This document shows, in pieces, positions 1 to 40,308 of a stretch of 40,308 nt of DNA (within the stretch, counting starts at the first letter, position 1; every line of letters begins with the position of its first letter). Source of the stretch: a virus. Lineage: Duplodnaviria > Heunggongvirae > Uroviricota > Caudoviricetes. The stretch lies in the IMG/VR virus record IMGVR_UViG_2778261673_000007. One strand, 5' to 3'. The notes under the pieces were generated by a model that worked only from the letters and a program-made list of their open reading frames with translations, was not told the origin of the DNA and ran no database searches. The translations under genes and the position numbers were made by a program.

Positions 1-465
1 TCACTTTGATTCAATTTTGAAACTTTTTTTAACCACTAAAATCATGCAGCTAATCACTTCTGCAATGAGGTTAAGAGATAGCACGATAGCAAAAAGTTCT
101 AAAGCAGTAAATAGCTTGCCTTTAGAAGGGATAAATTCGTGCTGAGGATAATTTACTAGTGGTATGTCATAATTACGTAAATAGGGAAGGAAGATTGTTA
201 CTGCCAGACACATGACCAGTAATTTCAAATCTAATTCTAAACTATCTAAATAGTCCGTAAAGTCTGTGCTTTTCTCGCCCTTATTAATGACAGCCAAAAT
301 TCCGAAGATAACGGAGATACCTGCGGCAATACCTCCAAGTATTGAACCTATTACTCCAGCAGAAGCCTGCTCAAGTAAGGTATAAATGGTTTTATCAGTC
401 GATGCTAATGCTAAGCACAAAAAGAAGGTAGCTATAGCTTTAATCCAGACAGTTAGATTTTGCAT
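1..465 (-). CDS. Small integral membrane protein, about four predicted TM helices; downstream partner of the 298-aa gene (putative effector of a two-gene cargo module)
   Basis: Complete ORF with stop at 1-3; four hydrophobic stretches in the translation; 26-nt overlap with the upstream gene (440-465) suggests translational coupling; AT-rich relative to the phage structural genes. No family recognised. Confidence 0.5.
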   Translation of the reverse strand: MQNLTVWIKAIATFFLCLALASTDKTIYTLLEQASAGVIGSILGGIAAGISVIFGILAVINKGEKSTDFTDYLDSLELDLKLLVMCLAVTIFLPYLRNYDIPLVNYPQHEFIPSKGKLFTALELFAIVLSLNLIAEVISCMILVVKKSFKIESK

Positions 466-1336
466 TTTTGAACGTATACCTGTTTTGATGTAATGCTATG
501 ATCTCTTTAATATCATTTGCTGAGTAGCCATCAAGTTCAATTTCTGATATCTCACCTTCGATCAGCACGATTTTGGCTGTCTGATTACTGGATACCGTAG
601 TAGATTTTGACTTGAGTGTCTTACGTCCTTTAATCAACCATGACCCGCCACCATCTTTGACCCAGTCAACAAGAGTCTCAGCCCAATGAGAACCTTTGAG
701 TTTCAAATTGCCATCTTTGTTTTCAAAAATAGTGGTCACAGTATTTGCATTGGTATCTTTTTCAAGCTTCCGTAAATCATTGGTTAACGCTTGCTTACTG
801 CTTCCGAAGATATTCGGAGTAATCAGCGTAAAGCTGACTTTGTCGATAAATTGAAGCCTATGGTATTCTGACCAAAAATCTTCCATTTCAAGACAAGGCT
901 CTATAAATATTCTAAGTCCTAACTGAGCCAAATAGTCGTTATTGGCTAGATCTTCAAACGCTTTAGCAACTTGTTGCGCATCCTTGAAAACAGCGGTTTT
1001 CCTCTCAACCAGTAACACCTGCTCTACTTTGTCCCAAATCCATACGATAGGTGGATAGTTGTCTACATCGTACTCTCGAAAGTCTTTATCATGTCCTTTA
1101 ATCTTTTGCAGCTTTGATATGACTCCAGCCATAACACCATCAGTAGGTTTTATGCTCAATTTCAGGGTGTAACTAGTTTTCTTATGAACGGAAGGTGTTG
1201 ATGACGTCATGTGTAAATTTTTTGCAGCGATAACCATAGCATTTTCAAAATGAGAGATATCTTTCTGAACAGTTCCTTTCGAAAAGAGGTCTGGATCGCG
1301 CGGTCTCATTAACACACGTAAGGCATACAACTGCAT
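440..1336 (-). CDS. Hypothetical 298-aa cytoplasmic protein, first gene of an int-proximal two-gene cargo module
   Basis: ATG at 1334-1336 preceded by AGGAG with 8-nt spacing; no TM segments, no P-loop, no HExxH, no recognisable nucleotidyltransferase motif; AT-rich; promoter region upstream carries a LexA box. Confidence 0.55.
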   Translation of the reverse strand: MQLYALRVLMRPRDPDLFSKGTVQKDISHFENAMVIAAKNLHMTSSTPSVHKKTSYTLKLSIKPTDGVMAGVISKLQKIKGHDKDFREYDVDNYPPIVWIWDKVEQVLLVERKTAVFKDAQQVAKAFEDLANNDYLAQLGLRIFIEPCLEMEDFWSEYHRLQFIDKVSFTLITPNIFGSSKQALTNDLRKLEKDTNANTVTTIFENKDGNLKLKGSHWAETLVDWVKDGGGSWLIKGRKTLKSKSTTVSSNQTAKIVLIEGEISEIELDGYSANDIKEIIALHQNRYTFKNAKSNCLD

Positions 1337-1414
1337 AAGAAAACTCCTGTAAACTATTTGGTTTCATTATTCCATAAAACCAAGCACTTTCAAGAGCTTA
1401 ATTTTCTTTCAATT

Positions 1415-1430
1415 CTGTATGCATATACAG
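1415..1430. promoter_or_regulatory. LexA (SOS) box CTGTATGCATATACAG in the promoter region of the two-gene cargo module
   Basis: Perfect CTGT-N8-ACAG palindrome with AT-rich spacer, flanked by t...ta as in the E. coli consensus taCTGTatatatatACAGta; lies in the 115-bp gap between the int stop and the start of the 298-aa gene, near putative -35/-10 elements on the minus strand. Confidence 0.55.
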
Positions 1431-1451
1431 TATCATTCAATTTTGTAAAAT

Positions 1452-2579
1452 TCAAACCTTGATTTTTGCCCATTCCTTACCACGATCATCATGGTATTTA
1501 GCTGTCTGGTTAGGCGATTTATGTCCCAGAAGTTTTTGGGTGTCGACGCCCTGAGCTTCGTAAAGTCGCTCAGATAAAGATCTTTGTTCATGGAATGTGG
1601 CGGGCGAACCTTCACCCCAGTCAATGCCTGCTAAATCCCTCGCTTTACTGAAATTCATCGTCAATGTATTGGCTTTTACTTGCGCGCCACGTTCAGCCTG
1701 TGAAGTAGTACGAAAAAAATGTACAAGGTATGGGCTGACTGCATAGTCACGGCAGCGGGCTACTACATCGCGTAAACTCCAGTTAATTGCATTGAGGCGA
1801 AGGGAAAGCGGGATGGCGATTTTGCTCCCGGTTTTTTCTTGGATGACGTGAAGATGATCATCCCAAATATCGCTAAATTTCATACGTGAGATATCACCTA
1901 ACCGTTGGCCGGTAACCAGTGCTAACAGCATGGCATTCCCCATATAACGATGGCGGGCATCTGCGATATCAAAGATTTTTTGCCATTCTTCAAGACTTAA
2001 CCGTTGTCGGGTAATTTTTCTTCTGGGTTGTTTGGTTGCCAGTGCTGGATTATAGCCCGGAGGGACTTCCCCATAGTGTTGTGCCTCCTTGAATACATCA
2101 ATTAGAACGGAGCGGACTACTTGCGCCATCCTCGGTTGCCCGGCAGTGATATACTCGTCAAGTAATTGTGCTATATCCCTTACATCAACTGATGAAATTA
2201 ATTTCATTCCTGCTCGTTCCCTGAGCAAGGATACTGGTTTGGCTTTCTGTTTATAGGTGTTTAGCTTTATATCGCCACTTTCCAGTCTGTCATCCTGGAT
2301 TGCTTGATAGCGATCTAACCAGGTTGACGTTGTGATTGCTTTTCCTTTGCTGGTTGCGATCCTGTCACTGATAGCCAGAATCTGCCGGGTTCTTTGCTCA
2401 GCCAGGCGTGAATTTGCCTCAGTGGCAATAGCAATGGCTTCAGCTTCGTTTGTGCCTAAAGAATGAAACTTCCCGGTCACTGGATGTTTATATCGCCAAT
2501 AGACTTTATTTACTTTTCTACTATAAAGCGGATACAAGTTCGGGACTGAAACATTATTTTTACGTGGTCTGGCTGCCAT
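1452..2579 (-). CDS. intE: Tyrosine site-specific integrase, e14 IntE-like (375 aa)
   Basis: 375-aa ORF with the phage-integrase C-terminal catalytic region (R...HxxR...Y pattern near ...LGHKSPNQTAKYHD); followed on the same strand by an excisionase-like gene; element sits at icd as e14 does. Confidence 0.85.
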   Translation of the reverse strand: MAARPRKNNVSVPNLYPLYSRKVNKVYWRYKHPVTGKFHSLGTNEAEAIAIATEANSRLAEQRTRQILAISDRIATSKGKAITTSTWLDRYQAIQDDRLESGDIKLNTYKQKAKPVSLLRERAGMKLISSVDVRDIAQLLDEYITAGQPRMAQVVRSVLIDVFKEAQHYGEVPPGYNPALATKQPRRKITRQRLSLEEWQKIFDIADARHRYMGNAMLLALVTGQRLGDISRMKFSDIWDDHLHVIQEKTGSKIAIPLSLRLNAINWSLRDVVARCRDYAVSPYLVHFFRTTSQAERGAQVKANTLTMNFSKARDLAGIDWGEGSPATFHEQRSLSERLYEAQGVDTQKLLGHKSPNQTAKYHDDRGKEWAKIKV

Positions 2580-2805
2580 TACTTAAAATCCTTTGTAGAA
2601 TAATAGAATCATTTTTCTTGATGACAGGAGTAACTAATTCCCCAACTAACTCTGCGTCCTCACGCACTCGCCATAGTCGACCTTGTTTCATTGCCGGTGG
2701 ACAAAATAAATTCTGCTTAGCATAACGACGCAATGTGGACACGCTTGGAGGATTACTTCTGTATTTTTCCGCAGCCCATTCCTCAAGTGTCAGCATTTGA
2801 AGCAT
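2560..2805 (-). CDS. xisE: Excisionase / AlpA-like small DNA-binding protein (likely start at the internal Met, about 81 aa)
   Basis: Small basic ORF immediately upstream of and overlapping int; sequence ...LTLEEWAAEKY...PSVSTLRRYAK...GRLWRVRED typical of phage Xis/AlpA helix-turn-helix proteins. Confidence 0.7.
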   Translation of the reverse strand: MLQMLTLEEWAAEKYRSNPPSVSTLRRYAKQNLFCPPAMKQGRLWRVREDAELVGELVTPVIKKNDSIILQRILSNGSQTT

Positions 2806-2848
2806 TTTTGATAACCTCATTTCTTTTGCTACAAAACTATTTCACTAG

Positions 2849-3397
2849 TTAATTTCGCTGTCTGGATTGTTTATGCATCTTATGCAGCTCTTTAAAGCGT
2901 TCCATAAACATCCCGTAGGCATGGCCCGGTGCCAGTGGAATCACGTTGAACATCTCTGTTGCCGGGATGCCTTCCAGCACAGGCCAGAAAGAGCCATCAT
3001 CAAGCCCGAGATCGCGGCGTTCGGTTGCCAGCATGATGAGATCGGCATATTTCACGGGCGTACTCATAACCGGGGGTAACCCGTATTTCTCACGGATTAC
3101 GGCGTCTATTTTTTCTTCCATCTGTTTATAGTCAGGAAGAAGGCGTTTCAGTGGAGCGGGGATGTCCTGGCAATACACTTCTGTTGCATCATGCATTAAC
3201 GCTTCAAAAGCAAATTCCTGCGGTACCAGTTGGCTGCAAAGAACCGCATGTTGGGCGACGCTGTAGAAGTGTGAAAGATGTCCTGCAAAGCGACAGATAT
3301 TTGAAAGGGAAAACGCGATATCGTTAATAACGATGTCGTCTTTATTTATCCTGTCATAATAAAAATGCTTCCCAGAAAAAGTTTTAATAAATGACAT
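2849..3397 (-). CDS. HD-domain phosphohydrolase (YfdR-like 5'-deoxynucleotidase)
   Basis: Translation contains the H...HD metal-binding pattern (AGHLSHF...ALMHDATE); start placed at the internal ATG (MSFIKTF) preceded by GGAG; the ORF-track start at 3460 is probably too far upstream. Confidence 0.7.
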   Translation of the reverse strand: MSFIKTFSGKHFYYDRINKDDIVINDIAFSLSNICRFAGHLSHFYSVAQHAVLCSQLVPQEFAFEALMHDATEVYCQDIPAPLKRLLPDYKQMEEKIDAVIREKYGLPPVMSTPVKYADLIMLATERRDLGLDDGSFWPVLEGIPATEMFNVIPLAPGHAYGMFMERFKELHKMHKQSRQRN

Positions 3398-3525
3398 TTT
3401 GTTCTCCACGTTATTTGCGCTGCACCGCACTGAATTCTGGTAAAAGGAAGCCCTCACCATCCGGCGATTATTGAGTTAATTACGTTTCCATAAATGCCCC
3501 CGCAGGGGCATTTGCAGTAATCAAA

Positions 3526-4350
3526 TCAGGCGGTGAAAGTACCAATAAAGGTTTCTACTTTGCTGTCTTTGAATTTCTCAACAAGCAGATCGCGAAATTC
3601 GTTAGCCATTTCTTCCTGCACCGCCTCCAGCTGAATAATGCGCAGAACAAGTACAGGACGATCGCCAGTGATAATGCTGAGGCGTAATTTAAAAGAACGT
3701 TCTTTCAGACCTTCAAACGGAACGCATTTAAATTCAAATGCCACTGGCATAATGTCTTTGGTCTTCGCTTCGACAGACTCCATCAGGGAGCGTTTGCCGC
3801 TGAAGTCATTGTCTTCAAAATCAGCAGTCTGGTTCGCTTCAATTGTGATTTTACGGATCGCCGCAGCCGCTTTGGTTGCCTGAATGGCGTCACCATTAGC
3901 ATCAAAGCCCACAAGGTTGTCGGCCCAGTCTTCAATCCATTCTGCCAGTGATTTCTGGGAGTTACGCTCGCCGTGAACAGACAACAGAGCAGAGAACGGT
4001 GCTGTCTTTTTCAGTTTGAGAGTGGCGGTGTTATCTGCGTGGCCTGGTTCATCAATAGTACCCAGGTTAAGCACACTGACGGCACGCATATTATCAGCAT
4101 CGATAAAGCAGCGGGTGCCTTCATCTGCAAGATCTTTAGAATAACGGGTAAAGTCATCAATGCTGGCAGTGGAAAGCGCACCACGGAAACGGAAGCGATT
4201 TAAATTAAATTTTTCCAGGTCATGAATGCGGAAATTCTCAGGCAATGCCACAGCATCGGCACCAATCTTACTGATAATTTCATTAACACCCTGAGCAGAA
4301 ATAAGGGCATGGATTTGATTAATTGCGGTTGCGTCTAAGTTCTGAGACAT
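3526..4350 (-). CDS. YfdQ-like DUF2303-family phage protein (274 aa)
   Basis: 274-aa ORF with GAGGA RBS; sequence and length recalled as matching the YfdQ family of the E. coli CPS-53 prophage early region; adjacent to the HD hydrolase as yfdQ-yfdR are. Confidence 0.6.
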
Positions 4351-4415
4351 AATAAGTCCTCACTATATAAAGATATTCAGTGATGAGATAAATAATCAGT
4401 TAATTAAAAACGATA

Positions 4416-4778
4416 TTAACGACCTGCTGCGCGGAGTTTTCCGTCAGGTTCACCGGCAAGAGTCAGTAACTGTCCCTGGTCTTCCTGCAGAATAGTCAGG
4501 CGACCACCGCGATTGACATACATCGGCGTTTCGGTGGTGTCTTCTTCGGAAATTTTCCCGCGGTTAGTCGGGCGAACATATGAGAGTTTGTGTTTGATTT
4601 TCACTCGGTTCTCATCAAACGGTTCGATTTCCAGGTTGAGTGAGACCTTACCTTTGGTTTTCGTGTTCATCACACCGGAAGCGACTTCACTGAGAACTGC
4701 GCCGATTTTGGTTTCAAATACGCCGCCGTCCAGCTCCCCGATAAATGCCTGCACATCAGTACTGCGTTCGCTAGCCAT
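4416..4778 (-). CDS. Hypothetical early-left-operon protein (about 121 aa; start at internal ATG with GGAG RBS)
   Basis: The ORF-track version (4416-5096) extends into GC-rich, non-protein-like sequence; a GGAG-ATG pair at 4776-4778 gives a compact protein with normal composition. Confidence 0.5.
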   Translation of the reverse strand: MASERSTDVQAFIGELDGGVFETKIGAVLSEVASGVMNTKTKGKVSLNLEIEPFDENRVKIKHKLSYVRPTNRGKISEEDTTETPMYVNRGGRLTILQEDQGQLLTLAGEPDGKLRAAGR

Positions 4779-4826
4779 TTTGCTGCTCCTCATCATATCG
4801 ACCCTGCAAGGCCGATTAGTTTCTCC

Positions 4827-4915
4827 ACAAAACAGAGAAGAACACCTGCGGTGGCAGCCGCCCGGATGGATTGGGTTATGAGCCCGTCGTCCGGTGATGC
4901 TCTTCTCTGTTTTGT
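4827..4915. repeat. 15-bp perfect inverted repeat (ACAAAACAGAGAAGA / TCTTCTCTGTTTTGT) enclosing a 59-nt GC-rich loop
   Basis: Arms at 4827-4841 and 4901-4915 read directly from the sequence; lies in a 470-bp stretch with no credible ORF. Confidence 0.45.
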
Positions 4916-5182
4916 AAAAAGGACGGTACCAGCCGGAAGCAAGGGTACAAACTGGTACCGCCAGGACTACACACAGCATAAAGTTGTGGTGCCGGGTGCC
5001 TCCCGGTGCCTGGCGAAGGTTGCACACCAGGCGGGTGGGTATCCACAGAAGGTCGACTGTCAGCCTCAACCTTAACCCGCGTGCGCTGAGCCGCATTCAC
5101 CACAACGCTAAGGATTCTCTCTGGTTGAAAATACTTAGCTGTTATGTGCCTGCTTTTAGCCACATCAGGCGAGGTGGACCTA

Positions 5183-5231
5183 GTTATTCCCCAACAACAA
5201 GGATTCGGTTAATCTGGTTATCCCCAACAAC
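5183..5231. promoter_or_regulatory. Two direct repeats GTTAT(T/C)CCCCAACAAC 34 bp apart, immediately upstream of the 5247 gene
   Basis: Copies at 5183-5198 and 5217-5231; positioned within about 50 bp of the start codon at 5247; candidate operator or UTR element. Confidence 0.35.
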
Positions 5232-5246
5232 GCAAAAGGAAAAGAA

Positions 5247-5681
5247 ATGTCCGGTAATATCTATACGCTGTACAAATCCCACTGTGAAAATGTTGGAAAG
5301 TATCGGGGCATTGAAATCAGTGGGGTAGTGCCATCAGTCGAAATAAGCAAAGTTGAATCAAGGGCAACATTACTTACTCTTTTGGACCTTGTCTTACATG
5401 AGCACCGGAAGAAATTCGGCACTCCCTATAATCAGTTGAATGGGAAAAAGGCTCTGGTTCACCTTATTCTGATGAAGCATCACTGGATGCCAAAACAGAT
5501 TAATGAGATGAAATTTGATGAACTTCTTCTTTCAATTCAGGATGAACTCACACTTGATAAAATAAGCGTAACCGCCCAGAAATTTTTAGATTATCGAGAC
5601 TGGAGATCACAAATTCATCACTTTGATGATTTTGACGAAAATGAATGGGATCCTAATTTGTCTGCACAATATCTAAAGTAA
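5247..5681 (+). CDS. Hypothetical 144-aa protein, oriented against the leftward early operon (possible lysogeny-expressed moron)
   Basis: ATG ORF with AAAGGAAAAG upstream; AT-rich; convergent with and overlapping the minus-strand small gene at 5653-5681; no family recognised. Confidence 0.5.
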   Translation: MSGNIYTLYKSHCENVGKYRGIEISGVVPSVEISKVESRATLLTLLDLVLHEHRKKFGTPYNQLNGKKALVHLILMKHHWMPKQINEMKFDELLLSIQDELTLDKISVTAQKFLDYRDWRSQIHHFDDFDENEWDPNLSAQYLK

Positions 5682-5859
5682 CATCCTGTGATAAAACCGT
5701 GATTTCCTGATCCAGTTTTTTTAAGGAGTCTATTGTTTCCTGTCGATAAGACAGCACTTCACGAAGCTGGTTTATAGCTGCCAGCTTCTTTGTCATCCAC
5801 TCATAAATTTCCTCATCTGTGTAGCCAGGCGCGACGATTTTGGGTTCTGTTTTGTGCAT
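5653..5859 (-). CDS. Hypothetical small protein (about 68 aa) at the head of the leftward operon
   Basis: Internal ATG (MHKTEPK) preceded by AGGAGATGTGAA; lies just downstream of the putative OL/pL region. Confidence 0.4.
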   Translation of the reverse strand: MHKTEPKIVAPGYTDEEIYEWMTKKLAAINQLREVLSYRQETIDSLKKLDQEITVLSQDVTLDIVQTN

Positions 5860-5918
5860 TTCACATCTCCTCAAGTTATCAGTTACTTGTTGATGGGGAC
5901 CAGATTGTTAAAGAGCTA

Positions 5919-5941
5919 AGCGTCCTGTAGGGCGCTTTTTT
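5919..5941 (+). terminator. Putative rho-independent terminator (short bulged GC stem followed by TTTTTT)
   Basis: AGCG(t)CC ... GGCGCT followed by a T6 run on the plus strand; would terminate transcripts of the 5247 gene. Confidence 0.35.
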
Positions 5942-6020
5942 GTTGCTAACGAATCATCCTGGACTTCATATGCCCCAGGCGGCTACTTCGTGGGCGTCCT
6001 GCCTGTTCGTTGTTTCGCTT

Positions 6021-6047
6021 GGGTACATTATGTATCTCAAAGGTACA
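6021..6047. promoter_or_regulatory. Putative OL operator half-sites (GGTACA motifs) left of the repressor gene
   Basis: GGTACATTATGTATC and AGGTACATTG share the GTACA half-site with the palindromes found between the repressor and cro genes. Confidence 0.35.
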
Positions 6048-6093
6048 TTGTCAAGTATAAAAAAACCTGCCGAAGCAGGTTCATAAACATTGA

Positions 6094-6768
6094 TTAGGCT
6101 TTGATTTTGTATCTTCTTGGTTTTCCTGAGAAAATCACTGTACCAATTATAGAGCAATTACCGTTGATCTTAATGTAAGGCTCAGGCCAGTTTGGGTTTA
6201 ACGCTTTGAGATAACGCTGTGTCCCATCTTCTATCAACCTTTTGAAGGTGGTTTCACCTGTATCGTGCATCAATGCAATAACGTCGTCACCGTGGCAGGC
6301 AGGTACTTCAGGATCGACAAAAATCATGTCTCCCGGGCGGTACTCATCAATCATTGAATCACCTATCACCCGCAAGATATAAGTCATTTCCCCACAGGGT
6401 ACAGGGCAGGGATACGTTTCTGCTGTGCTCAAATCAACCTCAGAATATCCAACTTCTTTCCATGCTCCGGCCTGTACCCATGATATGACAGGGACTAATG
6501 TGATTTGTTTATTAGTGATTGAAACATCAGGTTTTTTTGTGATGTTCGTTGTCTGGTGTTCTTGATCGAGCCATCCGACAGGCAGGTCGAAACATTTTTC
6601 GATGTGTCGTGCCATGCTGTCACCGATATTTTTAGTAGCACCATCTCCCATAAACCTGCTGGTCTGGGTTGGCTCGCGATCAATCATAGTGGCAAAGGAA
6701 GAATTCCCGCCAACACCATCTCTCAGTTTTCTGGCGTTAGACCGCCGGATGTCATGGATTGTTTTCAT
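6094..6768 (-). CDS. cohE: CI-like prophage repressor: N-terminal HTH, C-terminal S24 LexA-type self-cleaving peptidase domain
   Basis: 224 aa; C-terminal region contains the GDSM serine motif and a downstream Lys (TFKRL) typical of S24 peptidases; divergent from a Cro-like gene across an operator-rich intergenic region; size matches the e14 repressor. Confidence 0.8.
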   Translation of the reverse strand: MKTIHDIRRSNARKLRDGVGGNSSFATMIDREPTQTSRFMGDGATKNIGDSMARHIEKCFDLPVGWLDQEHQTTNITKKPDVSITNKQITLVPVISWVQAGAWKEVGYSEVDLSTAETYPCPVPCGEMTYILRVIGDSMIDEYRPGDMIFVDPEVPACHGDDVIALMHDTGETTFKRLIEDGTQRYLKALNPNWPEPYIKINGNCSIIGTVIFSGKPRRYKIKA

Positions 6769-6783
6769 AACGAAATTAAAACC

Positions 6784-6853
6784 CTTGTACCGCTAAGGTA
6801 CAAGTATCTTGAAGGTTCATTTCAATCATGTAATATGTACACCGGAGGTACAT
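6784..6853. promoter_or_regulatory. OR/pR region: palindromic operators CTTGTACC-N5-GGTACAAG and ATGTAC-N7-GTACAT with a TTGAAG-16-TAATAT promoter reading into cro
   Basis: Palindromes read directly (6784-6804 and 6835-6853); -35 TTGAAG at 6809-6814 and -10 TAATAT at 6831-6836; the second operator overlaps the -10. Confidence 0.5.
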
Positions 6854-6858
6854 ATTGT

Positions 6859-7059
6859 ATGAAAGCGTATTGGGACTCTTTAACCAAAGAACAGCAGGGC
6901 GAGTTGGCCGGAAAAGTTGGCTCAACACCTGGCTACTTACGGCTGGTTTTCAATGGCTATAAAAAAGCCAGTTTTGTGCTGGCTAAAAAACTTGAGCAAT
7001 GCACGTCAGGTGCAATTACGAAATCTGACTTAAGACCGGATATCTATCCGAAAGATTAG
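6859..7059 (+). CDS. croE: Cro-like small HTH regulator (66 aa)
   Basis: ATG at 6859 preceded by GGAGG; divergent from the repressor; small helix-turn-helix-like protein. Confidence 0.65.
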   Translation: MKAYWDSLTKEQQGELAGKVGSTPGYLRLVFNGYKKASFVLAKKLEQCTSGAITKSDLRPDIYPKD

Positions 7060-7090
7060 CAGAACACTTTCAATTTTTAACCACAGAACG

Positions 7091-7660
7091 ATGAGGCTAA
7101 TCGTGGGTAAGCATCACTGGAAAATAGAAAAACAGCCTGAGTGGTACGTGAAAGCTGTCAGAAAAACTATCGCGGCGTTGCCGGGTGGTTACGCTGAAGC
7201 GGCTGACTGGCTCGATGTAACAGAAAACGCTTTATTCAACCGCCTTCGTGCAGATGGCGATCAGATTTTCCCGCTGGGATGGGCAATGGTTTTACAGCGT
7301 GCTGGTGGCACTCACTTCATTGCTGATGCTGTGGCGCAGTCTGCAAATGGCGTCTTTGTGTCTCTTCCTGACGTCGAGGATGTGGACAACGCCGATATTA
7401 ACCAGCGTCTGCTGGAAGTCATTGAACAGATCGGCAGTTATTCAAAACAGATTCGTTCAGCAATCGAAGACGGTGTAGTGGAACCGCATGAGAAGACAGC
7501 AATTAACGACGAGCTGTATCTCTCAATTTCGAAGCTGCAGGAGCATGCAGCACTTGTCTACAAAATTTTTTGCATTTCAGAAAGTAATGACGCCCGCGAG
7601 TGTGCAGCTCCGGGCGTCGTGGCGTCGATTGCTTCTGGTTGTGGAGAAACTAACGCATGA
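7091..7660 (+). CDS. CII-like phage regulatory protein (YmfL-like, 189 aa)
   Basis: Position immediately after cro and size match the CII/CP76 regulatory proteins of lambdoid prophages; assignment by position and recalled family resemblance only. Confidence 0.5.
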
Positions 7661-7995
7661 ACAGTTTAACAACACACTACCGTCGCTCGCAACTGATTGC
7701 GCTTCCTGTACCGGGTGGAAAAGCGAAGGTGGAATATTGCTATGCAGTGAATGTACCAGGTGGCAGGGTAATTGTAACCCACAGCTTTGCAGAGTGGGCT
7801 GTGGGTGATTTCAACCGGCAAAAGGAGACAGTCCTTTGCGACAAGTTAACCGCTGGTTCAAAGATCACTACGGAGTACCCGTCAGAGTCATTCGTTGGGA
7901 GCCGGAAACACAACGGGTTATCTACCTCCGCGAAGGCTATGAGCATGAATGCTTCAGTCCGCTCGAACAGTTTCGTCGTAAATTCAGGGAAATAG
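7657..7995 (+). CDS. Hypothetical protein (YmfM-like, 112 aa); C-terminal half may be the wrong frame
   Basis: ORF overlaps the upstream stop (ATGA coupling); the N-terminal half looks protein-like, the C-terminal half is Ser-rich and low-complexity while an overlapping frame is more protein-like. Confidence 0.4.
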
Positions 7996-8015
7996 AGGTC
8001 GGTCATGAGCACTAA
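7836..8015 (+). CDS. Possible small overlapping gene (59 aa, TTG start) not in the ORF track
   Basis: AAGGAGA 8 nt upstream of TTG at 7836; translation ...[51 protein letters not shown] has normal protein-like composition; ends at TAA 8013-8015, overlapping the start of the replication gene. Confidence 0.3.
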
Positions 8016-8976
8016 ATTAACCGGCTATGTATGGGATGGTTGCGCAGCGTCAGGCATGAAATTATCCAGCGTGGCAATTATGGCACGCCTGGCTGATTTC
8101 AGTAATGACGAAGGTGTGTGCTGGCCATCAATTGAAACCATTGCCCGTCAGATTGGCGCGGGGATGAGTACCGTCAGAACGGCTATCGCACGGCTGGAAG
8201 CAGAAGGCTGGTTAACGCGTAAGGCGCGTCGCCAGGGTAACCGCAATGCGTCGAACGTCTATCAGCTTAACGTTGCAAAGCTTCAGGCTGCGGCACTTTC
8301 TCAACTGTCAGATTCTGACCCGTCAAAATCTGACCCGTCAAAATCTGACACATCAAAATCTGACGCATCAAAATCTGACCCGTCAAAATTTGATGCGTCG
8401 AAATCTGGCAAAAAAGCGGGTTTTCACCCGTCAGAATCTGGCGGGGATCCGTCAGTAAAATCAAAACATGATCCGTCAGATAAAAAACCTTCTCGTCCGG
8501 ACGCTTCGCAACCGGACACGCAGACGGATGAACAGGATTTTTTAACTCGCCATCCTGATGCGGTTGTATTCAGCCCTAAAAAGCGCCAGTGGGGAACGCA
8601 GGATGATTTGACCTGCGCACAGTGGCTCTGGAAAAAAATCATCGCCCTGTACGAGCAAGCCGCCGAATGTGACGGCGAGGTGGTTCGTCCCAAAGAACCG
8701 AACTGGACAGCCTGGGCAAACGAAATTCGCCTGATGTGTGTGCAGGATGGTCGTACTCACAAACAAATCTGCGAGATGTACAGCCGCGTCAGCCGCGATC
8801 CGTTCTGGTGCCGTAACGTGCTCAGCCCGTCGAAGTTGCGGGAAAAATGGGATGAGCTTTCCCTGCGCTTATCACCGTCCGTCAGCACGTACACCGAAAA
8901 ACGCGAAGACCCGTACTTCAAATCCAGTTACGACAACGTGGACTACAGCCAGATCCCGGCAGGATTCAGGGGGTGA
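8005..8976 (+). CDS. Replication initiator protein (lambda O-like), N-terminal HTH, central repeat-encoded linker
   Basis: Position after cro/cII-like genes; N-terminal helix-turn-helix-like segment; internal tandem DNA repeats (iterons) encoding SDPSKSD repeats, as in lambdoid O genes that contain the origin. Confidence 0.7.
   Translation: MSTKLTGYVWDGCAASGMKLSSVAIMARLADFSNDEGVCWPSIETIARQIGAGMSTVRTAIARLEAEGWLTRKARRQGNRNASNVYQLNVAKLQAAALSQLSDSDPSKSDPSKSDTSKSDASKSDPSKFDASKSGKKAGFHPSESGGDPSVKSKHDPSDKKPSRPDASQPDTQTDEQDFLTRHPDAVVFSPKKRQWGTQDDLTCAQWLWKKIIALYEQAAECDGEVVRPKEPNWTAWANEIRLMCVQDGRTHKQICEMYSRVSRDPFWCRNVLSPSKLREKWDELSLRLSPSVSTYTEKREDPYFKSSYDNVDYSQIPAGFRG
8308..8412. repeat. Seven tandem 15-bp repeats (TCAAAATCTGACCCG and variants): putative origin iterons inside the initiator gene
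   Basis: Read directly: units at 8308, 8323, 8338, 8353, 8368, 8383, 8398, with degenerate copies to about 8480 and an A-rich stretch downstream. Confidence 0.6.
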
Positions 8977-8978
8977 TC

Positions 8979-9467
8979 ATGAGTCTTTTGAATGAAGTTC
9001 AGAAATTCATTGAAGCCCATCCGGGATGTACTTCCGGAGACATTGCGGATGCTTTTGCAGGTTACTCACGGCAGCGCGTTCTGCAGTCAGCAAGCAAGTT
9101 ACGTCAGAGTGGGCGTGTGGCTCACCGTTGTGAAGGAGATACACGCAGACATTTCCCGCGCCTGACTGAGAGAGCGCAGGAACCGGAATCACAACCAGTT
9201 CGAGAAACCAGACCTGTGCGCAATTTCTATGTCGGCACTAACGATCCACGGGTGATTTTGTGCCTGACCCGCCAGGCTGAAGAACTGAAGTCCAGGGGCT
9301 TATACCGTCGTGCTGCAACCGTGTGGATGGCGGCATTCCGTGAAAGCCACTCCCAGCCAGAACGAAACAATTTTCTGGCGCGTCGTGAGCGGTGCTTACG
9401 GAAAAGCAGCAAGCGCGCTGCATCGGGTGAAGAGTGGTATCTGTCAGGGAATTACGTGGGGGCTTAA
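8979..9467 (+). CDS. Hypothetical protein with possible winged-helix N-terminus (regulator?)
   Basis: ATG at 8979 after AGGGGGTG; Arg-rich C-terminus; no secure family assignment. Confidence 0.4.
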   Translation: MSLLNEVQKFIEAHPGCTSGDIADAFAGYSRQRVLQSASKLRQSGRVAHRCEGDTRRHFPRLTERAQEPESQPVRETRPVRNFYVGTNDPRVILCLTRQAEELKSRGLYRRAATVWMAAFRESHSQPERNNFLARRERCLRKSSKRAASGEEWYLSGNYVGA

Positions 9468-10120
9468 TGAGTAATAAATATTGCCAGGCGCTGGTGGAAC
9501 TGCGGAACAAACCAGTCCATGAACTGAAGGAAGTGGGCGATCAGTGGCGCACGCCGGACAACATTTTCTGGGGAATTAACACCCTGTTTGGCCCGTTTGT
9601 TCTGGATCTGTTTACTGACGGTGATAACGCCAAATGTGCCGCGTATTACACGGCGGAAGATAACGCGCTGGCGCATGACTGGTCAGAACGTCTTGCGGAG
9701 CTTAAAGGTGCTGCCTTTGGTAATCCCCCATACAGCCGCGCCAGTCAGCATGAGGGGCAATACATCACCGGCATGCGTTACATCATGAAACATGCCAGTG
9801 CCATGCGTGATAAGGGCGGGCGCTATGTTTTCCTGATCAAAGCTGCCACCAGCGAAGTGTGGTGGCCGGAAGATGCGGACCATATTGCTTTTATTCGCGG
9901 GCGTATTGGTTTTGAACTGCCTGCCTGGTTTATCCCGAAGGATGAGAAGCAGGTGCCGACAGGCGCTTTCTTCGCTGGTGCTATTGCTGTTTTCGACAAG
10001 ACCTGGAAGGGACCGGCAATCAGCTACATCGGGCGCGATGAACTTGAGGCATGTGGTGAAGCCTTTCTGGTGCAGGTTCGCCAGCAGGCGGAAAAACTGG
10101 TCAGGGAGATGGCGGCATGA
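9467..10120 (+). CDS. Phage DNA N6-adenine methyltransferase (Dam-like)
   Basis: Contains the NPPY catalytic motif (GNPPYSRAS) characteristic of N6-adenine/N4-cytosine methyltransferases; start overlaps the previous stop (TAATG). Confidence 0.75.
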   Translation: MSNKYCQALVELRNKPVHELKEVGDQWRTPDNIFWGINTLFGPFVLDLFTDGDNAKCAAYYTAEDNALAHDWSERLAELKGAAFGNPPYSRASQHEGQYITGMRYIMKHASAMRDKGGRYVFLIKAATSEVWWPEDADHIAFIRGRIGFELPAWFIPKDEKQVPTGAFFAGAIAVFDKTWKGPAISYIGRDELEACGEAFLVQVRQQAEKLVREMAA

Positions 10121-10443
10121 CGACGTTAACTCAATGCCAGCAGCAGGTGCTGGATATGCTGATTTCTTACCAGAAAGAGCGTGGCTTTCCGCCAACCAAT
10201 CAGGAGGTGGCAACCATCCTGGGATACCGTTCAGTGAATGCAGCGGTAGAGCATCTTCGTGCACTGGAGAAAAAAGGCGTCATCACGATAAAGCGTGGCG
10301 TGGCCCGGGGGATAACGCTTCATACCGCGGTGAAGGACGACGACAGCGAGGCGGTCGGGATTATCCGCGCACTGCTTGCCGGTGAGGAAAACGGCAGGCT
10401 GCGTGCAGCCCACTGGTTACATGAGAGGGGCCTGAAAGTATGA
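10117..10443 (+). CDS. LexA N-terminal DNA-binding-domain homolog lacking the S24 peptidase domain (108 aa)
   Basis: Aligns by eye with E. coli LexA residues 1-70 (...QQxV.D.I.......GxPPT..E.A..LG.RS.NAA.EHL.AL..KGVI.I..G..RGI.L); no Ala-Gly cleavage site or Ser/Lys dyad follows. Confidence 0.7.
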   Translation: MTTLTQCQQQVLDMLISYQKERGFPPTNQEVATILGYRSVNAAVEHLRALEKKGVITIKRGVARGITLHTAVKDDDSEAVGIIRALLAGEENGRLRAAHWLHERGLKV

Positions 10444-10829
10444 AGCTGATCCTGCCTTTCCCGCCCAGCGTGAACTCGTACTGGCGACACCCCAACAAAG
10501 GGGCGTTTGCAGGTAAGAGCCTGATAAGCGCGGCGGGGCGCAAATTCCAGAGCGCGGCGTGTGCAGCAATAGTTGAGCAGTTACGTCGTCTGCCGAAACC
10601 AACGTCGGCACCTGCTTCAGTGGAGATCGTGTTGTTTCCTCCGGATAACCGGATCCGCGATCTGGACAACTATAACAAGGCGCTGTTTGACGCCCTGACC
10701 CACGCGGGTGTGTGGGAAGACGACAGTCAGGTGAAAAGAATGCTGGTGGAGTGGGGACCGGTTATCCCGGAAGGGAAGGTCGAGATCACTATCAGTAAGT
10801 ACGAGAAACCGGCGGGTGCAGCCGCCTGA
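10440..10829 (+). CDS. rusA: RusA Holliday-junction resolvase
   Basis: 129 aa; N-terminal PFPPSVNSYWRH and central RDLDNYNKALFDALT match the conserved RusA catalytic region (Asp-rich site). Confidence 0.85.
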   Translation: MKLILPFPPSVNSYWRHPNKGAFAGKSLISAAGRKFQSAACAAIVEQLRRLPKPTSAPASVEIVLFPPDNRIRDLDNYNKALFDALTHAGVWEDDSQVKRMLVEWGPVIPEGKVEITISKYEKPAGAAA

Positions 10830-10848
10830 TTAAGAGGAGAAACGAAGT

Positions 10849-11646
10849 ATGAATAATCTGATGGTCATTGATGGTATTGAAGTTCGTCGTGATGCTTATG
10901 GTCGTTACAGCCTGAACGATCTGCACAGGGCTGCCGGTTCTCTGGATAAGCATAAGCCTGCATTCTGGCTCCGCAATGAGCAAACTGAACGTTTAATAAG
11001 CGAGTTGCAGATTTGCAACTCGGTCAATATAGAGCCAGTTAACGTTATTCGTGGCGGAAATAACCAGGGGACGTATGTCTGCAAAGAACTGGTGTATGCC
11101 TATGCAATGTGGATCAGCCCGTCATTCCATCTGAAGGTGATCCGTACTTTCGATATGGTAACCAGCGCACCGGAAAAATTATCCGGACAGGCTGCTGACA
11201 AGATGCAGGCTGGTGTGATTCTGCTGGACTTTATGCGCCGGGAATTAAACCTGTCTAACTCATCAGTGCTTGGAGCCTGTCAGAAGCTTCAGGAGGCTGT
11301 TGGCTTACCGAATCTGGCACCGCGCTATGCCATTGATGCTCCTGCTGATGCACTCGATGGCTCAAGCCGCCCTACGCTATCATTGAGTGCACTGCTGAAG
11401 CAGTATGGTATCCGCCTTACGGCTAATCAGGCATATCACCAGATGGTGAAGCTGGGGATCGTCGAACAGCGCGAACGATACAGCCGTACCGCGATTAACA
11501 ACATCAAAAAATTCTGGTCGCTAACAGCGAAAGGCTGCATGTTCGGCAAGAACATCACCAGTCCCGCAAATCCGCGCGAGACGCAGCCGCACTTTTTCGA
11601 ATCCCGATTCCCTGAGCTATTAAAGCTGCTCGCTACCGTTCATTGA
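10849..11646 (+). CDS. KilA-N domain protein
   Basis: N-terminal segment (DGIEVR...YSLNDLH...FWLRNEQT...GGNNQGTYV...YAMWISPSFHL) has the KilA-N pattern; strong RBS AAGAGGAGA. Confidence 0.7.
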   Translation: MNNLMVIDGIEVRRDAYGRYSLNDLHRAAGSLDKHKPAFWLRNEQTERLISELQICNSVNIEPVNVIRGGNNQGTYVCKELVYAYAMWISPSFHLKVIRTFDMVTSAPEKLSGQAADKMQAGVILLDFMRRELNLSNSSVLGACQKLQEAVGLPNLAPRYAIDAPADALDGSSRPTLSLSALLKQYGIRLTANQAYHQMVKLGIVEQRERYSRTAINNIKKFWSLTAKGCMFGKNITSPANPRETQPHFFESRFPELLKLLATVH

Positions 11647-11647
11647 G

Positions 11648-12643
11648 GTGACCGTGAGAGCACTACTGACCCCTGAAATTGCCCCGCGTATGGGGATCGT
11701 ATTGTTCAGACCAGGTTCAGAGCTGATGCCCTTGTTTATGCAGGGGCGTGTCCTGCTGGAGCCTGAGCCGGAACGTTATTCATCTTTCGCCAGTGGTGCC
11801 GTTCCGGCAGCATCACAACCGCTGGCGGATGATCCTGCCGTTCGGGCCGTGTTCCGCAATGAGGCAGTGATCCGTCGTGCTGGTGGAGTGGAATGTCTTG
11901 AAAGCTGGTTACTTCGTGAAAAAGGCTGCCAGTGGCCTCATTCCGACTGGCACAGCGAGAACATGACCACAATGCGACACGCGCCGGGCGCAATCCGTCT
12001 GTGCTGGCACTGCGATAACCAGCTGCGCGATCAGTTCACGGAACGGCTGGAATCAATGGCAACGGATAACTGTGCCCGCTGGATGTTGTCTGTTGTGCGT
12101 CGGGATCTCGGTTTTGATGATAGTCACGTTGTGACAATGCCGGAACTATGCTGGTGGCTGGTTCGTAATGACCTGGCGGATGCCTTACCGGAAAGTGCAG
12201 CCCGTAAGGCACTGAGATTACCGAAGCCTGTTGTGCCGTCTGCCACCCGGGAAAGTGACCTTGTTCCTTCGGTTCCTGCCACCAGCATCATCCAGGATAA
12301 AGCGAAAAAGGTGCTGGCGCTGAAAGTGGATCCGGAGTCGCCGGAGTCTTTTATGTTACGCCCCAAACGTCGCCGCTGGGTTAACGAAAAGTACACGCGC
12401 TGGGTTAAGACGCAGCCGTGCGCATGTTGTGGAAAGTCTGCTGATGATCCTCACCACCTGATAGGTCACGGTCAGGGAGGAATGGGGACAAAAACGCATG
12501 ACCTCTTTGTGTTGCCTTTGTGCAGAAAGCATCACGACGAGCTGCATGCAGATACCGTGGCATTTGAAGAGAAGTATGGCTCCCAACTGGAGCTGATATT
12601 TCGTTTTATCGATCGTGCGCTGGCAACTGGCGTGCTGGCCTGA
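11648..12643 (+). CDS. DUF968-family protein with C-terminal Cys/His cluster (NinG/HNH-like)
   Basis: C-terminal CACCGK...HHLIGHGQGG...CRKHHDELH metal-binding cluster; nin-region position; true start may be the GTG at 11654. Confidence 0.55.
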   Translation: MTVRALLTPEIAPRMGIVLFRPGSELMPLFMQGRVLLEPEPERYSSFASGAVPAASQPLADDPAVRAVFRNEAVIRRAGGVECLESWLLREKGCQWPHSDWHSENMTTMRHAPGAIRLCWHCDNQLRDQFTERLESMATDNCARWMLSVVRRDLGFDDSHVVTMPELCWWLVRNDLADALPESAARKALRLPKPVVPSATRESDLVPSVPATSIIQDKAKKVLALKVDPESPESFMLRPKRRRWVNEKYTRWVKTQPCACCGKSADDPHHLIGHGQGGMGTKTHDLFVLPLCRKHHDELHADTVAFEEKYGSQLELIFRFIDRALATGVLA

Positions 12644-12660
12644 TTTTGTGGAGAAAGTTG

Positions 12661-13023
12661 ATGCGTGATATTCAGATGGTTCTGGATCGTTGGGGAGCAT
12701 GGGCGGCGAGTGATAGTTCTGGAGTAGACTATTCTCCTATAGCTGCTGGGTTTAAAGGGCTTCTTCCCTATACAAGCAAAACACGTCAGGCTTGTTCAGA
12801 TAGTGATGCATTAATTATTGAAGGTTGTCTTGCTCTTCTTAAGAAGAGAAAACCGTATGAGCACTCTCTGATTGTGGCTCATTACCTGTATGGCATCTCG
12901 AAAAGGAAGATAGCAAAAGCATACAAAAAAGATGAGAAATTGATACGTATAGAGATACAGTTGGCTGAAGGGTTTATAGATGGTTGTCTCTCGATGCTGG
13001 ATATTCGTTTAGAAATGGAGTAA
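12661..13023 (+). CDS. Late-gene antiterminator Q (QuuD-like small Q family)
   Basis: Begins MRDIQMVLDRWGAWAA... which I recall as the N-terminus of the DLP12 QuuD-type antiterminators; position upstream of the lysis cassette; start at internal ATG with GGAGAAAG RBS. Confidence 0.65.
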   Translation: MRDIQMVLDRWGAWAASDSSGVDYSPIAAGFKGLLPYTSKTRQACSDSDALIIEGCLALLKKRKPYEHSLIVAHYLYGISKRKIAKAYKKDEKLIRIEIQLAEGFIDGCLSMLDIRLEME

Positions 13024-13033
13024 TAAAATTAAG

Positions 13034-13064
13034 GCAGCAACATAGAGTTTAACTTTGTTGCTGC
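13034..13064 (-). terminator. Rho-independent terminator for the 13074-13820 cargo gene (9-bp stem, U-rich tail on the minus strand)
   Basis: GCAGCAACA ... TGTTGCTGC inverted repeat; on the minus strand the stem is followed by CUUAAUUUUAUUA. Confidence 0.45.
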
Positions 13065-13073
13065 GTAACAGAT

Positions 13074-13820
13074 TTAATCTGGCATTATGGTAGATAATTG
13101 TGGGCTAGGTTTAACCCCGTAGGTTTCTGATATTCTTTTAACGTTGATACCTACGATTTTTCTGACAGCTCCCAACGAAAATTCTAACTCTTTAATCCCT
13201 GCGTCTTTAGAAGTGTTGTTCATATAATAACGGCATGCTTCTCGAATTGACTTGCAAACGATAAATAGAGGTGATTCATCTGGGATTTGAGAAAGCAAAG
13301 AGGTCAAACATGTTCTTAACTCTTTGAGTGATTCGGCAACAAAACAGGGGTTTTCAAGATGATATTCTACGAACAAAGCCCCTTTATCATCCAATTCATT
13401 TATAATCTTTTTTGCCAGATTTCTTTCATCATGCTGTTGAATATATTTCAAAGCATCGAAGGTAATATTAATCGAACCTTCAAGACAGGAGCTTATAAGG
13501 CTTTCATGATCTTTTTTCCATTTTCTTAATACAGGTGCCGGATAGTCTAGCCCCTGATTCTTATCTATTAATACAGAACAAGTAGCACACAGCCATATGC
13601 CATTGTTAATTGACTTCCTTTCTGTTTCTGATTGTGACATGTCATAGCGTGGGCCATCAGGAGATGCTGCACATATGTGAGCAGCAACTCCTGTCTTGAT
13701 TGATTTATTGCCATCAATTGATGGGCCAATGGTCAATCTAGGGCATGAAGGGTTTGAACAAATGAATGCTGCCCGCTCTGCTAATTTTTTTATAGTGTCT
13801 TTAGAAAAATTATGTCGCAT
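13074..13820 (-). CDS. AT-rich cargo gene: 248-aa protein with N-terminal HNH-like Cys/His nuclease motif and unknown C-terminal domain
   Basis: CSNPSC ... AAHICA ... NNGIWLCATC arrangement resembles a zinc-ribbon HNH nuclease; oriented opposite to flanking phage genes; distinctly lower GC; sits between Q and the late promoter. Confidence 0.5.
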   Translation of the reverse strand: MRHNFSKDTIKKLAERAAFICSNPSCPRLTIGPSIDGNKSIKTGVAAHICAASPDGPRYDMSQSETERKSINNGIWLCATCSVLIDKNQGLDYPAPVLRKWKKDHESLISSCLEGSINITFDALKYIQQHDERNLAKKIINELDDKGALFVEYHLENPCFVAESLKELRTCLTSLLSQIPDESPLFIVCKSIREACRYYMNNTSKDAGIKELEFSLGAVRKIVGINVKRISETYGVKPSPQLSTIMPD

Positions 13821-13912
13821 GTAGTGAACCCAATATATGAGAAAAATATTACTAACGCGGTCCGCATTTTATCATGTAATGTGTTAAGAGTGGTTACTTC
13901 GCCACACAGCTT

Positions 13913-13943
13913 AAACCCGCCGTCGAGCGGGTTTTGTCGTTTC
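13913..13943 (+). terminator. Putative tR'-type terminator downstream of the late promoter (Q-antitermination target region)
   Basis: AACCCGC-cgtcga-GCGGGTT followed by TTTTG; located between Q and the holin, where lambdoid phages place pR', qut and tR'. Confidence 0.45.
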
Positions 13944-14086
13944 TGGGGCTGGGGATTCGTTGGTCCTTGCCTATTCCGCAGTTATCCATTGGTTCGGCTT
14001 CTTTGACGTTTCCGCTTCTGATTTGCGGTACATGATGTTTCCTCAATTTGCACCTGCTGTATCAGCGAGGTGAGAGATAACTACAA

Positions 14087-14413
14087 ATGCCTCATAACCC
14101 AAATACATGGCTGGAGTTGGTCCAGAGCTGGTGGCGTGGAGACACACCGCTGGGCGCAGTGATTATGTCGATTGTTATGGCTGGTTTACGTATTGCCTAT
14201 TTTGGCGGTGGTGGCGGCTGGAAACGAAAAACACTCGAAATTCTACTCTGTGGCGCTCTGACGCTGACTTTCGCATCCGCTCTTGAGTATGTCGGATGGC
14301 CTAAATCACTATCTGTTGCCATTGGTGGTGGGGTGGGGCTGATCGGTGTTGATGCTATTCGTGGGGCTGCAATGAGAGTAATCGGTAACAAGTTTGGTGG
14401 CTCTAAGGAGTAA
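14087..14413 (+). CDS. Holin (lambda S-like)
   Basis: 108 aa, hydrophobic helices with a charged C-terminus; resembles lambda S in the ...GGG...TLTFASALEYVG...IGVDAIRG region; immediately precedes the endolysin. Confidence 0.8.
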   Translation: MPHNPNTWLELVQSWWRGDTPLGAVIMSIVMAGLRIAYFGGGGGWKRKTLEILLCGALTLTFASALEYVGWPKSLSVAIGGGVGLIGVDAIRGAAMRVIGNKFGGSKE

Positions 14414-14416
14414 TTT

Positions 14417-14893
14417 ATGCAGGTACTAAATTCCCAGCGTAAAGCTTTCCTGGATATGGTGGCATGGTCAGAGGGAACGGATAACGGGCGACAACTGACA
14501 CGTAACCACGGTTATGACGTTATTGTCGGTGGAGAACTCTTCACTGATTACTCCGATCACCCTCGCAAACTTGTCACGCTAAACCCGAAACTCAAATCAA
14601 CAGCTGCAGGCCGTTATCAACTTCTTTCACGCTGGTGGGATGCTTACCGCAAGCAGCTTGGGTTGAAAGACTTCTCTCCAAAAAGCCAGGATGCTGTGGC
14701 ATTGCAGCAGATTAAAGAGCGTGGCGCTTTACCGATGATTGATCGCGGCGATATTCGTCAGGCTATCGATCGTTGCAGCAATATCTGGGCTTCACTGCCG
14801 GGCGCTGGTTACGGTCAGTATGAACATAAAATCGGTGACCTGATTGCCCGGTTTAAAGAGGCTGGTGGGGTGGTAAATGAAGTTGAGCTATAA
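14417..14893 (+). CDS. Endolysin, lambda R-type lytic transglycosylase
   Basis: Near-identical by recall to lambda R over most of its length (NQRKAFLDM.AWSEGTDNGRQ.TRNHGYDVIVGGELFTDYSDHPRKLVTLNPKLKST.AGRYQLLSRWWDAYRKQLGLKDF...). Confidence 0.9.
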   Translation: MQVLNSQRKAFLDMVAWSEGTDNGRQLTRNHGYDVIVGGELFTDYSDHPRKLVTLNPKLKSTAAGRYQLLSRWWDAYRKQLGLKDFSPKSQDAVALQQIKERGALPMIDRGDIRQAIDRCSNIWASLPGAGYGQYEHKIGDLIARFKEAGGVVNEVEL

Positions 14894-15338
14894 GCTGGTT
14901 ATCGCTGTTTTCTTCGTTTCTGTCGTTGGTTCTTTTATCTGTTCAGTGAATCATTACCACAATAAAGCTATTGAATACAAAAAGCAGCGTGATGAGAATG
15001 CTATGGCATTAGATTCGGCTATGGCGACCATCTCTGATATGCAGAAGCGTCAACGTGACGTAGCAGAACTTGACGCCAGATACACAAAGGAGCTTGCTGA
15101 TGCTAACGCGACTATCGAAAGTCTCCGTGCTGATGTTTCTGCTGGGCGTAAGCGCCTGCAAGTCGCTGCCACCTGTGCAAAGTCAACGACCAGAGCCAGC
15201 GGCATGGGCGATGGAGAAAGTCCAAGACTTACAGCAGATGCTGAACTCAATTATTACCGTCTCCGAAGTGGAATCGACAAGATAACGGCGCAGGTTAACT
15301 ACTTGCAGGAGTATGTAAAGTTGCAGTGTTTGCATTGA
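14877..15338 (+). CDS. Rz i-spanin
   Basis: N-terminal TM helix then coiled-coil periplasmic domain; overlaps endolysin end; contains an embedded +1-frame lipoprotein gene. Confidence 0.8.
   Translation: MKLSYKLVIAVFFVSVVGSFICSVNHYHNKAIEYKKQRDENAMALDSAMATISDMQKRQRDVAELDARYTKELADANATIESLRADVSAGRKRLQVAATCAKSTTRASGMGDGESPRLTADAELNYYRLRSGIDKITAQVNYLQEYVKLQCLH
15100..15285 (+). CDS. Rz1 o-spanin (embedded lipoprotein)
   Basis: Embedded in Rz in another frame; signal peptide with lipobox-like VSAC; Pro-rich mature region; GGAG 7 nt upstream of the ATG at 15100. Confidence 0.7.
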   Translation: MLTRLSKVSVLMFLLGVSACKSLPPVQSQRPEPAAWAMEKVQDLQQMLNSIITVSEVESTR

Positions 15339-15386
15339 CCTTGACTATTTGACAGTTGTTAAATGTTTTCTCCAAATGGGGAGAGA

Positions 15387-16076
15387 ATGATGAGAATTTT
15401 TGGGTGCGGTGTTTTAGTTAGTGTCGTTTATTTCTTTGGCTTAGGTATTACGATCCATGTTCTTGATTTGAACCAGATGACGTCGTGGAATGAGTTTGGA
15501 GATTTTCTTGCTGGTGCATTTTCCCCAGTGGCCTTTTTTTGGCTTGTGCTTGGGTATTTACAGCAACAAAAAGAACTACAGCAAAATACTGAAGCGTTAA
15601 AGTTACAAGCCACTGAGTTGAAAAACTCAGTCGAACAATATAAAGAGATGGTTTCCGTTTCTAAACAGCAATTAGAAAATGAATCAATCAAAGCCATGAC
15701 AGAAAGGCTGGAAAGAGAAAAAGAAACGAAGCCTGATCTATATATGTTGAATCTGGGATGGTCAGTTAAAAGTGGTGATCAGTATGAGTATAATTGGTCG
15801 GTATTTAGTGATGGTAAAACAGCGAAAAATATAAGCTTAACTTTTGACCCTCCTATCGGGGAATATAGCTCGCATTTTTTTAGAAGTAGCAATGGCGCAA
15901 TTAAACTTCCTAAAAATAAAATAAATGCTGGAGATGTGCCTGAACATTTTCGGGTCGTTTTGACTTATGAGAGTATATTGGGGTATTCGTATGAATCTGA
16001 ATATCATTATGAGCATGATATGAATGGTATGTATAATTTAATTGATTCTGCTGATTATCAGCGAACAAAGATTTAA
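15387..16076 (+). CDS. AT-rich cargo gene: two-TM membrane protein with coiled-coil and unknown C-terminal domain
   Basis: Start taken at the ATG pair following GGGGAGAG; two hydrophobic helices, a Q/E/K-rich coiled-coil stretch, then a Tyr-rich C-terminal domain; strong terminator follows; low GC. Confidence 0.5.
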   Translation: MMRIFGCGVLVSVVYFFGLGITIHVLDLNQMTSWNEFGDFLAGAFSPVAFFWLVLGYLQQQKELQQNTEALKLQATELKNSVEQYKEMVSVSKQQLENESIKAMTERLEREKETKPDLYMLNLGWSVKSGDQYEYNWSVFSDGKTAKNISLTFDPPIGEYSSHFFRSSNGAIKLPKNKINAGDVPEHFRVVLTYESILGYSYESEYHYEHDMNGMYNLIDSADYQRTKI

Positions 16077-16118
16077 CTACAGTCGTGGTACTGTCAGAGT
16101 AAATTGTTACTATGAATT

Positions 16119-16143
16119 AGCCTCGCATTAGCGAGGCTTTTTA
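16119..16143 (+). terminator. Rho-independent terminator (AGCCTCGC-atta-GCGAGGCT + TTTTT)
   Basis: Perfect 8-bp stem, 4-nt loop, T-run; directly downstream of the cargo gene ending at 16076. Confidence 0.65.
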
Positions 16144-16154
16144 CTGGTGTTTTT

Positions 16155-16505
16155 ATGCCCCCACGAACCCCAAAAGCCTGCCGCGTTCGCGGTTGCCGCA
16201 ATACCACTACTGACCCGTCAGGCTATTGTGAAAGCCATAAAAGCGAAGGCTGGAAGCAATACAAGCCAGGACAATCCCGTCATCAGCGCGGCTACGGTTC
16301 GAAATGGGATGCTATCCGTGAACGTGTACTGAAACGTGACAAAGGTTTATGTCAGTTATGTCTGCGTGCCGGTGTGGTGCGTGAAGCGAAAACCGTTGAC
16401 CACATCATCCCTAAAGCGCATGGCGGCACTGATGCCGACTGTAATCTGCAGAGTCTGTGCTGGCCGTGTCATAAGGCGAAGACGGCCCGTGAACGGTTGA
16501 AGTGA
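16155..16505 (+). CDS. HNH endonuclease (terminase-associated)
   Basis: CxxC...H...N...H...CxxC pattern (CRVRGCRN ... DHIIPKAHGGTDADCNLQSLCWPCH); located just upstream of terminase genes as in HK97-like packaging modules. Confidence 0.8.
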   Translation: MPPRTPKACRVRGCRNTTTDPSGYCESHKSEGWKQYKPGQSRHQRGYGSKWDAIRERVLKRDKGLCQLCLRAGVVREAKTVDHIIPKAHGGTDADCNLQSLCWPCHKAKTARERLK

Positions 16506-16526
16506 TAATGATTCTCAACTTCCTGA

Positions 16527-16592
16527 GGGGAGGGGCGGGTCAAATCCCTGCGGCCTGACGTCTTCCGGACTGCCCGCCCCATCGTTTTTTTA
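16527..16592 (+). terminator. GC-rich stem (GGGGCGGG / CCCGCCCC) with long loop followed by T7: terminator-like element, possibly cos-proximal
   Basis: Read directly; located between the HNH gene and terminase small subunit, where HK97-type phages place cos. Confidence 0.35.
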
Positions 16593-16630
16593 TACCCGCG
16601 AAAAATGAAATTTAACCAGGAGTGCCGCAT

Positions 16631-17125
16631 ATGGCTGGAACGGCGGGGCGTTCCGGGCGTCGCCCCAAGCCAACGGCGCGCAAGGCGCTGGCCGGAAACC
16701 CCGGCAAGCGAGCCCTGAATAAAGATGAACCTGTTTTTACGCCCATCAAAGGTGTTGAGCCACCGGAGTGGTTCGCTGAAGAAGATCTCCCTCTCGCTAC
16801 GATCATGTGGCAACTGACAACTAAAGAACTCTGCGGTCAGGGCCTGCTGTGCGTGACTGACCTTGCGGTGCTTGAGCGGTGGTGCGTGGCCTACGAGTTC
16901 TGGCGACGTGCCGTGAAAAATATTGCCAGACAGGGCAACACCATCACCGGTGCAATGGGCGGTATGGTCAAAAATCCGGAGCTGACTGCCAAAAAAGAAC
17001 AGGAGTCCGAGATGAGCAGTACGGGGGCAATGCTCGGACTCGACCCCAGCAGCCGCCAGCGTCTGATTGGCCTGGCGGGGAAGAAGAAAGCCACTAACCC
17101 GTTTCTGAAAATCATCGAATCATGA
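16631..17125 (+). CDS. Terminase small subunit (P27-like)
   Basis: Position immediately upstream of the large terminase; basic N-terminus; start taken at the ATG 9 nt after AGGAG. Confidence 0.7.
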
Positions 17126-18855
17126 GCCGGAAATCTTACCCCAACGTAAATGCTGCAAATCAGTATGCCCGGGATGTCGTGCGCGGAAAGATTGTTGCCT
17201 GCCAGTTTGTGATTCAGGCCTGCCAGCGCCATCTTGATGACCTGATGGCGGAAAAAAGTAAGTCGTTTCGTTACCGCTTCGACAAGGACCTGGCTGAACG
17301 GGCCGCGAAATTTATTCAGCTGTTGCCGCACACCAAGGGGGAGTGGGCATTCAAACGGATGCCCATCACGCTGGAGCCGTGGCAGCTATTTGTGATCTGC
17401 TGTGCGTTTGGCTGGGTCAATAAAGGCACCCGGTTGCGCCGCTTCCGGGAGGTGTACACCGAAATCCCCCGTAAGAACGGCAAATCAGCAATCTCTGCCG
17501 GTGTTGCCCTGTATTGTTTTGCCTGTGATAACGAGTTTGGCGCGGAAGTGTATTCCGGTGCCACGACAGAGAAACAGGCGTGGGAAGTCTTTCGCCCGGC
17601 GCGACTGATGTGTAAACGCACACCCATGCTGACGGAAGCGTTCGGGATTGAGGTTAACGCCTCAAACATGAACCGTCCGGAGGATGGCGCGCGGTTTGAA
17701 CCGCTGATCGGCAACCCAGGTGATGGTTCATCACCCCACTGTGCCGTGGTTGATGAATATCACGAGCATGCCACCGATGCGCTTTATACCACAATGCTTA
17801 CCGGGATGGGGGCGCGACGTCAGCCACTGATGTGGGCCATCACCACCGCCGGGTACAACATTGAGGGGCCGTGCTACGACAAGCGGCGGGAAGTCATCGA
17901 GATGCTCAACGGCTCGGTGCCTAACGATGAACTGTTCGGGATCATCTATACCGTTGATGAAGGTGACGACTGGACCGACCCGCAGGTGCTGGAAAAAGCC
18001 AATCCAAATATTGGCGTGTCGGTTTATCGCGAATTTTTGTTAAGTCAGCAGCAGCGTGCGAAAAATAACGCCCGTCTGGCAAACGTCTTTAAAACAAAAC
18101 ACCTCAATATCTGGGTGTCGGCGCGTTCGGCGTATTTCAACCTGGTGAGCTGGCAGAGCTGCGAGGATAAATCACTGACTCTTGAGCAGTTCGAGGGGCA
18201 GCCGTGCATTCTGGCCTTTGACCTGGCGCGTAAGCTGGATATGAACAGCATGGCGCGACTTTATACCCGCGAGATTGACGGTAAAACGCATTACTACAGT
18301 GTGGCCCCGCGTTTCTGGGTACCGTATGACACGGTGTACAGCGTCGAGAAAAATGAAGATCGCCGGACAGCCGAACGCTTTCAGAAATGGGTGGAAATGG
18401 GCGTTCTGACCGTTACCGATGGTGCAGAGGTGGATTATCGCTACATCCTTGAAGAGGCCAAAGCGGCGAACAAAATCAGCCCGGTCAGTGAGTCACCCAT
18501 CGACCCTTTCGGAGCGACCGGGCTGTCACATGACCTTGCTGATGAAGACCTGAATCCCGTTACTATCGTCCAGAACTTCGCCAATATGTCCGACCCGATG
18601 AAAGAGCTGGAGGCAGCGATTGAATCGGGACGCTTTCATCATGACGGCAATCCCATCATGACCTGGTGTATCGGCAATGTGGTCGGCAAAAACATGCCAG
18701 GTAACGATGATTTAGTGAAGCCCGTCAAAGAGCAGGCGGAAAACAAAATCGATGGTGCAGTTGCGCTGATTATGGCGGTTGGCAGAGCCATGCTGTACGA
18801 GAAAGAAGACACGCTGTCTGACCACATTGAGTCCTATGGGATCCGCTCGCTTTAA
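17122..18855 (+). CDS. Terminase large subunit
   Basis: 577 aa; Walker-like ATPase region and C-terminal nuclease acidic residues (...[11 protein letters not shown]...); overlaps small-subunit stop. Confidence 0.9.
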
Positions 18856-18866
18856 CTGAGGTAATT

Positions 18867-19049
18867 ATGATCATGCTGATTCTCGCGCCTCTGGTGGGCG
18901 TGCTGGGGGCGCTTTTGCTGGCGTATGGTGCCTGGCTGATTTATCCCCCGGCGGGGTTTGTTGTTGCCGGGGCGTTGTGTCTGTTCTGGTCGTGGCTGGT
19001 GGCGCGATATCTCGACCGTACACAGTCGTCTGTCGGCGGAGGTAAATAG
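18867..19049 (+). CDS. Small hydrophobic protein (60 aa), uncertain
   Basis: Two hydrophobic helices; short gap-filling ORF between terminase and portal. Confidence 0.3.
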
Positions 19050-20290
19050 TGTTCTTTTCGGGATTATTTCAACGAAAAAGTGACGCACCGGTGACCACGC
19101 CAGCAGAGCTGGCGGATGCTATCGGGTTGTCCTACGACACCTATACCGGAAAGCAGATCAGCAGCCAGCGGGCCATGCGACTGACGGCGGTTTTTTCCTG
19201 TGTCAGGGTGCTGGCGGAGTCGGTCGGGATGTTGCCCTGCAACCTGTATCACCTGAACGGCAGTCTGAAGCAGAGAGCCGCTGGCGAACGTCTGCATAAG
19301 CTGATCTCCACGCATCCCAATGGCTATATGACGCCGCAGGAGTTCTGGGAGCTGGTGGTCACCTGTCTGTGCCTGCGGGGAAACTTTTACGCCTACAAAG
19401 TGAAAGCATTTGGCGAAGTGGCTGAACTGCTGCCCGTCGATCCCGGCTGTGTGGTACCGAAGCTTAACAGTAGCTGGGAGCCGGTCTATCAGGTCACATT
19501 CCCGGATGGCTCCACGGATGTACTGAGCCAGGAGGATATCTGGCATGTGCGCACGCTGACGCTGGACGGACTGGTGGGGCTGAATCCCATCGCCTATGCC
19601 CGCGAGGCAATATCGCTGGCGGCAGCGACCGAAGAGCACGGGGCCAGACTGTTCAGCAATGGCGCGGTGACGTCGGGTGTGTTGCGTACAGAGCAGACGC
19701 TGTCAGATCAGGCTTATGAGCGCCTGAAGAAAGATTTTGAGGAGCGTCACACCGGGCTTGGCAATGCTCACCGCCCGATGATCCTTGAGATGGGGCTGGA
19801 CTGGAAGTCGATGGCGCTGAACGCCGAGGACAGCCAGTTCCTGGAAACCCGCAAGTTTCAGCTTGAAGAAATCTGTCGTCTGTTCCGGGTGCCGTTGCAC
19901 ATGGTGCAGAACACCGATCGCGCCACCTTCAACAATATCGAAGAGCTGGGGCTGGGATTTATCAACTATTCACTGGTGCCGTATCTGACCCGCATCGAAC
20001 AGCGGATCAACACCGGACTGGTACGAAAAAGTAAGCAGGGCGTTTATTACGCCAAATTTAACGCCGGGGCGTTACTGCGCGGGGATATGAAGTCCCGTTT
20101 TGAAGCCTACGCCACCGGGATCAACTGGGGAATTTACTCTCCCAATGACTGCCGCGACCTGGAAGATATGAATCCACGACCCGGTGGTGATGTCTATCTC
20201 ACACCGATGAACATGACCACGAAACCCTCCGATGGCAGTAAAGCCGGTAAGCAGAAGGATAACGCCAATGCAGACGAAACAACGTCTTGA
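19049..20290 (+). CDS. Portal protein (HK97 family)
   Basis: 413 aa, follows terminase; GTG start with GGAGGT RBS; portal-like composition and order. Confidence 0.85.
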   Translation: MFFSGLFQRKSDAPVTTPAELADAIGLSYDTYTGKQISSQRAMRLTAVFSCVRVLAESVGMLPCNLYHLNGSLKQRAAGERLHKLISTHPNGYMTPQEFWELVVTCLCLRGNFYAYKVKAFGEVAELLPVDPGCVVPKLNSSWEPVYQVTFPDGSTDVLSQEDIWHVRTLTLDGLVGLNPIAYAREAISLAAATEEHGARLFSNGAVTSGVLRTEQTLSDQAYERLKKDFEERHTGLGNAHRPMILEMGLDWKSMALNAEDSQFLETRKFQLEEICRLFRVPLHMVQNTDRATFNNIEELGLGFINYSLVPYLTRIEQRINTGLVRKSKQGVYYAKFNAGALLRGDMKSRFEAYATGINWGIYSPNDCRDLEDMNPRPGGDVYLTPMNMTTKPSDGSKAGKQKDNANADETTS

Positions 20291-20918
20291 TGTACCGCTG
20301 AGTCTGAAATCTGTCAGTGACTCCGGTGAGTTTGAAGGGTATGGCTCCGTCTTTGGTGTAAAGGACAGCCACGATGATGTGGTGATGTCCGGGGCATTTG
20401 CTGCTTCCCTGCGGGCGTGGAGTGACAGAAAAGCGTTACCTGCGCTGCTCTGGCAGCACCGCATGGATGAACCCATCGGTGTTTACACCGAAATGAAGGA
20501 AGACGATGTCGGGCTTTACGTCAGGGGACGGTTGCTTATTGATGATGATCCCCTCGCAAAACGCGCACATGCACACATGAAGGCCGGTTCGTTAACCGGC
20601 CTTTCTATTGGGTACGTCCTGAAAGACTGGGAATACGACCGGAGCAAAGAAGCCTTTCTGCTGAAAGAAATCGACCTCTGGGAAGTCAGCCTGGTGACGT
20701 TCCCGTCTAACGACGAGGCGCGGATCAGCGACGTCAAGAACGCACTGGCCCGCGGGGAAATCCCCGAACAGAAAAAAATCGAAAGAGTCCTGCGTGATGT
20801 CGGACTCTCCCGTACCCAGGCCAAAGCATTCATGGCCGGGGGCTATGGCGCACTGTCCCTGCGCGACGCTGAGGATGTGGGCTCTGCACTGAATGCACTG
20901 AAAAATCTGAACTTCTAA
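20268..20918 (+). CDS. Prohead protease (HK97 family)
   Basis: Gene order portal-protease-capsid; start taken at internal ATG (MQTKQRL) overlapping the portal 3' end. Confidence 0.75.
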   Translation: MQTKQRLDVPLSLKSVSDSGEFEGYGSVFGVKDSHDDVVMSGAFAASLRAWSDRKALPALLWQHRMDEPIGVYTEMKEDDVGLYVRGRLLIDDDPLAKRAHAHMKAGSLTGLSIGYVLKDWEYDRSKEAFLLKEIDLWEVSLVTFPSNDEARISDVKNALARGEIPEQKKIERVLRDVGLSRTQAKAFMAGGYGALSLRDAEDVGSALNALKNLNF

Positions 20919-20932
20919 TCAGGAGAAATACG

Positions 20933-22138
20933 ATGGCGGTTGATATTAAAGATGTCGAACAGGTCGCGCAGGAGCTGCAGCAGAAGTTTGACGACTTCAA
21001 AGCAAAGAACGACAAGCGCGTGGATGCGATTGAGCAGGAAAAAGGCAAGCTTGCCGGGCAGGTGGAAACCCTGAACGGGAAACTCAGCGAGCTGGAAAAT
21101 CTCAAAAGCGACCTTGAAAAAGAGCTGCTTGAGCTGAAACGTCCGGCAGGTGGAGCGCAAAATAAACTGGCCACCGAGCATAAAGAGGCGTTTGTGGGCT
21201 TCCTGCGTAAAGGCCGTGAAGACGGTCTGCGCGATCTGGAGCGTAAGGCATTGCAGGTGGGTACCGATGAAGACGGTGGCTACGCCGTGCCGGAAGAACT
21301 GGATCGCAACATTCTTAACCTGCTGAAAGATGAAGTGGTGATGCGTCAGGAAGCCACGGTGATCACCGTTGGCGGTTCCGACTACAAAAAACTGGTGAAT
21401 CTGGGCGGTACGGCTTCCGGATGGGTGGGGGAAACGGATACGCGATCCCAGACTGCCACCTCCAGACTGGAGCTGATTGAACCTCTCATGGGGGAAATCT
21501 ACGGCAACCCGCAGGCTACCCAGAAAATGCTGGACGATGCCTTCTTCAACGTGGAGGCCTGGATCAACAGCGAGCTGGCAACCGAATTTGCCGAACAGGA
21601 AGAAATTGCCTTTACCTCAGGCAATGGCACCAAGAAGCCGAAAGGGTTCCTGGCGTATGAATCCACTGATGAAACCGACAAGGTCCGGGCGTTCGGCAAA
21701 CTTCAGCATATTGTATCCGGCGAAGCGACCGCGGTGACCGCAGACGCCATTATCAAACTGATTTACACGCTGCGTAAGGCACACCGCACTGGCGCGAAGT
21801 TCATGATGAACAACAACAGCCTGTTTGCCATACGTTTGCTGAAAGACACCGAGGGTAACTATCTGTGGCGTCCGGGGCTGGAACTGGGGCAGCCGTCCTC
21901 TCTGGCGGGTTACGGTATCGCTGAAAACGAACAGATGCCGGATATCGCCGCTGATGCGAAAGCCATTGCATTTGGTAACTTCAAACGGGGTTACACCATC
22001 GTTGACCGTATCGGCACCCGCATTCTGCGTGACCCGTACACCAATAAACCGTTTGTCGGTTTTTATACCACCAAGCGCACCGGCGGGATGCTGGTCGATT
22101 CGCAGGCCATCAAACTGCTGAAGATTGCAGCGGCGTAA
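20933..22138 (+). CDS. Major capsid protein (HK97 fold) with N-terminal coiled-coil delta domain
   Basis: 401 aa; N-terminal 100 residues strongly coiled-coil (scaffold-like delta domain); follows the protease. Confidence 0.85.
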   Translation: MAVDIKDVEQVAQELQQKFDDFKAKNDKRVDAIEQEKGKLAGQVETLNGKLSELENLKSDLEKELLELKRPAGGAQNKLATEHKEAFVGFLRKGREDGLRDLERKALQVGTDEDGGYAVPEELDRNILNLLKDEVVMRQEATVITVGGSDYKKLVNLGGTASGWVGETDTRSQTATSRLELIEPLMGEIYGNPQATQKMLDDAFFNVEAWINSELATEFAEQEEIAFTSGNGTKKPKGFLAYESTDETDKVRAFGKLQHIVSGEATAVTADAIIKLIYTLRKAHRTGAKFMMNNNSLFAIRLLKDTEGNYLWRPGLELGQPSSLAGYGIAENEQMPDIAADAKAIAFGNFKRGYTIVDRIGTRILRDPYTNKPFVGFYTTKRTGGMLVDSQAIKLLKIAAA

Positions 22139-22187
22139 TCACTCAGGGGCGCGGAACCGCGCCCCCTGTTCTGACGGGTGAAGAATC

Positions 22188-22388
22188 ATGATCCTGAAAC
22201 AAGATCTGAAATGGTCACCGGACGGTATGCGTGTTGAGGTCATTCGGGCCGGTGAGTATGACGACGGGGCGCTTCCTGCCCGGGTGCAGGAGATTGCACT
22301 TCAGGCCGGGTTAGCAGAGCGCGGAATCAGTGCAAAAAGCAGTAAAGCGGCAAAAGAGAAAAAAGCCACGACCAGTAAAGAGGGCTGA
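22188..22388 (+). CDS. Small hypothetical head-module protein
   Basis: 66-aa ORF with Lys-rich tail between capsid and connector genes. Confidence 0.4.
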   Translation: MILKQDLKWSPDGMRVEVIRAGEYDDGALPARVQEIALQAGLAERGISAKSSKAAKEKKATTSKEG

Positions 22389-22390
22389 GT

Positions 22391-22714
22391 ATGCTTCTGA
22401 CAATGGAAGAGATTAAAGCCCAACTCCGGCTGGATGAGGATTTCGATGCTGATGACCGCCATCTGCAACTGCTGGCCTGTGCGGCACAAAAGCGGACGGA
22501 AACGTATCTGAACCGGAAGCTCTATGCACCGGATGAAACCATTCCGGACAGCGATCCGGACGGGCTGCACCTGCCGGATGATATTCGTCTGGGGATGCTG
22601 ATGCTTATCAGCCATTTTTACGAAAACCGCTCGTCGGTTACGGAAGTGGAGAAACTCGACATGCCGCAGAGTTTTGGCTGGCTTGTCGGCCCGTACAGGT
22701 ACTTTCCGCAATGA
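22391..22714 (+). CDS. Head-tail connector protein (gp6-like)
   Basis: Size and position after capsid gene; acidic small protein typical of the family. Confidence 0.6.
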   Translation: MLLTMEEIKAQLRLDEDFDADDRHLQLLACAAQKRTETYLNRKLYAPDETIPDSDPDGLHLPDDIRLGMLMLISHFYENRSSVTEVEKLDMPQSFGWLVGPYRYFPQ

Positions 22715-23121
22715 AAATTCGTCAGGCGCAGACCAGCGCAACCTACATTCTGCCGGACCCCGGTGAACTGAATAAACGCGTCCTGATCCGCCAGCGGGTG
22801 GATATGCCCGCGGATAACTTTGGCGTGGAGCCTCAATACCCGGTTACGTTCCGGACATGGGCGAAGGTTATCCAGACCAGTGCCACCACCTGGCAGGAAA
22901 CCGCGCAGACCGGGGACGCCATCACCCATTACATCACCATTCGTTACCGCCGGGGGATCACTGCTGATTATGAGGTGGTCTGTGATGACAGTGTGTACCG
23001 GGTGAAACGTCAGCGTGATCTGAACGGGGCGCGGCGCTTTCTGCTGCTGGAGTGTACGGAGCTGGGCGAATGTAGGCAGAGTCACGGAGGCAGCAATGGC
23101 GACTTCCTTTTTGCACGTTGA
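22711..23121 (+). CDS. Head-tail adaptor / head closure protein
   Basis: Position and size; overlapping start/stop with neighbours. Confidence 0.55.
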   Translation: MKIRQAQTSATYILPDPGELNKRVLIRQRVDMPADNFGVEPQYPVTFRTWAKVIQTSATTWQETAQTGDAITHYITIRYRRGITADYEVVCDDSVYRVKRQRDLNGARRFLLLECTELGECRQSHGGSNGDFLFAR

Positions 23122-23602
23122 TTTTCAGCAGCCTGCGGAGATGCGCTTTAACCGCGCCCGTGTCCGGCGGGCGTTTGTCACGATTGGTCAGCGTCATATG
23201 CGTGATGCCCGTCGGCTGGTGATGCGCCGTGCGCGGTCGGCACCGGGTGAAAACCCCGGTTATCAGACCGGACGCCTGGCTCGTTCGATTGGTTACATGG
23301 TACCCAGAGCCAGTAAACATCGCCCTGGTTTTATGGCACGTATAGCCCCTAACCAGCGTAATGGAGAGGGAAACCGCCGTATCACCGGTGATTTTTATCC
23401 GGCTTTTTTGTTCTATGGCGTGAGGCGAGGGGCAAAGCGTCGTCGCAGCCATCATCGTGGTGCATCCGGTGGCAGCGGCTGGCGACTGGCTCCACGTAAT
23501 AACTTCATGGTGGAAACTCTTGAAAAGAACCGCAGCTGGACACGCTATTTTCTGGCGCGGGAATTGCGTAAATCACTGAAGCCGGAGCGACGACACAGAT
23601 GA
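23096..23602 (+). CDS. HK97 gp10-like morphogenesis protein (very basic)
   Basis: Arg-rich 168-aa protein in head-tail joining position. Confidence 0.5.
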   Translation: MATSFLHVDFQQPAEMRFNRARVRRAFVTIGQRHMRDARRLVMRRARSAPGENPGYQTGRLARSIGYMVPRASKHRPGFMARIAPNQRNGEGNRRITGDFYPAFLFYGVRRGAKRRRSHHRGASGGSGWRLAPRNNFMVETLEKNRSWTRYFLARELRKSLKPERRHR

Positions 23603-24159
23603 AACTGACGCCTGTTATTGCTGCGCTGCGTGCCCGCTGCCCGTATTTTGAAAACCGGGTGGCAGGCGCGGCACAGTTCAAAAATCTGCCGGAGGTCGGA
23701 AAGCTGAGACTCCCGGCGGCGTATGTGGTACCGGGGGATGATTCTCCGGGAGAAAACAAAAGCCAGACCGACTACTGGCAGGAGCTGAAAGAGGGCTTCT
23801 CCGTGGTTGTCATACTGAGTAACGGGCGTGATGAGCGCGGTCAGTTTGCTTCGTATGATGTGGTGGACGATGTCCGGCAGATGCTCTTTAAGGCTCTGCT
23901 GGGCTGGAACCCGGAAGCGTGCGGTAACCCGATTACCTATGACGGCGGCACGCTGCTGGATCTGAATCGTCATGAGCTGATTTATCAGTTCGATTTTTCG
24001 GTCATCAGCGAGCTGACCGAAGACGATACCCGCCAGCAGGATGACCTGAACAGTCTGGATGAACTGCGAACGCTGGCGATTGATGTTGATTATCTCGATC
24101 CCGGTAACGGGCCTGACGGCGATATCGAACATCACACCGAAATACCCCTTCCTTCCTGA
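23599..24159 (+). CDS. Tail completion / terminator-like protein
   Basis: Position immediately upstream of the sheath gene cluster. Confidence 0.45.
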   Translation: MKLTPVIAALRARCPYFENRVAGAAQFKNLPEVGKLRLPAAYVVPGDDSPGENKSQTDYWQELKEGFSVVVILSNGRDERGQFASYDVVDDVRQMLFKALLGWNPEACGNPITYDGGTLLDLNRHELIYQFDFSVISELTEDDTRQQDDLNSLDELRTLAIDVDYLDPGNGPDGDIEHHTEIPLPS

Positions 24160-24167
24160 GGATCATC

Positions 24168-24338
24168 ATGTTTGTGAAACCTGTTAAAGGGCGGTCAGTG
24201 CCTGACCCTGCCCGCGGCGACCTTTTGCCCGCCGAAGGGCGAAATGTTGATGAGAACAACTACTGGCTGCGCCGTGAAGCAGCGGGTGATATCCGGCGCG
24301 TGAATAAAAAGGTGAACACCGATGACGATAAGCTTTAA
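24168..24338 (+). CDS. Small ORF (56 aa) upstream of and overlapping the sheath gene; not in the ORF track
   Basis: GAGGA 6 nt before ATG at 24168; ends TAA 24336-24338. Confidence 0.3.
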   Translation: MFVKPVKGRSVPDPARGDLLPAEGRNVDENNYWLRREAAGDIRRVNKKVNTDDDKL

Positions 24339-25818
24339 CACCATTCCGTCGAATACGCTGGTTCCGCTGTTTTATGCGGAAATGGATAACCAGGCTGCGA
24401 ATACTGCACAGGACAGCGGAGCATCGCTGCTGATTGGTCATGCCAATAACGGTGCAGAGATTGTTGCCAACAGTCTGGTGCTGATGCCGTCGGCAGACTA
24501 TGCACGCCAGATTTGTGGTGCGGGAAGTCAGCTGGCGCGTATGGTCGAGGCTTATCGCCAGACCGACCCGTTTGGTGAGCTGTATGTGATTGCCGTTCCG
24601 GAAGCCACAGGCGCGGCGGCAACGGTTACGCTGACGGTGACCGGGGAAGCAACCGAAAGCGGCACGGTGAATGTCTATGTGGGACGTACCCGCGTGCAGG
24701 CTCCGGTGACCAACGGCGATAACGTCACGACGATTGCCAGCAGTATCCAGGATGCCATCAATGCCGTTCCGACTCTGCCGTTTACAGCTTCATCTTCGGC
24801 TGGCGTGGTCACACTGACCGCGCGTCATAAGGGGCTTTGCGGGAATGAAATTCCTGTCAGCCTCAATTACTACGGCTTCGGTGGGGGCGAAGTGCTGCCA
24901 GCGGGCGTACAGATTGCCGTGGCGACGGGGACCGTCGGAACGGGCGCTCCGGTTCTCACCGGCGCGGTGGCTGCAATGGCGGATGAGCCGTTTGATTATA
25001 TCGGTCTGCCGTTCAACGACACGGCCTCCGTTAACACGCTGGTGACCGAGATGAACGATACCAGCGGTCGCTGGAGCTATGCGCGTCAGCTGTATGGTCA
25101 TGTGTATACGGCAAAGACCGGCACACTGTCAGAACTGGTGAACGCAGGTGACCAGTTTAACCAGCAGCACATCACCCTGGCGGGGTACGAAAAAGAGACC
25201 CAGACGCCTGCCGACGAGCTGGCGGCAAGCCGTACCGCCCGCGCAGCGGTGTTTATCCGCAACGATCCGGCACGTCCCACGCAGACCGGTGAGCTGGTGG
25301 GTATGCTGCCTGCGCCGAAGGGGAAACGGTTCACGATGACCGAGCAGCAGACCCTGCTGTCTCATGGCGTGGCAACGGCGTATGTCGAAAGCGGGGTGCT
25401 GCGCATTCAGCGTGATGTCACCACGTACAGGAAAAATTCTTACGGGGTTGCGGATAACAGCTACCTCGACAGCGAGACGCTGCATACCAGTGCGTATGTA
25501 CTGCGCAAACTGAAATCCGTCATTACCAGTAAGTACGGGCGTCACAAGCTTGCCAGCGACGGTACCCGCTTTGGTCCCGGTCAGGCGATTGTCACCCCGG
25601 CGGTAATCAAAGGGGAACTGCTGGCAACCTACCGTCAGCTTGAGCGTGCGGGGATCGTGGAAAACTACGAACTGTTTAAGCAGTACCTGGTTGTGGAGCG
25701 TGATGCCAGCGATCCGAACCGCCTGAACACGCTGTTCCCGCCTGACTATGTTAACCAGTTGCGTGTTTTTGCCGTGGTTAACCAGTTCCGTCTTCAGTAT
25801 TCAGAGGAGTCTGCATAA
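24322..25818 (+). CDS. Contractile tail sheath protein (Mu L-like)
   Basis: 498 aa, followed directly by a 118-aa tube gene, chaperone with frameshift and tape measure: canonical myovirus order. Confidence 0.8.
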   Translation: MTISFNTIPSNTLVPLFYAEMDNQAANTAQDSGASLLIGHANNGAEIVANSLVLMPSADYARQICGAGSQLARMVEAYRQTDPFGELYVIAVPEATGAAATVTLTVTGEATESGTVNVYVGRTRVQAPVTNGDNVTTIASSIQDAINAVPTLPFTASSSAGVVTLTARHKGLCGNEIPVSLNYYGFGGGEVLPAGVQIAVATGTVGTGAPVLTGAVAAMADEPFDYIGLPFNDTASVNTLVTEMNDTSGRWSYARQLYGHVYTAKTGTLSELVNAGDQFNQQHITLAGYEKETQTPADELAASRTARAAVFIRNDPARPTQTGELVGMLPAPKGKRFTMTEQQTLLSHGVATAYVESGVLRIQRDVTTYRKNSYGVADNSYLDSETLHTSAYVLRKLKSVITSKYGRHKLASDGTRFGPGQAIVTPAVIKGELLATYRQLERAGIVENYELFKQYLVVERDASDPNRLNTLFPPDYVNQLRVFAVVNQFRLQYSEESA

Positions 25819-26174
25819 TGGCCCGTATCGGGGGAACCTGTTATTTCAAAATTGACGGTCAGCAGCTATCGCTGACCGGCGGCATTGAGGTGCCCATGAA
25901 CAGGACGGTCAATGATGACATCATCGGCCTGGACGGTTCAGTGGACCGCAAGGAAACTCACCGTGCGCCTTATGTCAAAGGGACATTCAAGGTGCCGAAG
26001 AATTTTCCGGTGAGTAAAATCACCTCGTCTGATGAGATGACCATCACTGCCGAGCTGGCGAACGGTCAGGTCTATGTATTGTCGTCCGCCTGGCTGCACG
26101 GAGAAGCGAACCATAATGCCGAAGAAGGCACGGTTGATCTTGAGTTCCACGGTGAAGAAGGGGATTACCAGTAA
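25818..26174 (+). CDS. Tail tube protein
   Basis: 118 aa immediately after sheath. Confidence 0.7.
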   Translation: MARIGGTCYFKIDGQQLSLTGGIEVPMNRTVNDDIIGLDGSVDRKETHRAPYVKGTFKVPKNFPVSKITSSDEMTITAELANGQVYVLSSAWLHGEANHNAEEGTVDLEFHGEEGDYQ

Positions 26175-26443
26175 TGAAAGAGCTTGAGTTAAAGAAACCG
26201 ATTATCGCTCATGGTGAGACACTCTCCGTACTGGAGTTTGATGAACCCACCGGGAAGGATGTCCGCGAGCTGGGGTATCCCTACCAGATGAATCAGGATG
26301 AGTCCGTCAGACTTCTGGCGCATGTGGTGTCGAAATACATTGTGCGGCTGGCGAAAGTGCCGCAAAGCTCTGTCGACCAGATGTCTCCGGCAGACCTGAA
26401 TGCAGCGGCGTGGCTTGTGGCTGGTTTTTTCCTCCAGGCCTGA
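26174..26443 (+). CDS. Tail assembly chaperone (upstream frame)
   Basis: Position between tube and tape measure; ends just after a TTTTTTC slippery site. Confidence 0.6.
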   Translation: MKELELKKPIIAHGETLSVLEFDEPTGKDVRELGYPYQMNQDESVRLLAHVVSKYIVRLAKVPQSSVDQMSPADLNAAAWLVAGFFLQA

Positions 26444-26592
26444 CGGCTGAATACCTCACTGATCGCTTCTTTGACTGCGCCAGCTACTGGCGCATTAATC
26501 CCTTCGAATTGCTGAATATGCCGATCAGTGAAATTCCCTTGCTGGTCAGTCAGGCAAACAGGATAGAGCAGGAGAAACGCACACATGGCTGA
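26425..26592 (+). CDS. Tail assembly chaperone -1 frameshift extension (slippery site T TTT TTC at 26425-26431)
   Basis: The -1 frame downstream of the heptamer encodes protein-like sequence (EYLTDRFFDCASYWRINPFELLNMPISEIPLLVSQANRIEQEK) running to the tape-measure start. Confidence 0.5.
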   Translation, partial: FFPPGLTAEYLTDRFFDCASYWRINPFELLNMPISEIPLLVSQANRIEQEKRTHG

Positions 26593-28420
26593 ATTTGAGC
26601 TTAAGGCGTTGATCACCGGTGTCGACAGGCTTTCTCCCGCGCTGTCGAAAATGCAAAAGAAAATCCGGGGATTTAAACGCCAGGCGGAAGAAGCGTCACA
26701 GGGTGGGCTGGCGCTTGGTGGCGGACTGGCAGCGGGTCTGACGCTTTCCCTGAAATCTTATGCCGATCAGGAAAACGCCGCCACCGGGCTGAAAGTCGCC
26801 ATGATGGATGCGAACGGCGAGGTTGGAAAGAGCTTTCAGGACATCAATAAACTGGCTATTGGACTGGGTAACCAGCTACCCGGTACAACGGCTGATTTCC
26901 AGAACATGATGCAGATGCTGGTGCGTCAGGGGATTCCGGCAGAAAACATTCTGGGTGGTGTGGGTAAAGCGACAGCTTATCTTGCGGTACAACTGAAAAA
27001 AACACCGGAAGCGGCTGCTGAGTTTGCTGCAAAGATGCAGGATGCTACCGGAACGGCGTCAGAAGACATGATGGGGCTGTTCGACACTATCCAGAAGGCG
27101 TTTTATCTGGGCGTTGACGATACCAACATGTTGTCCTTCTTCACTAAAACCAGTTCTGTTCTGAAGATGGTGAACAAGGACGGTCTTCAGGCTGCACAGA
27201 GCCTTGCCCCCATCAGCGTCATGATGGATCAGATGGGGATGAACGGGGAGTCGGCAGGTAATGCACTGCGAAAAGTTATCCAGTCCGGATTAAGCGTTAA
27301 GAAAATCAGGGACGTCAATAAAGTCATGGCCCGCCAGAAACTCGGGGTACAGCTCGATTTTACTGACGGCAAAGGAAGTTTTGGCGGTCTTGATAACATG
27401 TTCAGGCAACTGGCAAAGCTGCGAAAACTGACCGACGTTAAGCGAACAGGTGTACTTAAGGCAATATTTGGTGATGATGCCGAAACCCTTCAGGTGGTCA
27501 ATGCACTAATCGATAAAGGAAAGGATGGCTACGATCAGATCCAGCAGAAGATGAATAAACAGGCCAGCCTGAATAAACGTGTTCAGGCCCAGCTTGGTAC
27601 GCTGTCCAACCTGTGGGAGGCAATGACGGGGACCGCAACTAACGGCCTTGCGGCTATTGGCGGCGCATTTTCTGGTGACGCCAAAAATATCACGCAATGG
27701 CTGGGGGTGTTAGGGGAAAAATTCACGAAGTTTGCGGATGAAAATCCCCGGGTTATTCGCGGCGTCGTCGGGCTTGCTGCCGGTCTTGCGATTCTGAAAC
27801 TGGGATTGATGGGCGTTGGCGGTGCCATCAGTATTGTCAGCAGGATCATGTCGATGACGCCGATTGGAATGATTGCGACGGCGATAGCCCTGGCTGCGGG
27901 ATTAATTATCACTAACTGGGATGTTGTCGGACCTTATTTCAAGAAGCTCTGGGAAACCATTGGTCCTTATTTTGAGGCTGGCTGGGAACTTCTGAAGAAG
28001 GTTTTTGCCTGGTCGCCGCTGGGGATGGTAATCAATAACTGGGGACCGGTTGTTAAGTGGTTTCAGGATATGTGGGACAAGCTGAAGCCAATTATTGAGT
28101 GGTTTACCGACAGTTCCGGTGACACGGTCGATGCCATTAACTCTGCGCAGTGGGGCGCTGGTGCTTATGATGCTTATGGGACGGGAATACCGGCACGGGG
28201 ATACACACCTTATCAGGCGGTAGATCCGGCTCAGTCAAACAACGCCTCCGATGCCACAGGCCCGAATCCCTTCATGATTAACAAAGCTTCTGCGCCAAAA
28301 GTTGCTGGTGAGATCAAGGTCTCTTTTGTGAATTCGCCTCCGGGTATGCGGGTTATGGAAACGCGATCCAGCGGTTTTGATGTCAGCCATGATGTTGGCT
28401 ATACGCGCTTTGGCAGGTAA
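26585..28420 (+). CDS. Tail tape measure protein
   Basis: 611 aa, Ala/Gly-rich with predicted helical and TM-like segments; canonical position. Confidence 0.8.
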   Translation: MAEFELKALITGVDRLSPALSKMQKKIRGFKRQAEEASQGGLALGGGLAAGLTLSLKSYADQENAATGLKVAMMDANGEVGKSFQDINKLAIGLGNQLPGTTADFQNMMQMLVRQGIPAENILGGVGKATAYLAVQLKKTPEAAAEFAAKMQDATGTASEDMMGLFDTIQKAFYLGVDDTNMLSFFTKTSSVLKMVNKDGLQAAQSLAPISVMMDQMGMNGESAGNALRKVIQSGLSVKKIRDVNKVMARQKLGVQLDFTDGKGSFGGLDNMFRQLAKLRKLTDVKRTGVLKAIFGDDAETLQVVNALIDKGKDGYDQIQQKMNKQASLNKRVQAQLGTLSNLWEAMTGTATNGLAAIGGAFSGDAKNITQWLGVLGEKFTKFADENPRVIRGVVGLAAGLAILKLGLMGVGGAISIVSRIMSMTPIGMIATAIALAAGLIITNWDVVGPYFKKLWETIGPYFEAGWELLKKVFAWSPLGMVINNWGPVVKWFQDMWDKLKPIIEWFTDSSGDTVDAINSAQWGAGAYDAYGTGIPARGYTPYQAVDPAQSNNASDATGPNPFMINKASAPKVAGEIKVSFVNSPPGMRVMETRSSGFDVSHDVGYTRFGR

Positions 28421-28480
28421 TGAAAAATTAATCTGTTAATGAGTCCCACTCCGGTGGGATTTTTTATGTACGGAGTTTAT

Positions 28481-29809
28481 ATGACGTGGAAAGACAGACT
28501 TCAGGACGCGTCATTTCGCGGTGTGCCGTTTAAGGTTGAAGAAGAAAGTGCGGGAACCGGTCGTCGTGTGGAAACGCACGAATACCCGAACCGCGACAAA
28601 CCCTATACCGAAGACCTGGGGAAAATCACTTTCCGCCCGTCCATCACAGCTTATGTGGTGGGAGATGACTGCTTTGACCAGCGCGATCGCCTGATTGACG
28701 CGCTGAATAAACCCGGTCCCGGCACGCTTGTCCATCCGACTTACGGTGAGCTGAAAGTCTGTGTTGACGGGGAAGTTCGGGTCAGCACATCGAAGAGTGA
28801 AGGGCGTATTGTCCGCTTTGACCTGAAGTTTGTCGAAGCGGGAGAACTCTCTTACCCCACTTCAGGTGCGGCGACGGCGCAGACGCTGATGTCATCCTGT
28901 TCTGCACTGGATGACTGCATCAGTGACAGCTTCAGTGGTTTCAGTATCGATGGCGTGGCAGATTTTGTGCAGAACGACGTCGTCGGTAATGCCAGCACAA
29001 TGCTTGGGTATGTTTCTGATGCGATGAAAGTGGTGGATTCTGCCGTATCGGATGCCGCCAGGCTGTTGCAGGGGGATATCTCGGTACTTCTGCCGCCGCC
29101 ATCGTCAGGCAAAAATTTCGTTGAGCAGGTGCAGAAAATGTGGCGTACCGGGAAACGCCTTTATGGTAACGCCAGCGACCTGGTCACCATGATCAAAACG
29201 CTTTCCGGTGTCAGCCTCGGCAGCGATCTGCAACCGCGCGGCGTCTGGAAAACGGACAGTAAAACCACCGCCACGGCGACGCAGCAGCGTAACGTGGTTG
29301 CCAGCACCCTTCGTACGACCGCAATCAGCGAAGCGGCGTATGCCGTCACACGATTGCCTGCGCCCACAACTTCCGCGGTGATGCAGAATGCCACAGTGGG
29401 GCCGTCAACAACACCCGCGCAGAGCACCGGCTGGCCTTTTGTCACGCATCCGGCACTGAACAATGCACCGGCGGTGAAAAACACGGTTGACCTGCCAACG
29501 TGGGAAGAACTGACCGACATTCGCGACACACTGAATACGGCAATTGATAAGGAGTTGTCCCGTACAACCAGTGATGCGCTGTTTCTGGCGCTGCGCCGGG
29601 TGAAAGCAGATCTGAATGCGGATATCAACACGCGCATTGAACAGTCTGCACGGATCATTCAGCGCACGCCGGATGAGGTTTTACCCGCGCTGGTGCTGGC
29701 GGCGACCTGGTTTGATAACGCGGCGCGTGACGCGGACATTATCCGGCGTAATGCCATTACGCATCCCGGCTTTGTGCCGGTGATCCCTCTGAAGGTGCCA
29801 GTGCAATGA
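28481..29809 (+). CDS. Mu N-like DNA circularisation / tail hub protein
   Basis: Start at ATG 28481 after GGAG; position after tape measure in a Mu-like tail module. Confidence 0.5.
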   Translation: MTWKDRLQDASFRGVPFKVEEESAGTGRRVETHEYPNRDKPYTEDLGKITFRPSITAYVVGDDCFDQRDRLIDALNKPGPGTLVHPTYGELKVCVDGEVRVSTSKSEGRIVRFDLKFVEAGELSYPTSGAATAQTLMSSCSALDDCISDSFSGFSIDGVADFVQNDVVGNASTMLGYVSDAMKVVDSAVSDAARLLQGDISVLLPPPSSGKNFVEQVQKMWRTGKRLYGNASDLVTMIKTLSGVSLGSDLQPRGVWKTDSKTTATATQQRNVVASTLRTTAISEAAYAVTRLPAPTTSAVMQNATVGPSTTPAQSTGWPFVTHPALNNAPAVKNTVDLPTWEELTDIRDTLNTAIDKELSRTTSDALFLALRRVKADLNADINTRIEQSARIIQRTPDEVLPALVLAATWFDNAARDADIIRRNAITHPGFVPVIPLKVPVQ

Positions 29810-30885
29810 ACGACAATGTCACGCTACGGGTAAATGGCCGGGAGTGGAATGGCTGGACATCGGTGCGCATCGGTGCCGGTATTGAACGGCTGGCGCGGGA
29901 TTTCAGTGTGGAGATCACTCGCCAGTGGCCGGGAGATGAGGGTATCACCACGCTTCAGCCGCGCATTAAAAACGGTTCAAAAGTGGAAGTGCTGATTGGT
30001 GATGAGCTGGTGATCACCGGCTGGGTGGAGGCGACTCCCGTTCGTTACGATGCCCGTTCGGTCAGCACCGGTATTGCCGGACGTAGTCTGACGGCTGACC
30101 TGATTGACTGTGCAGCCGAACCGACACAGTTTAACGGACGCTCGCTGGTGCAGATTGCGCAGGCGCTTGCTGCGCCTTTCGGCATTGAGGTGGTGAACAG
30201 CGGTGCGCCGTCGGGTGTTATTCCTGATGTTCAGCCTGATCACGGTGAAACGGTGATTGAGGTAATCAACAAAATACTCGGTCAGCAGCAGGCGCTGGCT
30301 TACGACGACCCGCACGGCAGGCTGGTGATTGGCGGTATTGGCTCAACGCGGGCACATACCGCGCTGGTACTTGGGGAAAACATCCTTTCCTGTGATACGG
30401 AGAAGAGTATCCGGGAGCGGTTTTCTGTTTACCAGGTGGCGGGGCAGCGTGCCGGAAACGACGATGATTTCGGTGAGGCCACCACCACCGCGCTGCGGGC
30501 CCGCACAGAGGACGCATTTATTGCCCGTTACCGTCCGATGTATATCAGGCAGACAGGGCAGGCCACGGGGGCAGGTTGTATTGCGCGTGCTGACTTTGAA
30601 GCCCGACAACGGGCGGCGCGGACGGATGAAACCACCTATGTGGTGCAGGGCTGGCGACAGGGTAACGGTACGCTGTGGCAGCCCAACCAGCGGGTGATTG
30701 TCTTCGATCCGGTCTGTGGTTTCGACAATACCGAACTGCTTGTCTCGGAAGTCACGTTTACTCAGGACCAGAACGGCACCCTGACGGAAATCCGTGTCGG
30801 CCCACCTGATGCTTATCTGCCTGAACCCGAAGCCCCCGGCGCGCGGAAAAAGAAAAAAGCCAGAGTACAGGAGGACCCGTTCTGA
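29806..30885 (+). CDS. Mu P-like tail protein
   Basis: Gene order and size in Mu-like baseplate cluster. Confidence 0.55.
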   Translation: MNDNVTLRVNGREWNGWTSVRIGAGIERLARDFSVEITRQWPGDEGITTLQPRIKNGSKVEVLIGDELVITGWVEATPVRYDARSVSTGIAGRSLTADLIDCAAEPTQFNGRSLVQIAQALAAPFGIEVVNSGAPSGVIPDVQPDHGETVIEVINKILGQQQALAYDDPHGRLVIGGIGSTRAHTALVLGENILSCDTEKSIRERFSVYQVAGQRAGNDDDFGEATTTALRARTEDAFIARYRPMYIRQTGQATGAGCIARADFEARQRAARTDETTYVVQGWRQGNGTLWQPNQRVIVFDPVCGFDNTELLVSEVTFTQDQNGTLTEIRVGPPDAYLPEPEAPGARKKKKARVQEDPF

Positions 30886-31433
30886 TGAGGACGATTGAAG
30901 CCATGCAGCGACAACTTCTCGGCCTGATTGGGCGGGCAGTGGTGAAAAGCATCAGTGCCGCCACGAAATGTCAGACCGTGGATGTGTCCCTGATTGCCGG
31001 TGAACCCAAAGCCGGGGTTGAACATCTTGAACCCTACGGTTTTACCGCAAGGGCAAACAGCGGTGCGGAAGCGGTGGTGTTGTTTCCGGATGGCGACCGT
31101 TCTCATGCGGTGGTTGTTACGGTGTCGGACCGGCGCTACCGCCTGAAAGGGCTGCAGACGGGTGAGGTGGCGGTCTATGACGATCAGGGGCAGTCCGTGA
31201 CGCTGACCCGGGAGGGGATCGTGGTGGACGGTGCAGGTAAAACGATCACGTTTCGCAATTCACCTAAAGCACGTTTTGAAATGGACCTAGAAGTGACAGG
31301 ACAGGTGAAAGACCTGTGCGACTCCAGCGGCACCACCATGTCAGCGATGCGGCTTGCCTATAACGGGCATCGTCACAGAGAGAACGGTCAGGGCAGTAAC
31401 ACCGACAAACCTGATAAAGCGATGGAGGCATGA
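30885..31433 (+). CDS. Baseplate assembly protein V-like (spike)
   Basis: 182 aa with gpV-like N-terminal OB-fold region pattern; position. Confidence 0.6.
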   Translation: MRTIEAMQRQLLGLIGRAVVKSISAATKCQTVDVSLIAGEPKAGVEHLEPYGFTARANSGAEAVVLFPDGDRSHAVVVTVSDRRYRLKGLQTGEVAVYDDQGQSVTLTREGIVVDGAGKTITFRNSPKARFEMDLEVTGQVKDLCDSSGTTMSAMRLAYNGHRHRENGQGSNTDKPDKAMEA

Positions 31434-31858
31434 TGGAACTGTGGCTGACGGTGAACGGTAAACGCACCTGCGCCAGCGCACCGCTGGATCCGCTGACCCG
31501 CGCCGTGGTGATTTCCCTGTTTACCTGGCGGCGGGCGGAGCCTGATGACAACGCCGACGTCCCGATGGGATGGTGGGGGGATACCTGGCCTGCGGTACAG
31601 AATGACCGTTACGGCTCCCGACTGTGGCTGCTTCAGCGCAGCAAACTGACCAATCAGCTGGTGCAGACGGTAAGGGGGTATATCCGCGAATGCCTGCAAT
31701 GGATGATTGATGACGGCGTGGTGTCCCGTATTGATCTGGATATCCGCCGCACCGGGATTAATGAACTGGGTAATAGTATCACTCTCTGGCGTCGTGACGG
31801 ACCGGTAATGATTTCTTTTGATGATCTGTGGAGTGCGATAACGCATGGCGGACAGTGA
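31430..31858 (+). CDS. Baseplate protein (Mu gp46 / GPW-like)
   Basis: 142 aa, precedes baseplate J. Confidence 0.5.
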   Translation: MMELWLTVNGKRTCASAPLDPLTRAVVISLFTWRRAEPDDNADVPMGWWGDTWPAVQNDRYGSRLWLLQRSKLTNQLVQTVRGYIRECLQWMIDDGVVSRIDLDIRRTGINELGNSITLWRRDGPVMISFDDLWSAITHGGQ

Positions 31859-32903
31859 ATTTCAGCGCCCGACGCTGGCAGAAAATATCAGTATGCTCCG
31901 TAACGATTTATTCGCCAGGCTGGACGTCAGCGACACGCTCCGGCGCATGGATGAAGACGTGCGGGCAAAGGTGTATGCGGCGGCGCTGCATACGGTTTAC
32001 GGGTACATCGATTATCTGGCAATGAACATTCTGCCTGACCTGTGCGATGAGTCCTGGCTGGCGCGACATGCTGCGATGAAACGGTGTCCGCGCAAGGGGG
32101 CCACGGCTGCCAGCGGGTATATGCGCTGGGAAGGTGTCAGCGATGGCCTGAAGGTGACCGCCGGGAGTGTTATTCAGCGCGATGACCTGGTTCAGTACAC
32201 GGCAACTGCCGATGTAACCAGCTCCGGTGGTGTCCTGCGCGTGCCGATCGCCTGCTCAAGTGCAGGTGCGGTCGGTAACGCTGACGACGGTACGGCATTA
32301 ATCCTGGTCACGCCGGTGAATGGTCTGCCGTCTTCCGGTGTGGCTGACACCCTTACAGGCGGATTTGATACTGAAGAGCTGGAAACGTGGCGCGCCCGCG
32401 TCATTGAGCGGTATTACTGGACGCCTCAGGGCGGGGCTGACGGGGACTATGTCGTCTGGGCTAAAGAAGTGCCCGGCATTACCCGCGCATGGACATACCG
32501 TCACTGGATGGGAACGGGAACTGTCGGTGTGATGATTGCCAGCAGTGACCTGATTAATCCCATTCCGGAAGAATCAACGGAAACGGCAGCAAGACAACAT
32601 ATCGTGCCACTGGCCCCGGTGGCAGGCTCTGATTTGTATGTATTCAGGCCGGTGGCGCATAAAGTGGATTTTCATATCCGCGTGACGCCGGACACACCAG
32701 AAATACGAGCCGCCATCACCGCGGAGTTGCGTTCGTTTCTTCTGCGTGATGGTTATCCGCAGGGAGAACTGAAGGTATCGCGTATCAGTGAGGCGATTTC
32801 CGGTGCGAACGGGGAATACAGCCATCAGTTGCTTGCACCGGCAGACAATATCTCCATTGCGAAAAATGAACTGGCGGTTCTGGGGACGATTTCATGGACG
32901 TGA
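31845..32903 (+). CDS. Baseplate J-like protein
   Basis: 352 aa; canonical position before gp48-like and tail fibre genes. Confidence 0.7.
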
Positions 32904-33478
32904 CAAACGATGATTACATCCGTCTGTTGTCGGCACTGTTGCCACCCGGTCCGGCGTGGTCAGCCAGAGATCCGGCGATTGCCGGTGCGGCACCGTCATT
33001 AACCCGCGTTCATCAGCGTGCGGATGCCCTGATGCGGGAGCTGGATCCGCGCACCACCACTGAACTGATAAACCGCTGGGAGCGTCTGTGCGGTCTGCCG
33101 GATGAATGTATTCCGGCGGGAACGCAGACCCTTCGCCAGCGTCAGCAACGGCTGGATGCGAAGGTTAACCTGGCGGGCGGCATCAACGAGAATTTTTATC
33201 TTGCACAGCTTGCTGCCCTGGGCAGGCCAGATGCCACCATCACGCGATACGACAAAAGCACCTTCACCTGCTCATCGGCCTGTACTGACGCGGTGAATGC
33301 GCCGGAATGGCGGTATTACTGGCAGATCAACATGCCAGCCGCCACCAACTCCACCTGGATGACATGTGGCGATCCCTGTGATTCCGCACTGCGTATCTGG
33401 GGTGACACCGTTGTCGAGTGTGTGCTTAACAAACTCTGCCCGTCGCATACCTACGTAATTTTTAAATATCCGGAGTAA
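32894..33478 (+). CDS. Mu gp48-like tail protein (YmfQ-like, 194 aa)
   Basis: Size and position; same length as the e14 ymfQ product by recall. Confidence 0.55.
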
Positions 33479-33481
33479 TCC

Positions 33482-34120
33482 ATGCATCGTATAGACACGA
33501 AAACCGCGCAGAAGGATAAGTTCGGCGCGGGTAAGAACGGTTTTACCCGTGGTAACCCCCAGACCGGCACGCCTGCCACCGATCTGGATGATGACTACTT
33601 TGACATGTTGCAGGAGGAACTTTGCAGCGTGGTGGAGGCATCCGGTGCCAGCCTGGAGAAGGGGCGGCACGACCAGTTACTTACCGCACTTCGCGCGCTG
33701 CTGTTAAGCCGCAAGAATCCGTTTGGCGATATCAAATCGGATGGCACTGTGCAAACGGCTCTCGAAAACCTTGGTTTGGGAGAATTATCTCTGGCTGGCA
33801 CTGCATCGGGTGTCATTGGTCTGAATGGGTATGTAACGATTCCGTTAATTATTTCAGGTTCCCGGAGAACACTGATTATTCAGTGGGGGCAGGCGAGATT
33901 TGGTGGGTCTGGTGGTGAAGATGCCGGATATCTTAATGATTTTCCTTTTGCCTTTCCGTCAGCATGTTATGGGGTGATAGTTAGTCATGTGGGGTATACA
34001 CCTTCAGGCGCAGGAATCCTGTCGGCTTCTGCCATTACATCAAATCAGTTCCGCGGTTTTTCAAGCATAGCGACTGCTGCAAACGCTGTATTTGGTCGTT
34101 ATATCGCTATAGGGGTGTAA
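33482..34120 (+). CDS. Tail fibre protein: constant N-terminal part fused to the currently expressed variable C-terminal part
   Basis: N-terminal tail-fibre-like region; a gix/hix-like recombination site lies inside the gene at codon ~93; followed by a tail fibre assembly gene. Confidence 0.65.
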
Positions 34121-34121
34121 T

Positions 34122-34559
34122 ATGTTTTATAGTCCATCTTTAAACATTTTTGTGAATCCTGCACTTAAGGATGATTACATTAATGCAAATTCATGGCCAG
34201 ATGATGCTCTGGCTGTCAGTGATGATGTTTATAATAAATTTGCAATAAATACGCCCCCAGATGGCAAAATTCGTGTTGCAGGAGAGAATGGATTACCCAC
34301 ATGGGCACTAATACCTCCACCATCACATGAAGAACTTATTCAACAGGCAGAATCAGAAAGGCAATTATTGCTTAATCAGGCCAACGAATACATGAACAGT
34401 AAACAATGGCCCGGTAAAGCCGCTATTGGTCGTCTGAAAGACGAGGAACTGGCGCAATATAATTTGTGGCTGGATTACCTGGACGCACTGGAGCTGGTTG
34501 ATACCTCCAGTGTGCCAGATATTGAATGGCCTACGCCTCCGGCAGTTCAGGCCAGATGA
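34122..34559 (+). CDS. Tail fibre assembly protein (expressed orientation)
   Basis: 145 aa with C-terminal ...LWLDYLDALELVDTS...WP motif typical of Tfa chaperones. Confidence 0.7.
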   Translation: MFYSPSLNIFVNPALKDDYINANSWPDDALAVSDDVYNKFAINTPPDGKIRVAGENGLPTWALIPPPSHEELIQQAESERQLLLNQANEYMNSKQWPGKAAIGRLKDEELAQYNLWLDYLDALELVDTSSVPDIEWPTPPAVQAR

Positions 34560-35133
34560 CATCCGGCGCTGTGCTGGTATCTGTTGCCGTCACCGCGTCA
34601 ATGTAATCCAGCACAGTGTTAAGTCGGGTGGTCTCTGCCTGCATCAGCTTCCGCCCGGCCTGCAATTTAAGTTGAATCAGACTAATGGAAGCCATTGCAG
34701 TATTAATCAGTGACTGACGCTGTACTTCTGCCGCGTCTACTGCGGCGCTATGCTGTGCCTCAGTATCGGTCACCCATTTCTTACCATCCCATTTATCGAA
34801 TGGCGTTAACGGGGCGATAGTGGTTGTATTTTCAGGATAATCACCCGGAGCTGTGATTTCTTTGGCGTCTCCCGTTTCGGTGTTATAGACGATTTCACCG
34901 CGATGGTCTGGCACATATTCCCATGAGTTTAAATCCATCGAACGGCAGATAGCATAACCCGCCTTATGTATACCAGGTTCATCCAGACAGGAATATGCAG
35001 GGATACCGACACCAATGGCAAGATATTCATTTGAAGTAGAAATATATTCCCGAGTTTTACCATCATAGTTATAGACGGTAATATTCCCCGCCTTCGTGGC
35101 AATAAGCTCGCTATTTAATACGGCGTTATCCAT
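34531..35133 (-). CDS. Alternative tail fibre assembly protein (inverted orientation, TfaE-like)
   Basis: 200 aa; C-terminal ...LDYIDAVTATDTS...WPELP motif; convergent with and overlapping the other tfa. Confidence 0.7.
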   Translation of the reverse strand: MDNAVLNSELIATKAGNITVYNYDGKTREYISTSNEYLAIGVGIPAYSCLDEPGIHKAGYAICRSMDLNSWEYVPDHRGEIVYNTETGDAKEITAPGDYPENTTTIAPLTPFDKWDGKKWVTDTEAQHSAAVDAAEVQRQSLINTAMASISLIQLKLQAGRKLMQAETTRLNTVLDYIDAVTATDTSTAPDVIWPELPEA

Positions 35134-35654
35134 TATGCAGCCCTCACGATATAGTTAAATGCAATATTTCGTGGACGGGTTTCACTCCCGCCAGTATTAC
35201 CGATACTCCCTCGTGAATGAAGTGTCGGTGATGGGATCAGACTCCCTCCTGTATTTGTGGCATCAAGTCCCCGTCCTTGTGTGTATGTCTTTTTGAAAAT
35301 CGTAGCCAGTTCCCATTCATCTTTTGTGTCGTAACCATCATTGGCAACAACAATATGGCGGTGTTTTTCCAGCATCCCTGTCTGAATGCTCAATAAAACA
35401 CGTCCTGCATCAATACCGCGCCCGTCATCCCAGCCACGAATAAACTCACCACGTAAATCAGGCAATTTATTTGTCGGATAAGCCTTTGCCAGTTCCGGGT
35501 ATTCTTCAGCAGAAAAAGCCGCACCGTTGCATTTCAGCCAGCCTGTTGGCGGTGTGGCTGAAGGCCATGGAACAGGCACACCAACAGGTAATGCAGAGCC
35601 TTCTCCCAAACCAACGTTTATGAAAATGCAGAAATAACGAGCAAATGGCATCAT
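35133..35654 (-). CDS. Alternative tail fibre variable C-terminal segment (silent until inversion)
   Basis: Contains the conserved fibre-tip segment PVGVPVPWP...GWL.CNGAAFS...YPELAKAYP...LPDLRGEFIRGWDDGRG; its 5' end lies at the right recombination site. Confidence 0.6.
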   Translation of the reverse strand: MMPFARYFCIFINVGLGEGSALPVGVPVPWPSATPPTGWLKCNGAAFSAEEYPELAKAYPTNKLPDLRGEFIRGWDDGRGIDAGRVLLSIQTGMLEKHRHIVVANDGYDTKDEWELATIFKKTYTQGRGLDATNTGGSLIPSPTLHSRGSIGNTGGSETRPRNIAFNYIVRAA

Positions 35655-35680
35655 TCCTGCTTTTGTCAGAGGGATCCACT

Positions 35681-35872
35681 ATGCTTATTGGCTATGTACG
35701 CGTATCAATAAATGACCAGAACACAGATCTACAACGTAATGCGTTGAACTGTGCAGGATGCGAGCTGATTTTTGAAGACAAGATAAGCGGTACAAAGTCC
35801 GAGAGCCTAGGGCTGACAGTGCTGTTCTTGATGCAAATTAAAGGATTTAATAGTGAGTTGCGGCCTTACTAA
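35681..35872 (+). pseudogene. pinE: Truncated, degenerate Pin/Gin/Hin-family serine invertase (only about 64 codons)
   Basis: First ~35 residues MLIGYVRVSINDQNTDLQRNALNCAGCELIFEDKISG match the invertase N-terminus including the catalytic Ser region; sequence then diverges and stops, far short of the ~190 aa of intact invertases. Confidence 0.65.
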
Positions 35873-35883
35873 TGTAAGGCCGC
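35860..35883. other. Perfect 10-bp inverted repeat hairpin (GCGGCCTTAC-taat-GTAAGGCCGC) at the junction between the invertase remnant and the AT-rich cargo gene
   Basis: Read directly; followed on the plus strand by a T-rich stretch. Confidence 0.45.
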
Positions 35884-35905
35884 TATAATCATTTTATTAA
35901 TTGCA

Positions 35906-37795
35906 TTAATCGTATTTTGGCCATACTTTCAATGCAATTTCCCCCAACTTTTTACCTCGCTCCAGTATTTCACTCTCATCCCATTTATCCTTAAGTATAA
36001 GTGGTATGTTCAGTCGTAGATTGGTGTGGACGATGAGAGCATCACGTTTTTTCAGAAATACAGCATTCTGAACGGAACGGTTTACGCTAAGGTTAAGCAA
36101 AGTTAGATTTCCCAACGTAGCTATCGCTTGTTGCCGTTTCCTTACCAGTAGCTGTTCAGGGGTAAGATCGGTTCCAGACAGAACAATTTGGTTCATTACC
36201 GTAGCATCTGAATTTGTCACCATATGACCATTTTCGAGAGGCCAACAGGAATACCAACTTTGAGGCATAAGATGATCGATATCGAGATTAGAAAGATTTG
36301 GAACATCAGGCTTTTCTGTCTTCACTTGGCGACAAAGTTCTCTTTCAAGTTCCGTTAACATTGAGCGCATTTTCGGTGCGTCGAGCCTGCCAGGATAAAG
36401 TGGAGCATTGATGCAAGCGTTGAGAAATTCTGAGTCCCCAGGCCAACGTGAGGCTTCGCCATTTAAGCTATTGAGGATATTACGTAACTCAATACTGGAA
36501 ATTTCCGTTTTAGACAAGTGTCGCAATACATTCATAAATACATTGTTGTAATTCTTTGGCGTCAGGCCACATACGGATCTTCGTACTACGTAGGAGACAA
36601 GATCATTATACATGGCTGCTTTCTCATCATCGGCGATGTTAGCTATCGAAATGAACAAAGCAAGCGGATAGAGTGTCGTCACATCATAGGCTGCGATGCG
36701 ATGTCCAAAGTGTGAGATGGGGGTTGTGCCAAAACCACCAACCAATTCTTTATATTGTGATGCATATTGTTTGAGGCGCTTTACTTGCAGATCTGCTCGT
36801 TGTGAAGGCAAGTCCTTACTTACATAATCACGATACTCATTGTAAAGGCGAGACAGATCAATTTCACGCTGCCTTTCTGATTGCAATGTCGCATGTACAA
36901 GCCACTCCATGCGTGGTTTATTAATACGTCCACGGCGTTGCTTTTCCGACCAGTATTTATCTTCAAAGATCTTCCACTCATTTTCATATAATTCAATAGT
37001 ATTAATATTTTCATGCTCAGCGCACATAAAGATATAGTTGCGAATAAGATCCGTTGCATGAAGTTCCGCTCCTCGCCCATTTAATGTTTCAAAAATTATT
37101 TGGGCATCATCTTCAGCTTCGAGAAATATGCTTACCAGTTTCAGATCCGTCAAGACAGCCTCAATTAGTGCTACAGCATTTTCTTGTGGTGAGCGGTTTT
37201 CTATTTTAATCCATTTTATAAAGGCTTCAGTAAAAAACCATAATGCCTCTAGTGACGGCGGGTGGTTGAAATGTTTACGTAACGTACCATGTTGCGTGAA
37301 GCTATCAGAAAATACATTACGGAGATCGTCAATATTATCAACATTAAGACTTTGAATAAAATGAGTTTGATCTCGAAAAGTTGGCCACAGTTTGAAGCAT
37401 TCTACCTTTTTATTTCTCATCGTTGCTTCGTTTGTATTTTTCAAGCAAGTCAATACTAACCCTTCCAGTTCAGAAAGGCCTGTAGCACGCAATGATAATC
37501 GAATGGATGCCAGAATATATTGAAGAGTGGTTAAACGTTGCTGGCCGTCAATAATATGTATGGTATCTACACCTAACAAGCTGTTTTTGAGTTGAGGTTC
37601 CAGCACCACCGCGCCGAGGAAATGAGGGGTTGGTTTTGTTCCCGAAAGTCGGCTCTGTGCTTTTTCGAAGATATCCTCCAGCAAAGCTGACCATTGGTTT
37701 CGTTGCGTCCATACGTAGGCACGTTGATAGAATGGAACACGATATTGTCGTTGATTTTGGAAAATTTGCTGGATGGTTAGCGTTTCGGATTTCAT
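35906..37795 (-). CDS. GmrSD-family type IV (modification-dependent) restriction endonuclease: N-terminal DUF262, C-terminal DUF1524/HNH-like
   Basis: N-terminal VPFYQRAYVW and IIDGQQRLTTL motifs (DUF262 NTPase-like); C-terminal DIDHLMPQS and GNLTLLNLSVNRSVQNAVFLKKR motifs (DUF1524 nuclease); 629 aa; strongly AT-rich relative to flanking phage DNA. Confidence 0.8.
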   Translation of the reverse strand: MKSETLTIQQIFQNQRQYRVPFYQRAYVWTQRNQWSALLEDIFEKAQSRLSGTKPTPHFLGAVVLEPQLKNSLLGVDTIHIIDGQQRLTTLQYILASIRLSLRATGLSELEGLVLTCLKNTNEATMRNKKVECFKLWPTFRDQTHFIQSLNVDNIDDLRNVFSDSFTQHGTLRKHFNHPPSLEALWFFTEAFIKWIKIENRSPQENAVALIEAVLTDLKLVSIFLEAEDDAQIIFETLNGRGAELHATDLIRNYIFMCAEHENINTIELYENEWKIFEDKYWSEKQRRGRINKPRMEWLVHATLQSERQREIDLSRLYNEYRDYVSKDLPSQRADLQVKRLKQYASQYKELVGGFGTTPISHFGHRIAAYDVTTLYPLALFISIANIADDEKAAMYNDLVSYVVRRSVCGLTPKNYNNVFMNVLRHLSKTEISSIELRNILNSLNGEASRWPGDSEFLNACINAPLYPGRLDAPKMRSMLTELERELCRQVKTEKPDVPNLSNLDIDHLMPQSWYSCWPLENGHMVTNSDATVMNQIVLSGTDLTPEQLLVRKRQQAIATLGNLTLLNLSVNRSVQNAVFLKKRDALIVHTNLRLNIPLILKDKWDESEILERGKKLGEIALKVWPKYD

Positions 37796-38051
37796 TGTTT
37801 ACCTATAAATAACATTAAGTGACATTCTACAAGAGTAAGAAATTCATCTGAGTCAGAACAATCATTTTTATGTAGTTATGATACAGTGTATTTGTTACTG
37901 GTGAAGTAAAAATAAGAAACCCCGCTTTTGAATGCTGACGCGCTACGGTTTCATTGGATATTTTTTGTCTCTCCTCCATCCCGTTGGTGTTCTGTTTAGA
38001 CTGATAACTTGCTGTTTTAATTGATATTAGTTTCTTGCGCCGCCCAATCAT

Positions 38052-38077
38052 GGTTGGTGGGTTGGTGGGTTGGTGGG
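38052..38077. repeat. Tandem repeat (GGTTGGTG)x3
   Basis: Read directly, about 260 bp upstream of the GmrSD gene start. Confidence 0.5.
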
Positions 38078-38622
38078 AGTTAAATCCACATTGGTATGAA
38101 TAACATAGAATATGAATTAGTGTTTCAGAATTGCTTCAGCCATCACTTTTTAATACGTTCAATTTGAATGTTTATTTCCGAAACAATTTTTTCAGGTTTC
38201 AGTCCCTCGTTAGATTGCACAAAATCTCTAATTTGCATCATTCGATGTGCACAAATTTGTAATTCGCTATAAACACTTAGCTCGTCAGATTCATTTTGAG
38301 ATTGTTCACCTGTTTAAAATTCTACATAAGTATGTGGCGGATTGTGATAAACACGAGAAATCGGGGTTGGCCACCATTCCTCACCGGTCACTACGTCCGC
38401 ATCGAATAGTACAGTTTTGTCAATTTCCATTAATTTCTGGATAAGAACAGAAGTTTTCAAGCGAACCTCCATTTTGCCATAAAGTGGTTATCAAAACGCT
38501 ACGTAAACTATACAAAATCAGCGAGTTATGGTGAAGGTAAAAAAACAAGTTTAGATGTTCGTTAAGTATAAAATTGTTTTAATTCAATTGGATATAATAA
38601 TTTTCTAAATCTAATGCTGCGC

Positions 38623-38778
38623 CATATGGGTTGGACTGAAGCGGCTGACCTGATTGTTAAAGGTATGGAAGGCGCAATCAATGCCAAGACCGTAACTTAT
38701 GACTTCGAACGTCTGATGGAAGGCGCTAAGCTGCTGAAATGTTCAGAGTTTGGTGAAGCGATCATCGAAAACATGTAA
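38623..38778 (+). pseudogene. icd: Displaced 3' fragment of isocitrate dehydrogenase gene (last ~52 codons), marking the prophage-host junction
   Basis: Translation [51 protein letters not shown] matches the Icd C-terminus as recalled; homology begins abruptly after AT-rich sequence at about 38620; no upstream icd coding sequence present. Confidence 0.8.
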
Positions 38779-38800
38779 TCTCTCCATGTGTTAAATATTG

Positions 38801-38833
38801 AAACGGGCGTATAACACGCCCGTTGTTTTATTT
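38801..38833 (+). terminator. icd rho-independent terminator
   Basis: AAACGGGCGT-ataac-ACGCCCGTT followed by GTTTTATTT. Confidence 0.7.
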
Positions 38834-38880
38834 ATGTGGATATTATTAATAGCATATCGAGCATATTTATATGAAGCCCA

Positions 38881-39204
38881 TTACTTGAGCCCATATGGGC
38901 ATATTTTTATAATGCAACTATTATGTAAACATTTATTTGTTATTTTGCTTTCTCCTGGAGGACACTCTTGACTGCTTTTGAGTAAACTCCATAAATCCTT
39001 GTTGAATGGTGCGATGTGATAAATAGTAATAGGATATTCTTTATCCTTAAGGATAATACCAGACTTAACCGGTGTAAATATACTGCCAGGAGGGAGAAAT
39101 ATAGTAGATTGATACCAGATGATCATTTTCATATTACCCCATATGGCTGAAAAAGATATACCACATGTAGGTTGAATTACCGTGTCAATTACTATCCACT
39201 TCAT
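38881..39204 (-). CDS. iraM: IraM-like anti-adaptor protein (107 aa)
   Basis: 107-aa AT-rich ORF in the position downstream of icd/e14 where iraM lies in E. coli K-12; identification from recalled size and neighbourhood. Confidence 0.55.
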
Positions 39205-39664
39205 TTGTTATGTCTTATCCCACGGTATTTAATATGGTTCATTAGGATGTTTATTTCTTGATTTTGCATATGAGTATATTACCCCCCCCTCAAAAAAATA
39301 AATTAATTAAAATAATGGCTTATATAAAATAAAATTTAAAGCAAGGAATCTCAATGGATGTTAAACAAAATGAGATTTTGTGAAAGCAATAAATTATTGA
39401 CTTCGTTTTAGATTTGTTTAGCTATAATGTTATACATTCAAATGACTGAACATCCTGTAATTAAAACATAGCCTTTATGCTACTTTGTGCCAATTTGCTA
39501 AACATTATGGTTGCCTTTTTATATAACGATAATAATGAATATAAGCATGACATGAGAATAAGGTTTCAATTTTTGAGTTATATAGGAATGATTTAACCTG
39601 TTCCTGGCTAAAATACATATAACCGGATGATGACTAAACCAAAATACATGTGCGTTAAGTATTG

Positions 39665-39696
39665 AAACGGACGTGTGGCACGGCCGTTGTTTTTAT
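39665..39696 (+). terminator. Second, diverged copy of the icd terminator region (orphan)
   Basis: ATTGAAACGGACGTGTGGCACGGCCGTTGTTTTTAT is about 85 percent identical to the sequence at 38797-38833; no plus-strand gene upstream. Confidence 0.4.
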
Positions 39697-39903
39697 AAAT
39701 ATGTTAACCGTTATAAAATAACGTATCAAAAGTCAAGTGATCACATTTCAAATATCAAGTTGATAGTATTAGTCTGGTGATTATTTATGGGTGACAATAA
39801 AAAGACAGTATTAATCATCCATAGAGATAGTCTCTGCACTTTTATTTCCATTATGCTAATGCCTTACTGAATTATGAAGCATTTCTTAAGTATCCAACTT
39901 TAG

Positions 39904-40308
39904 CTAGATTAATGGTTTATTATTTTCTACATCTTCAATATATAAAAGCGTATTATCAATGGCGTAGTAACTGCGTTTGTTATGATTAACATCAGTAACC
40001 CACCGGAAAACGCCCGCGCCTGCCAGTGTTGAACAGTATTCCCGAAATGTAGATTTTCCGCAAATATGAAGCAATGCGGCCTCTTTTATTTTAGCAGGGT
40101 TCTTGGTCGTACTAACTTTTAACAGGTTCCTGGTTCCTCTTAATAACAAAACCGTATCATCGTGAGTAATAATTCTGATGTTATCCGTAGCCAGATAATA
40201 AATGTAATGTGCAATACGGTGATGTTTTAATTCTGAATAAAACCAGGAGAAGTTTTGCTCTTTTCTCACTTGCTCAAACATCTTTTGAAAAACAACGACC
40301 TGATCCAT
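39904..40308 (-). CDS. ycgX: YcgX-like DUF1398 protein (134 aa)
   Basis: 134-aa ORF with ATG at the window edge (40306-40308); size and position next to iraM match K-12 ycgX by recall. Confidence 0.55.
   Translation of the reverse strand: MDQVVVFQKMFEQVRKEQNFSWFYSELKHHRIAHYIYYLATDNIRIITHDDTVLLLRGTRNLLKVSTTKNPAKIKEAALLHICGKSTFREYCSTLAGAGVFRWVTDVNHNKRSYYAIDNTLLYIEDVENNKPLI

What the first reader, a model, noticed from the sequence alone, without database searches (positions are those of the whole stretch)
35681..37795. GmrSD-type type IV restriction enzyme inserted where the invertase is truncated
A 629-aa DUF262 + DUF1524 protein (motifs FYQR.YVW, DGQQR, DIDHLMPQS) lies on an AT-rich segment that begins exactly where the pin-type invertase loses homology (about codon 35-64). 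In K-12 e14 the equivalent position carries intact pin followed by the type IV enzyme McrA. The same hotspot has therefore exchanged one modification-dependent nuclease for an unrelated one, at the cost of the invertase.
Basis: partly seen in the sequence, partly recalled or inferred. Interest (0 to 1): 0.6.

Follow-up and report, generated by a model that had tools for sequence, protein, structure and literature searches.

The report
Prototype GmrSD restriction enzyme on prophage
The gene is a near-identical copy (4 differences in 629 residues) of GmrSD, an already characterised E. coli prophage enzyme that cuts the sugar-modified DNA of T4-like phages, so the finding is correct but ordinary.

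Summary
Window 35906-37795 (- strand) encodes an intact 629-aa protein with Pfam GmrSD_N and GmrSD_C domains. It abuts a stub of a pin-type invertase at 35681-35872.

The enzyme is not a new GmrSD-type protein. It is 99.36% identical (4 of 629 residues differ) to both the founding enzyme EcoCT596GmrSD and the purified Eco94GmrSD. Every residue mutated in that study (D507, H508, N522 and others) is conserved.

The context reading is also right. This is the right end of a full-length prophage integrated in icd. Homology to K-12 e14 stops at pin codon 42-49 and resumes 8 bp before the icd fragment. A 2787-bp, 39% GC segment stands where e14 has the pin 3' end, mcrA and a spacer (1584 bp).

One correction: the swap was not local. 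The same pin'::gmrSD junction occurs in 301 of 304 gmrSD-carrying complete E. coli genomes, in prophages at four attachment sites. Related prophages carry McrA, PD-T4-3, a type II R-M system or unknown genes at this position, so it is a cargo hotspot.

Verdict: already known, low interest.

The parts
35906..37795 (-). gmrSD: single-chain Type IV modification-dependent restriction endonuclease, 629 aa, 72.8 kDa. It belongs to the CT596/Eco94 allele group.
   Evidence: Intact ORF. Pfam GmrSD_N and GmrSD_C hits. PADLOC mREase_IV match at 1516 bits, full length. 625 of 629 residues identical to EcoCT596GmrSD and to Eco94GmrSD. The exact sequence is on 351 public contigs.
37028..37774 (-). N-terminal DUF262/GmrSD_N domain (residues 8-256). 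The literature describes it as a ParB/Srx-like NTPase. The DGQQR motif is at 37535-37549.
   Evidence: Domain hit. Motif coordinates. The role of DGQQR in nucleotide hydrolysis is taken from PMC4619093 and PMC8565348.
35939..36445 (-). C-terminal DUF1524/GmrSD_C His-Me (HNH) nuclease domain (residues 451-619). D507-H508 lie at 36272-36277 and N522 at 36230-36232.
   Evidence: D507A, H508A and N522A abolish cleavage in Eco94GmrSD (PMC4437046).
35681..35872 (+). pin': a 5' stub of a Pin/Gin-type serine DNA invertase. It has 63 codons, of which only codons 1-49 are homologous to the 184-aa PinE. Pseudogene.
   Evidence: Resolvase N-terminal hit on residues 3-47. BLASTP against K-12 PinE: 43 of 49 identical. 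DNA alignment. RefSeq annotates the equivalent as 'recombinase family protein, incomplete, missing C-terminus'. UTI89 and APEC O78 carry an additional 1-nt deletion, so the ORF is not conserved.
35860..35883 (.). Perfect 10-bp-stem, 4-nt-loop hairpin. It overlaps the pin' stop codon (35870-35872) and ends 22 nt before the gmrSD stop codon (35906-35908). Inferred to be a terminator for the convergent transcripts.
   Evidence: MFE -25.5 (+ strand) and -20.6 (- strand) kcal/mol for the 71-nt context. It was not flagged by the terminator scan because there is no T-run. The function is an inference.
37796..38016 (-). Upstream region of gmrSD that travels with the gene. It marks the right end of the ~2.4-kb cassette shared between prophages at different attachment sites, and presumably holds the promoter.
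   Evidence: Cross-locus homology runs from 35592/35600 to 37966-38016 at 91-96% identity. One sigma-70-like match lies at 37905-37878, but promoter-like matches in the region are not above chance (10 found against 8.1 +/- 2.9 expected).
35817..38603 (.). The whole low-GC (39.3%) segment that stands in place of e14's pin 3' end, mcrA and spacer (1584 bp in K-12).
   Evidence: blastn against K-12 e14: homology covers window 35382-35816, then resumes at 38604. GC content.
38120..38472 (-). Pseudogene of a small (~113-aa) hypothetical protein that is intact next to attR in other icd-integrated prophages. Here it has an in-frame stop and a frameshift.
   Evidence: tblastn: 90 of 104 residues identical, with a stop at query position 49 and a frame change near the C-terminus. 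The segment occurs in 59 genomes.
38614..38778 (+). Displaced 3' fragment of icd (the icdC equivalent) at attR. The prophage ends just before it.
   Evidence: 99.8% identical to K-12 from 8 bp before icdC onward. Translation. RefSeq annotation.
33766..33784 (.). Left crossover site of the invertible tail-fibre segment.
   Evidence: 19-nt inverted repeat, paired with 35601-35619. Chance expectation is 0.02 matches.
35601..35619 (.). Right crossover site of the invertible tail-fibre segment, 62 nt upstream of pin'. It is also the left edge of the cassette conserved across attachment sites.

Best explanation
Identity. The ORF is gmrSD, the single-chain Type IV (modification-dependent) restriction endonuclease first found in E. 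coli CT596. It is carried as cargo at the right end of a full-length SfII/e14-like prophage integrated in icd.

Mechanism, taken from published work on enzymes 99.4% identical to this one and on the homologue BrxU.
- The N-terminal DUF262 (ParB/Srx-like) domain binds and hydrolyses NTPs through the DGQQR motif.
- The C-terminal DUF1524 domain is a His-Me/HNH nuclease with D507-H508-N522.
- Together they cleave incoming DNA containing 5-hydroxymethylcytosine or glucosyl-hmC, as in T-even phages, in an NTP-stimulated reaction.
- The enzyme protects the lysogen and its prophage from such phages, unless the phage co-injects the inhibitor IPI*.

What is shown here: the identity, the domain architecture, conservation of the catalytic residues, and the genomic anatomy. 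What is inferred: that this particular allele is active, and how it is expressed.

Locus history. A roughly 2.4-kb cassette spans the crossover site, the pin 5' stub, a hairpin, gmrSD in reverse orientation and about 220 bp of its upstream region. It arose once, by a cargo insertion or replacement that removed pin from codon 42-49 onward. It has since spread among related prophages by recombination in the flanking conserved sequences.
For: Identity and architecture.
- Pfam GmrSD_N 2.1e-33 and GmrSD_C 3.8e-19.
- PADLOC mREase_IV, 1516 bits, positions 1-629 of 629.
- Only 4 of 629 residues differ from CT596GmrSD (R201H, T266A, I435V, L611Q) and 4 of 629 from Eco94GmrSD (R201H, T266A, R316H, I435V). 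Sequences came from supplementary Fig. S1 of PMC4437046.
- All 16 residues mutated in that paper are the same residue here.

Published activity.
- Eco94GmrSD cuts T4 DNA in an ATP-stimulated reaction. It restricts T4 lacking ip1 more than 10^6-fold. D507A, H508A and N522A are inactive.
- The CT596 system is a single GmrSD protein inhibited by Ip1 (PMC12373910).

Context.
- The window contains integrase, an S24-type repressor and tail genes.
- RefSeq annotates tail fibre genes, a partial recombinase, a DUF262 protein, a partial icd and iraM in strain E4.
- He et al. describe the same setting: a 41.5-kb SfII-like prophage with the gene just downstream of the tail-fibre genes.

Spread as a module.
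- The junction is shared by 301 of 304 gmrSD-positive genomes.
- It is found at four attachment sites.
- The window's own invertible tail-fibre segment is 98.3-99.2% identical to segments that sit next to intact pinE in other genomes. That homology ends at pin nt 122-136.
Against: - No activity assay exists for this exact allele. Its 4 substitutions are untested.
- The 92.7%-identical UTI89 enzyme was inactive in vitro on T4, T2 and T6 DNA (supplement of PMC4437046), so near-identity does not guarantee the same activity.
- No promoter could be assigned, because consensus matches were at chance level.
- The single-origin claim rests on the identical junction in five aligned loci plus coverage counts. 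No phylogeny was built.
Confidence: 0.93

Rival explanations
1. The gene is an intact but functionally silent or altered-specificity allele. It would not restrict glucosyl-hmC phages, as reported in vitro for the UTI89 homologue.
For: Purified UTI89 GmrSD was inactive on T4, T2 and T6 DNA and on hmC or glucosyl-hmC oligonucleotides. The window allele has 4 untested substitutions: R201H, T266A and I435V against both reference enzymes, plus L611Q (against CT596) or R316H (against Eco94).
Against: All 46 positions that distinguish the window protein from UTI89 were listed. At 43 of them the window carries the CT596/Eco94 residue. The catalytic and motif residues are intact. The exact protein is on 351 contigs and the ORF is intact in 299 complete genomes, which is consistent with selection.
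Confidence: 0.06
2. In-place exchange: GmrSD replaced McrA directly within an e14 element at icd, truncating that element's own pin. This is the literal reading of the first reader's last sentence.
For: Same attachment site, same flanking host genes (icd', iraM, ycgX), and the same pin 5' end, crossover site and ymfQ/baseplate homology as e14.
Against: The same junction is found at ssrA (UTI89), at a pao-adjacent site (MB15) and at tRNA-Pro/yejM (APEC O78), with gmrSD alleles diverged by 3-7%. It occurs in 301 genomes, whereas only 54 have the window-like icd arrangement. The attR-proximal 540 bp (about 38063-38603) is unrelated to e14 but is shared with other icd prophages that carry a type II R-M system and PD-T4-3. 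The window prophage is full length, unlike the 15-kb e14.
Confidence: 0.08
3. The DUF262/DUF1524 protein is a component of a larger system, BrxU-in-BREX or SspE-in-Ssp style, rather than a stand-alone restriction enzyme.
For: PADLOC gives weaker hits to SspE (E 1.6e-14) and to Orf5/HEC-06 models. GmrSD homologues are embedded in BREX loci (PMC8565348, PMC12373910).
Against: The neighbours are a pin stub, a small pseudogene and the icd fragment. No BREX, Ssp or Dnd genes are nearby. Eco94GmrSD alone restricts phage when expressed from a plasmid. The SspE hits cover only the N-terminal ~100 residues.
Confidence: 0.02

Closest known systems
EcoCT596GmrSD (prototype; Bair & Black 2007, re-sequenced as a single chain) and Eco94GmrSD (ECSTEC94C_1402, WP_000834395; He et al. 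2015, PMC4437046)
   Same: Same length (629 aa) and 99.36% identity to each. Same motifs and catalytic residues. Same setting on an SfII-like prophage, just beyond the tail-fibre genes and next to an invertase remnant.
   Different: Four substitutions each: R201H, T266A and I435V against both, plus L611Q against CT596 or R316H against Eco94. The attachment sites of the CT596 and STEC_94C prophages were not given in the papers read, so identity of the chromosomal site could not be checked.
EcoUTI89GmrSD (UTI89_C2960, 'UT enzyme')
   Same: 629 aa, 92.7% protein identity and 93.2% DNA identity. Same pin'::gmrSD junction and same upstream ~220 bp.
   Different: The prophage is at ssrA, not icd. 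The pin stub carries an extra 1-nt deletion. There are 46 substitutions, 29 of them in residues 1-186. The enzyme is reported inactive in vitro, and the UTI89 strain does not restrict T4 or T4 lacking IPI.
BrxU (E. fergusonii pEFER; first GmrSD-family crystal structure, PMC8565348)
   Same: DUF262 plus DUF1524 architecture, DGQQR and DHxxP motifs, and NTP-stimulated cleavage of DNA with modified cytosine.
   Different: About 13% identity to GmrSD according to that paper. phmmer against PDB sequences did not retrieve it at E <= 0.01. It is embedded in a plasmid BREX locus and also cuts 5mC DNA. It undergoes an ATP-driven dimer-to-monomer cycle, which has not been shown for GmrSD.
EcoKMcrA of e14 (positional counterpart)
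   Same: A Type IV modification-dependent nuclease carried as cargo between pin and attR of an icd-integrated prophage. The reviews read class both as HNH/His-Me nucleases.
   Different: No detectable sequence similarity. It is 277 aa against 629 aa, and lies on the + strand downstream of an intact pinE. It targets 5mC (C5mCGG) rather than hmC or glucosyl-hmC, and has no NTPase domain.
PDB 9jfl 'DUF262 domain-containing protein' (596 aa)
   Same: The only solved chain found by sequence. It matches the N-terminal domain, residues 2-261, at E 1.8e-07.
   Different: A distant relative. The C-terminal domain match is not significant.

Membership tests
[quoted passage not shown] | N-terminal DUF262 / GmrSD_N (PF03235) domain above the Pfam gathering score | tested here: met
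   116.6 bits against a cut-off of 33.2. Residues 8-256 cover model positions 1-199 of 199.
[quoted passage not shown] | (I/V)(I/V)DGQQRLTT motif in the N-terminal domain | tested here: met
   IIDGQQRLTTL, with DGQQR at residues 83-87. Motif definition from PMC4619093.
[quoted passage not shown] | C-terminal DUF1524 / GmrSD_C (PF07510) domain above the gathering score | tested here: met
   69.4 bits against a cut-off of 23. Residues 451-619 cover model positions 1-137 of 138.
[quoted passage not shown] | His-Me/HNH motifs (I/L/V)(E/D)H(I/L/V)xPQ and L(G/A)NLxLLxxxN, with catalytic D507-H508-N522 | tested here: met
   IDHLMPQ at 506-512, LGNLTLLNLSVN present, and D507, H508, N522, C517, N528 and N535 all conserved.
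[quoted passage not shown] | Near-identity to a biochemically characterised member | tested here: met
   625 of 629 residues identical to CT596GmrSD and to Eco94GmrSD.
[quoted passage not shown] | NTP-stimulated cleavage of hmC and glucosyl-hmC DNA, and in vivo restriction of T-even phages lacking IPI* | not testable with these tools
   Reported for Eco94GmrSD and CT596 (PMC4437046; PMC12373910). Not assayed for this allele.
Pin/Gin/Hin serine DNA invertases (applied to ORF 35681-35872) | Complete resolvase catalytic domain (~140 aa) followed by a C-terminal HTH DNA-binding domain | tested here: not met
   Only model positions 2-54 of 145 are matched. Only PinE residues 1-49 of 184 align. RefSeq marks the equivalent as a pseudogene. 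This is a remnant, not a member with function.
Pin/Gin/Hin serine DNA invertases (applied to ORF 35681-35872) | Adjacent invertible segment bounded by inverted crossover sites | tested here: met
   19-nt inverted repeats at 33766-33784 and 35601-35619 flank opposed tail-fibre and assembly gene pairs.
e14 cryptic prophage of K-12 | Integration in icd with a displaced icd 3' fragment at attR | tested here: met
   The icd fragment is at 38614-38778. The sequence is 99.8% identical to K-12 from 8 bp before icdC onward.
e14 cryptic prophage of K-12 | e14 gene content at the right end (intact pinE, mcrA) and a defective ~15-kb structure | tested here: not met
   The pin 3' end and mcrA are absent, and the attR-proximal DNA is unrelated. 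The window holds a full set of integrase, repressor, terminase-sized, tail-sheath and baseplate ORFs over about 37 kb. It is a relative sharing the attachment site and some modules, not e14 itself.

The most novel reading that the evidence does not exclude
The conserved pin 5' stub plus the adjacent crossover site may act as a shared homology 'handle'. Through it, defence cargo (GmrSD, McrA, PD-T4-3, a type II R-M system, unknown ORFs) would be shuffled among SfII/e14-like prophages at different attachment sites. Cargo insertions that destroy pin would be tolerated repeatedly because invertases from co-resident prophages can act in trans. Two breakpoints are seen: codon 42-49 here and about codon 88 in phage vB_EcoM-611R5. 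Under this reading the tail-fibre switch would remain invertible despite loss of its own recombinase.
Probability: 0.3. Interest if true: 0.35.

Novelty: already known. Interest (0 to 1): 0.15.

Why it matters
The finding adds little new. The enzyme, its activity, its catalytic residues, its phage-encoded inhibitor and its location beside tail-fibre genes and an invertase on a prophage are all published.

Its practical value is for annotation. RefSeq still labels this gene only as 'DUF262 domain-containing protein', although it is the prototype GmrSD allele group. About 5.6% of complete E. coli genomes (304 of 5426) carry it or its UTI89-type variant. That is relevant when choosing hosts or predicting susceptibility to T-even therapeutic phages.

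There is one modest new descriptive point. The region just beyond pin in this prophage family is a defence-cargo hotspot, and the pin'::gmrSD junction is a single, widely disseminated module.

Tried and rejected
- Promoter and terminator consensus scan of 35550-38650. Matches were at chance level (10 against 8.1 +/- 2.9 promoters; 3 against 2.2 terminators), so no promoter is claimed.
- NCBIfam scan of the protein: no family hit.
- PDB sequence search: only one weak N-terminal hit, 9jfl. BrxU was not retrieved. I did not run structure prediction or a fold search, because 99.4% identity to a characterised enzyme already settles the family.
- The 'phages' collection has no record containing gmrSD. 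Only the pin 5' end matched.
- Test for inversion after pin loss. I searched with the window's tail-fibre segment computationally flipped and with the native arrangement. Neither orientation of this particular segment is joined to pin'::gmrSD in any complete genome. The best matches (98.3-99.2%) sit next to intact pinE. The segment is in the opposite orientation in UTI89, MB15 and LST200A. Those segments are only 88-92% identical to the window's, so in-trans inversion cannot be distinguished from recombination.
- A third crossover-like site at the cassette's right end: none found.
- Literature search for a prior statement that gmrSD occupies the mcrA position of e14, or that pin is truncated: none in the papers searched. 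Adjacency to an invertase was already noted.
- Pfam, PADLOC and PHROG scans of the two ORFs at the window's left end: no hits.
Full report
**1. The observation**

The window has an intact 629-codon ORF on the minus strand at 35906-37795.

Pfam places GmrSD_N (PF03235, formerly DUF262) on residues 8-256 with E = 2.1e-33. It places GmrSD_C (PF07510, formerly DUF1524) on residues 451-619 with E = 3.8e-19. Both are well above their gathering scores. The PADLOC model mREase_IV PDLC03655 matches from residue 1 to 629 at 1516 bits. A score that high means the model was built from essentially this protein.

Immediately to the left, on the plus strand, 35681-35872 encodes MLIGYVRVS..., the start of a Pin-type serine invertase. 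Only the first third of the resolvase domain is present.

**2. What the protein is**

He et al. 2015 (PMC4437046) purified Eco94GmrSD, a 629-aa protein from E. coli STEC_94C. Their supplementary Figure S1 prints it aligned with the re-sequenced single-chain prototype EcoCT596GmrSD and with the UTI89 enzyme. I rebuilt those sequences and compared them with the window protein.

| Reference enzyme | Differences | Identity | Substitutions |
|---|---|---|---|
| EcoCT596GmrSD | 4 of 629 | 99.36% | R201H, T266A, I435V, L611Q |
| Eco94GmrSD | 4 of 629 | 99.36% | R201H, T266A, R316H, I435V |
| UTI89 GmrSD | 46 of 629 | 92.69% | 29 of the 46 lie in residues 1-186 |

All sixteen residues mutated in that paper are the same here. 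They are D217, E228, D230, D249, E260, E262, E271, E273, E278, K280, D507, H508, C517, N522, N528 and N535.

The window therefore carries the prototype GmrSD allele group, not merely a 'GmrSD-type' protein. The exact sequence is on 351 public contigs, where it is named only 'DUF262 domain-containing protein'.

**3. How it works (from the literature, not tested here)**

- Eco94GmrSD cuts T4 DNA (glucosyl-hmC) and hmC DNA in a reaction stimulated by NTPs or dNTPs.
- It restricts T4 lacking ip1 more than a million-fold, but only weakly restricts wild-type T4.
- D507A, H508A and N522A abolish cleavage.
- The CT596 system is a single GmrSD polypeptide inhibited by the injected T4 protein Ip1 (PMC12373910).
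- Machnicka et al. assign a ParB/Srx-like NTPase fold with the DGQQR motif to the N-terminal domain. They assign an HNH/His-Me nuclease to the C-terminal domain (PMC4619093).
- The BrxU structure supports that layout and adds an ATP-driven dimer-to-monomer cycle (PMC8565348).

Mutation of the DGQQR motif has been done in BrxU (Q101A). I did not see it reported for GmrSD itself in the papers read.

**4. Genomic context**

The window is a full-length prophage. It has a lambda-type integrase (1452-2579), an S24-peptidase repressor (6094-6768), and large ORFs of terminase, sheath, tape-measure and baseplate size.

Its right end abuts a displaced icd 3' fragment (38614-38778), followed by iraM and ycgX. 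That is the e14 attachment site. In K-12 the order is stfE, pinE (intact, 184 aa), mcrA, icdC, iraM.

blastn of the window against K-12 gives homology at 35382-35816, ending at pin nt 136. Homology then disappears until 38604, 8 bp before icdC, where identity is 99.8%.

At the protein level the stub matches PinE residues 1-49, 43 of 49 identical. Apart from T10I it is identical through residue 42 and degenerate from 43 to 49.

So 2787 bp of 39.3% GC DNA stand where e14 has 1584 bp (the pin 3' end, mcrA and a spacer). The rest of the prophage is 51.5% GC. GmrSD and McrA have no detectable sequence similarity.

**5. The exchange was not local to e14**

gmrSD of this lineage is in 304 of 5426 complete E. 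coli genomes, always chromosomal. Identity is >= 99% in 56 genomes, 95-99% in 29 and 90-95% in 218. A 425-nt query spanning the pin'::gmrSD junction is covered >= 80% in 301 genomes. Only 54 genomes have the window-like icd arrangement.

I fetched three other contexts:
- UTI89, where the prophage is next to ssrA.
- MB15, where it is next to paoD and a LysR fragment.
- APEC O78, where it is next to tRNA-Pro/yejM.

In all three, RefSeq annotates a C-terminally truncated recombinase pseudogene abutting the DUF262 gene. The DNA alignment shows the same breakpoint in each. UTI89 and APEC O78 also carry a 1-nt deletion in the stub, so the stub ORF itself is not conserved.

Homology between these loci and the window runs from the right crossover site (35592-35600) to 37966-38016, at 91-96% identity. 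This defines a cassette of about 2.4 kb: crossover site, pin stub, a 10-bp-stem hairpin at 35860-35883, gmrSD, and about 220 bp upstream of gmrSD.

The simplest history is one truncation event followed by spread of the module. In support, the window's own invertible tail-fibre segment is 98.3-99.2% identical to segments that sit beside intact pinE in other genomes. That homology stops at pin nt 122-136.

**6. Is it a hotspot? Yes.**

| Prophage or genome | What lies beyond pin or the tail-fibre genes |
|---|---|
| K-12 e14 | McrA |
| 8GC and EC190486 (icd prophages) | PD-T4-3-type GIY-YIG protein plus a type II R-M system. They share the attR-proximal ~540 bp with the window |
| BS15R-A | Intact pinE followed by PD-T4-3 |
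| Strain 0-4 (ssrA) | Intact pinE followed by three hypothetical proteins |
| Induced phage vB_EcoM-611R5 | pin truncated at about codon 88 by a reverse-oriented 281-aa ORF of unknown function |

**7. What is left between gmrSD and attR**

- Window 38120-38472 (-) is a pseudogene of a ~113-aa hypothetical protein that is intact in those other icd prophages. Here it has one in-frame stop and one frameshift.
- An 8-mer (GGTTGGTG) is repeated 3.2 times at 38052-38077.
- No promoter can be assigned with confidence, because consensus matches in the region are at chance level.

**8. Consequence for the invertase**

The cis-encoded Pin is dead, but both 19-nt crossover sites are intact. The segment is in the opposite orientation in UTI89, MB15 and LST200A relative to the window. 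Those segments are only 88-92% identical to the window's, so I cannot tell in-trans inversion from recombination.

pin 5' sequences occur in 1492 of 5426 genomes, up to four places per genome. From general knowledge, Din-family invertases complement each other, so inversion in trans is plausible. It is untested here.

**9. Prior knowledge of the context**

- He et al. already state that the gene is on a 41.5-kb SfII-like prophage, immediately downstream of the tail-fibre genes.
- I found no paper stating that pin is truncated, or that the position corresponds to mcrA of e14. That is a small descriptive addition.

**10. Verdict**

The thing itself is already known: the prototype Type IV enzyme GmrSD on its usual prophage module. 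Interest is low (0.15).

The most novel reading still open is that the pin stub and crossover site serve as a recombination handle for shuffling defence cargo among these prophages, with recurrent loss of pin tolerated through trans-acting invertases. I put its probability at about 0.3. It would be of modest interest if true.

Noticed in passing
window 13074-13820 (- strand): A 248-aa ORF lies on the opposite strand to its neighbours. Its N-terminal ~130 residues match the PADLOC candidate defence model PDC-M68A (7.5e-27) and CBASS-effector/SAVED-HNH-type endonuclease models. There is no Pfam hit. It may be a second defence 'moron' in the same prophage.
   Followed up: partly
window 1-465 and 440-1336 (- strand): Two ORFs (154 and 298 aa, 38% GC) sit between the integrase and the attL side, where e14 has ymfD, ymfE and lit. 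They have no Pfam, PADLOC or PHROG hit. RefSeq annotates them as hypothetical proteins, and they are present in only 32 of 5426 complete genomes at >= 99% identity.
   Followed up: partly
window 38120-38472 (- strand): Pseudogene (in-frame stop plus frameshift) of a ~113-aa hypothetical protein. The gene is intact next to attR in other icd-integrated prophages (L007 5058-5399, 87% identical).
   Followed up: yes
window 38052-38077: A perfect 8-mer tandem repeat, GGTTGGTG x 3.2, lies just outside the right edge of the conserved gmrSD cassette. Match spans of 587 nt against about 611 nt in other genomes suggest the copy number varies.
   Followed up: no
L009 (phage vB_EcoM-611R5, ON470588.1) 4582-5746: A second, independent pin truncation. 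The invertase ORF is 104 codons, with PinE homology lost at about residue 88. It abuts a reverse-oriented 281-aa ORF with no PADLOC hit.
   Followed up: partly
L007 (strain 8GC) 911-4767; L008 (EC190486); L011 (BS15R-A) 7997-8770: Other prophages of this family carry different defence genes at the same position. These are a PD-T4-3-type GIY-YIG protein (PADLOC 7.6e-140) and a type II R-M pair (C5 methyltransferase plus REase_II, 1.5e-233). In BS15R-A, PD-T4-3 follows an intact pinE.
   Followed up: partly
window 33766-35619 compared with L003, L004 and L006: The invertible tail-fibre segment is in the opposite orientation in UTI89, MB15 and LST200A, although all share the dead pin. The segments are only 88-92% identical to the window's, so in-trans inversion cannot be distinguished from recombination.
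   Followed up: partly
window 35708-35710 (pin' codon 10): The window's pin stub has T10I, next to the catalytic Ser9. This change is absent from the other four aligned loci, which is consistent with drift in a pseudogene.
   Followed up: no

Follow-up and report, generated by a model that had tools for sequence, protein, structure and literature searches.

Why does iraM, the gene for an anti-adaptor of RssB, lie between two copies of the icd terminator, immediately beyond a prophage that occupies the attachment site in icd? The preliminary description of this locus took the repeat to be the scar of an older integration at the same site and suggested that iraM itself may sit on a remnant element. 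The window examined here (the whole stretch of 40,308 nt) is E. coli DNA. Its left part (1–38613, + strand) is an e14-family prophage of ~37 kb that is seemingly complete and forms the youngest layer of the locus; the attL of this prophage and the functional icd lie to the left of the window. In NZ_CP028166, a near-identical genome (99.9% over the region), intE and xisE are annotated, and the attL, seen outside the window in the matching genome, bears an e14-type P′ arm. The late-gene ORFs of the prophage are on the + strand and a P-arm site (GGTTATCAAAAC) is found at 38486. At attR lies icdC (38614–38778, + strand; stop codon at 38776–38778), the displaced 3′ end of icd with 54 codons. Translation of this ORF matches the C-terminus of Icd, and matching genomes annotate it as an N-terminally truncated isocitrate dehydrogenase pseudogene. 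Rightwards from icdC come the hairpin of the first terminator copy, iraM (−), an AT-rich upstream region with ymgK, the second terminator copy, ymgL and ycgX (−).

The right end of the resident prophage has two further features. Its cargo includes a gene for a GmrSD-type (DUF262/DUF1524) type IV restriction enzyme of 629 aa (35906–37795, − strand), in the slot that mcrA occupies in e14 of K-12; the position looks like a swappable anti-phage defence slot beside attR. Between this gene and attR, the non-coding DNA holds a tandem repeat of GGTTGGTG, present ~3.5 times (38051–38078).

The two terminator copies are here called T1 (38785–38835, + strand; core 38787–38829) and T2 (39647–39696, + strand; core 39651–39693). 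Between them is the iraM cassette (38830–39650, − strand), a piece of AT-rich remnant DNA with a G+C content of 31% that comprises iraM, a long upstream region and ymgK. The ungapped cores are identical at 36 of 43 positions (84%), and their starts are 864 bp apart. If one 2-nt gap is allowed, the match reaches the CATGTG at 38785/39647, and there is a weak extension to ~38835/39696. The repeat of ~50 bp given in the preliminary description is real: both copies lie where it had placed them, and the likeness is far above chance (local alignment score 29; dinucleotide shuffles of the 1 kb downstream, 500 in number, scored 10.3 ± 1.2 and never above 15). A degenerate pattern for the terminator hairpin, for which 0 matches were expected in the 40-kb window, matched twice, at T1 and at T2, and the likeness between the copies takes in 15 nt upstream of the hairpin.

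T1 is predicted to be an intrinsic (Rho-independent) terminator, i.e. a stable, G+C-rich hairpin followed by a T-run. The hairpin (38802–38824) lies 7–9 nt past the icdC stop codon and has 9 bp, including 6 G-C pairs, with a folding energy of −18.4 kcal/mol (z = −4.6). The weakened hairpin of T2 in the window (39666–39688) has an A.G mismatch in the stem and, at −10.2 kcal/mol (z = −0.8), is no better than shuffles. Other lineages carry a form of T2 with a perfect stem, GGGCGTATGGCACGCCC (−15.3 kcal/mol), which has only 4–5 changes relative to T1 and is the likely ancestor. There are four T2 variants across lineages. The stem is broken by different mutations in the K-12/window lineage (−10.2 kcal/mol) and in the B/Shigella lineage (−9.9 kcal/mol), with one intermediate seen. 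Judged from sequence, the T2 hairpin appears to be decaying independently in different lineages, a pattern of relaxed constraint, and the best explanation would be that T2 no longer terminates icd. At the level of single positions, both partners of one T2 stem pair (39671 and 39682) have changed in the K-12/window lineage, from G-C to A.G; the intermediate with only the G-to-A change is present in one viral-contig sequence.

How much of icd was duplicated around iraM? The terminator was, as the preliminary description had it, while left of T2 no icd coding sequence can be made out. When the DNA in this position was aligned to icd, both locally and globally with the terminator as anchor, z-scores were −0.6 to 1.3 relative to dinucleotide shuffles, and its three-frame translations held no icd coding trace. 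A by-eye identity of 50% to icd in a MAFFT alignment was dropped because the scores were at shuffle level. A 27-nt similarity (78%) between the resident P arm (38543–38569) and the DNA left of T2 was likewise set aside as chance, its scores being at shuffle level in a comparison with 35 distinct P arms. For the resident prophage, icdC and T1 represent the duplication in full, with ~165 bp of coding sequence that starts at the core site and ~55 bp more that take in the terminator. Over the next 18 kb rightwards, from ycgX to ycgN, no more terminator or icd 3′-end scars were found, and an Rfam scan returned nothing meaningful. Two other origins of the repeat were rejected. A transposon target-site duplication does not suit repeats of 43–50 nt that are 84–91% identical and have neither terminal inverted repeats nor a transposase; a dispersed repeat of the REP/BIME kind does not suit a pattern that occurs only at icd-linked sites in the scanned E. 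coli and Shigella genomes.

The extent of the repeat can be compared with the junctions that icd-integrating phages make. Integration of e14 in icd and the icdC pseudogene are credited to Hill et al. 1989 in PMC6379469. In the attL of e14 (K-12), of the strain of the resident prophage and of an O157:H7 prophage, a phage-supplied icd end is followed by a phage-supplied homologue of the terminator. At all three junctions, the similarity between phage and host ends just past CCCGTTGTTTT, which is the right boundary of the T1/T2 repeat. This agreement between the end of the repeat and the end of phage-borne homology in three independent icd-phage attL junctions speaks for the older integration at the icd site that had been proposed.

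We scanned one genome per bacterial species with the terminator pattern and obtained 34 matches in 32 stretches; 26 were icd-linked and six were unrelated, with the Shigella T2 listed twice. Save for the T1/T2 copies and one contig with an empty site, the icd-linked matches are attL junctions of icd prophages, in Citrobacter, Scandinavium, Yokenella, Enterobacter, Erwinia, Tenebrionibacter, E. albertii, E. ruysiae and others. The arms at these junctions are either of the e14 type (GCTAACGGTTATCAAAATTTTATCAAAA) or of the O157/21 type (TTCCCCAAAAC repeats). The T2 type itself was confined to E. coli and Shigella, always right of iraM, and did not turn up in other species with no insertion at icd, as an ordinary intergenic motif might have. 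Neither a free phage nor another species with a T2-type terminator was found in the species scan and the viral contigs, where all 28 matches of the T2 type are prophage calls that overrun attR into iraM–ycgX. In these 28 IMG/VR contigs T2 lies at constant offsets from iraM and ycgX, and most of them end ~650 nt past T2.

Comparison of 5426 complete E. coli genomes distinguished three configurations of the locus. In type A (T1–iraM–T2), the whole stretch from the icd end through iraM to ymgL is present (3851 of the 5426 genomes). Many type A genomes have an intact icd and no prophage there, so iraM belongs neither to e14 nor to the resident prophage; it lies beyond the attR of e14. In type B, found in 1038–1048 genomes (~19%), the iraM cassette is missing as one block. 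Nissle 1917 and the type strain ATCC 11775 are among them; we take both to be B2 strains. Type B genomes have a single terminator, to which T1 is identical and which is T1-type at every variable position, joined exactly to the DNA right of T2. Therefore, the ends of the 864-bp indel, which consists of the iraM cassette and one repeat copy, coincide exactly with the repeats; types A and B diverge at the same point where the likeness between T1 and T2 ends. No chimeric terminators with a T1 left part and a T2 right part were found in the iraM-less genomes, the best identity being that given by the two engineered mismatches.

Type C comprises 19 genomes, e.g. NZ_ABACVG020000001 (stretch 12877–19405). 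From the left, these have icd, a T1-type terminator and a well-preserved e14-type P′ arm without an integrase, then a gene for a hypothetical protein of 455 aa, an IS5 remnant, trkG (which is prophage-borne in Rac of K-12) and another terminator. To the right of these are a variant of iraM with 80% identity at the nucleotide level, a ymgB/ariR-like gene and DNA homologous to the region upstream of iraM (74%). ycgX (88–89% identical) comes directly after the iraM region, and both T2 and ymgL are missing. Core genes on the flanks are 94.6–97% identical to those of K-12 and O157, compared with 98.6% between K-12 and O157, and the position of iraM beside ycgX is therefore old. Type C appears to be a divergent lineage that also has iraM beside ycgX, and its attL might belong to a later element than that of iraM. 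In types A and C alike, the homology between them starts directly behind the T-run of a terminator; this suggests that two T-runs were joined there.

Some variation lies outside this scheme. About 500 further genomes (~10%) match the query only over the icd 3′ end. O157:H7 YB14-1 has a prophage at icd and no icdC–iraM–ymgL stretch at megablast sensitivity, so that the DNA right of icd has probably undergone a larger replacement or deletion there. The genomes named E. coli that make up type C, with flanking core genes 3–5% diverged, may be a cryptic clade. The icd 3′ ends are mosaic (E-N-M or K-N-M), and in some B2 strains the 5′ part of the terminator (GTTAAAAACGGTAACGGG) resembles phage-borne attL copies from E. 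ruysiae and Citrobacter braakii; this suggests that the icd-end/terminator segment may often be exchanged between phages and hosts. Within the last iraM codons (..CPYGLK) there is a palindrome, GCCCATATGGGC (38889–38900; CCATGTGG in type C), which has the 9-mer CCATATGGG in common with the icd att core (38621–38629). The sharing is probably a coincidence within coding sequence. In a genome near-identical to the window (stretch 2986–4758), the blue-light/c-di-GMP module right of ycgX is degenerate, because IS1 splits bluF and pdeG has an internal stop.

T1 and T2 are direct repeats, and so recombination between them would delete iraM precisely, with predicted junctions in AACGGGCGTAT or CCCGTTGTTTT. 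A single terminator at the exact junction expected from such recombination is what the iraM-less strains were found to have, in a comparison that the preliminary description had already envisaged. One case can be followed closely. In strain Z1323CEC0015, icd is intact and iraM is missing. The terminator of this strain shows the T1 markers typical of the B-strain/Shigella haplotype (GTTTAATATTGC), and its right flank and ymgL segment are identical to those of the iraM-positive B-strain/Shigella haplotype. No other genome among the 5426 is of this kind, from which the deletion is both recent and independent; the T1 × T2 crossover must fall in CCCGTTGTTTT. Precise loss between short direct repeats, leaving one hybrid copy, is the same outcome as in the deletion of genomic islets. 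Unlike in those cases, the repeats here are displaced terminator copies, 43 nt in length and 84–91% identical, and not IS or att cores.

For B2 as a whole, absence of iraM would be more parsimoniously explained as a secondary loss, because the type C lineage also has the gene. No species outside E. coli was found with icd next to ycgX–bluR. The closest YcgX/BluR relatives elsewhere lie in the fli region (Escherichia sp.), in a prophage (E. albertii) and in a fimbrial locus (Citrobacter), and such unrelated contexts cannot polarise the indel. With no outgroup that has icd–ycgX–bluR, the polarity rests on the type C lineage and the one observed deletion.

Does the DNA right of T2 retain any part of a phage attachment site? 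Directly after T2 lies a stretch of 57 nt (39689–39745, + strand), also present after the single terminator in type B, that resembles a degenerate e14-family P′ arm, i.e. the arm of a fossil attL. It holds three arm-site-like repeats, CGTTATAAAA, CGTATCAAAAG and AGTGATCAC. In an alignment anchored at the terminator, against the consensus of 20 e14-type attL P′ arms, this flank scored 19, compared with 0.1 ± 3.9 for shuffles (0 of 2000 reached the score). Leaving out the shared T-run gave a score of 13 versus −0.1 ± 3.1 (2 of 5000 shuffles), and none of 1630 AT-rich control windows reached the score of the T2 flank. The match holds in six haplotypes (z = 3.4–4.9), and the spacing to TAAC[G/C]GTTAT is 15 nt, compared with 16 nt in e14-type arms. 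There was no similarity to the arm of the 21/O157 type, and the right flank of T1 in the window haplotype has no clear arm. An unanchored P′-arm profile search over the whole window gave weak hits only; since this search missed the arm and the anchored test was significant, the P′-arm evidence depends on position.

A P′ arm next to a terminator is thus found at T2 in degenerate form and in type C intact. Such an arm behind T2, and type C genomes in which iraM lies behind an intact e14-type attL and its cargo, strengthen the case for an older integration. As for the att-site scar itself, the idea of an integration scar is supported, but there is more to it than a leftover attR: T2 is without the icd coding part that a complete attR would have, and with its flank it is best read as attL, putatively of a still older e14-family element that holds ymgL–ycgX. 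Of these genes, ymgL (39741–39851, − strand) is a small ORF of 36 aa inside the older relic, annotated in matching RefSeq genomes and re-derived from the window. In the cassette itself, no integrase, no excisionase and no remnant of either was found, and iraM is the only ORF of any size. P-arm sequence was also not found in the cassette, where scores against 35 distinct P arms were at shuffle level. The missing integrase and excisionase fit decay but are no positive evidence for it.

The genes on both sides of T2 point to phages. iraM (38881–39204, − strand) encodes a protein of 107 aa that belongs to a moron family of lambdoid phages and matches phrog_4407 (E = 4e-51). In Stx2 phages, genes for homologues with 65% identity come straight after stx2B, on the strand opposite to the late operon. 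Three diverged IraM clusters for which the context was fetched (57–70% identical) are in lambdoid prophages, in the interval from Q (or a toxin or other cargo) to nanS-p/holin, again antisense. In all, 34 clusters were found for IraM, with only Escherichia names where a name was given. The family (PF11183 / phrog_4407) thus has the marks of a moron, i.e. a conserved phage slot, antisense orientation to the late operon and AT-rich DNA. DNA homology between the cassette and the iraM loci of Stx phages was sought beyond the coding sequence and rejected, as none was found. YcgX, the product of ycgX (39904–40308, − strand) in the older relic right of T2, represents a second lambdoid moron family (PF07166, DUF1398, E = 1e-47; phrog_413). 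Its homologue in E. albertii is encoded between Rz and Nu1 of a lambdoid prophage, antisense. iraM followed by ycgX, both opposite to icd, is the order and orientation of a prophage oriented like the resident one. The comparisons show that the IraM and YcgX families are, as far as sequence relationships tell, of phage ancestry, and the suggestion that iraM sits on a remnant element gains by this: its homologues are lambdoid-prophage morons.

IraM homologues (65–70%) stand beside stx2B in many Stx2a and Stx2c phages (at 4001–4324 in one of the stretches compared), and one record names the gene iraM; we found no paper in which RpoS stabilisation in EHEC by these stx2B-adjacent homologues was tested. 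Functional regulation of iraM by PhoP is known from the literature. Earlier work on IraL of UPEC CFT073 and phage-borne IraM homologues described iraM and iraL in different mobile contexts and placed iraM on the e14 prophage (PMC4045071). The present locus agrees with that work in the family concerned (PF11183), in horizontal acquisition and in the restriction to Escherichia/Shigella. It differs in that iraM is beyond the attR of e14 and is present without any icd prophage.

Taken together, the region right of icd seems to be a stack of phage remnants from successive integrations at the icd attachment site, a reading to which we give a probability of roughly 0.6. The comparisons above show what it builds on, namely the T1/T2 repeat, an indel with clean ends, two gene families of phage ancestry, the P′-arm-like flank and one recent deletion mediated by the repeats; from these we infer the order of events and the entry of the iraM element through the icd core site. 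Phages of the e14/21 kind recombine inside icd, supply its last 165 bp and the terminator, and push the previous copy to their far end. An early e14-family element in icd would have left T2, the P′ arm, ymgL and ycgX. A second element would then have brought T1 and displaced the old icd end and T2 rightwards, after which the right part of that element would have been lost to deletions, along with the P arm, the core site and the coding piece of the displaced icd end. In type A, deletion of the P′ arm and cargo would have left iraM, its regulatory region and ymgK between T1 and T2; in type C, a 225-bp deletion would have taken T2 and ymgL. B2 would have lost iraM by recombination between T1 and T2, as one other strain did independently. 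Finally, a third and apparently intact e14-family prophage would have integrated in the window, moving icdC and T1 to its own right end. A bolder version, for which we would put the odds a little short of even, holds that the icd site is a readable stratigraphy of serial e14-family/lambdoid integrations, with iraM and ycgX as domesticated morons and the repeats as a deletion module that explains the B2-wide absence of iraM.

This history has its cost. As there is no icd coding remnant left of T2, the deletion of the displaced 165 bp must end within ~10 nt of the old stop codon, a coincidence that counts against serial integration, and the terminator in B2 is T1-type throughout where a T2-like one is predicted if B2 never had iraM. 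Both points have a place in the main rival, an insertion targeted to the terminator, in which the iraM element would have integrated by a crossover in the T-run and carried T2 as its own terminator-like sequence. T2 would now serve the converging ymgL–ycgX transcript, T1 would be the untouched host terminator and B2 would represent the ancestral empty site. Hairpins are plausible core sites for tyrosine recombinases. The duplication covers the terminator alone, starting 7–9 nt after the icd stop codon with no icd coding remnant; the terminator of the empty site is T1-type at every variable position; and T2 differs from the B2 terminator by 4–5 changes in 45 nt, with 4 fixed differences in the adjoining 229 nt, as if T2 were foreign. 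However, neither a recombinase gene nor an element with a T2-type site was found, the 28 viral contigs being over-extended prophage calls, and the T2 type was found in no other species. Every known element at the icd locus recombines inside icd. The divergent type C also has iraM, by which the B2 state is argued to be a loss, and the same empty-site structure demonstrably arose by deletion in Z1323CEC0015. We therefore hold an insertion at the terminator to be distinctly unlikely.

An origin of the cassette and T2 as a recombinational patchwork also seems unlikely to us. Homologous or homology-facilitated illegitimate recombination, with diverged chromosomes or phage-borne icd/terminator copies as partners, would here have built the arrangement with no element decaying in place. 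The region is indeed strongly mosaic, with icd 3′ ends, terminator 5′ parts and a ymgL segment that are 5–10% divergent and with recombinant haplotypes, and in E. ruysiae and Citrobacter the same terminator variants occur at host sites as in the attL of phages. Such exchange leaves unexplained why direct terminator copies should have genes of phage families exactly between them and a P′-arm fossil after the second; it takes more ad hoc steps than serial integration, and type C has a genuine attL upstream of iraM. The last possibility is that T2 is an ordinary motif, i.e. an independent terminator or a dispersed intergenic repeat that resembles the icd terminator by chance. Structures of a hairpin and a T-run can converge and the surrounding AT-rich DNA favours short chance repeats, but no shuffle scored above 15 where T1 and T2 score 29, and the similarity includes the 15 nt upstream of the hairpin. 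Outside icd-linked sites the pattern is absent from the E. coli genomes, as it is from the rest of the window, and the T2 hairpin is not conserved, so that we regard this possibility as effectively refuted.

The nearest parallel is the integration of e14 and phage 21, which reportedly share one attB. The locus is the same, as are the replacement of the icd 3′ end and terminator, the displacement of the old copy, the homology boundary after the terminator T-run and the e14-type arm sites next to the terminator. In contrast to these phages, what survives of the displaced copy here is only its terminator part, and core site, integrase and P arm are all missing; the remnant measures 0.8 kb, compared with 15–40 kb, and the scar lies outside the annotated e14 or e14-like prophage and is older. 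The cryptic, ‘grounded’ prophages of K-12 (DLP12, Qin and Rac; PMC6379469) have likewise kept self-regulated phage accessory genes in AT-rich DNA after deletion of the prophage. The iraM locus differs from them in that a single gene cassette remains, that two to three layers would be stacked at one attachment site, each with a displaced terminator copy at its head.

The kinds of feature involved (att duplications, cryptic prophage remnants and domesticated morons) are already known. Our literature searches found no description of a duplicated icd terminator, nor of the anatomy as a whole, with two terminators bracketing iraM, a fossil attL and repeat-mediated loss. The common statement that iraM is on e14 is corrected by this analysis: the gene is outside the prophage, on an older remnant, and its family still travels on Stx and other lambdoid phages. 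For annotation, the scar accounts for the way in which prophage predictors run past the true attR at icd. Deletion between the terminator copies provides a concrete mechanism for the patchy presence of an RpoS-stabilising factor across E. coli lineages, and the locus shows how host regulatory loci can grow in layers when one attachment site is used again and again.
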